Assembly (NCBI GenBank): GCA_965644295.1
Contig: CBFFRP010000314.1
Coordinates: 109,458-173,457, forward strand
Length of the DNA stretch: 64,000 bases
Direction: 5' to 3'
Origin: Paraphysomonas bandaiensis
Taxonomy: Eukaryota > Protista > Chrysophyceae
A program made the translations under genes and the position numbers. Positions 1 through 64,000 of this stretch are shown here, in pieces. The notes below the pieces were generated by a model. It had not been told where the DNA came from, did no database searches, and worked only from the letters and a program-made list of their open reading frames with translations. Position 1 is the stretch's first letter; every line of letters starts with the position of its first letter.

Positions 1-3000
1 CTTTGTTCTTTTCGTACAATGGCTCTACTTCTGACATTTCACTCTTGCAATCATCGTCGCCACATAGTGGAGCATAAGTGTCCCGCTGATCTACTGCTGT
101 TATCTCAATGGACGAATCTTCAATCGTGCCATAGACATGATCTGAGCTGTGTTCATGATGACCTATGACCTCTACAACTGAGCTTATTTCATCACATGAC
201 CCCATACGTTCGCGGATTTCTTCCTCTACAACAAAATGGTTTACAGAATGCCCAATTTTCAGCCCAGCAGTTGAACTCTCGTTCGGTTGACAGTCACAAA
301 CACGCTCTTTCGCACATCCCTCTTCACTGTCATCGGTACTGTCTAGCCAATCCAGCGCTCCACTTCGCTGAAGGTTGGTATACGTATCAACATGAAGGAT
401 GCGCCCGCTGTCAATAACTACAATCCGTGAAACACATTCGCTGGACAAGAACTGAACCTGATGTGTGACCAACACACGTGTCTTTTCTCCCAATTCGCCA
501 CAAACAGCATTTTGAAATAAAGTGTTTCCCACTTTCGGGTCAACTGCACTCAATGGATCATCTAAGAGACATATGTCCGAATCCGAATACACAGCACGAG
601 CTAAACCAACCCTGCAGATATAATACAAGTCATACTTTAATGAGATTTAGACAATGTCTTTCTGCCGCTACACTGGCAAGTAATTCTAAACTACGATTGC
701 ACTGTACCCAATTTACCTAGCTCGCTGGCCTCCAGACAGATTTACTCCTTTGTCTCCGATAACAGTCTCATCACCGGCAGATAGAAGTTGTAAATCAGAT
801 AACAAGTCGCACGACCGAAGTGCCTTCATATACTTCTCCTCATCATAAGGTTTTCCGAAAAGAATATTGCTTTTCAACTGCGAAACATCACACTATTAAT
901 GAAAAGTAACAAGGTAGCATGTATACATGATATATGGTGAATTACACTGAAACTATGGATTCAATGGTTAAAGAGGCAACTATCGATAGCCACAGTACCG
1001 TTGTGCTCATTATCCACGGCTCTTGTGTGCAAAATGCCAAGGACCCATGGCGTTCTACCCTGCTAGACTCACGTATAGGTTCAAGTTCACCTAAATATTG
1101 ATTCGTTATTGCAATGATGTATGCGGGGGACAAATTCTACCAAGAAGGGCCATCAACAGCGAAGTTTTAGCCGAACCAACTGGTCCGACAACTACTATTA
1201 ATTCCCCTTTACGGACTTCCAAACTGACATTCTTTAACACTAAATTTCGGGAAACAGCAATTTCTCCCTCAGAGTCAGCCTTGGCAGGGGGTGTAGACGA
1301 TTCCCATGTGGCAGAAAAGTTCCTCAGTGCAATCACTACCCTATCGTCGTCAGGAGAGAACTCATTGATGCATACAGCTGCCATTTCAAGTCCCCTCTCG
1401 TGACTTTCTACTATATTACGCTTGTCGACTCTATCCATTTCATCAAGTAGTAGTAAAGCCTGAGTACGCTTGATAGCTACATAGCATTGAGATGCGAAAA
1501 CCACTATATGATACGATGTGAGTTTCAATGGACAGTCAACTTGCAAAACACACCACACCTGCAAGCGGGAAAAACTGTATTGGCACAAAAGAAAAGCCGT
1601 TAGAACAATAAAATAAACAGTCAACGACTTCACCTTCACTAGAGTGAACTGCACAATGCCGTAGTACGTTAGCACTATACAAAGAAAACGAATGTTATAA
1701 AAATTTTGAGCAACTGAAATATACCTGTAAAAACAGTGCGCGGTTTCAAAGTGCCGCCAGTCTGACTGAAGGTTATGAACGTGATCGCTCCAACCACAAC
1801 AGGAGCTGCAAAGAACATGGCCTACATAAATACACAACGTTACGGTTATACACACATCGGTTGAAATAGTTAATATATAGTTATGTAGTACATGCTGTCA
1901 CCTCATTGAGCCCTTTGATATTATTAATACGTAGCAGCAGCTTCATCTCTTCTAACCTCACTGAACCAACGAGAGCCTTAAATGCCCACTCCCAACCGTT
2001 AATTTTCATCAGTCGGGCGCCTCCAAGAGCCTGAGACACCAGCTTAATGCGCTCATCTGTGCGCTTTCCTAAGGCGCCTCGGAGGTGAGTGAGATTTCGT
2101 GAGAGTCCCATTTGAAGTGGAATTAAAAGAACAATAGCAGCAAACCCGGCAATAAAAGGCAGTCCAATCTAAATTTATATCAGTTCTATCACACAACATA
2201 TCAATAATAAAGCTAAGTCTACAGAGATGCCAACTGTGCAACTACGTCTATGAAAACCATAAACTCGAATTCACTCACCTCGTATATACCCACGATCAAT
2301 ATTACAATCGCTTCAATAATAGGCTCGTATAAGAAGTGTACAAATATCCCACCCTGCTGAAAAGCCTCCACGTCTTGGCTTGATAGATTTACTACGTGAC
2401 TGGACTCAATATGGGAGAGTGATCTCAAGCTTAGCTTGATAGCTTTGTCGTATATAAGCGTCGTGACAGCAATTCTTAATTGCATTCCCATTCTCCACCC
2501 ATAGAAAAAGTACTGATGGTGCATCAACCCAACAAGTGCACCAGTTATAGTAATCAGAGCACTGATGACGTACCCATTGTTAAAAGCTTGAGTTCCAGAA
2601 CTTCCCCCTGTGAGAATTATATCCACAAAGTATCCCAGAAGAATAGCTTGGAATATCTTTACTCCAGATTCCAGAATAAGAATAATGCCAGTCCAAAAAT
2701 ATTTCGGGGCGAATGCCCTAAAGAGTGCATTCAATAGCGAGGGGCGCTTTCGGGAGAGCTCCTTATTCCATTCGTCAGACACAAGTTTGTTTAAATTGAT
2801 ACTCTCGTCGTCGACAGTGATAGCAGGCAAGTCTTCCTGTGAGAGGTTCTTACTGACTCCATCTGTATATAATCAGGAGCAATAGATGGGTATATAACGA
2901 TAAAACCAAACCTTTAATGAGCTGTGTCGGCCACAAGAAGAACAATCTGCTGATAACTCCTGCGGTCTCGTAGGGGTTTCTCAGCTGCTTTGAGCTGTCA

Positions 3001-3115
3001 TAGTCACCACTCATGCTTACTATATTGCAGAAGACAGTACTACAAACGGGATATCGTCAATTCACCTCTCCTCGCTGTTCACCCTCAGAGCGGATGGGGC
3101 TCTTCTTCGAATCAT
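1..3115 (-). CDS. ABC transporter subfamily C (MRP/ABCC4-like), multi-exon, 3' part runs off the left edge
   Basis: Exons encode NPYETAGVISRLFFLWP, TMD1 (GMQLRIAVTTLIYDKAIKLS; TDERIKLVSQALGGARLMKINGWE), Walker A GPVGSAKTSLL, QEPWI, signature IGDKGVNLSGGQRAR (~720-760) and Walker B LLLDDPLSAVD. GT-AG introns; the start ATG at 3115 is inferred. Confidence 0.9.
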
Positions 3116-3452
3116 GATCTGCACGGCGGGACGACTCTGCGTGTGTTTCATATACAGAAGTGCATTGCTATCGTACTGTGGCCACCAGTTTCGGTCACAT
3201 ATTCGTATGTTTGATTTGATTGGTGGATTTATCTGTCCCACATAGAGTACAGGAATAGAATACAGAATACAGTTTGGAATACAAGAGTTGGAACAGTGCC
3301 CATCTCTGCAGGATGAGCGTGTGATGGGGCATGATGCATGGGGTTGTTGCCTGCCGCTGCACTCAACTGCACAGTGGTCACGAACAGGGCAGATAATCAT
3401 CACATTACATTGCAATCTAATATCAGAACGAAAATCTGAATCGGAGTAAGAA

Positions 3453-4151
3453 ATGTCTGATTGGCTTAGAAATGGCGAATTGAGCGTTAGTTCATTCAAT
3501 TTATCGGTAGAGAGTACGTGTGCTGTCCTTGCACTATATACCATACTGGTTTTCGGTGTGGCTCGATTGACCAACTATACGAGCTCCGATAAGCAGACAC
3601 TCCAGGCAGGTGAAACCACAGCATTGAGTTGGTACAATTCTCTGTGTAGGGATGTGCCATCCACATACATTTTGGACGTCGAAGAGTGGAAAAACATCAA
3701 TGATTACAGAGGGAGAAACGGCTGGAAAGGAAATGACTTTATGCATGCACCCAATTCTCCAGTTCGAATATATGATTACATCATGTATCGCCCTGGAACC
3801 AACGAAGACAGAAGTGATGTTGCTATTGTCTCAGCAGTCCACTTTACTGAAAACGCAGAAAGTCACAAGGGATTATGCCACGGAGGAACTATGTGTGCAG
3901 TTATGGATGATGCTATTGGTTGGTGCGGCTTTTGTGAGTCTGGTGAATGTATCCCATGGAGTGGCTACACTGTACAAGTTAACACGAAACTGATGAAAGC
4001 GATTCCCCTGGAATCGTGTTTGAAATTAGAAGCTTGGATTGACAAGCGTGAAGGAAGTAGGAAAATTCACGTCAATGCTAGAATCTATGATGCTGTTACT
4101 GGCATTGAGCATGCCCGTGCTGAAGGGTTGTTTTTAAAATCAACAAAATGA
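3453..4151 (+). CDS. Hotdog-fold acyl-CoA thioesterase (PaaI/THEM4-like) with N-terminal hydrophobic segment
   Basis: Motif GLCHGGTMCAVMDDAIG followed by YTVQVNTKLMKAIPL; single exon. Confidence 0.85.
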   Translation: MSDWLRNGELSVSSFNLSVESTCAVLALYTILVFGVARLTNYTSSDKQTLQAGETTALSWYNSLCRDVPSTYILDVEEWKNINDYRGRNGWKGNDFMHAPNSPVRIYDYIMYRPGTNEDRSDVAIVSAVHFTENAESHKGLCHGGTMCAVMDDAIGWCGFCESGECIPWSGYTVQVNTKLMKAIPLESCLKLEAWIDKREGSRKIHVNARIYDAVTGIEHARAEGLFLKSTK

Positions 4152-4724
4152 TAGCATCACAGTGTTGTATAAATAATACATGTGCCGAGTTGAAATAATA
4201 CATATTAGCTACTCACGGCGCCATAATTACTCAGTGTAAGCATGGCAAGTATAACGTTGGCGCCTTGTCTGTTAACGTACAGTGTTGTCTTTCAACTTAT
4301 GTAAAATTGACAAAGAGGTGCTAAATATTCCACAGCATCACACCATAACGTTTATACATGCTTTATATATTGCAACATTGTAGTTAGATAGTCACATCAC
4401 TAGCATTGCAATACTATTGCAATATATTAGTATCATTAATGAGCTATTAAAAACGTGCCTATATTTTGTTTTTAATACCAGTACTTGAGATCATATGATA
4501 ACGAAGTCTCGCCCGTCGCCCTAGTTATTGTAAACTGAGAATATGAATTTTGGTGTTTACCCCAATTTTGAAGTGACTAGAAAATTACAACAAATCGACT
4601 AGGTTGAATAAAAGATCCCTAAAATATGACCAGTACGGAGTACGGAGTAGTGAACTGTAAACTGGATAAAGATATTATTAAAACACGTTTAATGAGGAAG
4701 AATCAAAATCATTTAAGGCTTTAG

Positions 4725-5100
4725 ACCCTCAACAAAACGTTTCGTGGTGCTCTGGGGATAATTACTGAGATATTTTTCCGGGAAGCTAATGTGAGATGCA
4801 TATATACAGTCAGCAGATATTGTTCTCTTGGCGAATAAACAGGCATCCGGTAATGGGCCCACCTGAAGGGTATCCGGGGTATTCGGTTGCCTGCTGAAGT
4901 CAAGCATCCGGGCTGTTGACTTTAAGGGTAGAGAACAAAAGTGGTTGCACCTTGGTGCTTGGGGTGACGCACAAGTAGCTGTCATAGCGCCAAATAGTAG
5001 GATATCAGAGTTATAAGTACTAGTTAGTTAAATTAGTTCTGACTCTGAACTAAAACAAATGCTTAACTCTGATATCATACTATTTACTATTTAACGCTAC
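4725..5100 (-). repeat. Copy of unclassified dispersed repeat family R, with head-to-head inverted duplication of its end
   Basis: Shares AAACAGGCAT..GGGCCCACCT and GGTTGCACCTTGGTGCTTG..AATAGTAGGATATCAGAGTTA with copies at ~19.2, 36.8, 43.1 and 52.5 kb. Confidence 0.75.
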
Positions 5101-6450
5101 GAAATCAGCGTTGTTGGGTTTTGTAGTATGATGCGATATCAGCGCAATTATGATGAACATGCTCACCATAAGCTACATGAACGTGTTGTGAAATGTTGAT
5201 GTTAATAGTTATAATACTTTCTTGAAATTACGTTGTGCTCTAAAAGCAATGTTAAGGTTAGCTTAAGTGCAAAGTCCAATTCTAACATGTTTCAGGGGAA
5301 GTTGTACAAGCGCCAAACCACAAAACACGACATAGAGAAAATTTTACTTGGATTGTTTTTGGAAATTTAAAATTTAAAAATAAGAAGAATATGTTACGAT
5401 GAACTATCTAACTCTGGACAAGCAGCAGTTGCTCTCAAATTCAGGGCGAAGTAAAAGTATATTGAATTGCAATTATTTATTTTTCCTTGCTACAATATGT
5501 TGGAATTGGTATGGTTCTCTAAGATAGTACTGTAGAATACGTTAAATACAATGCGAAAAACAGTAATACGTAGTCAATAGTCAAAGGTGCTATATAGTAT
5601 AACTGTGAAACTGAAGTATTATATCATGACGATTCAAGATACGGAAGTTGAGCAGTGGTTGACATGAACGAAATAATTTATCATGTTGTTGACATGTGTT
5701 ACATGACAATACACACAATTGTGTATACGTGTATACAATTATAATAAAGTAATCTATCTAGTTTGACTAACTTAAACTTCTCTTACAACGATCTTAATCA
5801 TCTGAAAATGGTCAATTGTCAATACAATATACTTATTATTATTTTAGCCAAATCTGGCCTCACAATATTTGCAATATATTGCTCATGCTTGTGTTTTTGA
5901 AAATAGATTTGCTTAATCATAAATTACTCTTCAGAACCACGTAACTCATCTATAAATACAATATCGAGCAATTCAATATCTGCAGCGAAGAACGCATATC
6001 ATGTTTGAGTCAAATTGTTTAAATCCAACGCGATGGTTGATTACGTTAAACACAGCCTGTCCAATATATAACGTTTAACAGAACATGGTGTGATAGAGTA
6101 TACGAAACTATTAATTTTAAACTGTGTCACAAGTACTATTGACATCCGTAAATAACGAATACAGAAAAATACCACAACGTTATGCCGACTACCGAAGAAA
6201 AAATTCAACATAGCATTTTCAACACTTCTTTATTGCTCAATTCTCATGGGCCAGTACACACTATGCAGCATACTTCATGATCGCATATTCCGTGCTATAA
6301 ACGGATTCGTTTTACAAGCATACCATCGACATGGTCCGCCACAATATAATCAATCAAAGTTAAGCATAAGGATGTAACGTAGCAGCATTCATACTGATTG
6401 GTATTGTCGTCTATCTTTCTCTTGACTGGAGACAAGTGCAGACTAAAGTA

Positions 6451-6897
6451 CTAAAGTCGGTTGTCCTTTTTCCCGCCAAAATATTCATAGCCGAAGCCAT
6501 TATCTATCATACACTTGTTGATATCGATTTTTCTAAACCACTGCCAGCGATATAATGTTCCCAGAAATCTTCCATACTTATCGAACCCGTGTATCTTTAA
6601 CCGCACAGTCTTATGCAGACAGTACTTTACTAAAGCACTCTTGGCTGCCTCAGCACTCAAAATGACTTCATCTCGATTGACGCAATCACGTGGTGGTCGT
6701 AACTCAGGAGAGTCATATCCATAGCACCTCACCTTGATCTTCTGATACCGCCCATTGATCCGAACCACAGCTGTGCATGTGTCTCCGTCATACACAGACA
6801 CTACCCTCGCAAGAAACTCACAGTCTTTGAATCCATACTCCGGGGTATTGTCATCAGTCCTACCTGAGAGTCGATACCGAACCAAGCAAGAGCCCAT
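6451..6897 (-). CDS. Staphylococcal nuclease (thermonuclease/SNase) family protein, 148 aa, intronless
   Basis: VVSVYDGDT, KVRCYGYDSPE, FDKYGRFLG, INKCMIDNGFG motifs; likely start MGSC at 6897, since the longer ORF is read-through of the microsatellite. Confidence 0.88.
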   Translation of the reverse strand: MGSCLVRYRLSGRTDDNTPEYGFKDCEFLARVVSVYDGDTCTAVVRINGRYQKIKVRCYGYDSPELRPPRDCVNRDEVILSAEAAKSALVKYCLHKTVRLKIHGFDKYGRFLGTLYRWQWFRKIDINKCMIDNGFGYEYFGGKKDNRL

Positions 6898-6926
6898 GAC
6901 AATATCTATATTGCGAGAGATTGAAT

Positions 6927-7606
6927 ATGTACGTATGTATGTATGTATGTATGTATGTATGTATGTATGTATGTATGTATGTATGTATGTATGTATGTAT
7001 GTATGTATGTATGTATGTATGTATGTATGTATGTATGTATGTATGTATGTATGTATGTATGTATGTATGTATGTATGTATGTATGTATGTATGTATGTAT
7101 GTATGTATGTATGTATGTATGTATGTATGTATGTATGTATGTATGTATGTATGTATGTATGTATGTATGTATGTATGTATGTATGTATGTATGTATGTAT
7201 GTATGTATGTATGTATGTATGTATGTATGTATGTATGTATGTATGTATGTATGTATGTATGTATGTATGTATGTATGTATGTATGTATGTATGTATGTAT
7301 GTATGTATGTATGTATGTATGTATGTATGTATGTATGTATGTATGTATGTATGTATGTATGTATGTATGTATGTATGTATGTATGTATGTATGTATGTAT
7401 GTATGTATGTATGTATGTATGTATGTATGTATGTATGTATGTATGTATGTATGTATGTATGTATGTATGTATGTATGTATGTATGTATGTATGTATGTAT
7501 GTATGTATGTATGTATGTATGTATGTATGTATGTATGTATGTATGTATGTATGTATGTATGTATGTATGTATGTATGTATGTATGTATGTATGTATGTAT
7601 GTATAT
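6927..7606. repeat. (TATG)n/(CATA)n microsatellite, about 170 units
   Basis: Near-perfect GTAT tetranucleotide array between the divergent SNase and AQR genes. Confidence 0.98.
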
Positions 7607-7788
7607 ATGTGCTGCTGGTGAGACATAATTATTTGAAATGTGAGGTTGAAAATGACTTCTTGGGTGTCCCACAAAGATCCGGGTGTCGCATATCGCACAT
7701 GGACCAACAATACACACCAGAGCATATTGTAAACATTATTAGCGAACAAGCACAATAGTAGTACAGCAGTAGAGCCTCATCTTTCATA

Positions 7789-10700
7789 ATGCCACCTAAG
7801 AAAGGAAAGAAGGCAGCTGCTAAACCGAAGGTCTCTCCTTCCTCTGCATCAGAGGAACCCTCCAAGTCGAAGCGTGGCGTGCCGACAATTTCCCAAATAC
7901 TACAGGATCCCATAACTGAAATCGCTAGCAAATATTGGGCACCGGGAGGCTCTGTGAGTTGTAGAGAGCAATGTGTTTATGAATGTCTAACATGAGTTTT
8001 TTGTCAGGGGGAGGAATACGGTGTGTTTGATGATAGAATTGTACAGCATATATACAGAACAGAATTATGTAGTGGCGCCAAGTTTGATCGCCTACAGCTA
8101 TTGGAATTCAGCTGCTACCTAGAAAATTATTTGTGGAAATATTTGTCACCCGAAAGTTCATTTGAACATGTATTTAGTGTATTATTGATGATAAACGAGA
8201 AATTTCGTGAGGGCGTTGGTGCCTTTGATTCTTTGACGGAATGTCAGGATAAATTTCAAGACTTTTTGAGTGATGTTGTGAAGTTTTCGATTTTAGAGAA
8301 AGAGGCACTGAATGCTGAGCAAAAGACATCCGTAGTGGTTTTTTTGATCAATTCATTCAAGAGTTTGGAGAATGAAGTGGTTCGACGGGGGATGCTGAAA
8401 TACGTTTCATTGCCTATTTGGGAGTCGCTTACGGAAGAGAGGTTACGAGCTGAACTCGATGAACACCCTCAAATTCGTCAACACTGGGAATATTTACAGT
8501 CAAAAAAGGACTCAGGAGTGCAGAGTGAATCTGTGGCTAATGCAGAATCGGATGATGAGAATACAACGCAGGGGAAGCGCAAGAACCGTCGGCGAAGTAA
8601 GACGCCAACGAAGAAGGCGAAGACAAGTACCACCCCTCCTGCTACGCCATCCATACAGGAAACAAAATATATGGCGACCTGGTTTTCGACCCTTCTTGAT
8701 CAGTTTATGAATGCTGTAGAAGACTCACGTTGTGCATCATCTGAAAACCAGACGTACATTGAGCGATTCTGCGAACTGTTGATTGATCTCCTCAGTCAGC
8801 TCCCGACAAGGCGGTTTCTCAACACTCTTCTCGATGATCGGCATATTATAGTTCGCTGCAAGCGGTCTGTTTTGTACTCTCCATCAGAATGCACATTATT
8901 TACTCAGCTGGTCGATTTGCTAGATGCTTTCTCCAATTTTCAAATAGAGGACCAGAGCGGGCGTGAACTGAGTGCTCAGGATATGATGGCTGTATGTAAC
9001 AGCCGTTTGCACACGCTTCAGCAAGTGGCATATATGCACTACAAGGAAGAGCTGGCGGATTTGATCTTCTCCAGTACTGGAGAACTAGGAAAGGTGACGC
9101 ATTTGCGAAGAGCACATATTAACGGAATTCTCATCAATTACTCTTTGACAGGCTGAAAATCTTCAGAAACATTTTAGTTTACTTTCGGAAGAGCAGTTGT
9201 TGGATCTTGCCCATCGTTTAGGTAAGTTTTCATATTTCATGTTTTTTTCGTATTTATTCTGGATTATCTCTTTCATTTTTATGAATAGCGGTTGTAACGT
9301 ATAATATGTAGGGTACATCACTGCAGCTTCGTCTCCTTCTACTGACTTTGTAATGGATGTGCTGCTGTTCAAACTCTCTTATAGAAAGAGTCAGCTGGAG
9401 CTGTTGAGTCAAACCTCATTATATCCAACGGAGAAACTTCTCTGGGATCCGAATTCTGTTCCACTAGGGAAACACTACAATGGACAACAAGTGTTGGCTC
9501 TCCCGAAATTGAACTTACAATTCTTAACAATGCATGACTATTTTTTGAGGAATTTCAATTTATTTCGCTTGGAGAGTGCGTATGAAATCCGGTGAGAGTA
9601 CAACCATTCCCATGGTATTGTCTGAACTTTAAATGTGTGATATTTTATTTCAGGCAAGACATTGTTGATTCTGTTAAGCGGATAGCTCCGAGGCAATCCC
9701 TTAGTGGTTCGGTGTCATTTGGGGGTTGGGCGAGAATGGCCCTCCCTATTATTTCAGTAAATATAGAAGAGGTCATGACAAGTGCCTGCTCCGCCTTTTG
9801 TGTTGCGACCTTACCATTGACTGCAGGTTACCAAGCCTAACTTAGGCGAGGTCGTCCCCGGTCGGGTGTCTTGTTCTGTGGAAATCGATATATCTCGATA
9901 TCAAGGCGATATTAGAGACGAGTGGGAAGCACTGAGGGAGCATGATGGTACGACGTGAATATCTCCGTAAGTTTGTGGTCACAGTTTTTCGCGTGCAGTT
10001 GTTTTTCTACTTTGTATTAAGAACCCTGCTATGGAAGCCGGTAATGTGGCTAAGTTCGAAAAGTAAGTTATGACATATCACTATATAATGCGTCTGACAA
10101 AATCCAGTGAGCGGAAGGACCTTGCGAAGGGACAGAAACCCAAGGGTCAACGAGACTTTCAATGGTCAGAAGACGACTTAGATTTTCCGTCTACATACGG
10201 TTCGTGCACTGTTCATTAGGCTATATATTCTTTCATGGGCTATAATGTTGAAACTATTATTCCTGACATTCTATTGAATTTGTGGTGACAAGTACACCAT
10301 TCCTTAGGCTGTGTGTGATTATTGTAAATGTTTCTACATAGAGTTTCGTAATTTCTGTCATTTAGGAATTCAGTATGTCCGAGCCGGTGAAATTTTTGAA
10401 TATAGAGATGAGGATGATGTTGTACTGAACGATTTCACCAGGTAATGCAATGTTAATTTGTATTGCTACTTGAAGTGAAAGGTTATATTAGGCCGGATGA
10501 GCGAAAGACTGGACGCATTGGTGGTAAGAGAAGATTGCGGCTTCGTTTGGATCCTGCACAGTATTACGAGGATGTAAAGGTCAGTACTAATACATTGCAC
10601 TTTGGTTGTCAGATGTTATATGTCTTGTCGCGTGACTATAGTTTTAAAGAATTGTGTTACAGTCTGGTGTTGAGTGCTACGAAACTTTAAATCTGTTAAT

Positions 10701-13700
10701 TCGTCGAAAGCCTAAAGAGAACAACTTCAAAGCAGTGTTGGAAACGATTCGTGATCTGATGAACACTGCAGCTGTAGGCCGGGCGATCCCGGCTTGGTTG
10801 CACGACGTCTTTCTTGGTTATGGGAGACCTGATGCTGCACACTACAGGTAAGGCAAAACATTGTGGTGTTATGTAGATGCTTATGTTGATCTCCATGATT
10901 GTACTTATGATTAGTCTTTTCATAGCATTTTTGCATTTGTGATTGACAAATACCCTATAATGAGAGTTCAAAAGAATTATTTTGAGTCTAATACTGAACT
11001 CAATGCTATGACTAATTCTTGTGCTCATGCAGGTATTATTCTCGTTCTTAAAAAAGTTTTGGAGTTGATGAGTCCGATGATGTTGTTAATGATTAGTCTT
11101 TACAGACCTATTGTGATTGACACGTACCCTAAACATGAGGACTGTATACATTATATACTGCTCTATTCTTGGATGAAGGAGTTATCTAATATTTTAATAG
11201 GAATATGCCCACCAAATGTACCAGCAGACAGTTGGACTTGACCAGTACTACAGAGTCATGTCAGGATTCCGATGCTGTCGAGGAGATGGATTATACCGAT
11301 ACATTCCTTAGTTACTCTCACCTCTTGGAGTCTTTTCCTGACGCAGACGTCTCACTCTGCAACGAGGATGGAGTATCACTTCCTGTGGACAATGGTGACC
11401 CCTCCACACACCCACTTCCACCATTCAAACTACGCATTACTCGTGGGGAGGGCAAGGATGCAAAGGATGTTATCCAAGTTTTCTCCTATCGTCCAGTGAA
11501 CATGGGACCCTTTCCGCAAGACAAAAGGCCCTGTAATTCTATCAGGTACTATTCTCATAGTTTAAAACACTCGCATATTTGTAGGGTGATATAGTAGTAC
11601 TGTAAGTTGGCGATGATGATAGTTTTGAATTCCTTCACTGAAATGGATTTGACAGTCCAATATCATGTGGAATATTTGCACGTTAGTCTGAGTCAACTTC
11701 ACATACTGATCCACATCTAAATATACGCTGTTAACATGCTGTGAATGTACTATTGACTGTGAAGATAGAACATGAATTCCTTCTCTGAGATGGATATGAC
11801 AGTCCAAATTTCATGCGGAATATTTGCACGTTAGTCTGAGTCAATTGTACTCCCCTATTGTTATGTAGTATATGCGTGACTGTGAAGATAAGTACAATTT
11901 ATACTAAAGTGGACTGTATGGTCCTCATTATGCAGAAACTTGCACGTTAGTCTGAGTCACGTCTGTGTTTTCAAGAAAAATGTTATTTCTATTCTATAAA
12001 CACCACTAATATGGCAAATAAAATGATTGTAATGAATGTGTTGTGGCAGGTATACTTCTGTTCAAGTGGAAGCTCTGCGATCTGGTATGAATCAAGGCCT
12101 TACAATGGTAGTTGGTCCTCCTGGAACGGGTAAAACAGACGTTGCGGTACAAATTATATGCAATCTCTATCACAACTACCCTACTCAGAAGATTTTGTTG
12201 GTGGCGCACAGCAATACTGCCCTGAACGATTTGTTTGAAAAGATTATGATGGTAAGATTTTGTTGTCATAATTTAATGATAGAATGATGGGCGACATTGT
12301 CTGGTGATGACTATCATATCAGAAGCCAATCCTCTGATCCGAGTGATGAATACTGATATCCCATTGTCTGATGGACTTCGCACGTTATAATTATTGCATG
12401 CATTGGTGTGATATGAACTGTAGATATGAGGTGCGAAATGCTGACCTATATTTCGTGTTACAGCGTGACGTGGACCCACGTCATCTCCTTCGACTTGGTA
12501 GTGGTGAAAAGGACTTGTTGCAGGAGGGTCGAGGAAAGGATGCTTTCGGTTCAGAGGACCAATTCAGCAAACAGGGAAGAGTCAACTGGAGTCTCGCTCG
12601 TAGGCAACAGCTCTTACAGCAAGTAAGTTGCATGCCCAAATCTATCCTTTATTATTGTGACAGTATCATTTTGACTTGTTTTTGTAGGTACAATACTTGG
12701 CTGTGAGTCTTGGAGTTGCTGGCGATGTCGGATACACCTGTGAAACAGCAGAGTACTTCAATCTAGAGCATATCGTAGCAAGGATTGAGAAATTTCAACT
12801 CGATGTTGAAGCCATGAAGGGCGACGAGAATGAGGTTGATGTACAATCTGTTTTTCCATTCACTTCATACTTCTCCTCTGCTCCACAACCTCTTTTTAAG
12901 GGTACGTAGATACAAACTAGAAAATTAATGTACTTATTCTGCACTCAGGAGACTATGACCAAGATGTTGAGATTGCCGCTGGATGCTTTCGTCATATAAA
13001 GAATCTTTTTGCTGAACTGGCGGATTATAGGTAGATACTTTGAATTGCGTCCTTGGCGTTGTTGACATTTTTGTACAGAGCATTTGAGTTGCTTCGAACC
13101 CAAGGGCACCGGGCTGATTACTTACTTACTAAGCAGGTATACATAATATCCAGAGTTCTTAGAACACATATTTTGTATTTTCTCTATCATCTAGATTTGG
13201 TAACAAAATATTTTTTCTCTGATGTATTCCTTATATGTATGAGAATGACATACACAGCGCAATGACGATAAGTTTATTTCTGACACCTCTTGTTTGAGAT
13301 CCTTCTGTGAAACACTCAAAAATGAGTGTGAATCAGTCGGGTCGTTGAACGCAACTTTTTCCTGAGCGCGCGTTGCAGTGATATTATGTGCTGTATGTCA
13401 TGTTGATTTTGTGTCCGATGGTGACCATAATATCAGAAGCCAATCCTCTGAACCGATTGATGAATACTGATATCCCAATGTCTGAAGGACCACACTCTCT
13501 TTTCTGACAAAATATTTTTTCTTCGATGTATTCCTTCTTGCGATATATATATGAGAATGACATACACAGCGCAATGACGATAAGTTTATTTCTGACACCT
13601 CTTGTTTGAGGTCCTTCTGTGAAACACTCAAAAATGAGTGTGAATCAGTCGGGTCGTTGAACGCAACTTTTTCCTGAGCGCGTGTTGCAATGATATTATG

Positions 13701-16700
13701 TGCTGTATGTCATGTTGATTTTGTGTCCGATGATGACCATAATATCAGAAGCCAATCCTCTGAACCGATTGATGAATACTGATATCCCAATGTCTGATGG
13801 ACCACACTCTCTTTTCTGACAAAATATTTTTTCTTCGATGTATTCCTTCTTCCGATATATATTATAATATCTTCTTGATTTTTTGTGTCCGATGACATAA
13901 TATTGTATGCCCATATCTGAACTATTTACTAATTGATGTGATTCTGTGGTGGTGTATATTTGTATGAAATGACTTGAACATAGGGCAGTGATTGTATTTA
14001 TTGGAGCTGTCTGATTTTAATGATGACAGTGTTTTATTATTCAATGAGCCCTAGATACATATTGGATGGTTATAGTTAATAGAATGGTGTGAACACTTGT
14101 TGTCTCTTTATGATTCACAGATTGCAAATGACACTATATTTGTTCGTTATGCGCGCAATGACGATAAGTTTGTTTCTGACACCTCTTGTTTGAGGTCCTT
14201 CTGTGAAACACTCAAAAATGAGTGTGAATCAGTCGGGTCGTTGAACGCAACTTTTTCCTGAGCGCGCGTTGCAGTGATATTATGTGCTGTATGTCATGTT
14301 GATTTTGTGTCCGATGATGACCATAATATCAGAAGCCAATCCTCTGAACCGATTGATGAATACTGATATCCCAATGTCTGAAGGACTGTGCTATCTACCC
14401 ATACCACACTTGTGCTTAAGTTTCTACTGTTGAGGTTTTGTTAATACTCATGTATTCAGGCGCGCATCGTGGCAATGACCTGTACTCACGCTGCAATGAC
14501 TAGACGGCGACTCGTTGAACTGGGCTTTAAGTATGACAGGTGATGCGAGTGCCTGTAACAAACTGTATAGAGCATGGGCAGTGATATTTTTATATTGGAG
14601 CTGTCTGATTTTATTGATGACAATGCTTTACGCGATTTAATGAGCCTATTATATATATACACCATAGAAGTGTATGCGCTCGAAATATTGTGTCTTGTCT
14701 TATATTGTATACGAAGTATGATTATGGAGGAGGCAGCACAAGTATTAGAGATTGAGACACTTATTCCAATGCTACTTCAAAACACAGATAGTGTCGATGG
14801 ATGTCGACTGAAACGAGTTGTTCTCATTGGAGACCACTATCAGGTACATGATTGCAATAGCAGTAATTGGTAGAGACTTATAGTTGACAGTACTATTTAT
14901 GACTATGTGTGTTATGTGTGCGGCATATGTACCGAGGGCGATGATATTTAAACAATTATCCCTGACTTACAACCAATTTACTGGTGACAAATGTAACGTC
15001 AATGAGCCTGAAAGTACTGTACCATATATGACCATGTGTACTTGTGTATTATGTGTGTGGTATATGTACCGAGGGCGATGATATTTAAACAATTATCCCT
15101 GACTTACAACCAATTTACTGGTGACAAATGTAACGTCAATGAGCCTGAAAGTACTGTACCATATATGACCATGTGTACTTGTGTATTATGTGTGTGGTAT
15201 ATGTACCGAGGGCGATGATATTTAAACAATTATCCCTGACTTACAACCAATTTACTGGTGACAAATGTAACGTCAATGAGCCTGAAAGTACTGTACCATA
15301 TATGACCATGTGTACTTGTGTATTATGTGTGTGGTATATGTACCGAGGGCGATGATATTTAAACAATTATCCCTGACTTACAACCAATTTACTGGTGACA
15401 AATGTAACGTCAATGAGCCTGAAAGTACTGTACCATATATGACCATGTGTACTTGTGTATTATGTGTGTGGTATATGTACCGAGGGCGATGATATTTAAA
15501 CAATTATCCCTGACTTACAACCAATTTACTGGTGACAAATGTAACGTCAATGAGCCTGAATGTACTGTGTTCTAGTTATTCGTTGTTCAATTATTATATA
15601 TATGACTTGTACTTTGCTTGCAGCTCCCTCCTGTTGTTAAACACCCAGCGTTTCAGCGGTATTCTCGGCTTGATCAGTCGATGTTTTCACGTCTCGTGAG
15701 ACTGGGTGTACCATATATTCAATTGGATAAACAAGGTCGTGCTCGGCCTGAGATAGCGTCTCTTTACAGTTGGAGGTATGTGTTTGATGTTTATATTGTC
15801 TGTTTTGTGTTTATATTATCGTGTAGGTACAACAAAAAGGGTGGACCTCACGAAAGTAATGGCCTTGGTAACCTACCTGTGGTACAAAATGGTGGCAACT
15901 CGGAGTATAGATTTGCGAATGCCGGTTTCACATTTCCATTTCAACTCATCGATGTTCCAGGTATGTTTTTTTACACTTTCTAAGAGATGCATTAATTTTG
16001 AATTTTGTCACAGCATTCCAAGGCAAGGGAGAGTTTTGCCCTACGCCGTATTTTTACCAAAATCTTGGTGAAGCGGAGTATGTGGTCGCAGTTTATCAAT
16101 ACATGCGGTTGATAGGTTACCCTGCTGAAAAAATCAGCATCCTCAGTACTTACAATGGACAGAAGCATTTGATTCGTGATATTATTTCACAGCGATGCAA
16201 GAATCCAGTATTCGGTGAGAACTAGTTTTTGTTTTTTCCGTCTCTCATGTCGGCATATACAGGACGTCCAAGTGCCGTTACCACTGTAGACAAATTTCAG
16301 GGTCAGCAAAATGACTATATCCTTCTCTCGCTTGTACGTACTGAGTCAGTTGGCCATCTGAGGGATATTCGCCGTCTAGTGGTGGCAGCCAGTCGAGCTA
16401 GACTGGGGTTGTATGTTTTTTGTCGACAAGAGCTGTTTGAGAATTGTTACGAACTGAGTCCGACTTTTGCTCAGCTTTTGTCACGCCCACCCCTATTGTC
16501 ATTGGTACTGAATGAGAGATACCCTACGAGCAGACCAGTTGCTTCTGCAGTCCCAAATCCTGTCGTTACTACTGTTGAAAATGTTACTTCCATGGGAGTA
16601 TTGGTGTATAAGATGACTCAAGAAGTCATGCAATCCCAGCAAGCTGCTACCCTTACTGCAGTTCTCCCATCTTCTGAGAGCACCCCTATGGAAGTAGAAG

Positions 16701-16750
16701 ATTGCATAGCTAACGAGAATACAGAAACTGCTGAAAAGGAATCAGAATGA
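7789..16750 (+). CDS. AQR: RNA helicase Aquarius / intron-binding protein IBP160 (SF1), about 23 exons
   Basis: [74 protein letters not shown], Walker [50 protein letters not shown]; exons join at GT-AG sites. Confidence 0.97.
10891..10966 (+). ncRNA. Box C/D snoRNA candidate, family F copy 1 (AQR intron 10848-11200)
   Basis: Stem CTC/GAG, box C ATGATTG, box D ATGA; guide GATTAGTCTTT antisense to LSU rRNA AAAGACUAAUC. Confidence 0.65.
11071..11143 (+). ncRNA. Box C/D snoRNA candidate, family F copy 2
   Basis: Stem AGTCC/GGACT, box C ATGATGT, guide GATTAGTCTTT + D' CAGA, C' GTGATTG, D ATGA 62 nt from the 3' splice site. Confidence 0.72.
11604..11699 (+). ncRNA. Box C/D snoRNA, family E copy 1 (snR72-like, predicted LSU Am in CUGACGUG)
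   Basis: Stem AAGTTGGC/GTCAACTT, box C ATGATGA, D' CTGA, D CTGA; guide ATTTGCACGTTAG antisense to LSU CUGACGUGCAAAU. Confidence 0.85.
11752..11845 (+). ncRNA. Box C/D snoRNA, family E copy 2
   Basis: Stem ATTGAC/GTCAAT, box C GTGAAGA, same guide and D box CTGA. Confidence 0.8.
11875..11961 (+). ncRNA. Box C/D snoRNA, family E copy 3
   Basis: Stem CGTGAC/GTCACG, box C GTGAAGA, guide TTGCACGTTAG + CTGA conserved while the interior has diverged. Confidence 0.78.
12299..12376 (+). ncRNA. Box C/D snoRNA, family A copy 1 (intron 12252-12463)
   Basis: C GTGATGA, D' CTGA, C' GTGATGA, D CTGA, stem GTCT/GGAC; guide AGCCAATCCT antisense to LSU AGGAUUGGCU. Confidence 0.87.
13257..13369 (+). ncRNA. Box C/D snoRNA, family B copy 1 (snR48/U60-region guide)
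   Basis: Stem GCGC/GCGC, box C ATGACGA, guide TTTCTGACACCTCTTG antisense to LSU AGAGGUGUCAGAAA, D' TTGA, D CTGA. Confidence 0.83.
13413..13490 (+). ncRNA. Box C/D snoRNA, family A copy 2 (box C mutated to ATGGTGA)
   Basis: Stem GTCC/GGAC; D', C' and D intact; same guide as A1. Confidence 0.7.
13569..13681 (+). ncRNA. Box C/D snoRNA, family B copy 2
   Basis: Near-identical to B1 at 312-bp offset. Confidence 0.82.
13725..13802 (+). ncRNA. Box C/D snoRNA, family A copy 3
   Basis: GTCC-g-ATGATGA ... CTGA ... TTGATGA ... CTGA-t-GGAC. Confidence 0.87.
13981..14053 (+). ncRNA. Box C/D snoRNA, family D copy 1 (SSU rRNA guide)
   Basis: Stem TAGGGC/GCCCTA, C GTGATTG, guide TATTGGAGCTG antisense to 18S CAGCUCCAAUA, D' CTGA, C' ATGATGA, D ATGA. 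Confidence 0.85.
14151..14267 (+). ncRNA. Box C/D snoRNA, family B copy 3
   Basis: Stem GCGCGC/GCGCGC, otherwise as B1. Confidence 0.83.
14309..14386 (+). ncRNA. Box C/D snoRNA, family A copy 4
   Basis: Canonical boxes; D box 78 nt upstream of the 3' splice site at 14459. Confidence 0.87.
14575..14648 (+). ncRNA. Box C/D snoRNA, family D copy 2 (intron 14540-14716)
   Basis: Stem TGGGC/GCCTA, C GTGATAT, guide TATTGGAGCTG + CTGA, C' TTGATGA, D ATGA 73 nt from the 3' splice site. Confidence 0.8.
14936..15557 (+). ncRNA. Tandem array of 5 box C/D snoRNA candidates, family C (snR38/SNORD1-like), 137-bp period (14936, 15073, 15210, 15347, 15484)
   Basis: Each unit has GGGC-g-ATGATAT, guide CAATTATCCCTG antisense (1 mismatch) to LSU CAGGGAUAACUG, degenerate D' CTTA, C' TGGTGA, D ATGA and GCCT; last D box 70 nt from the 3' splice site. 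Confidence 0.7.
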
Positions 16751-17379
16751 ATATCCCTGTAGTGATAATATTATGCGCGTGGAGCGGTTACTATATATAC
16801 GGACGTGTATTTTATCGTGTTTTAATTATTTTAATATTTACTGTTATTTGAAATATGTACAACTGAAAAATCTCTGTATTTTATTCTGTGGCACCACGGT
16901 ATTCAATCCTGGCTAATCGTGTTCCCACATCCCTGATTTGATCTTCCTGGACGTGTGCCAAGGAGAATATCCTTATCAGGGCCAGTCAACAATAAATTTT
17001 AGCGAAATTTGACCTCGCAATTTATTCATGCAACTCTACAGCTACTTTGTGGCAACTTTATTCATTATCAGCGGCAAACTTAAGTTTCCTGAGCAAAAAC
17101 ATACTACGTACTCCTACTCAAAAGCATTGAAAATAATATGCATATTTCACCTTAAAACAATCATAAAAATATTATATTTCCCCAAAGTTGAACGAAGCTG
17201 CACTATGCAGTGCACGACTAAACAAAATAAATATACTCAGTATTCTTCCTTCGTTCGGGTTTTATGTTTGTTTTCTGACCCTGAGCGAGCAAACTGGCGT
17301 TCCTTGATGAAAGATCTATTTAATAATTAATAATAATGCCAGTTGCTATCATCCGACAGCAATCACGACAAAAGTGCAG

Positions 17380-17893
17380 AAACTGATTTTGCACAGGGAT
17401 CTGGACAGCGTCGAGATCACTAACAGAGCTCGACTTGGTAAGAATGTAGCAGGGATAGGGAACAATATATTGCAATACTATTGTTAGATAGCGTTCCATC
17501 AATAGCATTGATGGATTTTTTAAACCGGTCCTACAATATACAATACAATTACAATATATTGTAATATATTGTACAATGTATTGCAATACAATATATTGTT
17601 CCCTATCCCTGGAATGTAGTCGTAGTTGCATGAACTCATATCGTCTAGAATAGTTGCTATTCCTACGAGCCAATTCCATGTTTTGGGATGCCTATACCCT
17701 CCACGAAGCCCTGCAAGAAGATCCTGATGTGCCAGTGGAGGAGAGCGAGAAGTATTTACGATTCGCATTCTGTTATTACACTGAATTAGTAATTAAGGGA
17801 GCACTAAATTATCTATATGATTTATCTATTTAGGTAGTACTGGCCATTATAATTGCTGGGAACAGGACTTCCATTAATGGCTACCAGGTCCTG
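17380..17893 (+). mobile_element. Degenerate hAT element remnant (same family as 32381 and 57195 copies), interrupted by a MITE
   Basis: Encodes MNSYRLE*LLFLRANSMFWDAYTLHEALQEDPDVP; ends in TIR-like CCATTAATGGCTACCAGGTCCTG. Confidence 0.8.
17450..17611. mobile_element. 162-bp hAT-type MITE
   Basis: TIR CAGGGATAGGGAACAATATATTG / CAATATATTGTTCCCTATCCCTG; perfect 8-bp TSD GAATGTAG (17442-17449, 17612-17619). Confidence 0.93.
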
Positions 17894-18113
17894 TTGTGTC
17901 TTAGAAAATATTCTTAATCATATATATAAGCTGCACTTTAAAATCACATAACTCATGTATGTATTATTAAAACATCGAACAATTATGATAACGATCTGCT
18001 ATTCATGTTCAATAGTATAATTCGTACTGTCTCTGTCAATCTATTCACCAAATAATAAATTCCAAACTGTTTATATTGATTGGACGAAGCACATATTCAG
18101 TACAACATACGTT

Positions 18114-18314
18114 TTGGAGCGTTTGTTCAGCAGAGCCAAGGTTATCACGACACACTTGCAACAAGGAATAACCCCACGACGCCTCGAACTGCTGCTGTTC
18201 TTTCTCTTCAATAAGCACCTGTGGACCGCAAAGACAGTGCTACAGGTCATTCTAATGATGGACTGTCTGATCATAAGAATTAGGACGACAGTGACGAGGA
18301 GTTGCAACACTTAG
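18114..18314 (+). pseudogene. hAT transposase C-terminal dimerization-domain fragment (second family)
   Basis: ERLFSRAKVITTHLQQGITPRRLELLLFFLFNKHLW matches the hAT ERxFS...LE.LLFL..N motif. Confidence 0.7.
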
Positions 18315-19169
18315 AGTACTCTATGTTCATCATTATGTTATAACCTCTACTAACTAGTTACTATCAATCAAATTTCTTATTCTTAGCGCCCAATATATAT
18401 CAATATATGGTAACATATTTAATAATTATTATTGGTCTTGAAAATATTAATATTGTTATTTATTTTTGCTGGCAATATATTGTTGACTGGCGCTGATCTT
18501 TATGATTCTACCAGAAAGATAGGGTTTAGCAGAGTCCTTCATCACAATCTTAGGTTCCTCTACAACAACTGACTAACTACGAAAAACTCCTCAAGTCAAG
18601 AAATCCCATCGTATCGTCACTAATTCGTAATATGTAATATAGTAATATATACTACCTACGATCCCATAGGAAACGGAATGTCTGTTGAGTTCTGCTATTT
18701 GAGAGCAATTGAAAGCTGTAGTTCAAAGATATTTGACTTATGACTGTTGATAGAAAAATACAGAAGTGGTTAATATATTATGAGAACTAATGTCATAATA
18801 TCAATCGTAGTAGTGAAGCTGAAATATATTGACCGTATAAGATCGTAATATCTAAGATTGTTACGATTGACAAGTGATATTGATCATTAGTTTATTATAT
18901 GGTATTATATGATTTTAACTTATAACATCAGCATAGAGTGAAAGTATTGTTCAGTTACATTTTCTATTAATATGAATCATATACTTTCTATCTTTCTATA
19001 TCTACATTCTATACATTAGTCTCTAATGGTCGATGAGTACTCATCATCAATGTATAAGGACAGATAGTAGGTGATGAAAAATACAGCAAGCTTAAATACA
19101 ACATACACACGAAAATACGTATGTATATGCAAGACGAATTCGACATAATATATTCGAAATTGAAGTAGT

Positions 19170-19678
19170 AAATGTCTTATTATTAGCACTAGGCGTGTAA
19201 GAGTCAGATATACTGCTTAACTCTGATTTCCTACTATTTCGCGCTACGAAAAATTATATCTGCTAACTTCAAGATTTTTGAGTCCTTAAGGTGACATTCA
19301 TTACTACACCAAGGTGCAACCACTTTCGCTTTATCACTCATACCAAACGCAGTGAGCAACAAGCAGAATGCTGATATACTTGACAACTGCAAACTTCAGG
19401 ATTTTTGAGTCCTCTTTAGGTGAACAGCCCGGATGCTTAACTTCAGCAGGCAGCCCCAAACCCCGGTTACTCTTGAGGTGGGCCCATTCCCGAATGCCTG
19501 TTTATTCGTCAGGGCCCAAAGACATCTACACAAGAGACACTAGTTTGTGTCCACAAGCTTTTGGATATGAGGGGGCTGAACTCTATCTGCTAACTATACC
19601 TATGCGGCTCACTTTAGTTTCCCCCCATAACACCACGAAGAGGTACGAGTCCGTCTGTAAGTCCGACTTTGTTGAGGG
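19170..19678 (+). repeat. Dispersed repeat family R copy
   Basis: 19430-19655 is nearly identical to the reverse complement of 43075-43310. Confidence 0.85.
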
Positions 19679-21157
19679 CATATCGCATCATACTGCACTC
19701 AACAGGCAATACATATATATCAGCACGGCTTCTGCCAATGCTTGCGACTATGAATCATTGCGCCCGGTGCTGTTTGTCAGGCGCATTAATGTATATAGAT
19801 ATTAATGAAGTGAAGCTCTATTGAGTGACCGCTCAAGATGCAGCCATGATTTCTGTCTTCCAAGACAAAACACACTTCGCTCTATTTCTGTCTTTTGTCC
19901 TCCTATAATTCCTGCTTTTTTGACAAAAATATCCTGTCTTTTTGTCACAAGACGTAACAATACACTGCTGGTACCGTATACCTATACTGCTGTACTCTGT
20001 ACCATTCGTGATCATATTCAGTCATATACGGTATATTCTTCCTTCAACATCAACAGGAAATGCGGGATTTTAGAGTGGAGAGATTCATTTTTCTTTTCGA
20101 AGATTCCAATTGGGGCACGCTTGTCTCTGTGTGGTGTGGTAAATACGCACACATCGAGACATCTGTTCGCCTTCAACACAACACACAGTTCAGTTCATCA
20201 ATTTCAAGTGGGGAAGTGATATCACTGCATTGTGAATGCTCACAATTTAGCAATCATTTACTGTTAATTTGCGGGGAAGGAGAATAGCACAGGGAGATAG
20301 TCAACATGTCGAACGTCACGAACTTCACGTCCAATACCATCGAAAGAAGCAGAGAAGAAGCGATATCCATGAAAGAAGCTCACTTCGAAGATAAGTGCAT
20401 CGGAGACGAAGATTCAGAGTGTGATGCGAATTCTTTCTCTCCTGAAGACGATCCTGAAGATGTTAATGACGACGAAAGCGATACTGTCCATATCAATGAT
20501 GACGAGGACAGTGAAGACGATGAGTTTCCTGACAGCGACCGCTGAACTAGTTCATTAGGTCCAATGCTAAGAATATTATTCTAGTACATATATAATGAGT
20601 CAATGTAATTACCGAACTCATAATTTTGATATGATTTTTATGATATGATATTGTGTATTATAATTCACAATCGATAATTAATTGTTGCCATTCTTTTCGG
20701 TGCTTCTTTTACAGATAGGTTCGTATTATCACCTTACGGAAAAAATGAAGTCTGAGTACAATAAATTATTTTTCTAGGATTATTGTTGTGGCGTAAGATA
20801 ATAGATGGAAGCGCTGAGTCATTTATCAGAGTACTCGACCTTGGTGACCCTAGTTCTGTTGCACAGCCCCACATTCCTCAATCAGATATTGCCTCTCTTG
20901 TACCATCACCCTTCCTCTTGACTCCCTGTTGCTGGACATACCGGAGAACCCTCGTATCCCACTGCTGTCCAACTATCCTCTGTCTTCCATGTATTCTCTG
21001 CTACTAGCTATGACAGTAGATCAAAACTTTTTGCCAGATCTTCATCCACATACATCCGAGCCACTTGACACAACGCCTAAGGGAAGGCCACCATATCGCC
21101 AAACACAGAAGGGTATATTGCTGCATCCCTTGCTGCCTGCTGCCTGCCGTAAGGATT

Positions 21158-21550
21158 ATATTCTAGTATATTCAGTATGCCACTTAAAGGCAATGTACGA
21201 GAATACAGTGAAGTATGGTGATGTACAAATGCAGTTATGATATTGAGAAACTGAAATAGTTTGCTCTTTCAAGATATGTTTAGTAGCGACAGCTTCACAC
21301 ATACAGGAGAATATGCGTGGAGAAAAATGAGTTTGTATTGGTTGTCACAATTCGTGTAAACGATATTAAGAACCAGTTGATCAATAATCAATTCAGTAGG
21401 TAGTTTTTGCGAAGGTAGCTAGTAGTGAATATCTAATTGTGGGCAATAGGCATGTATGAGTCAGCACTAATGTAGCAAAACAAGTCTAACTACAAATGGT
21501 CTCTGAGATCTAGTTTCTAGTTAAAGGTTAAAGAATGAGCATTATCAAAC
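21158..21550 (+). mobile_element. Degenerate solo LTR of copia family 2
   Basis: CAATGTACGAGAATACAGTGAAGTATGGTGATGT...GAAATAGTTTGCTCTTTCAAGATATGTTTAGTAGCGA matches the reverse complement of LTR 58548-58840. Confidence 0.8.
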
Positions 21551-21679
21551 GCAAAAAATGTGTAGTGTTAAGCGTTCCAGTGTGGTAGTAGACTTAGATC
21601 ACTGCTTTCACTTGTCATGCTGTACGTTGTTGTACATGTCCCCTATAAAATATACACATCTATGAATATAGCGAAATGG

Positions 21680-22990
21680 TCTCACCTTGGTGCTTGTGGC
21701 GATGCACAAGCCGTTCTGGTAGCGTTAATTGGTAAGATATCAGAGTTTCACTAGCTTGGCTAGATTGTTCATCTAGCTACTGATCTGCTAATATGGTTCT
21801 CAGTCTTGAACGCCTTTTGCTAAAAAAACAGACATTTACGTTTTATTGACCTAAATTGGGCTCAATAGAACGCTAATATTAGCACCGGGCAAATTCAGAC
21901 ATTTAACTTCAATATTTGGTTTAAGAGCAACACAGAAACTCACTTCTATCGTAATTATTAGGATTATTATTATGTGAATCATTATAGTACACTCTAATAG
22001 AAAAACAATAATGATAAGTCAATTTTCGAAAGGAGATCATCAAACACTCAAGTTGTCTTCCATCCGTCGTCTGCTGTAGAAGGTCTTAATTATGTCAGTG
22101 TAAGTGATCTACCTTCATAACCAGGACTTCAAAACAACTTTAAGGATATCACAGGAACGGTGAAGTGCCATATCTGATGATGAATAGGTGGTTAGGGTCT
22201 TTCCGGGTTTGGGCCACATCATGCTTATCAGGATATTAGTGGATATTGTGTGCCTCATATCATACAAGCAACATTCAATCAGATGCACTAGCAGAGGTTA
22301 AGCGTACTGTATATAAATGTGCTGATGATTATTCACATTCATCATCACATTTATGTACTTCGCAGGTGCTATTCCCGCAGTATCCTTCTGTGGTAGGAAT
22401 ACATTTATTTGTTGCAGCAATTCCTATTCCCTCAGCATACACAGTATACATACCATTTATTTGAAACAATATGAGATCTCCTTTGCTTTCTTAATGTTAA
22501 TCAGGGAGCATCTACTTCTTCTTACATCAAGCAAGCTGTTAATAGTAGCTGATAGCTATACAATCTAATATGAAGTTTTTTCAGCATCATAAGGAAAAGC
22601 TACAATTTAACATTTAAGCTAGGGATAAGAAGATAAGGAGTATAGTTACTTGTATAAATCTTAAAATTTATGAACGCGAGACGATATAGCCTCTTTTTTA
22701 CCCGTGGTTAAATATAACTATGTCCCTGCTTTATCTTAATTTTTTTCCATTTGCATCGAGAATTTGGTTCAACAGAATGCTCATATAAGCACCGGGCAAA
22801 TACAGATATTCAGTCGAAAAAAGTCATTTAGCGCAAAGTGAGGATACGCATATATTGCTAATTCCCTCAACAACATCAGACTCGCACCATTTCGTGATGT
22901 TCTGGGGGATTAGTACCGGAGAGATTCTCTCTGGGAAACTAACGTTAGTCGCAAACATAGTCAGAAGATATTCTTCTGCCCACTCATATC
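21680..22990 (-). repeat. Fragmented copies of repeat family R
   Basis: Segments at ~21680-21750, 21865-22135 and 22765-22990 match the reverse complement of 52470-53272. Confidence 0.65.
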
Positions 22991-23351
22991 TAACGTTAAC
23001 CTAAACTACCTCTTTAATATAATAGGTACATATATGAGAGCTTTCGAATCCAATTTCTTGAACTGAACTATCATGTCGCCAGGGCCAGGGTGATAAGGGG
23101 TGGCTACGAACTACTGATAGCTAGGTACATTATTATTACTGTATTACGCACAAAGAAGCAATATTAATGGCGCGAGATTAGTCAATGCCAAATCTATGAC
23201 GCCACAATATAATGTAGTGGTCTGCAGTCCAAAGCAACACTTCAAGAGAAACATAAAAGATACCACGGGTATCATATCAACATGAAATACAATCTCAATA
23301 AAATTCAGTAAAATAATCCAACGAAAGAAGATGTTCAAATAAACCTGAGAT

Positions 23352-24348
23352 CTAAAAGCCACGTATGGACGTTGAGCGACTTTGGGGAACGGTTCCTTCT
23401 TTCTGCATTGCGAGGTAGAAATCTGTGCCTTTCTCAGACTGGTGCATTTTTCCAGGCGAGGTAATCGGCGGGGGGTAGAGTTGCGTGTAATAGTGTTTTT
23501 GAATGTCAGATAATTGCTCAAACACCTACATAGAACTAGTTACACATGGCTTGATCACAAGTTAACTGTATTCTCACCTCTCCACAGTTTTGCTCTGACT
23601 TTCGAAGATTTTTCTTGAGCCATTCGGTTGACTGTTCCCCTTTCACTTTTGGTAATGAATAGGCATTGGAAATTCCGAAACTACCAGTGGTGGGCCGCGA
23701 GTGGGAATTCTCTCGGTTCTGTGGGGTTGGCGACGACGGTTTACTATTGGGCCTCGATTCACTCATAATTACTTTGGAAATAACTTGTTGGGATTTTTCT
23801 ATTTGACCTTCATGTCTTCTCGAAACACTGATGATTGAGTCAACTCTCTGAATATTTGCCAACCGTTGTGCTCTACCCTTATTTCGGCTAAATACCTTTT
23901 CAATATCTTTCGCCCGAATTTCAGCATCGTCCACGATATGTTTAAGAAGAACACTTCTTCGCTCTTGTACTAGGAGAGTTTCAGGGGCAAAAGTCTCACG
24001 ATAATCTATGAGGGCATCAAGCTTCCCAAGATCAAACACTTGGGCTATAATATACCGCTGAGCAGCTTCTAAAAATTCCTCGTATGTAATAGCGCCGATC
24101 TTGTTGTATTTAGCAAACATCGAAGCTATGTCGGCTTTGGACTTCATAACACCGGCTGAAAAGAGGGCTCTCGACAAATCGTGGATTCCAATGCCATTAT
24201 TTTCTATCCCAGGCAGCGAACAGAACCATTTACGGTACCGCGACACTTGCTCCGACGACAGTAATACTTTAGGCTTCTTCATGGATGAGTTGATGGATGG
24301 GAGTTTCGAGCCTAACGATGAGTCGTCTCGAAGCTCAGGAGGCTGCAT
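23352..24348 (-). CDS. Hypothetical protein with degenerate EF-hand-like N-terminal region, 2 exons
   Basis: YRKWFCSLPGIENNGIGIHDLSRAL...MFAKYNKIGAITYEEFL; intron ~23527-23577. Confidence 0.55.
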
Positions 24349-24949
24349 GTTTATATCGACCACAATCTTTCGGTTCAGTATTATATGTATCCGTACGCAG
24401 TTCCACAGCTCACTGCAGACTCAACAGAAGAAGTCACCACTAACGGTGAATGGCTGTGTTGAATATATCACACTACGATAAATTAAATTTCATTACATTG
24501 AATTCAGGCACCTCCATGTATCTGCCCTGCTCCGGGGGCATATGGATCACATCACATCCAAGGCGAGGTGTTGGTATCATCGTCAGCGTTTTTCAGTTTC
24601 AAAGGAATACATACTGCTGTATACTGTACACACATGTCCATGGATGTGCTGCACGGATCTTGTAGGAATTCCTACTCGACACTGGAGAAGAATACAATTT
24701 TTGGAATACGTACACGTACGTACCCAATACCCTCAACCGATTCCCACAATGACATCAGACATGCTTATCAAAATTTTCAGTTTCAGCCGAAAGGATAGGC
24801 TGTTGAAGATACCAATAGATTCTAGATTCTTTTGGAGCACTGCTTTCAACACATTTCTGTTACATACATATGCTCATGCGCAACACACAGAAGCTGTGAC
24901 ACTATCACAATTACACCGCCGCCGCTACTGCATAAGATCATACTACAAA

Positions 24950-25684
24950 ATGGACAGAGATTCACTCGTGTACATGGCTAAGTTGGCCGAGCAGGCTGAG
25001 AGATTCGACGAGATGGTTGATCATATGAAAGCAGTGGCTCAGCAGCCTCAAGAGCTCACTGTCGAAGAGAGAAACCTCCTTTCTGTTGCCTACAAGAACG
25101 TCATTGGTTCCCGTCGTGCATCCTGGAGAGTGATCTCATCCATCGAGCAGAAGGGAGAGGCGGAGCGTCTGTCTCTTATTGCTAACTATAAGAGCAAGAT
25201 CGAGTCGGAGCTAGAGGACATCTGCGGTGACATTCTCGAGATCATCAAGAACGAGCTCATCCCTAACTCGGACTCTGAGGAGGGTAAAGTGTTCTACTAC
25301 AAGATGAAGGGTGACTACCACAGATACTTGGCTGAGTTCCAGTCCGGCGATGTGCGCAAGGAGTCCGCCGCTAAGGCCCTCGAGGCTTACTCATCCGCAT
25401 CTACCATTGCTAACTCCGATTTGCCTCCTACCCACCCTATCAGACTTGGCCTTGCCCTCAACTTCTCCGTGTTTTACTACGAAATTCTCAACTCCCCTGA
25501 TCGCGCTTGCCAGCTCGCTAAGCAGGCCTTCGACGATGCCATCGCTGAGCTCGATACTCTCTCTGAAGAATCCTACAAGGACTCGACTCTCATTATGCAA
25601 CTTCTCAGAGACAACCTGACACTGTGGACCTCCGATCAGCCTGAGCACGGTGATGAGGGTGACGTTCAAGTAGAAGACCTGTAG
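24950..25684 (+). CDS. 14-3-3 protein, intronless, 244 aa
   Basis: [74 protein letters not shown]; strong codon bias. Confidence 0.98.
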
Positions 25685-26033
25685 ATTGTTGAAAGTTTCT
25701 AAAGTAGATATATTGTAGTTGTCGTATGCATATGTAATTATCGGCAAGCCTAATAATACGAATACTGACACTAATACGGAGCACCGTTAATTGTAGACAT
25801 TAGCACCGCGTTTTCACTGCGAACCTAAATCCCAATGTATGTCTACGTATTGGAACGCCCTCTCATGACTCAGTGGAATTGAATTTGCCACCTATACCAA
25901 TATATTGGAGTTGCAATAATTGGTTTGGTGTCAAAATATTTATGTTCTGAACTACTTGCGGATGCTTAAACAAATCTAGTTTAGGTTAAACTGCAAGTGG
26001 ATAAAGGGTTAGGCTTAATGGGAGGGAAGTAAG

Positions 26034-29000
26034 TAACAGAAGTTGACATTATTTGCTAAGGTTTACTATTCTCAACTGATAAGATGAAATTATAAACATT
26101 ACATGATAAAGAACCTAAGTTGTGTTCGATGTGTTCAACACCATTCATTTACTACTATAGTGTACAAACCACACACTCAGTGATCGTATCCTGTATAGTC
26201 ATCCACTTCTACTTCAGTTTCATACTACATAATATAATGTACTAATTACATATATATCTTTCGATCCTTGCATCTCACATAATACTGCACTCAATTGCAA
26301 GTATATAGAATCTTCAGATCTCAACACTCCCCCTCAATTGAGTGTTGTACTATGACGCCTCCCAGCTATTGAATGCCTGAGATAAAAAAAATTCTTGACA
26401 GTAAAATAGACTCATCTCTAAGTCTAAACCTCTGTCTAAAAAACTCAGTACCTACTTGCGCCTTCTTTTATCCCTTGGTCCCTCATTAATCACTTCAGTG
26501 GAACTCTTAACTTTCTCTCCAAGATTTCTCTTTCTCTGCTCCATATATGATAAACCAACCAATGACTTTGTATAAATATCTGCTGCTTGTTGCGATGTAT
26601 GCACATGCACTAACTTAATCGTATTGAACTGATTGGGATCCACGTGCTCTCTCACCATGTGATACTTAATCTCAATGTGCTTCGACTTCTTGTGAAACAC
26701 TGGGTTTTCGGCCAAATCCTGGGCACTCTGACTGTCGATGAAGAATGGTGTGGGTTTGATGAGCCTCAACTTAATCTCACCCGTCACCCCCCGAACCCAT
26801 AGCACTTCTTGGAGACCCGAGTAAATACACTGATACTCAGACTGCATGCTTGACGTTGCCACTGTCGTCTGCAGTTTGGACTGCCAGACTATAGGCCCTC
26901 CCGCTGCAAACCCAACGTACCCCGACGTGGACTTCCTGGAGAGCTGATCTCCCGCCCAATCCGCGTCAGTAAACATATGGAAGTCGAACCGTCTACTCCC
27001 ATATTGAATCCCTTTGTCAATAGAACCACGAATATATTGCCATACATGTGTTAATAGCTTGCATACTTCAATATTCACCTTATTACTGAACCGAGACAGT
27101 ACTCCCACTGCATAGGCAATATCCGGCCTCGTGTTCATCGATAGATATAGTAATGCACCTATCAGCGGCCGATATGGGAAGTTATCTACTATAAGCTGTT
27201 CCTCCTCGGTATGCTCATGCCGCGCCCCTTTTGCCACTAAATCCATTGCTTCCGCCGGTAGAGGACTCTTCCGTACCTTTCGCGGTGACCCAAGATACTT
27301 TTCAAACTTTTCTAAGATCTTAGCCGCATATACTGATTGGTCAAGACGAATATACTCTGGCGTTCTTGTGACTCGAACATTCAGAAAATGTTCCATCTCG
27401 CCCATATCCTTCATATCAAACCGGGCACACAGTTGAGCTTTAATATCCTTCACTATGTTGACATCACGACCTAACACTAGGATATCATCCACATATATCG
27501 TTAATAATATCAATTCATCGCCCTTATACTGATAATACAAACACGGGTCTAATACACATGGTTTAAAATGCATAGATCGTATGAATTTATCCAATGTTTT
27601 CCACCACGACCGCGGGGAACTCCGAAGCCCGTATAACGACTTCTTCAACTTAAAGCAGTACCCCTCAGGCAGCTGAAAGTCCGGAGTTGCCTTCATATAT
27701 ACATCCCCCTCTATATCTGCATATAGAAATGCGTTAGACACATCCAGTTGATGAATTACCATGTTCATCACGAAAGCTATGGCGATTAACAGTCGCACTG
27801 TTACCCCCTTAACAACGGGTGCGAAATGGTTCGCCCAACCACTCGACTGCTGTCCACAACCGATTGCTACAAGACGAGCCTTATATCGGCGGACCTCTCC
27901 CTCCTTATCGTACTTCTTTCCATAGACGTACTTGGAGTGCAGTGGGACGACTCCGTCCGGTATACGAGTCACCTCCATGGTATCTCGCTTCGCCAAACCC
28001 TCTCGCTCTACACGGCGAGCTCGTCTCCACTCCCTGTGCTCGGCACTCTCCAAGGACTCACGATGTGTCTGAGGCACTGTCGACTCTTCCGCTGACATCC
28101 ACACTGAGTCTGCCTCCTGTAAAAGGTCACTCACATCACTCTCATCACTCAAATGATGGATTTGTCCTAACACCGACACATTCGTTACCGTCCTTGGAGT
28201 TCTTGCGCGTTTGCCGTGCGGATGATTCTCGGCAGGGGTCCCTTCCCCCGAAGGTAATGCTGAGTCAGCCTGGGGCTGCACCTGCCCACTTTCCGACTGC
28301 TGTGGCACCACTCCGCTGATACCGCCGTCACGGTTGTCAGTAACTCTGGCCCTAACCACCCTCTGCGCAAGATCCTCTGTCATCTTCTTGATGTCAGCAA
28401 TATGAATAGGAGTTTTATCCTCCACTTGAACCTGGTTACCAGTAACCAACGACCGGTATCCCACAATAAGTCCCTTCCTTATCACCACTCTGTTAGTCTT
28501 GTATAGCAGACCACCATCCTCATGGTGCTTTCCGATAAGATACTCAAACTCACCCGGTTGACGAGCCTCGGGATCTATAGCCACTTGAGCCTCCTCCAGC
28601 TCTCTATAATAATCCTGAGACCTCTCAGGTACCGATTCATCAAATAATACATGTACAGAGTGTACTACGGTGTCCCCCACTAGCACCTTGTATCCTTTTC
28701 GATCAGCTGGATACCCTATGAAATAACCTGTCATTGCTTTGTCCTCCCAGTCCTTCCTCCTGTCGGCCTTGGGTGTTAGCACATATGCTTTGCACCCCCA
28801 TTTCCGTAGCCACGATAGGCTGGGAACGCTCCCCCTGGGACACACTCATATGGAGACATCCATCCTTGCCACGTCCGAGTTGGCATTCGTCGCACAATGT
28901 AACATGCAGTTTGATAAGCATCAAACCAGAACGACTTTGGAAGTCCAGATGCCGTCAACATCGTCAGTGTCATCTCCCCAATTGTTCGGAATTTCCTCTC

Positions 29001-31326
29001 AGACACCGCGTTGAGCTCTGGCGTGTCTCGTGTTGTATGTGACACCCGAGTCCCATATCGCTGCAACAGATACTCTCTTATCTGCTGACTAATAAGTTCG
29101 GATCCTCCATCGGCATGATACTCCACTATACGGTTCCACCCCTCGTACTTCACTAAGTGGACCTCGCACAAGTGTCGTAGACATTTGAACACCTCCTCTC
29201 CGCTTCGAGTCCTCAATCCATATTCCCATATCATCTTTGTTGCTAAGTCCGTAAATAGGAGCACGTACTTATACCCTTGTCTGGATTCACAATTGAGATA
29301 GACGGAGATGTCCGCTGTTACTCTTTCCAGGAACCTGACTGCGCTTAGCTCTTCGTTGTCCCGTGATTTGAACGAATGCCTGGTTATCTTCGCCTTGGCA
29401 CACCATTTACACAGGGGTTTCTTGCAACTCTTCTCCTTTGCCTTCGAAAGGTGATGTCGTTGTAGTCCTGATCCTCTGAATAACATGTGTCGGTGAGCTT
29501 CTATTAACTTCGATTTCGAGACATGTCCAGTACGCTCATGTAAGCGATCCAACGCATCTTGTCCTGTATTATCCGACAAATTTACCTCCTCCATCTGATT
29601 GCACATAGACACATTTGGCAGATTTAACACCTCCATCAAGTCCACATACGGCATTCCTCCATGCTCATCGTACTCTCCAGTCAACACCTCGTTTCCAGAG
29701 TCCAATTCCACGATTTTAGGCTTTCGAAGCAGTTGTAATCCGTATCCCATTGATCTCAGCATTCCTCCTGACACAATGTTCTTCACCGCTTCTTCACTAA
29801 CTCTGATGTCTCTCCATTCCCCGAATGTACCAGTTCCCTGTGTCTCCAATTGAGAACCCTTTCTAGTTAGTTGGATTGCCCCAAACTCAGGAGTAAATGA
29901 CTCCAGTGCAATTTTATCCTTTACTATAAACAGTCTTTTACTTGCACAACTGTCCAGATATACACGAGGTTCTTCCGACGTATCCACCGATAGCAAAACC
30001 TCTTCTCCAAACATATTCGCTTCATCATCCGACGACTCTCCGTCGTTGACGTATTTCTTCCATTCTGTCTCGAATTTCCTGTTCGATTTTCGAGGATTCT
30101 CATTATCCGGGTTTTTTATGTTCTTCCGTTTTTTCGACTTGCACTGTCGGGCTTTATGACTAAAATCTCCACAGATATGACAACCAGTATAATCCTTTGA
30201 TCCTGGCTGCTGCACACTCTTCGAAGCCTTTTCCTTTGTCTTCCCTTTTCTTTTGAACTTATCCATTTTTCTTTGTCGTTCCTTAGCATAACAATTCGCT
30301 GCTACATGTCCCTTCTTCCGACAAAATGAACAAACCACTGGCTCCTTCGACGCCGTAAAATTGATCTCTTCAGATTTGTCTCCCTTTAGTTTCTTCAGCT
30401 GCGTCATAGCCTCGTCATACTCTTCACAAGCCTCTTTCACCGAATCAAATGTAGTTGTTGCTTTAGGCATCATCGCTACCGACATCCATAAATCATGTAA
30501 TTCCTCTATCTGCAGCGCTGCTTTTATCTTTGCTAATTTACTTGCCTCTGTCTGCGGTTGTCCCAATTTTATGAGCTTCTGGATTATACCGTTCAGTCGA
30601 TCTACCCCAACAGACACCTTTTCCCCCGGCCTTATTTTGAACGAATGGTATTCTGCCGTAGTCTTCTCCAATACAGTCCCAATCTCGCCTCTGAACCTAT
30701 CAACCAGTGTCTGAAGGAGCTCACTGGATAACACCTCCTTAGCAGGATCATCAGCAGGTAAAATTGCCTTCCCCTCCAAATATTGATTGGCTACCTCCAA
30801 CACATCAGGGTCATGCTCGCAAGCCTCCCAAATAGTACTAACACAGGTATCATTACGCTCTCTCCATGACTCTAAATTCCTTCCTCCGGCTGGCGGGTCC
30901 TCCAAGCCAAGATGGTTTCGGTTTTTCTTCATTAGATGCATCTTGATTTTTCTCGCTGAATAGTCTGCTTGGTTCTTGTCAAACCGTAGCTTCTTGTCAT
31001 CTTCCCCATCCCTACAACTACCATCCGCTACCATAACAGAAGTTGACATTATTTGCTAAGGTTTACTATTCTCAACTGATAAGATGAAATTATAAACATT
31101 ACATGATAAAGAACCTAAGTTGTGTTCGATGTGTTCAACACCATTCATTTACTACTATAGTGTACAAACCACACACTCAGTGATCGTATCCTGTATAGTC
31201 ATCCACTTCTACTTCAGTTTCATACTACATAATATAATGTACTAATTACATATATATCTTTCGATCCTTGCATCTCACATAATACTGCACTCAATTGCAA
31301 GTATATAGAATCTTCAGATCTCAACA
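26034..31326 (-). mobile_element. Full-length Ty1/copia LTR retrotransposon (family 1), 5293 bp
   Basis: Identical 293-bp LTRs (26034-26326, 31034-31326); 5-bp TSD GTAAG; PBS TGGTAGCGG; PPT GAGGGGGAG; gag zinc knuckles, protease LDSCAS, integrase, RT YVDD, RNase H DADWAG in copia order. Confidence 0.97.
26452..31049 (-). CDS. Copia gag-pol polyprotein, split by a 1-nt frameshift at the G5 run ~28831-28835
   Basis: ORFs 28776-31049 and 26452-28845 join as SPYECVPG(G)SVPSLSWLRKWG. Confidence 0.92.
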
Positions 31327-32380
31327 GTAAGAAGAGGCGTTTAAGAGTCGGTGCTTAACTCTATTGACTATTGGTCATCTTCACAATTAAGATCGTTAAA
31401 AGAAGTTTATTGTAATCAGACTAGATCCACTCTTTATTATTATTGCATACACAATTGTGTGTGTTGTTATGTAAAAGATGTCAACAACGTGATAAAAAAC
31501 TATTATACTCCTGCATATACGCTTTAGTTCAGTGTGGATAGTACCGCCCCGGAACTGCTTGCTGCAAACACCATTGTGCAACTGTTCCGAAGATGATACT
31601 TAGTCAGGTAATCGCCCTTTGGGTAACTCGCCTGTAACGCTGGCGGGTGGAGGTTTGAATGGGATGGATGTGCAGCATGTGGAGAATGGTGATTGATCGG
31701 GTAGAAGTCTGTATATGTGGCGACAGGGTGAGGCTGCAGCGGGCACGCAGAGCGGGTGGGTGAGTATGTTCGATACAGCTGCTCGGGGGGTATGGCAGCG
31801 TTGTGAAGTCTCATGGGGGGACTGCGATTAGGTGGGGAGAAAAGGAAAGTTGTGATGTCTCTGTCCCATATCTTTGACCATACTGAGCCCCCCTTCGCAT
31901 AGAGGGCGGAGCAGTGTGGTTGCCTGTCCACTATCGTTCAACCTGGGGAAGTCGTGTGATTCCACTCAGCACTGGGGATTTTGGCGAGCGCAGTTCGATA
32001 TTATAATAATAGATGAGTTATGTGAATATTATGAAGAGAAATTTATGATTAATCAAATCTATTAACGAGACTGGGTCATATCACATTGTTTATATCTGGT
32101 ACATAAAGCGATTGCTGTTATCATCTTAAGAGTGAGAAATTGGTATGATTCAATTTTATCCAACTCAAATCACGTGCACTATTTATGAGGTAAAAAAATG
32201 TTCTGACAATTTCTCAGTTTTTCTCGCAACCCTCAGTACTCCATAAATATATAATAATTATGGTCATACTCAGTCCCAACTCAGTGGCGCCCCGAGACTA
32301 CAGATTAAGTTAAGCTTTTTGTCATGAGCTAACGTTTTTTTTACAGAAAATAAGTAGAGCGGTGTGAACTGGGTCAGTAC

Positions 32381-32920
32381 CAGGGCCTGATAACCATTAA
32401 TGGCCCATTAATGGTAGTCCAGTTCCCGGCAATTTTAATGGCCATTAATACCTACTATAACTTAAAGTAGATACAACCACTAATATAATAGATAGTGTTG
32501 TGCTCCCTTAATTACTAATTTTTAGTTAATTACTAAATTTTAGCTACTTCTCGCTCTCTACTGCCACATCAGGATCATTTTACAGGGATTCATGGAGGGT
32601 ATAAACATCCCACAACATGTAATTGGCTCGTAGGAATAGTAACGATTTTAACTCTAGAATGCATTAAGAAGATAGTGAACAAAATTGTCACAAAGTTCCT
32701 GTAGAGTTGCATGAACACTGTTGTCTAATATTGTTTAGAGGTTATTCGGAGTGTAGAGGAGATACTATATTCTATATTATCTTAATAACTCTCAGTTCTA
32801 TATATAGCAGTACAGGTCATTAATGGGATACCATTAATGGTGGTCCGGTTACCGGCAATTATAATGGCATTACAATTAATGGCCATTAATGCCATTACCA
32901 TTAATGGTTACCAGGCCCTG
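32381..32920. mobile_element. 540-bp non-autonomous hAT element/MITE
   Basis: TIR CAGGGCCTG(A/G)TAACCATTAATGG; 8-bp TSD GTCAGTAC; subterminal CATTAATGG repeats. Confidence 0.93.
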
Positions 32921-33123
32921 GTCAGTACTTCTAGCAAAAACTTTCAAGTAGTTTACACAGCATCTTCACAGAACATATTTGCTTTACTCTATTTGCTTCG
33001 AATGGTAAAAACACAGGAACAGAAAATCCCACATATAAGAGATTATATATTATTACGTAGTCGAAAACGACGATGATACCTATGAATACATCGTTCTAAA
33101 TATTTACATACGTTACAGTTCTG

Positions 33124-34497
33124 CTACATCACAAAAGTTGTTTGGGAAACAGTTGATGTCGTCAAGTTGCTTAGTTGAACTTCGCGTGATACTCTTACGG
33201 CAGTACGCCCATCCACTTCAGGTATGGCGAGGCTTCCAGGACCATGATTAGACGAATCGTCCACTTTCATATACTGTCCCTGCGGCCACAGGATATCTCG
33301 TCGAAAGCCTTTCGATAATCTAGTAATCACATCATTTGTCTTGTTGGCATGAACTCCGGCATGAAGAAGAGAAGGATCCAAGACAGAGGGAAAACAACTT
33401 TCCAATTTAAGCAAAAACGCAAGAACAGTGCCGACTGTACTGTACGTAGCAAGTAGCACTCCGCACCATACTGCTTCCTGTAGGACCATAGTAAGACATG
33501 TCATATTGTTTTCCACAACACATACTTGAACGATATCATGGTCGCAGCTATCGCGGTACTTCAACCAATAAAATCCCACGCATGCCCACAGCAGACCGAA
33601 AGTGTTGATGAAACCAAGTAAATACCACACAACTGTCAGAGAGGGGGAAAAGTAACATTGCATCGTCGAGTTGTTGAGTGGTAATTCTCGTCCTGCCTCA
33701 ACACTAGAATGATTGCTTTCACTATTAAGAAGACCATCATCAGCTTGCTGCTTCAGCATAATTTGGTGCTGGTGATTGTGCCGGTCCTGAAAAAGGAGCA
33801 ACAGTGCGGAGAAGCCCATAAACATAAAAATTATCGCCCCGATCGCGCAGAAAACGTGATATGGCAACGAGCAGTCGTGCGACCTGTTAAAAAGACACTT
33901 AACAACAACAAGGGAATGCAGTATAGAAAGAGTTACTCACCAATTTCTAACCGTAGAAATCGTCTGGTATAGAGCGGCAACATAATACGGCGATACTAAT
34001 ACACACTTTTTCACCCACGGAGGAATGCAGCCACACCTTATCATTATAAGTAAACTTTGAGTGGAAGTTTCATCAGCATTGCGGAAGAAACGCTTCCAGA
34101 GTACTTGCACCCATATCCCGCACCACCACACACTGATTAGTATACAGCTCGCAAATGCAGTCCTATAGTATGGACCAGAGCACTTCCAAGCCTTGAAAGC
34201 AATCATCGTTCCTAAAACGGTCGACACTAAGGACACAGCAACACCTAAAAAGCAACTATATAAACGATACTGTAATTCCATAACTAACTCGAAACAGCGA
34301 AAGATTAACACATGAATAAGCATCCAAGAGGGGAAGGCAAGCAGATACATGGAGTAGAAGATTCCATTAGTGAAACATATTTTAATGAAAGATCCGTCCG
34401 CAACACACAGCGTCCCTGTCAGAAGAATGTATAACGACAGAGTGAGCGTGCTGATGATGTAGATCCATAGCGGTATTAGTGGGCTTGTATCGCTCAT
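33124..34497 (-). CDS. Multi-pass membrane protein of unknown function, 2 exons
   Basis: Two hydrophobic ORFs joined by intron ~33884-33939 (GTGAGT...CAG). Confidence 0.7.
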
Positions 34498-34896
34498 GCT
34501 CCTCCTCCGCTCACAGCTATGGATCCATGTATACTGCTAATGAATATTAGCCCAGTCATCTAGTCATACTCTCATAGTATCAGCTGAGTGCAGGCAGTGT
34601 ACGGGCTGCATCGATATCGCTCGGTCTGAGACTGCACATGGAATGGCATGCTGTACGGTGGTATACCTGTGTATATACAGAATACAGCCATATCAACCCA
34701 ATGAATTACAACGTTCTGATAATACCGTGATTTGATTGGTTTGTGTATTTGTGTGGGTGGGTATATGGATTCTACAGCACCAGGCTAGTGTATGCATGTC
34801 TGTCTCATCTCACCCACATCGCTCATAAGCTACACAGCCATCTGCAATCCTCTGCATTGCATGCTGATACCACACACAAATAGTGTTTCGTAACAG

Positions 34897-36422
34897 ATGG
34901 TGAAGGAGAAGAGGCTGAGGAAGATATCGTCCAGTCTCGTGTGCGCCAGAGATGGTTTTGTTCCTGATAAGTTTATACGGAGCGCTCTGGCTGATGAGGA
35001 GACTGTCTGTGTGCTCTGCAAGCTCGGACCTCAAGAGGTATACGATCCCCTCGTTGCGATGTGTATCATGTGTTTTAGGGTTCAGCCATGTCAAGTCGTT
35101 TCAAATTCTTACTTGAGCTGCTGGATCCTGACGACGACAGCTCACACACCTCTAGAATGATGAATGGACTCGATACGAATGGGGTGTGGGCCTCGTTATA
35201 TCCTATTGATATGTCAACTAATCAGTCAAAGCTGGTGTGGGTTCATTTTATATGTGCTGTGTTTTCTCCGCGTACTTGGTTACGAGAAATGCAATGGCAT
35301 AATGTAAAATCTGAAATTAGACGGTCAGCAGGCCTAGAATGTGCTGTATGCAAAACGAAGGGAGCCACGATCGGGTGTGTTGTAAATCGCTGCGGATTTG
35401 TAGCGCATGTACCCTGTGCCCTTGGATTGAACTGGGAGCCATCGGCCTTGCATCGCGAATTTATATGCCCAAAGCACCAAGAACTGCAGCGTTTGAAAGA
35501 GGCTGCTGTGGACGTCGAGTTTGCTCTTGATTTATCCAAAGGGCAAGAGCCCTTACCAGTACTAGCAGAGGGTCCGAGAGATTTCTTCTACATAGTTAGA
35601 AACCTTGACACCGAAAGTACTTCGGCCACGTCGTGTGGAATACGTTCCCTCCCGTGCTGCGAATGTGTCAACGGTTGTGTCGCCGACTCCTGCCCATGTA
35701 TATTGAGATCTAAGCTTGTGACCAGTATTCCTGAAGGTTGTGTAGTTTCGGAGTGTGGCGTGCGTTGTGAGTGCCACAGCAGAATATGTGGCGCTCGGGA
35801 GGTGGGGCGTGGGGTAGTACATCCGCTGGAGGTCTTTTTCCGTACGAATGAAGCCGGGGCGATGAAGGAGAGGGGAGTCAGAGCCCGAGATCCTATTCCA
35901 TCAGGAAGGTTTGTGTGCGAAGTTACTGGACAGTATTGTACCGCAGAAGATTTGCGTGAAGGCATTCGTAAGTCGATGAAAGTATCAGGATCTGAGTCTA
36001 TGCCAGGTGCCCTCTCTACTGAAGAGAACAAAAGAGTTTTTCGTATTGCCAGTTGGATGGAGGCCTGCAGTACAGAATCAAAGTGTGTGTATCAACTGCA
36101 CTGGAACGAAAACCAGGTTAGAATAAAACATTGATGCTTATTTACTCTATTGATGTCTCATATGTATCAGGCTTCTGACCCTTGTGATGATGATATATAT
36201 GTAAGTGTAAGATATTAATATTACTCGTGATTAATATATTCTTTAAAGTTGGACTGTAGAACGTACGGAAATGTCGGCCGTTTTGTAAGAGAAGCATATG
36301 GAGATGTAGAACCTAATCTATATCGACGTATTGCACTAATTGATCAGGTTGATTTTCGGTATCCTAGATTAGTGCTCTATGCTGCGCGTGATATACGAGC
36401 AGGAGAAGAACTCGTTGTATGA
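34897..36422 (+). CDS. Extended PHD (zf-HC5HC2H) + pre-SET + SET-domain protein, catalytic motifs degenerate
   Basis: WVHFICAVFSP...CAVCKTKGATIGC...HVPCA; pre-SET CCEC..C..C.C / ECGVRCEC; GVRARDPIPSGRFVCEVTG; last exon LDCRTYGNVGRFVREAY...ARDIRAGEELVV*; introns 35038-35078 and two near 36.1-36.25 kb. Confidence 0.85.
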
Positions 36423-36741
36423 TGCCAATTTTATAATAAAGCAAAGCGAAAATACTTTAGCTGGTATAAACTGAACTGCGTCAATAGTGCTAAATGACTG
36501 AATTCTGAAAATGACGCGAGCAGTCGTTGTGCTATTCCAGTACTCCTCTGAATATAAGTAACACGTACTACTAATATAAGTAATAAGTAACACTTTTACT
36601 ACTACCGTATATATCTAGAGGTACTCTTATTGCGAATGTTTGCCATACTACGACAAATGGATTCGTGACAGGGAATAATCATTATGTGTCACATACCTCT
36701 ATATCGAAGAATGATGCTGGTCTCTTAAAAAGTGGATATAT

Positions 36742-36925
36742 TGAATGTCTTTTTATTTAGCAATAGGCGTTAAAAACCCGTTCCGATATAGCGGCTAGTT
36801 GAATACTAGTCTACTAGTTAGACCTCTACCCATAACTAATCAGCGCAAATTCTATTATCCTACTATTTAACGCTACAGAAGCTGCTTGTGCGTCGCCGCA
36901 AGCACCAAGGTGCAACCACTTCCGT
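36742..36925 (+). repeat. Partial repeat family R copy
   Basis: TCCTACTATTTAACGCTAC...GCTTGTGCGTCGCCGCAAGCACCAAGGTGCAACCACT. Confidence 0.75.
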
Positions 36926-36996
36926 CTTAAAAAGTGGGGAACAGTGATGTGGAATGCATAGTTTGGATATGTGAAGTAAACTCTGCAACTCTGCAG

Positions 36997-37245
36997 TATT
37001 AGAATATGGATCTTATTCTAGTATATTCAGTATGTTACTTTAAATATAGTGATGATATTGAACAACTGATATAGTTTGATGTTCAGTAACGAGAGGTTCG
37101 CATATGTAGGATATTATGCGTGGATTAAAATGAGTTAGTGTTGGTTATCACAACTTCATGTAAACGATATTAATATATTAATAAATCTATCTAGTCTTAC
37201 GACAAATTCTCTCTATGATCTAGCTTAAATGAGCAATTTCCAACA
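36997..37245 (+). mobile_element. Solo LTR of copia family 2 (diverged)
   Basis: Starts TATTAGAATATGGA and ends ATGAGCAATTTCCAACA, like the LTR sense strand; flanks TGCAG/TCGAG are an imperfect TSD. Confidence 0.85.
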
Positions 37246-37751
37246 TCGAGGGACATTCCTACTAAGTTAAGATTTTTGTTTAATTCTACTAACTTTAAAC
37301 TTTAAATACGGCCCAACTGCCTTTTTATCGCAATACAAATAGTGATTAAGGTGGCTGGCAACATACTTCATTCTCCATTATGTTGTTGATACGTTGATAC
37401 TGCATATATGGATCTTGGATATATATAGCGACGATCAGTAGATATCAGTATACACTAATACACCATTACTTTATTGATTCATATATTCATATAATATATG
37501 TAACCATAACAACTAATTGAATTGATGCTTTTTGATACTCCTGTATGTACAAGTATAAGGTACCAATATATTGTAAGTGAACAGATTAGTCAGAATGATT
37601 TAATTTATGCCACCATAGATTAAGTAACCAACAAAGACGAAACAGGATTCATATAGTAATGCCAGTGCATTCATTGCAACAGTCCACAACTCCGTTACAC
37701 AGATAAAAGAATATTTCATGATACCTACTACACTGCTATGAATATAACTCA

Positions 37752-40700
37752 CTATGCTACTCTGATGCGCGCTATATCTGACACAGATACTGAAATTCTG
37801 CACAATGGGCACGTCGACTTGACGGCCAGCCACTTCTTCCAACAGTCTCTGCAGCATATATGACCACATTTACTAGCGCACGGTACAGTGGGTGGATTTT
37901 CACTACATATTATACACTGTAGCCGTCCGAGCTTTTTTGTATTCCCCACGCTAGAAGTAGAAGGCTTTGCTGAAAGCTCAATGTTATCAATATGTGACAG
38001 TAAACCGCGGGAAATGGTGGTGGTCTTATCAGCAGAAGTTGAATTAGACGGAAGCAGTCTAGTGATGCCCTTTTCTTGTGATTTCCCTGGAGTTCCCCCA
38101 GACTCAGACGCCCGGGATGTCCCTTGCATGAATATGTGCCGCGCGCGCTTGCTATACCTACCTTCGGGAAGCTGCTGCGAATCAGAGTCCATTTCTGAAG
38201 GTGACTGAACAGTCGATGAAGATGAACTATCACGTTTCGGCGAGGAGATATCAGTACGATCTCTTTTCATAGAACTATGTTCTATACATGCCCTTGCTAC
38301 TTCTGTTTCTGTTCTTGCGGTATCGTGGAGAGAGGAAACGTGCCTCACGGTTTCTCTGACAATGGAACGATATTTATCGGTAAGTTTTTCGGGAAACAAA
38401 GTACCCAGCACAATCATTGCCTCCCGTAGTGGAACATCACTCAATTCGACAGTTAGCATGCGCACTACGTTGTCCACAAACTGGCGAATCTGCACTGAAT
38501 TGTTAAAGTGCGCACGACTGGGGCACAAACAACATTAACCTGTACAACATCAGATATAGGACCTGTTTGCTTCGATACGATTGACACTCGTTTTATTTCG
38601 GAGTAGAATTCGTCAAAGCAACGGGATGAGAGTTGTGCCTTCAGTGAAGCTGGAAGATACATATAAATTGGATGAATCGAACGACGTGGTACTTACACAC
38701 AAGGTCCTTGAATATTTCCCGTTTCGATTTCTTGGAAATGGAAAGCGCTGAACTTGTTCTGCTTTGACTCATATTATCACTACTTCGCTGCGACTGAGAT
38801 AAGATCTGCGAGAGCTCTTTTCCAAATGACGAAGAACCTCGGGACTGGGACTGATGCTGCTGTGAGAACCCTTCAGGTTTTTCCGAGAAGGAGCTGCTGG
38901 ACTCAAGGCCAGTAGATTTCCTTCGAATAGAAATATTCCCCTCGTCTCCATCCAGTAAACCAGAATTAGATCCACTGTCTGTAGAAGATTGGAGGGATTC
39001 GCTGGTGCGAATCATTCTCAATTTCTGAGCCAATACATTTTCAGAGGTGCGAAGTGGTTGTTTAAAAGGTTGGAAGCCAACGTTAGACTTCTTGACATTT
39101 TGCGTCACAACTGTTTTATTCTTGCTAAAAATATCGGCTATACTTCGTTGTGGCATAGGCTTAGAAGGCAGAACCAGCTGTTGTCTGGAACTTTTCATAC
39201 CATTGAGCGTCGTATTCATCTCCATAGCGCTTTCTTGAGGATTCGATAAAACGCTCGTCCTGATCACTTCTGATCGTTCACTACGAGCAGTGGAGGAGGA
39301 ATCAGTGTACCGGCGGCTGAAGGACCTTTGCGAGAGAAGTAGTGATGGGTCGATATACCCGTCCCCTTCCCCATCGTCCGTACCACCTTCCAAAGCACTC
39401 GCACTCACCACCACCTCACGTTCGAATCCCGGTGACCTTTCTTCATTACTATCACTCAAATTCACTGGGATTCTTCTGCTGACCCGTACAACCGGGGTCA
39501 TCTGTTTATACCGACACAGAGAGCTAGTCAATCGTAACATTGATACATAGCAACCATCCCACCTGTTCCGGTGGACAGAGAGAAGGATCTGCCATAGCAA
39601 CACCGCAAAACTCCCTAAAACTTTGCACAGCGGGGTAGAAGCTCGAAAACTTCTTGAGTCGAGGGCGTACCCAACGACTCAGCTGACCTCTTTGTCTATC
39701 CGCCTGGAACCTAGAAATAATACAATGTGAGGACGAGAGATAAGGCTGACAGATGGTATACCTAGAGTCAAGTAGAAATACAGCTCCCCAGTCCTTCTGG
39801 TGCCGGATTACTCTACCAAGCGCCTGTAAATACCGCATAGTCAACGGATTGCATACTATGACAGTAGTATATACATTTCTACCTGATTGACAGCCCTGCT
39901 CGCACCTTGTACATACCATGCCTTACCTGTGAGTTTTTGTATATTCCCAGCAACTTTGCTACGACCTACATGGGTTGATGTTGCTGTAGAAACGGGCATA
40001 TATGCATTTGGATTCGGTTTATAGACATCCGGAGTGCTGCGACTGCTAGATAGCATCCGCTGCACGTGTGCCTGAGCCTGCTGTACTGCAGCTGCCTGGG
40101 CACCCGACTGTATTCCTGATGATGCTTTCGTCTTGCATGAGTCATCCAAATGCATCTTCTTCAACACTACCCAGGGATCCATGTGGGGTGCAAAAGGAAT
40201 GCCTGTTATGATAGCCACTCGTCCCTTCGAGTCCCTAAAGTCAATACCCTCTGACATTTTCCCCCGACAGACAGCTAGCATCATACAGCGTCCAAGTTGC
40301 TGTAAAGCCGACTCGAATTCTGCTACTGGGTCCATCTGCTGCTGCTGTCTTCCTCCGTCTACAGTCTTCCCTTTTCCACCGTATGATTTCTCCAGTTGAC
40401 CGCTATCACCATGAGATGCAGACTGCGAACCTTTCAGCTCAACTACGACATGCCCCGCCGCACTACAGAGCCGTCCCCATGCCCCGGTCTGCCTCCACCT
40501 CTTCACAGTCGAATCCAGTGTACCATAAGATGGAAAGAACACAAGTACACCCCCTGACAAATCCGCAAATCTTGTTCCCTGATTATTCCCTGGCCCTGTG
40601 GGTACACCTCGCATAGCCTGACAAATGGAAACGATTGCATCTGCTAATTCATCCTGCAGCGCATGTTGACAGACCACGTTAACAGCCTAGGTCTAACCTT

Positions 40701-42598
40701 GTATTCTGTTGTCTCTCTTCGCTCGTACGTGGAAGTGAGCGCCTTGGCACCCGGTCCCGCAGAAACCGAAGACACCCATATTTGCTTCTCACTAAACAAG
40801 TTAGACGACTGCAGTGACATATATACAGAAAAGCTTTACCTTATTACATGCGGATTTTCTAACATGATGGTAAACGGTATCTTGAGATCTTCTCTAAAGG
40901 CATCCATGGGGGAGAGAGTTCCTTCATATAATTCCCTGAGCCATGCCACGCACACAAGTATCACAATAATCACCTGAGGTCAATAGTAGAGAACGCACAC
41001 CCAGTCGCTTGAGTTCTTCCATAGCCACCCCTGGGCTAAAACACCAGAAGTTAATCACCCTTTTTTTCTTCGCCACAGAGCCCCCTCTACCCGGCAGACT
41101 CCGTCCCCTCCCCATTCCATTCATGTTTCCCCCTCCCCCCTCCTCTTGGATAAATACACTGAAATCCCCTGCCCTCCTCGCGCACTCCTGCTGGTCCTGT
41201 CCACGGTAAACTTTAGCCAGAACTTGCGCCAGGGTAGTAAGTTTCGGCTCTGACACAGCCAAACGACCTCCAGCCCCAGCTCCCAGTCCACCAAGCATAG
41301 ATGACGTGTCATCCATCAAGAAATCAGCACACATCTTTATCTGTTCCACATTGCGTGCAGCCTACAATAGACCCAGTCAATTAATATACTAGATGTCCAA
41401 CACACAGATAGATTTTAATAGAGAGCGAGTTACGAACCAGTGCAACGGGAAGTCCCACAGCCTCCAGGAGAGAAACAAGCCAGGCTCCTGGGAACACACA
41501 GCACTTGGCGCCCCCCGACATCGTTACAGGCCCGGAGGTCGGTGATAGAGGAACTTCATCCAGCCGACGCTCCAGTTCAAACAAAGATTTGAGGATACTT
41601 GCGCAATTTTGTAGGCTTGGCTTTTCACCATTAACGCCGCGAGAAATTGCCCCCACCAGGTTACCAGACTTCTTGCTAGTAGTAGACGACTCCACAGATG
41701 ATGTATCTATCATCTGCAACAACGATACTACCTGCTTGAGTTCTTGGATGCAAGCGGCAATGTCAGCAGAAGAAATGCTGAACGAGGAAGCATCAGATGC
41801 CACCTGCTCAAGGTTATGCGCCTCTGTGCAAAACAATGGTGAATAATTACACCAAATAATTAATTACGCACCATCAATAATGACACTTGCCCCTTGCCAG
41901 TCCACACCCCTAAGAGTGTTACGAATAGAGCCATCGATGAGGTAATTGTAAGGCATTAGTAGCAAGTCACACTTGCTGGCATTGTCCCGAGAAAAAAAGT
42001 AAGGACATATTTTATCTTGCTTCCCCAGGGCTGCTAACTGTTCTATATCCATAATTGCCCCTCCTGATCCACTTCCTCCGGAATAATTTTCAAGATTGTT
42101 CTTATACATACAGCTCCGTTGAGCGCCAACTTTCGTGCATGCGTGATTAAGTGCTCCCCCGCGGAGGGACGATATTCGTTCATGAACACAGAGCTGCTCT
42201 CGAGATGCCACCACTGTCATCTTAGGTGTGTATCCACTGGCCCTCAGCTCGCTGACAACTTGCGACAACTGACTATGAGTACGTGATGCATATATGATCA
42301 GAGTAGAGCCACTAGAGGCAGAAGAATTACCAGCACCTTGTGGCTTATGTTGTGGCTGTGAGGGTAAATTGTACCCAATTGGCATTTTCTGTGGGGCGGC
42401 ATTTGCTTTCTTGGCTTCCTGCCACGCCAGTGCCGCACAGAGAAGACAGAGGGTCTTGCCTGTTCCTGTGGGAGACTCCAGCAGGGCGTTGGCGCCTGTG
42501 GACAAGGCCTCTATAACCCTCTCCATGTAGTCCAGCTGACACGGATACGGCTGGAAGGGGAACTTCACATCTATATCACGAATTCTAAGTGATGCCAT
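37752..42598 (-). CDS. RTEL1: RTEL1/FANCJ-family Fe-S DEAH helicase with C-terminal RING finger
   Basis: FPFQPYPCQ, ALLESPTGTGKTLCLLC, YASRTHSQL, SREQLC, CPYF, DE|AHN split by intron, LTSGTLSP, GGVLVFFPSY, AVCRGKMSEGIDF, RAVNQ|ALGRVIRHQKDWGA; C3HC4 RING at the end. Confidence 0.88.
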
Positions 42599-43074
42599 TC
42601 GGTCCAAGCGATATCGGCAACTGGGCTCCCGATATCAACTACTCATTCATGATATGTGTGCAGTGGCAGGTGTGAGTCTCTTCATAGTATCATAATAGAA
42701 TGCTGTAGTAATAACTTGACGAAGTGATCTTCTCAGTCTCACTTCACTTCATTCGTCTGTCTCATCATATGCATACTACTGTGTAAGTCTTGGGAGAGTG
42801 ATGCACTCCAGCTGTATGGTATGTGGTATACGTGTATGGTATACGTATGAGTTCATACAGCAGTATTTCGAAAATCAAATCAGTGTGGACAAAATAATTT
42901 GTTGGGAGAAACGGCACGACTTTTGTATTCCTGGTGCTGATGGTGTCTACTGGTGTACATATCTATCGTTCAAGTGAGGGCCGAACAATATCTACACCCC
43001 TCTACGTAGAGTCCATAGTGAAGGCATGAGATAAGAGCACAGAACATGCTATGCTGTAGAAGACTTTAAGACAG

Positions 43075-43790
43075 ACAGACGGACTCGTACCTCTTCGTGG
43101 TGTTATGGGGGGAAACTAAAGTGAGCCGCATAGGTATAGTTAGCAGATAGAGTTCAGCCCCCTCATATCCAAAAGCTTGTGTTACAAGGGACACAAACTA
43201 GTGTCTCTTGTGTAGATGTCTTTGGGCCCTGACGAACAAACAGGCATTCGGGAATGGGCCCACCTCAAGAGTAACCGGGGTTTGGGGCTGCCTGCTGAAG
43301 TTAAGCATCTGGGATGCATTCATCTTAAGGACAGAGAGCCAGAGTCCTGAAGTAAGCAATATCAGGTATATCAACATTCTGCTTGCACACTGCGTTTGCT
43401 TTGAGCGATAGAAAATCATATGTTGTTACACCTAGGTGCTTGCGGTGACGCACAAGCAGCTTTTGTAGCGTTGAATAGTAGGATATCAGAGTTAAGTGTT
43501 GGAAATTGCTCATTCTTAACTAGATCTCAGAGAGAAATTGTCGTTAGACTAGATAGAGTAATTAATACCGTTTACACGAAGTTGTGATAAACAACACAAA
43601 CTCATTTTGTTAGATCAAACTATTTCAGTTTCTCAATATCATCACAGCATTTGTACATCACTATATTTCACTGTATTCTCGTACATTGTTTTCAAGTGAC
43701 ATACTGAATATAGTAGAATAAGATCCATATTCTAATATTAAGCACTAACTCTTAAAAGCCTATTGCTAATAATACGACGTTCACAATTGC
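43075..43790 (-). repeat. Repeat family R copy interrupted by a solo LTR
   Basis: Reverse-complement match to 19170-19655 on both sides of the LTR. Confidence 0.85.
43497..43737 (-). mobile_element. Solo LTR of copia family 2 with intact TSD
   Basis: TGTTGGAAATTGCTCATT...CATATTCTAATA flanked by 5-bp TSD TTAAG (43492-43496, 43738-43742). Confidence 0.92.
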
Positions 43791-44138
43791 TGTTTTATAT
43801 CAACTTGCCAGTTCCAATGATATTTTGATCAATTAATTGAAGATGACAATTAATTGAAAATCAATTAATTCATTCGCAGTGACGGTCCCGGTTTTTACAC
43901 GGCGCTGTAAAACAGTGATAAAACAACACTGAAAAAGTAGAAGTGCATATATCTCAATTCTTGAACTATTAAATCATGCATTACAGAAGGCGATGCAATA
44001 CACAACACATAATCTGATACGACTTTAAAAAACCCACACAAATAATCGCTTCATTCCATACATAAAAAGTATCCACCAAACATGGCTGTAGTACAGAACT
44101 AATACGATGTTCACAATTAGAAGGACAATAGAGCGTTC

Positions 44139-46868
44139 TCACGCATCCGAAACGAGAGTTGACGACGTTGTCTGCTGACGATGTATATATTCATCGGAAC
44201 GCTTCGGTGAACTAGAAAAATACCGCGAACTAGCAGACGAGGAATTTTCTAGCAATGATTTTCTTCCAATCTTCAGATCACTAAGTAGATCCGCCCATCG
44301 CTGTACCCTCCGGATATTTTCCTCCTCGGATAAATTGCCCGCAGGGAATTCGAACTCATGAACTTTATTGGTGGGATCAGAGAATGATAGAACGGCACCA
44401 CCAGGGGTCTTTAAGTGCTTCGTTTCTATACGTTGAAAACTAAATATACTACTTACATATAACCAAGCAGGGAGTATAAATTGCTTTACCTTGAGCACCC
44501 AGTAATCAGCACCACTTTAGGGTCCCGTTTGTCCAACATATCCTTCCAAGTCATATACTTACAATCGGAAGTCAGACTCAAATATTTCACTTTATAACTA
44601 CCGAAGCTTCCGTGCGATATAACAGTTGTACCTTCAATTAAAGGACGGAGCTTGCGGCTAATTCCCGGTCGCATAGCAGCAGGATCCCTAACAACAGTCG
44701 GGGCAGTGGATATGTCATCACTCTTAGTTGATCGGAATAGCGTGTTAGTATCGATCGACATTGTGCGGCAGTGTGGATCGATCCCAGTTGGCGGAGGTGT
44801 ATCTGTTATACTTCGGTAAGAGTTAAATCTCGACGAGATATTATCATCGTCTTTAGATTCATTCGACATACTTCGAAGATGCATCATACGTGGATGGGTG
44901 AGAAGTCGGTTCTCTGCTCTTAAGCTGTTCTCTTGGTATGCTTGAAATAAGTTCGTTCCTATATGCGCTACAACACTTAAGAGCATCGGTTTTCGAAGTC
45001 CAGACAGCTCCGCAGATACTATAGAATTCACAGCTTCTATATCTCCAACCGGCAAACCTTTTATAGAGCTAACAATTTTCTCGCCAATAGACTCACAGGA
45101 GCTTGATTCCTCGTCTGTGAGCGGCCTGGTATCTTCATCTATTGAGTACCGCAACGTACTATCTTTTTCATGCAGAATTCTTTGTAGCTCGCCCTTACTC
45201 TCTTCTATTGCCATTATTTGATGCTCCAAATGCTTCGCGCGCTGCAACGCCTCTTGTAACTGACTGCGAAGGTCGATCTCTAAGTTTGCCTTAACTTTCA
45301 CCTGAATCTCACCGCAACGTTGCCCAAACCTACATTTCAATGTTAAAGCTGTCAGAGGTGTAGAAAGGGAATGAAATATCCGTTACAGAAAAATACGCAA
45401 TTCACCTTGCAGTGGAAACTGTTTCTTCAAAAAATTCAGCTTCGGCGGACATTGTAAGCAGGAAACAACTCTTGCAATTTCCCCCCAAACTGTCCCGTAA
45501 AATATTCGTTAAGACCGAATTACGGTAAGGTATATGAGTTGTGGGAGCAGATATCCAAGAGCGATTGTGGTCTGCGGCATAGCTCGCACTACTGTGTAAC
45601 CGACTGAAACCGTTTGCACGAGGGGTCTTTGAATTGGTAGCTTTTCGTGCCAAATCTCGAAGAGAAACAATCACTTGTTCCAAGAAATGTAAAGATAGAT
45701 TTATAGACCGCCCTTCCTTTACCACAGCATGTGTGTTGTCCGACTATAGTATTTCTCAGAAAAATTGCTTATCACGCAACATGTACCGTACCTTATACAA
45801 TCTCTCAGACCCAGCCAGGTCAACAAAATTTATCTTTCCAGATTTCAACAGTGTCCTGTCGCCACGACTAAATTCGCTTTCCATAATGATCGTAAATATA
45901 GCATGAGATCGAGAAGATGCCTGATTCATTGGAGTAGACGACGTCGTTCTACATAAAAGAATAACTAAAGGCATTTTTGCATGTGTGGTAACAGGATATT
46001 AATGTCGTGGTGGATAATGACTGCATAGTCAAACAGCTCACCTATTAGTTGACCCCATAAAAAACAAATTAAGAGCATCTTCTTCTGAATTTACTTCGAA
46101 TACGTTTAGGTTACGCAGCATTAGGCCATCCTCTCCTTCTAACACCTATGACACGACATTCAATAGCATTGGCGCAGGGTCAAGAAAAGAGTGACAGGGT
46201 ACAGTCTCGCATTCTAAACTAGTAGACCAATTACCTGCACTTTTGACCATTTCTCTAAAGGAAGCATGTGTTTCTGTGGATCTAATAGATCATATACTGT
46301 CTCGCCCAATACCTCTGTGAATGATATCAGGCACTTGTACGACGAATTCTCACTCTCGAGGCGAAAACTGACTTCCTCGAATACCACACTTAGTGCACGT
46401 GGAATCAGACCACGGTCTTCAAATGAATCGCCACCGCACATACTATAAGTCTTTCCTGTGAAGAAAGGGTTCATATGAAGCTAATTACATATCACAAAAC
46501 GCGGTACACTATACTCACACACCTGAACCGGTTTGTCCATAAGCCAAAACAGTGGAGTTTATGCCATCGAAAATATCCAACACCATGTCCTGAATGTAGC
46601 TAAACACATCTTCCTGTTTAGCATCCATGTCAAACACTTCATTAAATGTGAACGGTATAAATCCAGATGCATTATTGTGTACGAGCCCAGGGTCTGCTCC
46701 GAATGGTATCTCTAGCTCCAGTACCTTATAAGTATTAGCATTCTCCTCCGCATCACCACTAGTTATCCTGTACTCCATCATACCCCTTCCTCTGTGGTGC
46801 ATAGCTGGGCGTATACGAGCCAAGGTGACGAACGACCATGCTTGTTCTTTATCAGCAATATCGCTCAT
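44139..46868 (-). CDS. Kinesin motor protein (KIF6/KIF9-like) with coiled coil and possible C-terminal PH-like domain
   Basis: AYGQTGSG|KTYSM, MNQASSRSHAIFTI, FVDLAGSER, INLSLHFLEQVI, HIPYRNSVLTNILRDSLGGN. Confidence 0.92.
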
Positions 46869-47739
46869 GGCAATATCTTATAACTGTACGACTCAAACAA
46901 ATAAGAGACTGCAGATAATTACACTATACGCATGAGAACTGCGTTAGGGAGAACAGTAAAGTGCTTCAATGTGTTAGTAGCCTGTGCTCCAGTGTGCTGT
47001 ATCGGGATCTACTGTGCTCATACTCTGCTGTTGTGTGTGCTCACATGGGTGCTCGCTCATTGTCTGTATCGGTACAGCAGGAGTAGGAATTCCTACAGTA
47101 CACATGCATGTATGTTTTCGAAGGAACGATCACATGCAGGTCCGTATATAGGCAGGTCCAACAGCAGTATACAGCAGTAGAATATCGTATTATACTCTTC
47201 TGTTTACAGTATATATTTTATGAACTGCTATATACGCGGTATACCATATGGTATACTATTGCATGCTGGGCAGTGTATGTGGGTACATGCTGCTGTACGC
47301 GTCGCTCACTCCTACAGGATTTTTGACAAGGGTGTATATACTCTGTACATGTAGCATGTAGGTATACATACACCCCTACCATACCACATACCATACCGCA
47401 TTTATACTACGTACATCATCATAGCAAATGAGTGTCTCTTGTATTGTAATTTATCACAGCATTCTTTCAAAGCAGAGGATTATTTGAGGGGACATATTTA
47501 ACTGATTTGTTGCAGTAATCCAGGAATTCCATATTTGTCAACGGAATGCGCTAATATCGATAACGCTCACTACACGCCCTCAAGAGTTGATGATTATTTT
47601 CTATTGATACGGATAACACTCTCTCTGCAGTCGTATAACACTCTTACAACACAAGCAGCATGGCACAGCTCCTACAATATTACAAGTACCTATTTTCATT
47701 TGTCTGCTATTATTCGTTACGCATGCTGTTTTTGTCAGA

Positions 47740-50700
47740 TCCTTCCAAGGGGCAAAAAATAACACTGCAGCTCCGACTTTTGAAGATTTATCTATTGATG
47801 ATAATTTATCGGAGCTGGAACGAGTAGTTCGATATTGCAAGAGTTCAATTGCCTTACAAAGGTGTGTATTAGCACTATATTACGTGTTGTTGTTATATGT
47901 GTTGATCTCTAGATTGGTGCACGTGAAGATGTTAGCTGATGTTGCCAAGTCAGTAGGGTAAGACTGTCTCAACATAACGATTCCAATATTCATTCATTTT
48001 ATTAGATTTGAATGCACGAATGAGCACATCCTTCCCCTTCTTGAGCATATATCGGTTGATTTTGAATCTGCAATTCGTAGTCACCTCTGTGATCAAATTG
48101 CCTTCATAGCACAGGTTGGAATATCATTTGATTTAGTGGGACATGTCCATACTGCTGATAATATGCACGAAATAATGCCTATATCACGTATAATTATTAT
48201 CATCTTCTAAAATACTATCGTAGTTCTGCGCTACAGAAGGAGGGGAAGCTGGGTACCAAGTCGTTTTGGATGTCGTCCTGCCTATTCTGGCTCAACTTCT
48301 TGAGGATGATAAAGTTGATGTACGACTTCACACTATATACTCTACATTTTGTTCGTATTGATTTCTTTGTTATTGCCTAAATATCAGCTGTTTTACAGAC
48401 TAATGACTATGTCAATTATACAGGTGCGGCAGGCTGCAAGCGCTGCACTTGTGACTGTAGCTCAAATAGTTCAGCCTCTCGACTTAGGACAGCATGTGCT
48501 GACGATTATACTGGTATTATCATTTGCATTTTAATTCAGCAGCGTAATTGGATATGATTTATCGTGACAGTGTGATCATATTATACGTGTGTGTAGCTGT
48601 CTTGATCGTATGTATTGCTTTTTCGACTTTGCTTATTGTGTATGCTATTTCTCAGCAACTAGCGCACGAAGATGACAACGAAGAGATGCGTATGACAGCC
48701 TCTGAACTGCTCAACCTTCTCGCAGAGCATTTGGGTTTTGACCTCTGCAAACAATTTGTAATCCCTGAAGTGGTATCACTAGCAGAGGATCCAGTATTCC
48801 GTGTGCGGAAGTCCACTGCACTCAACTTCCAAAATGTCTGCAAGGTTGGGGGTGAATACGAGCTCTTCGAGCGATTGATGCCGGCCTTTGTACGTCTCTC
48901 GAAAGACGATATGTATCGTGTCAGGCGAGCATGTGCAGAGAGTTTGTGCGAGATTTCTAAACATGTTAGTGACGATATCCGCGCCGGAGTGCTGGTTGAG
49001 ATTTTCCTTCGGCTCGCACAAGATCCGTCGAAGTTAGTGAAACAAAGTGTTCTCCAACAATCGGGGATGTTTATATCCACTCTGCCGCCAAGAGTAATTA
49101 ACAGTGTCATCCTTGACCATTATTGCAACATGGTCAACACTCCGACTGGCGACATGGCCGTAGACGCGGAGCTGAGACACTACTGTGCATATAGCTTCCC
49201 TGGCGTACTTCAAACCGTGGGTTCAGAGAGATGGCCACAACTCAGACAGGTATAAAGTTTTATTTTATTTCACTTGAACGCACTGTTATAGTCATTTCAC
49301 TCTTGTATGGTACGTTGTTTATTATAAGCTCAGTTGAATGTGTGTGTGTTTTTAGGTTTATCACACATTAGTTCAATCCTCTGATACAAATGTAAAGCAA
49401 ACATTGGCATTGTCATTGCATGAGGTTGCCAAGATTCTTGGGATGAAACTGGCCGAAGAAGAGTTGCTCGCTGTATTCGAAGAGATGATACAGGTTCAGT
49501 GGATATCCTGACATCATATTTTATCTGCTCCTGTTTTATACTGCTTGTAATCGTGCGTAAGCAACTCCCTGACAGCAGGAGGTGCATTGTACAAGTGATA
49601 CCACTGTGTATACCTCGCCAAAGTTTGTTTGCTAAATAATGGCATACGTTGTAGGATATCGAAGTGGTACGCATGGGGGTTATTAAGTATCTCGCGGACT
49701 TCCTTCGACTGCTGTCCATGCCATGTCGTGTCTCCTACCTTCCTCTTCTCGATGACATACTGCAGACAACGTCACCGTTCAACTGGCGCCTCAGAAAGAC
49801 GTTTGCTTCTCAACTCCCAGAGCTAGTGACCCTCCCCCCTCCACAGAATGTCTTCAGTACTTTGTTTCCACTTGCAATGTCGTTACTGCAGGACCCTGTG
49901 GCACAGGTGCGTCTGGAGTCGTTCAAGGGTATTGCGAAAATGATGCTGGTGCTTCAACCGGGGTATGTACCATCCTACCTCGTAGAAAAGGAAGATGGTA
50001 CTTCTTGCCCCCCGCCTCCAGTTACAGAAGAGGAAGGCACCCAGTATCTCGTAGGTGTATCTCGAGCCATCAATGCCCTTGTGCATGGGGAAACATACCA
50101 ACATCGACAGCTCTGGGCAGAACTGTCACTCCAGCTTGTCAAGGATCTCCCAAGGGAAGTATTTGAAAAATACTTTGTATATGGAGTGTTACAACTCACC
50201 AGCGATCCTGTTTTGAACGTTCGAGTGAGCATCGCTGAAATGCTGTCTGGATGGGCACCAACACATCTGGCACCTTGGGAAAATAAAGACTCACCGTGGA
50301 AATGGCTTTTGGACCGCCCTGATATTCGCCAGTGCGTGCAGCGCCTCTCTAGTGACGACAAGGATGTGTACATCGCGATGCGGAAACTACAACCTTACTT
50401 TCCGGATATTGAGTTCAAGAATCTGTCTTGCAGAGGAATGAAGCATGCGCCTGGTGGGGCCATCCCTGTCGGCAGCGATAAAATAGATTCCTCCCACGAC
50501 GATTGCAATGTGCCTGTAGTGGCCGCGGATAGCCCTCCGTCTAGCGTTGGTAAAGAAGGTATATCACCACCGTCATCATTGTCGTCTTATTGTGAAGAGG
50601 ATGAAGAAGATGAAAACGAAGAGGCAATGGATACATTCGCTTCTGATGAGAGTAAAGAAATGCTGGTCCGACAAGTAAAGGTTACACGCCGCTGCACCCC

Positions 50701-51133
50701 TTCCCCAACAAAAGGTGGAGTTCTAGCTCCTGAGGACATAGTCGTTTCGGACGAAGAGTCTCCTATCGCTGTGTCATCGCCATCAGCTGAACCAAGCCCA
50801 ACATCATTGCACCTGCACGATAATGACGACGATGATGATTCCCCATCTGCAGCATACGATGGAAAGCTATATACGGAAGTGGAAAGTGTGTCGAAGGCAC
50901 CCGCCCAAGCGGAGATTCGGATGCCGCCGACTGCTCCAGTGGATGTAGCTGACGTCAATTTGGATGTAACGGAGTATGAAGATGCTAATGTATGTGAAAG
51001 CTCTACTCTAGCTGAAGGAGGGGAGACTGTGACACCTGACGATTTTTGCGAGTTTACTAGCCCCTTGGAGAGTGGATCGACTAGCACTGAAGAAGATGCC
51101 ACTAAAGAAGAAATAGAAGGAGATGCCTATTAG
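47740..51133 (+). CDS. PPP4R1: Protein phosphatase 4 regulatory subunit 1-like HEAT-repeat protein (5' exon not resolved)
   Basis: IDDNLSELERVVRYCKSSIALQR, LAEDPVFRVRKS, LSKDDMYRVRRACAE, CAYSFPGVLQTVG, FNWRLRK, DPVLNVR; acidic disordered tail. Confidence 0.82.
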
Positions 51134-52389
51134 AAACATTATTCAGTTTCAGACTGTGGGAATGTTAGAGTTTATGAGGTTCGTTGGAGTGCATCAAAAT
51201 CATGCATTGAAGGTATCCCATACGACAACTCCACTGCAATACATACGTCAAATAGCAGCTTAAATTGTTGGCTTTTAACCTTTATTACTGAAGGGAACTG
51301 TGTAGAATAATCCAGTTGTTGGTATTTAGAACAGACGATAATATTAATATATAGTATATGCATAGTATATTTCGTTAAGGAGTAGAATTGAGGTATAGAT
51401 ATTCATAGTGCTTTAGCATATTGCAATGCTGATGTAAATCTGCCACTCGTTGAAAGTTGTTATCGTAATTTTGCTTGCTTAGCTATTTTGTACACAGTGT
51501 TAGTCGTGACTACAGTATGAAGGGTCGAATAATTGGCAAAACGCACTTTACGGTTCACTTACAGGTCTTGTTTTAAATGTGTTCATCTGTCTTTATATTT
51601 ATTTAAAGGAAATAAGTTCCATAAGAAGCTGAATTTGACAGACACATGAAGCCAGTTTGAAATATTAATATGATACTATTTTTGATTTTGGAGTTATTTT
51701 ATTTTATGCAACCGTGGAATTTTTTCCCCACGATTTATAGTTTATAGTAGCATATCTAGTATAGTATATAGAGATATAGATATATATACCCCTCTAGATT
51801 ATTTTTAGAAAAGTATAGTATTATTATACAAGTATACATACATGGTAACATATATATAAGGGCAGATAATGTAGAAACTGGTAAGCGGAAACGAGCTTCT
51901 ATTACATCATCCTATAAAGTTTAGTTATTAATAAAATCAATAGTTGTTTTAGCTTTCTGTTGTTTTATTAACTTCAATTTATTTACTAAAATCTTCTAGA
52001 TTTTCCCACAAAGTTAAAAAATGATTACTTCAATTGCAGGGCGCTTTTTGTTATTTCTATTAATTTGTATGAGGTTGGTGGTCAAGGAGAATGAATGTGA
52101 TATTTTACAAAACTAGGTGTTGCTTTCTACTCTATAATCGAATGACTTTTAGTTAGATGTAATTAGTAATGAGGTGGCTATATCGTCCCGCGCTCGAAAT
52201 TTTGAAACAAGGGGAAAAGCCCGAGTTTTCAACTTTGAACAAAGAATAGCAACTACTGCGAGGAATTGAAATTGGAACAAAATGGTAATGATGAGTGTAA
52301 TAACTTGAGTCGCAAAAGGCTTCTTGTTGTTAGCACCATCATATTATTATTTAGTGCAGCTGACTCGAATACAGTATGTATGATTGTAG

Positions 52390-53272
52390 TGAATGTCTTA
52401 TTAGTAGTAGTAGTAGGCGTTTATGTGTCAGACCTAATTTAGCATTTCTATATTTTAGCTAAAATTAGTGCTGAACTCTGATTTCCTTCTCTTTAGCGCC
52501 ACCAAAGCTGCTTGTGCGCCACCGCAATCACCTAGGTGCAACCACTAACACTCAAAGCAAAAAAGCAGCGAGCAAACAGAATGTTGATATACCTGACATT
52601 GCCGACTTCATGATTTCTGAGGCCTTAAGCAGAACTCATCCCGGATGCTTGTCTTCAGCAGATAGCCCAATACCCCAGTTACCCTTGAGGTGGGCCCATT
52701 CCTGAATGCCTGTTTATTCGTCAGGGCCCAAAGACATCTCCACAAGAGACACTAGTTCGTGTTCCTTGTACCACACAAACATTCGGCCATGAGTGGGCAG
52801 ATCAATATCTGCAAACTATATATGAATCTCACTTTAGTTTCCAGGAGAAATATATCCGATTAGGGTTAGGTTGGGGTTAGGGTTAGTAGCTCCGGTACTT
52901 ATCCATGACAAAGTGTGAGTCCGACTTTATTGAGGGGTGTATGACATGACGCACACAATCCGGATAAGTACCCGAAAACTGAAATGACTGGGTGCTCCAA
53001 CTTGAATATATTACCTCTTCAGTAATATTCTTGAAGTTGTTACGAAGTCCAAGTTATGAAGGTAGATTGCTTGATGTTCTCCTTCAGACGAAGGTTAGAA
53101 TTTTGCAGTGTTTGGAAAGTTGACTCATCATTGTGTTTTCCTTACAACTGTGTAATGTAATGCTATCACATTACATAATTAAGACAAATGAGAGCTTCGG
53201 TTTGTGGAACCGAATATTGAAGTTAAATGTCTATATTTGCCCGGCGCTAGTATATGAGCGTTCTGTTGAACC
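52390..53272 (+). repeat. Longest copy of repeat family R, containing interstitial TTAGGG-like repeats
   Basis: Colinear with 19170-19678; TTAGGGTTAGGTTGGGGTTAGGGTTAG at 52860-52886; the distal part matches the 21.9-22.8 kb fragments. Confidence 0.8.
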
Positions 53273-53865
53273 TAAATCAGAAGCACTCTTGAGACGAACT
53301 GGGGACAGTTAGGAAGGAATCAACAGTCGATAGTAGTATTCGTTGTTACGGATTCGAACACTTTTGTCAATTTATTGTAGTGACTGCAATATGTTTCATA
53401 AATTTTGGCACAACTCAGTCTACCACTACTAACAATATCTGATACAAACTTCTACGCACTGCACATCGCCTGTCCTTATCTTACCTATGCAGGACTTTTA
53501 ACGGAGTCAACAAACACAACGCCTTAAATGATTTCATGTCACAAATGCAATTATTCATTAAATAGCAAAACTACTATAACAATTATATTCCTTATTTTTA
53601 AATATGACGATTACATGAGTATCATACTAAATGAGCAAATAGCATAACTGCATATCACGTAATGCAGTTATGGAATTCACATAATGTATCAAATATTTCA
53701 GAGTATAGTAGACGAAATAATAGACCGTCACTTTAATCGTCAACGTGTCTCTCTCAAAGAGACACCAATAATTATAAATTCGATTCGAAATAGTTACGAT
53801 GGAAATATACTGTGTAATTGATATGTCCGTTAAAGGTCAGTATTATACCAGTATGATCATTCCAT

Positions 53866-54873
53866 CTAGTGCGTGTAGAGATTGTATGCGCTTGTAGATG
53901 CGGGTTCATAGGAGAGTAGAATGGAGGGATCTACGCGCTCAGGTAGAGCTATTGAGCCTTTTGCAGAGGATGTCGTCAATCCACTGTGAAGGATGGACCC
54001 ACCATCGGAATTTGATCGCATATATCGAGCTGTCTTCCTCTGAGAGTTTTCCTTTGTCGCAACCGGGAGATTTTGATACGAATGTCGCCGAGGAGATGGA
54101 GCAGGTGCAGCCATATACACAGCTCTTTCAGTATTTAATGCTGTCACACGAGCACTGGTGCCACCAGTGAGGGGTACATGGGCATTTGGCTGGGGACGGA
54201 CATCAGTGGACACCAGATAAGAGGCTTCAGAAGGGGTCACACGCTGCATCCAAATGCGCATTCGAAACTCCTGGTACATATTCTTGACGAGCTCACGGAA
54301 GTCTACGCGCTCATTGGAGGTGTATATAATAGTAAGTTTTTTACGATCAAACTGCATCTCTGCTGCAGCTACATTGATAGGGACTCGCTTCTGTTTGGCC
54401 AGATAGTTACACAGCATCACTGCACGGTTTTCTTCGCCCTGATTTTCTCGCAAGTATTTGTAGTGTTCCATAGTTCCACGGCATAGTATACGACGCAGTG
54501 TGGGAGTGGGCATATACTTCGATAGCGGGTTTGTGCGCTGTGGGTTAATCGCATGAACAATGCCTGCATCGAACCCCGAGTCTGTCTCAACGATGACCAA
54601 ATCACCAATATTGATGACGTCATTCGTCTGTAGACACTCCTCTGAGAGTACGTATGTGTCTTTCGTGCACCTGAATCGAACCTCGTATTCATTGTGAGGA
54701 GGAGAGGGATCGCGATGTATGTACTGGTTGAATGAGCTGGCTGAAGATGCTAAAGAGTCCGACTCGAACACAAGCCCCTCTACATAATCGTGATCATCCG
54801 ACGAATATGAATCCTTGCTCAGACTCAGGTCAGCGAACAGCTGTCCGAAGTCAAAGTTCTCTTGAGTGGTCAT
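53866..54873 (-). CDS. PSP1 C-terminal domain protein (YaaT/RicT-like)
   Basis: IGDLVIVETDSGFDAGIV, AEMQFDRKKLTIIYTSNERVDFRELVKNMYQEFRMRIWM; likely start MTTQENF. Confidence 0.9.
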   Translation of the reverse strand: MTTQENFDFGQLFADLSLSKDSYSSDDHDYVEGLVFESDSLASSASSFNQYIHRDPSPPHNEYEVRFRCTKDTYVLSEECLQTNDVINIGDLVIVETDSGFDAGIVHAINPQRTNPLSKYMPTPTLRRILCRGTMEHYKYLRENQGEENRAVMLCNYLAKQKRVPINVAAAEMQFDRKKLTIIYTSNERVDFRELVKNMYQEFRMRIWMQRVTPSEASYLVSTDVRPQPNAHVPLTGGTSARVTALNTERAVYMAAPAPSPRRHSYQNLPVATKENSQRKTARYMRSNSDGGSILHSGLTTSSAKGSIALPERVDPSILLSYEPASTSAYNLYTH

Positions 54874-55629
54874 TCGTGGATATTTAGCTACGGAGTGAGT
54901 GTACGGGGTTAGATAGCAGATAGACTGAGCAGGTGGACCATATGAATAAGTGACTGTTGTTTGTACGTATTGATCCACTCTGTTGAAGTGCACTTCACTT
55001 CATGCGTTCCCCTCTCACCACTTCGTCATTTAATCATCGCATGTGAAGTATCTACTGCAACTACAAACCAATTACAAACTCTAGAAAATAATAGGAATAA
55101 TATGATTGGTTATATTTTTCACCTTTTTTTATTTGAAGTCTGTAAGTTTGATTTGGGGAATAAAAGTTTGAAGAGTGATGGTCTGGAATAAATCCTGTAG
55201 TCGGTACAGTATACTGGTATAGCTACGGTATACGTGCAAGAGAGGACGGGGGCCATTTTATGATGATCATGCATATAGATATATACGAATATAGATGCTG
55301 TCTGCACTTCATCTGAGGAAACAGTGATTGAAGTTAAGGCAGAAATGGATCATCATATCTACGGTATACGGTCATATGAATTACACTAACTTGAGTATGC
55401 TTGACACACTGGCCCCTTCAGATCCCACTCTCATCTCATATTTATAGAGATAGGTGACATGAATCCTCATGTTGGCCTCCCACCATTAGCAGCACGATGC
55501 AAGCGACCCGCCCCCTCCACAATAATATAAGACTAAGACTGGAAATATGCCTGTATGAGTACCTGAAAAAGGGTTGTGAATACGTTGTTGGGGACACTCC
55601 CGTCAATATATCACTTTAATTGAGGCCCC

Positions 55630-56062
55630 TCCCGCCATCAGAGCAGCCACCAAGCAGGGAGGTCTACGTATGGCAAAATGAAGCGGAACGAAATCCTGGA
55701 GCAGTTTGGAGTTCCATTTTCTACTCTGACGAGAGATTTAAGCCTTTTTCGGGAATGCCTCGATATGGAATCTCTATATGGTTATGAACACCTTTGTGTC
55801 AGATGAGTCGAATCATCTTTTGGTGGCCAATGTCATCGACGAGTTGCAGTTTCCTTTCTCTGGACTACCTCCCCTCCTGCGATCACATCCTGAAAGAGAT
55901 TTGATGGTAGTGAAGTTCGACCTCGAAGCGAAATGTCAGAATTCACAGTGCAATACTGTCACCAATATGCGGATGCTGGCACTGCGGCGAACGGTGGGAT
56001 CCCTACGAATCAATCTGAACGACTCAGGAAGGCCATATGCGGGAAGGACTTTTTATGGATAA
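55630..56062 (+). pseudogene. Possible pogo/Tc5 (CENP-B-like) transposase N-terminal remnant
   Basis: GKMKRNEILEQFGVPFSTLTRDL resembles a psq-type HTH, followed after a frameshift by SGLPPLL; interrupted frames. Confidence 0.35.
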
Positions 56063-57194
56063 CTTCTTAACACCGAAGGATTATGACCAGGCCAACAATT
56101 AGCAAGACTTCTGAGATGCGGAGGCCGCAGATCCGACACAGCAGAGCAATATGGCTCGGAAGTTTTCTTATTCATATGGCTGACTGCATCCACTCAGGCA
56201 CTCTCCCCAAGTCTACGGTTAGCAAGTGATGAAGGTACGGTTAGCAAGTCTGAATGTAGTGGATGGAAGCCTTGTATGTGACACCATGGTATGAGGATTT
56301 TGTGTATGATTATTTTGATCATTTCGATTATCTTTTTTATATGATTAACTGAGAGTAAACACTTTTAATTACCAAGTCTTTATTAGTGTATGTTAAGAAT
56401 GCCAGCCAGGTAGTTACTAATGGGTAGTTGAATAGTGCCTCAATGTCCTACTATATCTAACATATACACAAGTACAACTGTAACGCGGCTCTATAGTGTC
56501 ACGTGTCACCAGACGACCTACGAAATGTCTGGAAGGTTTTCCTAGTAAGTTCTATCATCATGTACATTACTCCTAACGTTTCTAGAGAACCTCGACTGCG
56601 GATCAGAGCACACTGTCGTGACAAGCAGTATAATATTTGTCTAACTGTTATGAAACATGTCTGCACTATTAGTATATGTGTTGAGATATATGTAATAATG
56701 TGTATCACTCTGTCAACTCTGTGTTTTCATAATAGGGGACGTATATTTTGAACGGCTGAAAATCGCCTTAATGTGTTTACTCTGGCTAACTATAACATCG
56801 GAACCAAATAAATTATAGTGAATCTGATTAGATATTATGAAATTAAGTTGAGATCATAATGTCATATGAGTGATGAAAATGAATAAAAAACTGTTCATAA
56901 TAGAGCCCCTCCTTCGTCGAAGTATACTCAGTATTTCATAGTAAGAGTAGGCTTCCTACTGATTCCTGTTTTTTAAAAGCCCTAAATAAAGACGGATGCG
57001 CTCCTTTTCGTGGTGTTCACGGGAAGTTGGTTGTATTATCGGTGTGTGTATTTGGTGGTGGAACTATCGTTATTGTCAGTAGGAATGATAAAATCCTTCC
57101 TTCTTCTGAGTTTACTGCCTTCAATTATTATTGTATCATCGTATTATCCATCTGGTCAATCCCAAATAATTCCATACTTGTTTAGACTTTAGAC

Positions 57195-58325
57195 CAGGGC
57201 CTGGTAACCATTAATGGTAGTCCAGTTCCCGGTAATTATAATGGCATTAATGAAAAATGTCCCGGCAATTGTAATGGCCATTAATAGCTACTAATTAAAA
57301 GTAGATAGCACCACTCATATAGTGCTGTGCTCCCTTAATTACTAACTTTTAGTTAAATAGCAGACTACAAATTTTAACTACTTCTCGCTCTCTACTGGCA
57401 CATCAGGATCTTCTTTCAGGGCTTCATGGAGAGTATAAACATCCCACAACATGTAATTGGCTCGTAGGAATAGCAACGATTCTAGACGATATGGATTCAT
57501 GTTTCTACGCTCAGGTGTCATAATCAACTTTGCACGACTAAAGCGCCTCTCAACAACATTAGATTGTGCTTCAATATGACAAGCAGCGGTAGTTGTACTC
57601 GTAGGTACCAAGTCGAGCTTTCTTGGCAAGACAATAAATCGCCCCCGTGAAGTCTTTCACTTCCCAAAATTCTCTCGAGTTCCTCTCGCCAAGAAAAATC
57701 CGCATGTTTGATGCCTTTGGTTATATATATGATTTACACAACTCGTGTAACCTCGCTTTATATCTTGTTACGAGCAAATATGATACAGAGAATTCTCTGA
57801 ATCCACTCGGAAGAAGACTCTGTAAATTACACTGCCATCAATGCTTTCGGCCATCATCGTTGCTTAATATACTGTATGGTATAAATACAGAGTATAATAT
57901 TACTTTGCTTAGTTGCGTACTGTAGCGTCTTTCAACTTTGGGGAAAAATAGTATTTTTATGAATGTTGTCTAGGTGAAATATGCATATTTTCAATGATTA
58001 TTTTAGAGCTTTTGGGTATATGAGTACGTCGCAATAGATATTGCTCACTCAGGAAACTATTCTCTAAATCTACAGAGCATTGAGAAGATAGTGAACAAAG
58101 TTGCCACAAAGTGCCTGTACAGTTACATGAGTCTAATATTGTTTAGAGTTTCTTCGGAGTATAATAGAGGAGATACTATATTCTATATTATCTTAAAAAC
58201 ACTCAGTTCTATATAAAGCAGTACAGGTCATTTATGGTAGTCCGGTTACCGGCAATTATAATGGCATTAATGACAACTGTCTCCGCAATTATAATGGCAT
58301 TACCATTAATGGTTACCAGTCCCTG
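57195..58325 (-). mobile_element. 1131-bp internally deleted hAT element retaining the transposase C-terminus
   Basis: TIR CAGGGCCTGGTAACCATTAATGG; 8-bp TSD CTTTAGAC; ORF 57378-57629 SNVVERRFSRAKLIMTPERRNMNPYRLESLLFLRAN. Confidence 0.93.
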
Positions 58326-58547
58326 CTTTAGACAACTGAAAATTTTACTTGAGTACTTGGATGAGGGTCTTGTTGTTTTGCTAATTTTGTAGGACATCTT
58401 CAAAAGAACAAGTTTCATTGAACTGTTACTGTTAACCACACCACATATGGCATACACTACACTATTTTTATTAGATCAGATCTTGGTGAACAGCGTTGAG
58501 AATATATAACACAACCATTGCCTGAAGGTTATAAATTAACTTTTATG

Positions 58548-61500
58548 TGTTGGGAAATGCTCATTTTACTTAGATCAAAGAGAGATTAAGTTGTTAGACT
58601 AGATAGATTTATTAATATCGTTTACACAAATTGTGTTAAACAACACAAGCTCGTTTTGTGCCATGCATAAATCACTACTTCTGTAGACCTTTCGCTACTA
58701 AACATATCTTGAAAGAGCAAACTATTTCAGTTTTCTCAATATCATAACAGCATCTACACATCACCATACTTCACTGTATTCTCGTACATTGTCTTCAAGT
58801 ACCACATTGAATATACTAGGATACAGTCCATATTCTAATACTCCCACTCAATGTAGAATGCAGTGATACGAAAACAACAATGAGTACAGTGATCTTCATG
58901 CTATAAACTAGTCTCATAGGTAAAATAGATGTGAAATCTTATCAAGATACATATATAACTAGCAGTCAACTAGATATATAGTTATGTGGGATTCTCACCC
59001 ACTAAAACACACCTTTAACCTCTTCGGGGTCGCTTCTTCTGCTGCTCCTCAACTCTGGTTGACACACTTCTCTTAACCCCGGTAATAGTTTTCTCATGAC
59101 GACTGAAAAGTTTCGTTGACAATGCCTTCGTGAAAATATCAGCCGCCATATCATCCGTCGACACATGAATCAACTTTGCCGTAGGAAATTTTCCATTTAC
59201 ATGCTCTCTCACCCAGTGATACTTGATGTCTATATGCTTCGACCTCTTATGATACACAGGATTCTCGGAGAGATCTTTCGCACTCTTGCTATCCATAAAG
59301 AATGGAGTCGGCTTCGCAACTAAGAGCCCGAGCTCCTTGAACACCCCCGAAGCCACACCAGTTCTTGCATAGCCGCATACTCCGCCATATATTCAGATTC
59401 CATGCTCGAAGTTGCAACTGTGGTCTGTAGTTTAGACTGCCAGGCCAATGCGCCTGCACATAAGAACACAATGTATCCTGTTGTCGATCGCCGAGTCAGT
59501 CTATCACCAGCCCAATCTGAATCACTGAACACATGTAAGTCGAACTCACTCCCACTGAATCTGATGCCCTCATCAATTGTTCCACGCAAATATTTCAATA
59601 AGTGAATCGCCAGTTTGCACGATGCATATGTCGGACAACTACTAAATCGAGACAATAACCCCACTGCATAAGCCAGATCAGGTCTAGTATGCATTGCTAG
59701 ATACAACACTGCTCCAATAATTTGCCGATACGGAAATGAGTCAACCCACTGCTTCTGCTCCTCCGTAAGTTCACGTTCCTCTGCCAACAGATCCTGAACA
59801 TTAGTAGGTAGTGGGGCCTCCTTATTCTTACTACTCTTTCCCATAACTGAGCTGAATTTCTTGATAATATTCTTAGCATACTCAGATTGATCTAACATAT
59901 ACCAATTTTCTCCTCTGGTTATCCTGATGTTCAGAAATCGCTTACACACTCCCAGATCATGCATCTCGAATGTTTCACAGAACCTACGCTTTACGCTTTC
60001 CAAGTAAGTCAGATCAGCGGATGCAATTATGATATCATCAACATATATCAATAATAAATGCAGTTTTCCGTTACTCCATCGCATATACAAACACGTATCC
60101 AAAATACACGGAGTAAAATGCAATGATTTAATAAACTTGTCAATATGTTTATTCCACTGTCGCGGTGAAGATCGCAGTCCATACAATGCCTTGATTAGTT
60201 GAAAACACCATCCAGCTAGTAATTCCTCATCTGGTGGAGGTGCCATATACACGTCATCCTCCAGATCTGCATAGCAAAATGCGGATGATACATCTAATTG
60301 ATGCACATGCATCTGTAACATAAACGCAATCGCTAACACTAGTCTAATGGTTATACCCTTAACCACTGGAGCGAAAGTGGACGGCTCCTCCTCCTTCTTC
60401 TCTTGGAGATTTCCTAATGCCACTAGCCGAGCCTTGTACTTTACTATATTCCCTAGTATGTCTCGCTTCACCGTATGCACATATTTCGCTCTAACTAATT
60501 TCACTCCGCTTGGAATTTTCACGATCTTCAAGACACGTCTTTTCAGCAATGATGTCTTCTCCACCATTCGAGCTTTTCTCCATTGTTGATACTGTGGAGA
60601 TCTCTCTGCCTCGGCATATGAATTTGGTATCTTGATATCTTCTGTCTCTGCATGGTTAAGATCAATATTATGCGCATCCGGTACTTCAACCATATTAATC
60701 TCTCCTAAAACTGACGCGTTTGCCAGTCTCCGCTGCAGCCGTTTGCGTCGGACCCGACCATCACCATCTAGTTCAATCGGTCGACGAGGTATATAAGAAC
60801 CCGTACCTTGCTCATCCTGAGCACGCACATCGTGCGTTGTGGGAGGAGCCCCGCTCACAACCCCAGACTCATAGTCTTCAGAGGTCTGCAACCTCACAGC
60901 TGTCTCCTGACAGGTTGGGTCAGGACTCTCCTGTAACCCTCCAGGTCTTCCCTGGTCCAGCACCCTGGCTGGCATAGTACTCAGGGCGTCCCCCTTTCCT
61001 ATATATCCGGTATTCCCGGGAGTTTCTGCAGTCATTCGCACTACGTCCTCGACGTGAATCGGCACCCGGTGCTCGATATGCTTCCGACCTGCAGTTACCA
61101 GAGATCGATAGGCTACTATTACCCCCTTTCGTTCTACTACTCTCGTGGTCTTGTAGAGAAGACCATCCTCATCATCAATATGATATGTACCTTCTAAGCC
61201 CGCATAGTCAGACACAATTTTCGGTCTCTCGGCCTCCTTCACTCGAAGAGCATCTATCTCAGCGAAATAGCTCTCCGAGCGTGACGGTATGGACTCATCA
61301 GTTAATACATGTACCGACGTGACGACCCTATCAGTCGCAGGTAGATATACATCATATCCTACCTTTTCATCTGAATATCCTATCAGATATCCGATAAGGG
61401 CCTTGTCGTCCCAGTCTTTCCGTCGATCCGCCTTTGTAGTGAGGACATACGCACGACACCCCCATACTCTGAGATATTTCAGGTTGGGAGCCTCACCAGT

Positions 61501-64000
61501 CAAAAATTCAAGAGGGGACATATACCCCTTCGCTGTCTTTGTAGGCAATCGAATTAATATGTACCTGGCTGCCATGTAGGCATCTAGCCAAAACTGTGAA
61601 GGCAATCCTGACTGAATCAGCATCGCTAATGTCATCTCACCACAGGTCCTGAATTTCCGCTCCTCAATCGCGTTCATCTCAGGAGAGTCCGTAGAGCTCC
61701 ACGTATGTTGATAGCAACCCTGTGACCTAAGATATTGTCGCAGCTCATCACATATTAGCTCCCCTGCTCCATCTGCATGGTAATGATGCATTTCTAATTT
61801 GTACCTTTTCACATCTCCTTCAAAAATCTTCTTGAAAACCTGCAGTACCGATGACCCAGTCCTATGAACAAGCCCTTCCGACCAGAACATCCGACTGGCA
61901 TGGTGTGTTAGTTTGAGCACATATATTTCCCCTCCTCGAGCTGGACAATTTAAGTATACTGCTATATCGGCCGAGAAATTTGGACGAACGGAGTCCTCAT
62001 CCTTTGTCCGAAAACTTACTCTGGTGATCTTCGCCCTGGCGCATACATCACATAGACACTGTTCTTTGGAAACACGTTTCGAGAGATGTTTTCGTTTCAG
62101 TCCAGTCCCAATAATTAGCATTCTTTTGTGGGCTTCTACCAACGCATGCTTGTTAAAATGACCCGCTCTCCTATGTAACAGCTCCAGTTCATCCTCACCC
62201 GTACGGTCACTGAGATTTACTTCTGAATCACTGGATGTCGATACGTCTGGAAGCTCCAATAACTGCTGTGTTGGCACAGCAGTCATTCCATTCTTCATAG
62301 GTCCCTCCAACACCAGCTCATCCGTATTTCTGTCATATATCTGTATACCATACCATACAGTAAATCGATATCCCATATCGTTCAACTTCCGTCCAGAACA
62401 AAGACACCGATTTATCTGACTTGATACCTCAATGTTCTTCCATGCTCCACGGGAACCTACACTCGTGACGCATATCTCTGACCCCTTTTTCGAACCATTA
62501 ATAACCTTTGATGTGTGCATATGACTATCAAGTATATTCACATCATTTATCAAAAACATTGATGACGAACAACAGGTATCAATGTATGTATAGTGAATAT
62601 CCTCATGCACACTACTGCATATATTCGTCTCATACACATTACATGACAAATGATACTCTTCCTGTTGCTCGATCATATTTGCTTCGTCTTCGTCAGACAA
62701 ATCCGCTGGCTCTCCACGCCTGATGTTTTCAACTGTAAGTAGTCTTTTGTCTGGTTTCCTTCCATCTTGAAACCTCACAGCCTTGCTCTTGCTTTGCGAG
62801 TACTTCTTTTTCGATGCTGGACAATCGATGGCAAGATGTTCCTTTGACTTACAATTTCTGCACCCAGTATATTCGGCACTTCCAGGTCGCTGCCCTGTAA
62901 TCTCTGTATCCTTCTTCATCGGCTTCTTCTTACCGTTGTTCTTCTTACGATGATCCCTCTCTCTGCGATATCGTTTCTTACTGTCTATCAGGTTCAGCTC
63001 CTCCACTCTTTTACGCTTCTTCTCCAACGCTTCCTTCCCAGCCATAGTATCATCATAGCCTTCTATCTTACGTGATACAGTTACATAATTAACATCATCA
63101 TCCATCAAGTATAATCCAACTCTCAGTTGAGCATACTCTTCATTGAGCAAGCCTTCTCGTAGTCGACTTGTTTTTGATACCTCCGAGATATCCTGCTGCT
63201 GCTCCTGTAGTTCCTTCAGCAGTAGTTCGAACCGTAGTACGTAGTCCTTCGCCGTCTCCTCCGGACGCATACGGAAAGAACCATATTGAGTTAAGAGGTC
63301 ACTGATCCTATTTTGCTTCCCTCCAGCAAAACACTTCTTCAACTCATCAATCATTACATGTGTTTTGAACCTGTTTACACCACTCCCTTCTGCCTTGAAC
63401 GCTTTGTGGGTAAGATGGAATTTACGCAGCGCTTTCGGGGAATGCTGCACCGCATCCCTGCAGTAAGAATAAGCTATGGCGTTCGCCTTCCAATACCTCT
63501 TCACAGCCTGTCTGTACGCCTTCTCCTCCATCAACGTAAGTGGCTGCTCCCCGAAGTCGCTCTCCTTAGGTGGCAGTTCCACCGCTACCTCGCTTTGTTC
63601 CTTCCTCATAAGGAATGTCTCGAAGTCCTCAATCCATTGTTCAACGTTAGTCTCGTTGAACTGAGGAACTACTCCTCTATCCTCCTTCTCTCCTCCTCGC
63701 TCGCTACCATGTTGGGAAATGCTCATTTTACTTAGATCAAAGAGAGATTAAGTTGTTAGACTAGATAGATTTATTAATATCGTTTACACAAATTGTGTTA
63801 AACAACACAAGCTCGTTTTGTGCCATGCATAAATCACTACTTCTGTAGACCTTTCGCTACTAAACATATCTTGAAAGAGCAAACTATTTCAGTTTTCTCA
63901 ATATCATAACAGCATCTACACATCACCATACTTCACTGTATTCTCGTACATTGTCTTCAAGTACCACATTGAATATACTAGGATACAGTCCATATTCTAA
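58548..64000 (-). mobile_element. Ty1/copia LTR retrotransposon (family 2); 5' LTR truncated by about 2 nt at the window edge
   Basis: LTRs 58548-58840 and 63710-64000 read identical; PBS TGGTAGCGAG (63700-63709); PPT AGTGGGAG; gag CCHC, protease IDTCCS, integrase, RT YVDD, RNase H DSDWAG. Confidence 0.96.
59015..63726 (-). CDS. Copia gag-pol polyprotein with 1-nt frameshift at the G5 run ~59344-59348 in RNase H
   Basis: ORF 59320-63726 ends VWLRG and continues as VFKELG...ENPVYHKRSKHIDIKYH in ORF 59015-59356. Confidence 0.93.

Follow-up and report, generated by a model that had tools for sequence, protein, structure and literature searches.

The Aquarius gene as an intronic host of predicted box C/D guide snoRNAs in Paraphysomonas bandaiensis and related Chrysophyceae

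The AQR gene and its long introns

The analyzed window, a stretch of 64,000 nucleotides from Paraphysomonas bandaiensis, contains the gene for Aquarius (AQR, IBP160), and the location of the gene and its intronic features is presented in Table 1. The frame obtained from the 22-intron model is free of internal stops, and the Aquarius N-terminal as well as the UPF1-type helicase domains are present (PF16399 [E 7e-86], PF21144, PF13086, PF13087). The corresponding Pfam matches (Aquarius_N_1st, Aquarius_N_3rd, AAA_11, AAA_12) were obtained exon by exon; all AQR database searches were run in this way, and the joined protein was used only for the frame check, intron mapping and tree anchoring. All 15 introns between 10200 and 16013 are spliced at the model ends in RNA contigs, which confirms introns 8 to 21. 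The short introns have the annotated length of 45-90 nt. The six long introns recognized in the initial annotation are exact GT..AG introns, and long introns are confirmed in RNA contigs, but a seventh, intron 8 with a length of 166 nt, had been overlooked.

Table 1. Positions of the AQR gene, its box C/D units and further intronic features within the window.
Feature	Position	Strand	Remarks
AQR/IBP160 (Aquarius) gene	7789..16750	+	23 exons, 22 GT-AG introns, 1528 aa
Intron 8 (aa 665), seventh long intron	10200..10365	+	decayed family-C copy ~10237-10320
F1	10895..10963 (box C to box D)	+	11-nt D' guide to LSU; D' box degenerate (CATA)
Internal CTAAT branch-point-like motif (11012-11016) and CAG|GTA (AG ends 11032)	11012..11039	+	between F1 and F2
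F2	11077..11138	+	D' guide with LSU GAAA[G]ACUAAUC as target, Gm predicted; same intron in 6 relatives
E1, dual-guide	11613..11691	+	13-nt guides at both boxes: D to a snoZ122/snR72-like site, D' to LSU GUGAA[G]GAAUUC
E2, dual-guide	11759..11839	+	
E3	11882..11955	+	D guide only; D' guide decayed
A1	12304..12371	+	D' guide to LSU AAGGA[U]UGGCU (snR62/U34-like site)
B1 (snoR1/snR48-like)	13262..13365	+	14-nt D' guide to LSU CUA[G]AGGUGUC
A2	13418..13485	+	in first 312-nt B+A cassette
B2	13574..13677	+	
A3	13730..13797	+	
Decayed family-A-like copy	13886..13960 (limits approximate)	+	guide lost; read from sequence
D1	13988..14047	+	11-nt D' guide to 18S CAG[C]UCCAAUA
B3	14158..14261	+	
A4, last unit of intron 17	14314..14381	+	78 nt upstream of 3' splice site
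D2, sole unit of intron 18	14581..14643	+	
C1-C5 (snoR38/snR38-like)	14941..15553	+	137-nt tandem repeat, 99% identical; starts 14941, 15078, 15215, 15352, 15489

Box C/D units and their predicted rRNA targets

Our recount confirmed the 19 annotated box C/D units in six families (two F, three E, four A, three B, two D and five C). In addition, two decayed copies were found, one of family A and one of family C, the latter in intron 8 with 73% identity to its family over 55 nt. The units measure 60-104 nt from box C to box D and ~70-115 nt with their terminal stems. All 19 exhibit a box C with zero to two mismatches and a box D of the type CTGA or ATGA, and these boxes are kept in relatives; several units have degenerate boxes, such as the D' box of F1 and that of family C (CTTA). 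The C/D motif is closed by short terminal stems. The stem of family F shows compensatory changes in five of seven pairs, and those of families C and B, which RNAalifold did not recover, were read by eye.

A generic scan that required a C box, a terminal stem, a 9-mer antisense to the organism's own rRNA and a D-like box retrieved 17 units on the sense strand versus one on the antisense strand, compared to 1.54 +/- 1.20 units (maximum five) in 200 dinucleotide shuffles. With a single copy per family, five of the six were found, compared to 0.05 on average in 500 shuffles. The rRNA of the same assembly was retrieved via 5.8S and a DNA query, with two short patterns universal to LSU as additional probes; pairing was analyzed with the retrieved sequence only, whose LSU lacks ~190 model positions. 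The postulated complementarity to conserved rRNA was recovered for seven guides with 9-14 Watson-Crick pairs; the C guide, in correction of the annotated 10-16 nt, has 9 such pairs here.

None of the units reaches the gathering score of an Rfam family, but sub-threshold matches were found (21-38 bits), and some boxes are chrysophyte-specific, e.g., CTTA for D'. Every best match lies on the sense strand and belongs to a C/D family, namely snoR1 (37.8 bits versus a gathering score of 49, E 2e-5; B1), snoZ122 (36.6 versus 38), snoR38 (21.4 versus 45, but 35.3 in the relative L039) and snoR77Y (26.3 versus 52), whose guide differs. The guide is the same or nearly the same as in snoR38/snR38 (RF00213), the snoR1/snR48 clan (RF00345), snoZ122 (RF00343, snR72-type) and snR62/U34, and it is located on the same side of box D or D' with the same predicted rRNA position. 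We accordingly filed the units as putative guides that would work like the snoR38, snoR1, snoZ122 and snoR77Y families, without assigning them as members.

The predicted sites of the snR38-, snR48-, snR62- and snR72-like guides are matched to positions in yeast rRNA numbering. The site of D1 in the 18S rRNA adjoins the snR77 site and is not identical to it. For the predicted sites of the F, D and E box-D' guides we know of no methylation in yeast or human. Gm2815 of snR38 and Um1888 of snR62 are listed in Table 1 of PMC8817022. Short conserved motifs complementary to rRNA are present beside the target sites; they fit the additional base pairing reported for snR38, snR47, snR48 and snR62 (PMC3116282), in support of the guide reading. 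An 18S target of family C with 12 pairs, including two G-U, was dropped, because the LSU site fits snoR38 and the longer guide of the relatives. A 13-nt sense match of family B to the 5.8S rRNA proved to be a mimic that is composed of the C' box and the pairing element and differs in relatives.

Conservation of the host link in Chrysophyceae

The inspection of AQR introns in related protists revealed the same families in 11 of the 12 other AQR loci of the chrysophyte clade, whereas such units were not found in ~55 AQR loci outside of or unassigned to this clade. Together with the guides and the shuffle tests, this conservation supports the annotated role of AQR as a polycistronic intronic host of C/D guides. 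The AQR proteins of the 11 loci are 43-66% identical, and boxes, guides and terminal stem are kept while the flanks have diverged. In FastTree phylogenies based on a query-anchored alignment, all snoRNA-carrying loci group together with Chromulina and Pedospumella in a single clade (support 0.99-1.0). L033/L034, which branch within this clade on a long branch, have an AQR without snoRNAs, reflecting either a loss or a paralogue. A further lead (P0283) ended in bacterial contigs and was a clustering artefact.

Family F is always located in the same intron (aa 781; seven of seven loci), and the same holds true for family B (aa 1135; six of six loci). The position of families C and A varies among the AQR introns, with decayed copies left behind; an intact family C is found at the intron 8 position of L038, L064 and L113. 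Family D was not found in the AQR of the relatives. In L106, all introns across the aligned span (aa 31-1513) are gone except the one that bears family E. The association of AQR with these predicted snoRNA genes is real and old in the chrysophytes, i.e., the golden algae and their relatives.

The proposal that a high snoRNA dose is a speciality of AQR was not borne out. Most relatives have one or two copies per intron, and a snoRNA tandem array of 11 x 322 nt is located elsewhere in the genome of P. bandaiensis; such tandem amplification is common throughout this genome, so that a high dose is not specific for AQR. For the C guide, the A guide and the box-D guide of family E no location other than AQR was found in the assembly, which makes these guides dependent on the transcription and splicing of AQR. 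An extra match of the E guide on another contig (C94) lacks a C box, exhibits mismatches to the rRNA and was judged to be due to chance.

Proposed release of the units and a candidate internal splice site in intron 11

Based on these comparisons, AQR probably represents an old and stable host for guide snoRNAs of rRNA 2'-O-methylation in Chrysophyceae, which has been locally expanded in this genome. The introns would be excised as lariats and debranched, C/D proteins would assemble on the terminal C/D motif, and exonucleases would trim the transcript to a mature RNA of 70-115 nt. This RNA would methylate the rRNA base opposite the fifth nucleotide upstream of box D or D', with the short extra pairings beside the target assisting. 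In each intron, the last unit lies at a splicing-coupled distance of ~50-75 nt to the likely branch point, and AQR itself would probably assist there as in mammals; F1 may be released via an internal splice site, and the remaining upstream copies via their terminal stems and an endonuclease cut in the spacers. Copy number would reflect tandem duplication and decay, hence a local birth and death of copies. The tie to AQR would provide co-expression with a housekeeping gene and would not require a regulatory loop.

The internal CAG|GTA of intron 11 is the only YAG|GT in any long AQR intron; AG|GT sites are absent from introns 12, 17 and 19 and from the multi-unit introns of L064 and L106. It is located 69 nt downstream of F1 and 44 nt upstream of F2, a spacing as in the one-snoRNA introns of relatives, and intron 11 looks like two such introns fused at AG|GT. 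An RNA joint from 10848 to 11032 was found in a single metatranscriptome contig (run X13; depth 3.8) with a short side of 26 nt and six ambiguous letters. No lariat of a second step was found. Splicing that stops at the internal AG would retain 168 nt and lead to a stop codon five codons past the junction. The site is a candidate for recursive splicing or for a stop-codon isoform.

This site is the likely switch in an alternative scenario with feedback, in which snoRNP assembly on the intronic units alters the splicing of AQR. A stop at the internal AG would result in a premature stop and message decay, whereas re-splicing from the adjacent GT would provide the full mRNA with F1 and F2 in separate lariats. 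In its widest form, the chrysophytes would have kept guides in AQR to couple spliceosome supply with ribosome modification, and the level of AQR or of snoRNPs would select here either a two-step splicing with release of both snoRNAs or the stop-codon isoform; AQR would then sense its own snoRNP-assembly activity. The branch-point motif, the spacing, the RNA joint and the retention of the host link across a class are in agreement with this scenario, and the snoRD86 switch on NOP56 splicing is a precedent (PMC10557570). However, given the quality of the joint, the lack of conservation of the site in other multi-unit introns and its possible nature as a plain recursive-splicing intermediate left by intron duplication, we regard feedback in general, and likewise its extension to the chrysophytes, as unlikely.

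Spacing to the branch point and the fate of upstream copies

The role of AQR in snoRNP assembly has to our knowledge been demonstrated in mammals only. There, 40-50 nt separate the snoRNA from the branch point (PMC10234308). Box D is located 58-119 nt upstream of the 3' splice site in 24 of 25 introns and 170 nt in the remaining one, a distance at least as long as most ordinary introns here. In the last units and F1 of the present gene, box D precedes the likely branch point by 51-73 nt, and the median over 26 cases is ~61 nt, all branch points being guessed from motifs. The other 12 units are located 198-1094 nt from the 3' splice site, suggesting that AQR-dependent spacing is restricted to the last unit per intron and F1. 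The spacer of C1-C5 folds into a long hairpin (z about -2.1 versus shuffles), the other spacers do not fold better than shuffles, and no common endonuclease signal was thus found.

The remote position of these 12 units, the mostly unstructured spacers, the presence of decayed copies and the near-identity of C1-C5, which indicates a recent origin, would also be explained if only the last unit per intron matured and the upstream copies were passengers of a duplication process acting across the genome, or if the arrays persisted as long RNAs with a snoRNP cap at both ends. We consider this quite improbable, because the older upstream units E1, E2, D1, A2 and B1 keep boxes, stems and guides despite spacer divergence, and E1 and E2 even retain the D' guide that the last copy, E3, has lost. 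Moreover, two-unit introns recur in L036, L064, L106, L112 and L114, and plants and green algae do process snoRNAs from intronic polycistrons (PMC7671301). The short guides, the sub-threshold Rfam scores and the proneness of tandem repeats to mis-assembly might finally suggest chance matches or an artefact that multiplied few units, but the shuffle tests, the conservation in 11 independent assemblies, the presence of 87-95% of the words of the window in DNA runs from three samples and a depth of the C-repeat contig of two to four times that of its flanks in two further, independent DNA runs refute this exceedingly improbable reading for the units themselves, even if exact copy numbers could still shift.

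Comparison with known snoRNA hosts

A literature search for snoRNAs in Paraphysomonas retrieved nothing. The arrangement had been annotated as undescribed, and for AQR our literature search likewise retrieved no description as a snoRNA host; among the genes of snoRNP factors, however, NOP56 and DKC1 are established hosts with feedback (PMC10557570). AQR resembles human NOP56 (snoRD86) and DKC1, whose products act in snoRNP biogenesis and whose own introns carry snoRNAs. The feedback shown for NOP56 operates via an orphan snoRNA and alternative donors, whereas all units of AQR are predicted rRNA guides. In Candida, snR57-55-61 exhibits nested and recursive splicing of snoRNA introns, and adjacent snoRNA introns are joined without an exon as proposed for intron 11, but its host is non-coding, while an incomplete splice of the protein-coding AQR would result in a premature stop (PMC5033589). 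In comparison with the intronic polycistronic snoRNA clusters of plants, Chlamydomonas and Ostreococcus, the present case differs by the stramenopile origin, AQR as host, 19 units in one gene and a last unit that keeps a vertebrate-like spacing to the 3' splice site. The AQR host link across the chrysophyte clade is new; a snoRNP-factor gene that hosts snoRNAs is a known arrangement.

Implications

The chrysophytes, a class of stramenopiles, apparently follow the spacing rule and provide a natural test of whether the role of AQR in snoRNP assembly is ancient; AQR itself offers, within a single gene, copies of one RNA at suitable as well as at remote positions. SnoRNAs are generally mobile between hosts (PMC3511168), but the pairing with AQR is long-lived, and in a case such as L106 an intron was apparently retained for its snoRNAs alone. 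At least two widely conserved guides apparently have no source other than AQR, and a loss of AQR expression would thus impair splicing and rRNA methylation simultaneously.

The AQR gene and its introns

The Aquarius (AQR) helicase gene was modelled with 22 GT-AG introns and encodes 1528 aa without an internal stop. Single exons used as separate queries matched the Pfam domains Aquarius_N_1st (E 7e-86), Aquarius_N_3rd, AAA_11 and AAA_12. Fifteen introns measure 45-90 nt and seven are long; the initial annotation had delimited six of the latter, all of them real, to the exact nucleotide but overlooked the seventh. All 15 introns located within 10200-16013 are skipped in contigs of the RNA runs X9 and X13, which documents splicing at their GT and AG ends. 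The AQR stretch is represented with 87-95% of its words in the DNA runs of three samples and in marine metatranscriptomes. The source organism groups with Chromulina and Pedospumella in the AQR tree, thereby indicating its affiliation to Chrysophyceae.

Features in the window, in other contigs of the assembly (L007, L009, L026) and in other AQR loci (L033, L036, L112)
Sequence	Position	Feature
Window	6926-7610	TATG microsatellite, 171 copies, ending ~180 nt 5' of the AQR start codon
Window	7789-16750 (+)	AQR gene
Window	10200-10365	Seventh long intron
Window	10848-11200	Intron 11, units F1 and F2
Window	11032	AG end of internal CAG/GTA between F1 and F2
Window	11546-12049; 12252-12463; 13137-14459; 14540-14716	Further long introns with units
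Window	14695-14703	8 or 3 nt missing near the 3' end of intron 18 in low-depth X9 contigs; alleles or minor splice variants
Window	14844-15623	Long intron, tandem units C1-C5
Window	15021-15043	Two substitutions and 8-nt deletion in the C-repeat spacer of run X11 (another strain or relative); snoRNA unit unaffected
L007 (G000:C525)	1-7600	LTR retrotransposon with gag/pol-like reading frames, after a 5.8S rRNA gene broken near its middle
L009 (G000:C188)	2041-5685	322-nt unit repeated 11 times in tandem
L026 (G000:C669)	1796-6325	Bacterial-type LSU and SSU rRNA with tRNAs; probably organelle genome
L033	10001-14954	AQR without snoRNAs, long branch, many intron positions in common; loss or paralogue
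L036	11179-11232	Possible short intron and 7-nt microexon before the C+A intron (AG, 7 nt, then AG/GT)
L112	3200-3290	Further C/D-like unit, closed by a terminal stem, within the AQR intron around aa 897-914; no match among the six families

Box C/D units and their rRNA guides

The long introns harbor 19 units, each with boxes C and D, D' and C' between them, and a short stem at its termini, in agreement with the approximately 19 proposed; they represent families A (four units), B (three), C (five), D (two), E (three) and F (two). A family-blind rule detected 17 units in the long introns, compared with one on the opposite strand, a shuffle mean of 1.5 and, in the rest of the window, 0.5 for the same length of sequence; with each family scored a single time, the yield was 5/6 versus 0.05 in shuffles. 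None of the AQR units matched Rfam at the gathering score, but all 23 sub-threshold matches were C/D families on the sense strand.

The same assembly, whose rDNA consists of scattered fragments across many contigs, yielded the 18S and 5.8S rRNA and the greater part of the LSU rRNA. Seven guides beside D or D' boxes pair with this rRNA. The antisense length of 10-16 nt given in the initial annotation holds for six of them (10-14 nt) but not for the C guide, with 9 pairs at the snR38 site. The B guide (14 pairs) is snoR1/snR48-like, and the A guide forms 10 pairs, with more beyond a bulge, at the snR62/U34 site. Family E has two guides of 11-13 pairs, at box D (snoZ122/snR72-like) and at box D', where the predicted G lies one base off the snR47 site. 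The F and D guides form 11 pairs each, with LSU and with 18S nine bases off the snR77 site, respectively. The sites are named after the equivalent positions in yeast rRNA (snR38, snR48, snR62, snR72, snR47, snR77). Of these, Gm2815 (snR38) and Um1888 (snR62) are listed in PMC8817022. Judged from their sequences, the AQR units are predicted to yield mature RNAs and to direct rRNA methylation.

Conservation among AQR loci

Inspection of AQR loci from metagenomes and genomes, as the initial annotation had advised, revealed the same families in the introns of 11 distinct loci (L032, L035, L036, L038, L039, L041, L064, L106, L112, L113, L114) with 43-66% protein identity, all of which form one clade (support 0.99-1.0). 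The intron position is constant for family F (aa 781) and for B (aa 1135); E is located at aa 896 in the source genome and in L106, as the sole remaining intron of the aligned span of the latter. C and A shift among introns, and intron 8, which retains only a C relic in the source genome, contains an intact C in three relatives. Boxes and guides are conserved, flanks have diverged, and the terminal stem of F exhibits compensatory changes. Family D was found in the source genome and in none of the compared loci. L033 and L034, nested within the clade, have short introns and no snoRNAs. The six-family guides are absent from AQR of Chrysoparadoxa, from the part of the Tribonema gene covered and from some 50 further AQR loci, of which many have few introns and most lack a placement by name.

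In units of families C, B and A, and in some of family F, the second half contains short conserved motifs complementary to the rRNA stretch that immediately adjoins the target, which resembles the additional pairing described for snR38, snR47, snR48 and snR62 (PMC3116282); we infer that they are equivalent pairing elements.

Splice-site spacing and processing

In each intron, 62-94 nt separate the end of the last unit from the 3' splice site; in relatives the interval is 58-119 nt, apart from one exception. This distance is at least as long as most entire ordinary introns of the gene. The median distance to the likely branch point, near 61 nt, is close to the mammalian rule of 40-50 nt, which is linked to the binding of AQR (PMC10234308), and this sequence-derived spacing fits a conserved AQR-coupled maturation route. 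Twelve units lie far upstream in their introns and require another processing route. Among the spacers, only that of C shows notable folding (z about -2.1).

In intron 11 the internal CAG/GTA, with CTAAT 17 nt upstream, delimits parts of 185 and 168 nt with one normally spaced unit each (52 nt from F1 and 51 nt from F2 to their own branch points). One contig of run X13 (depth 3.8, 26-nt side) joins the normal donor to the internal AG; splicing halted there would lead to a stop codon no more than five codons further on. In Candida, snoRNA introns of non-coding hosts are known to undergo recursive splicing (PMC5033589). No comparable site was seen in the multi-unit introns examined in relatives.

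Duplication, copy decay and host function

One decayed copy each of C (intron 8) and A (intron 17), a duplicated B+A cassette of 312 nt and a C repeat of 137 nt with 99% identity indicate that duplication and loss are ongoing. An assembly artefact was ruled out for the C repeat, because its contig depth, which does not equal copy number, is 2-4 times that of the flanks in two other DNA runs.

A DNA search with the whole AQR region returned only itself from the possibly incomplete assembly, in which guide-plus-box patterns for C and A likewise matched AQR only; other copies of B, D and F were sought by DNA search alone. One further E match outside AQR was rejected as chance. The one non-AQR array examined (L009) carries C/D guide-like elements (guide-plus-box motifs) against 18S and LSU and adjoins a SNORD24 Rfam match (53 bits), with an rDNA fragment nearby. 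Copy dose is thus a property of the genome, and the proposal of AQR as a special high-dose source is not supported.

Intronic snoRNA polycistrons, RNA-processing hosts and snoRNP-factor hosts with feedback are already known (PMC7671301, PMC10557570), and the usual hosts are broadly expressed housekeeping genes that need no special explanation (PMC3511168). The AQR arrangement is not known to have been described, and no report of AQR as a host was found in the literature searched, whose coverage excludes many subscription papers. A dependence of unit maturation on AQR and a feedback on AQR itself are hypothetical. Taken together, the arrangement is real, and its interpretation as a conserved snoRNA host gene of chrysophytes with local amplification is well supported.
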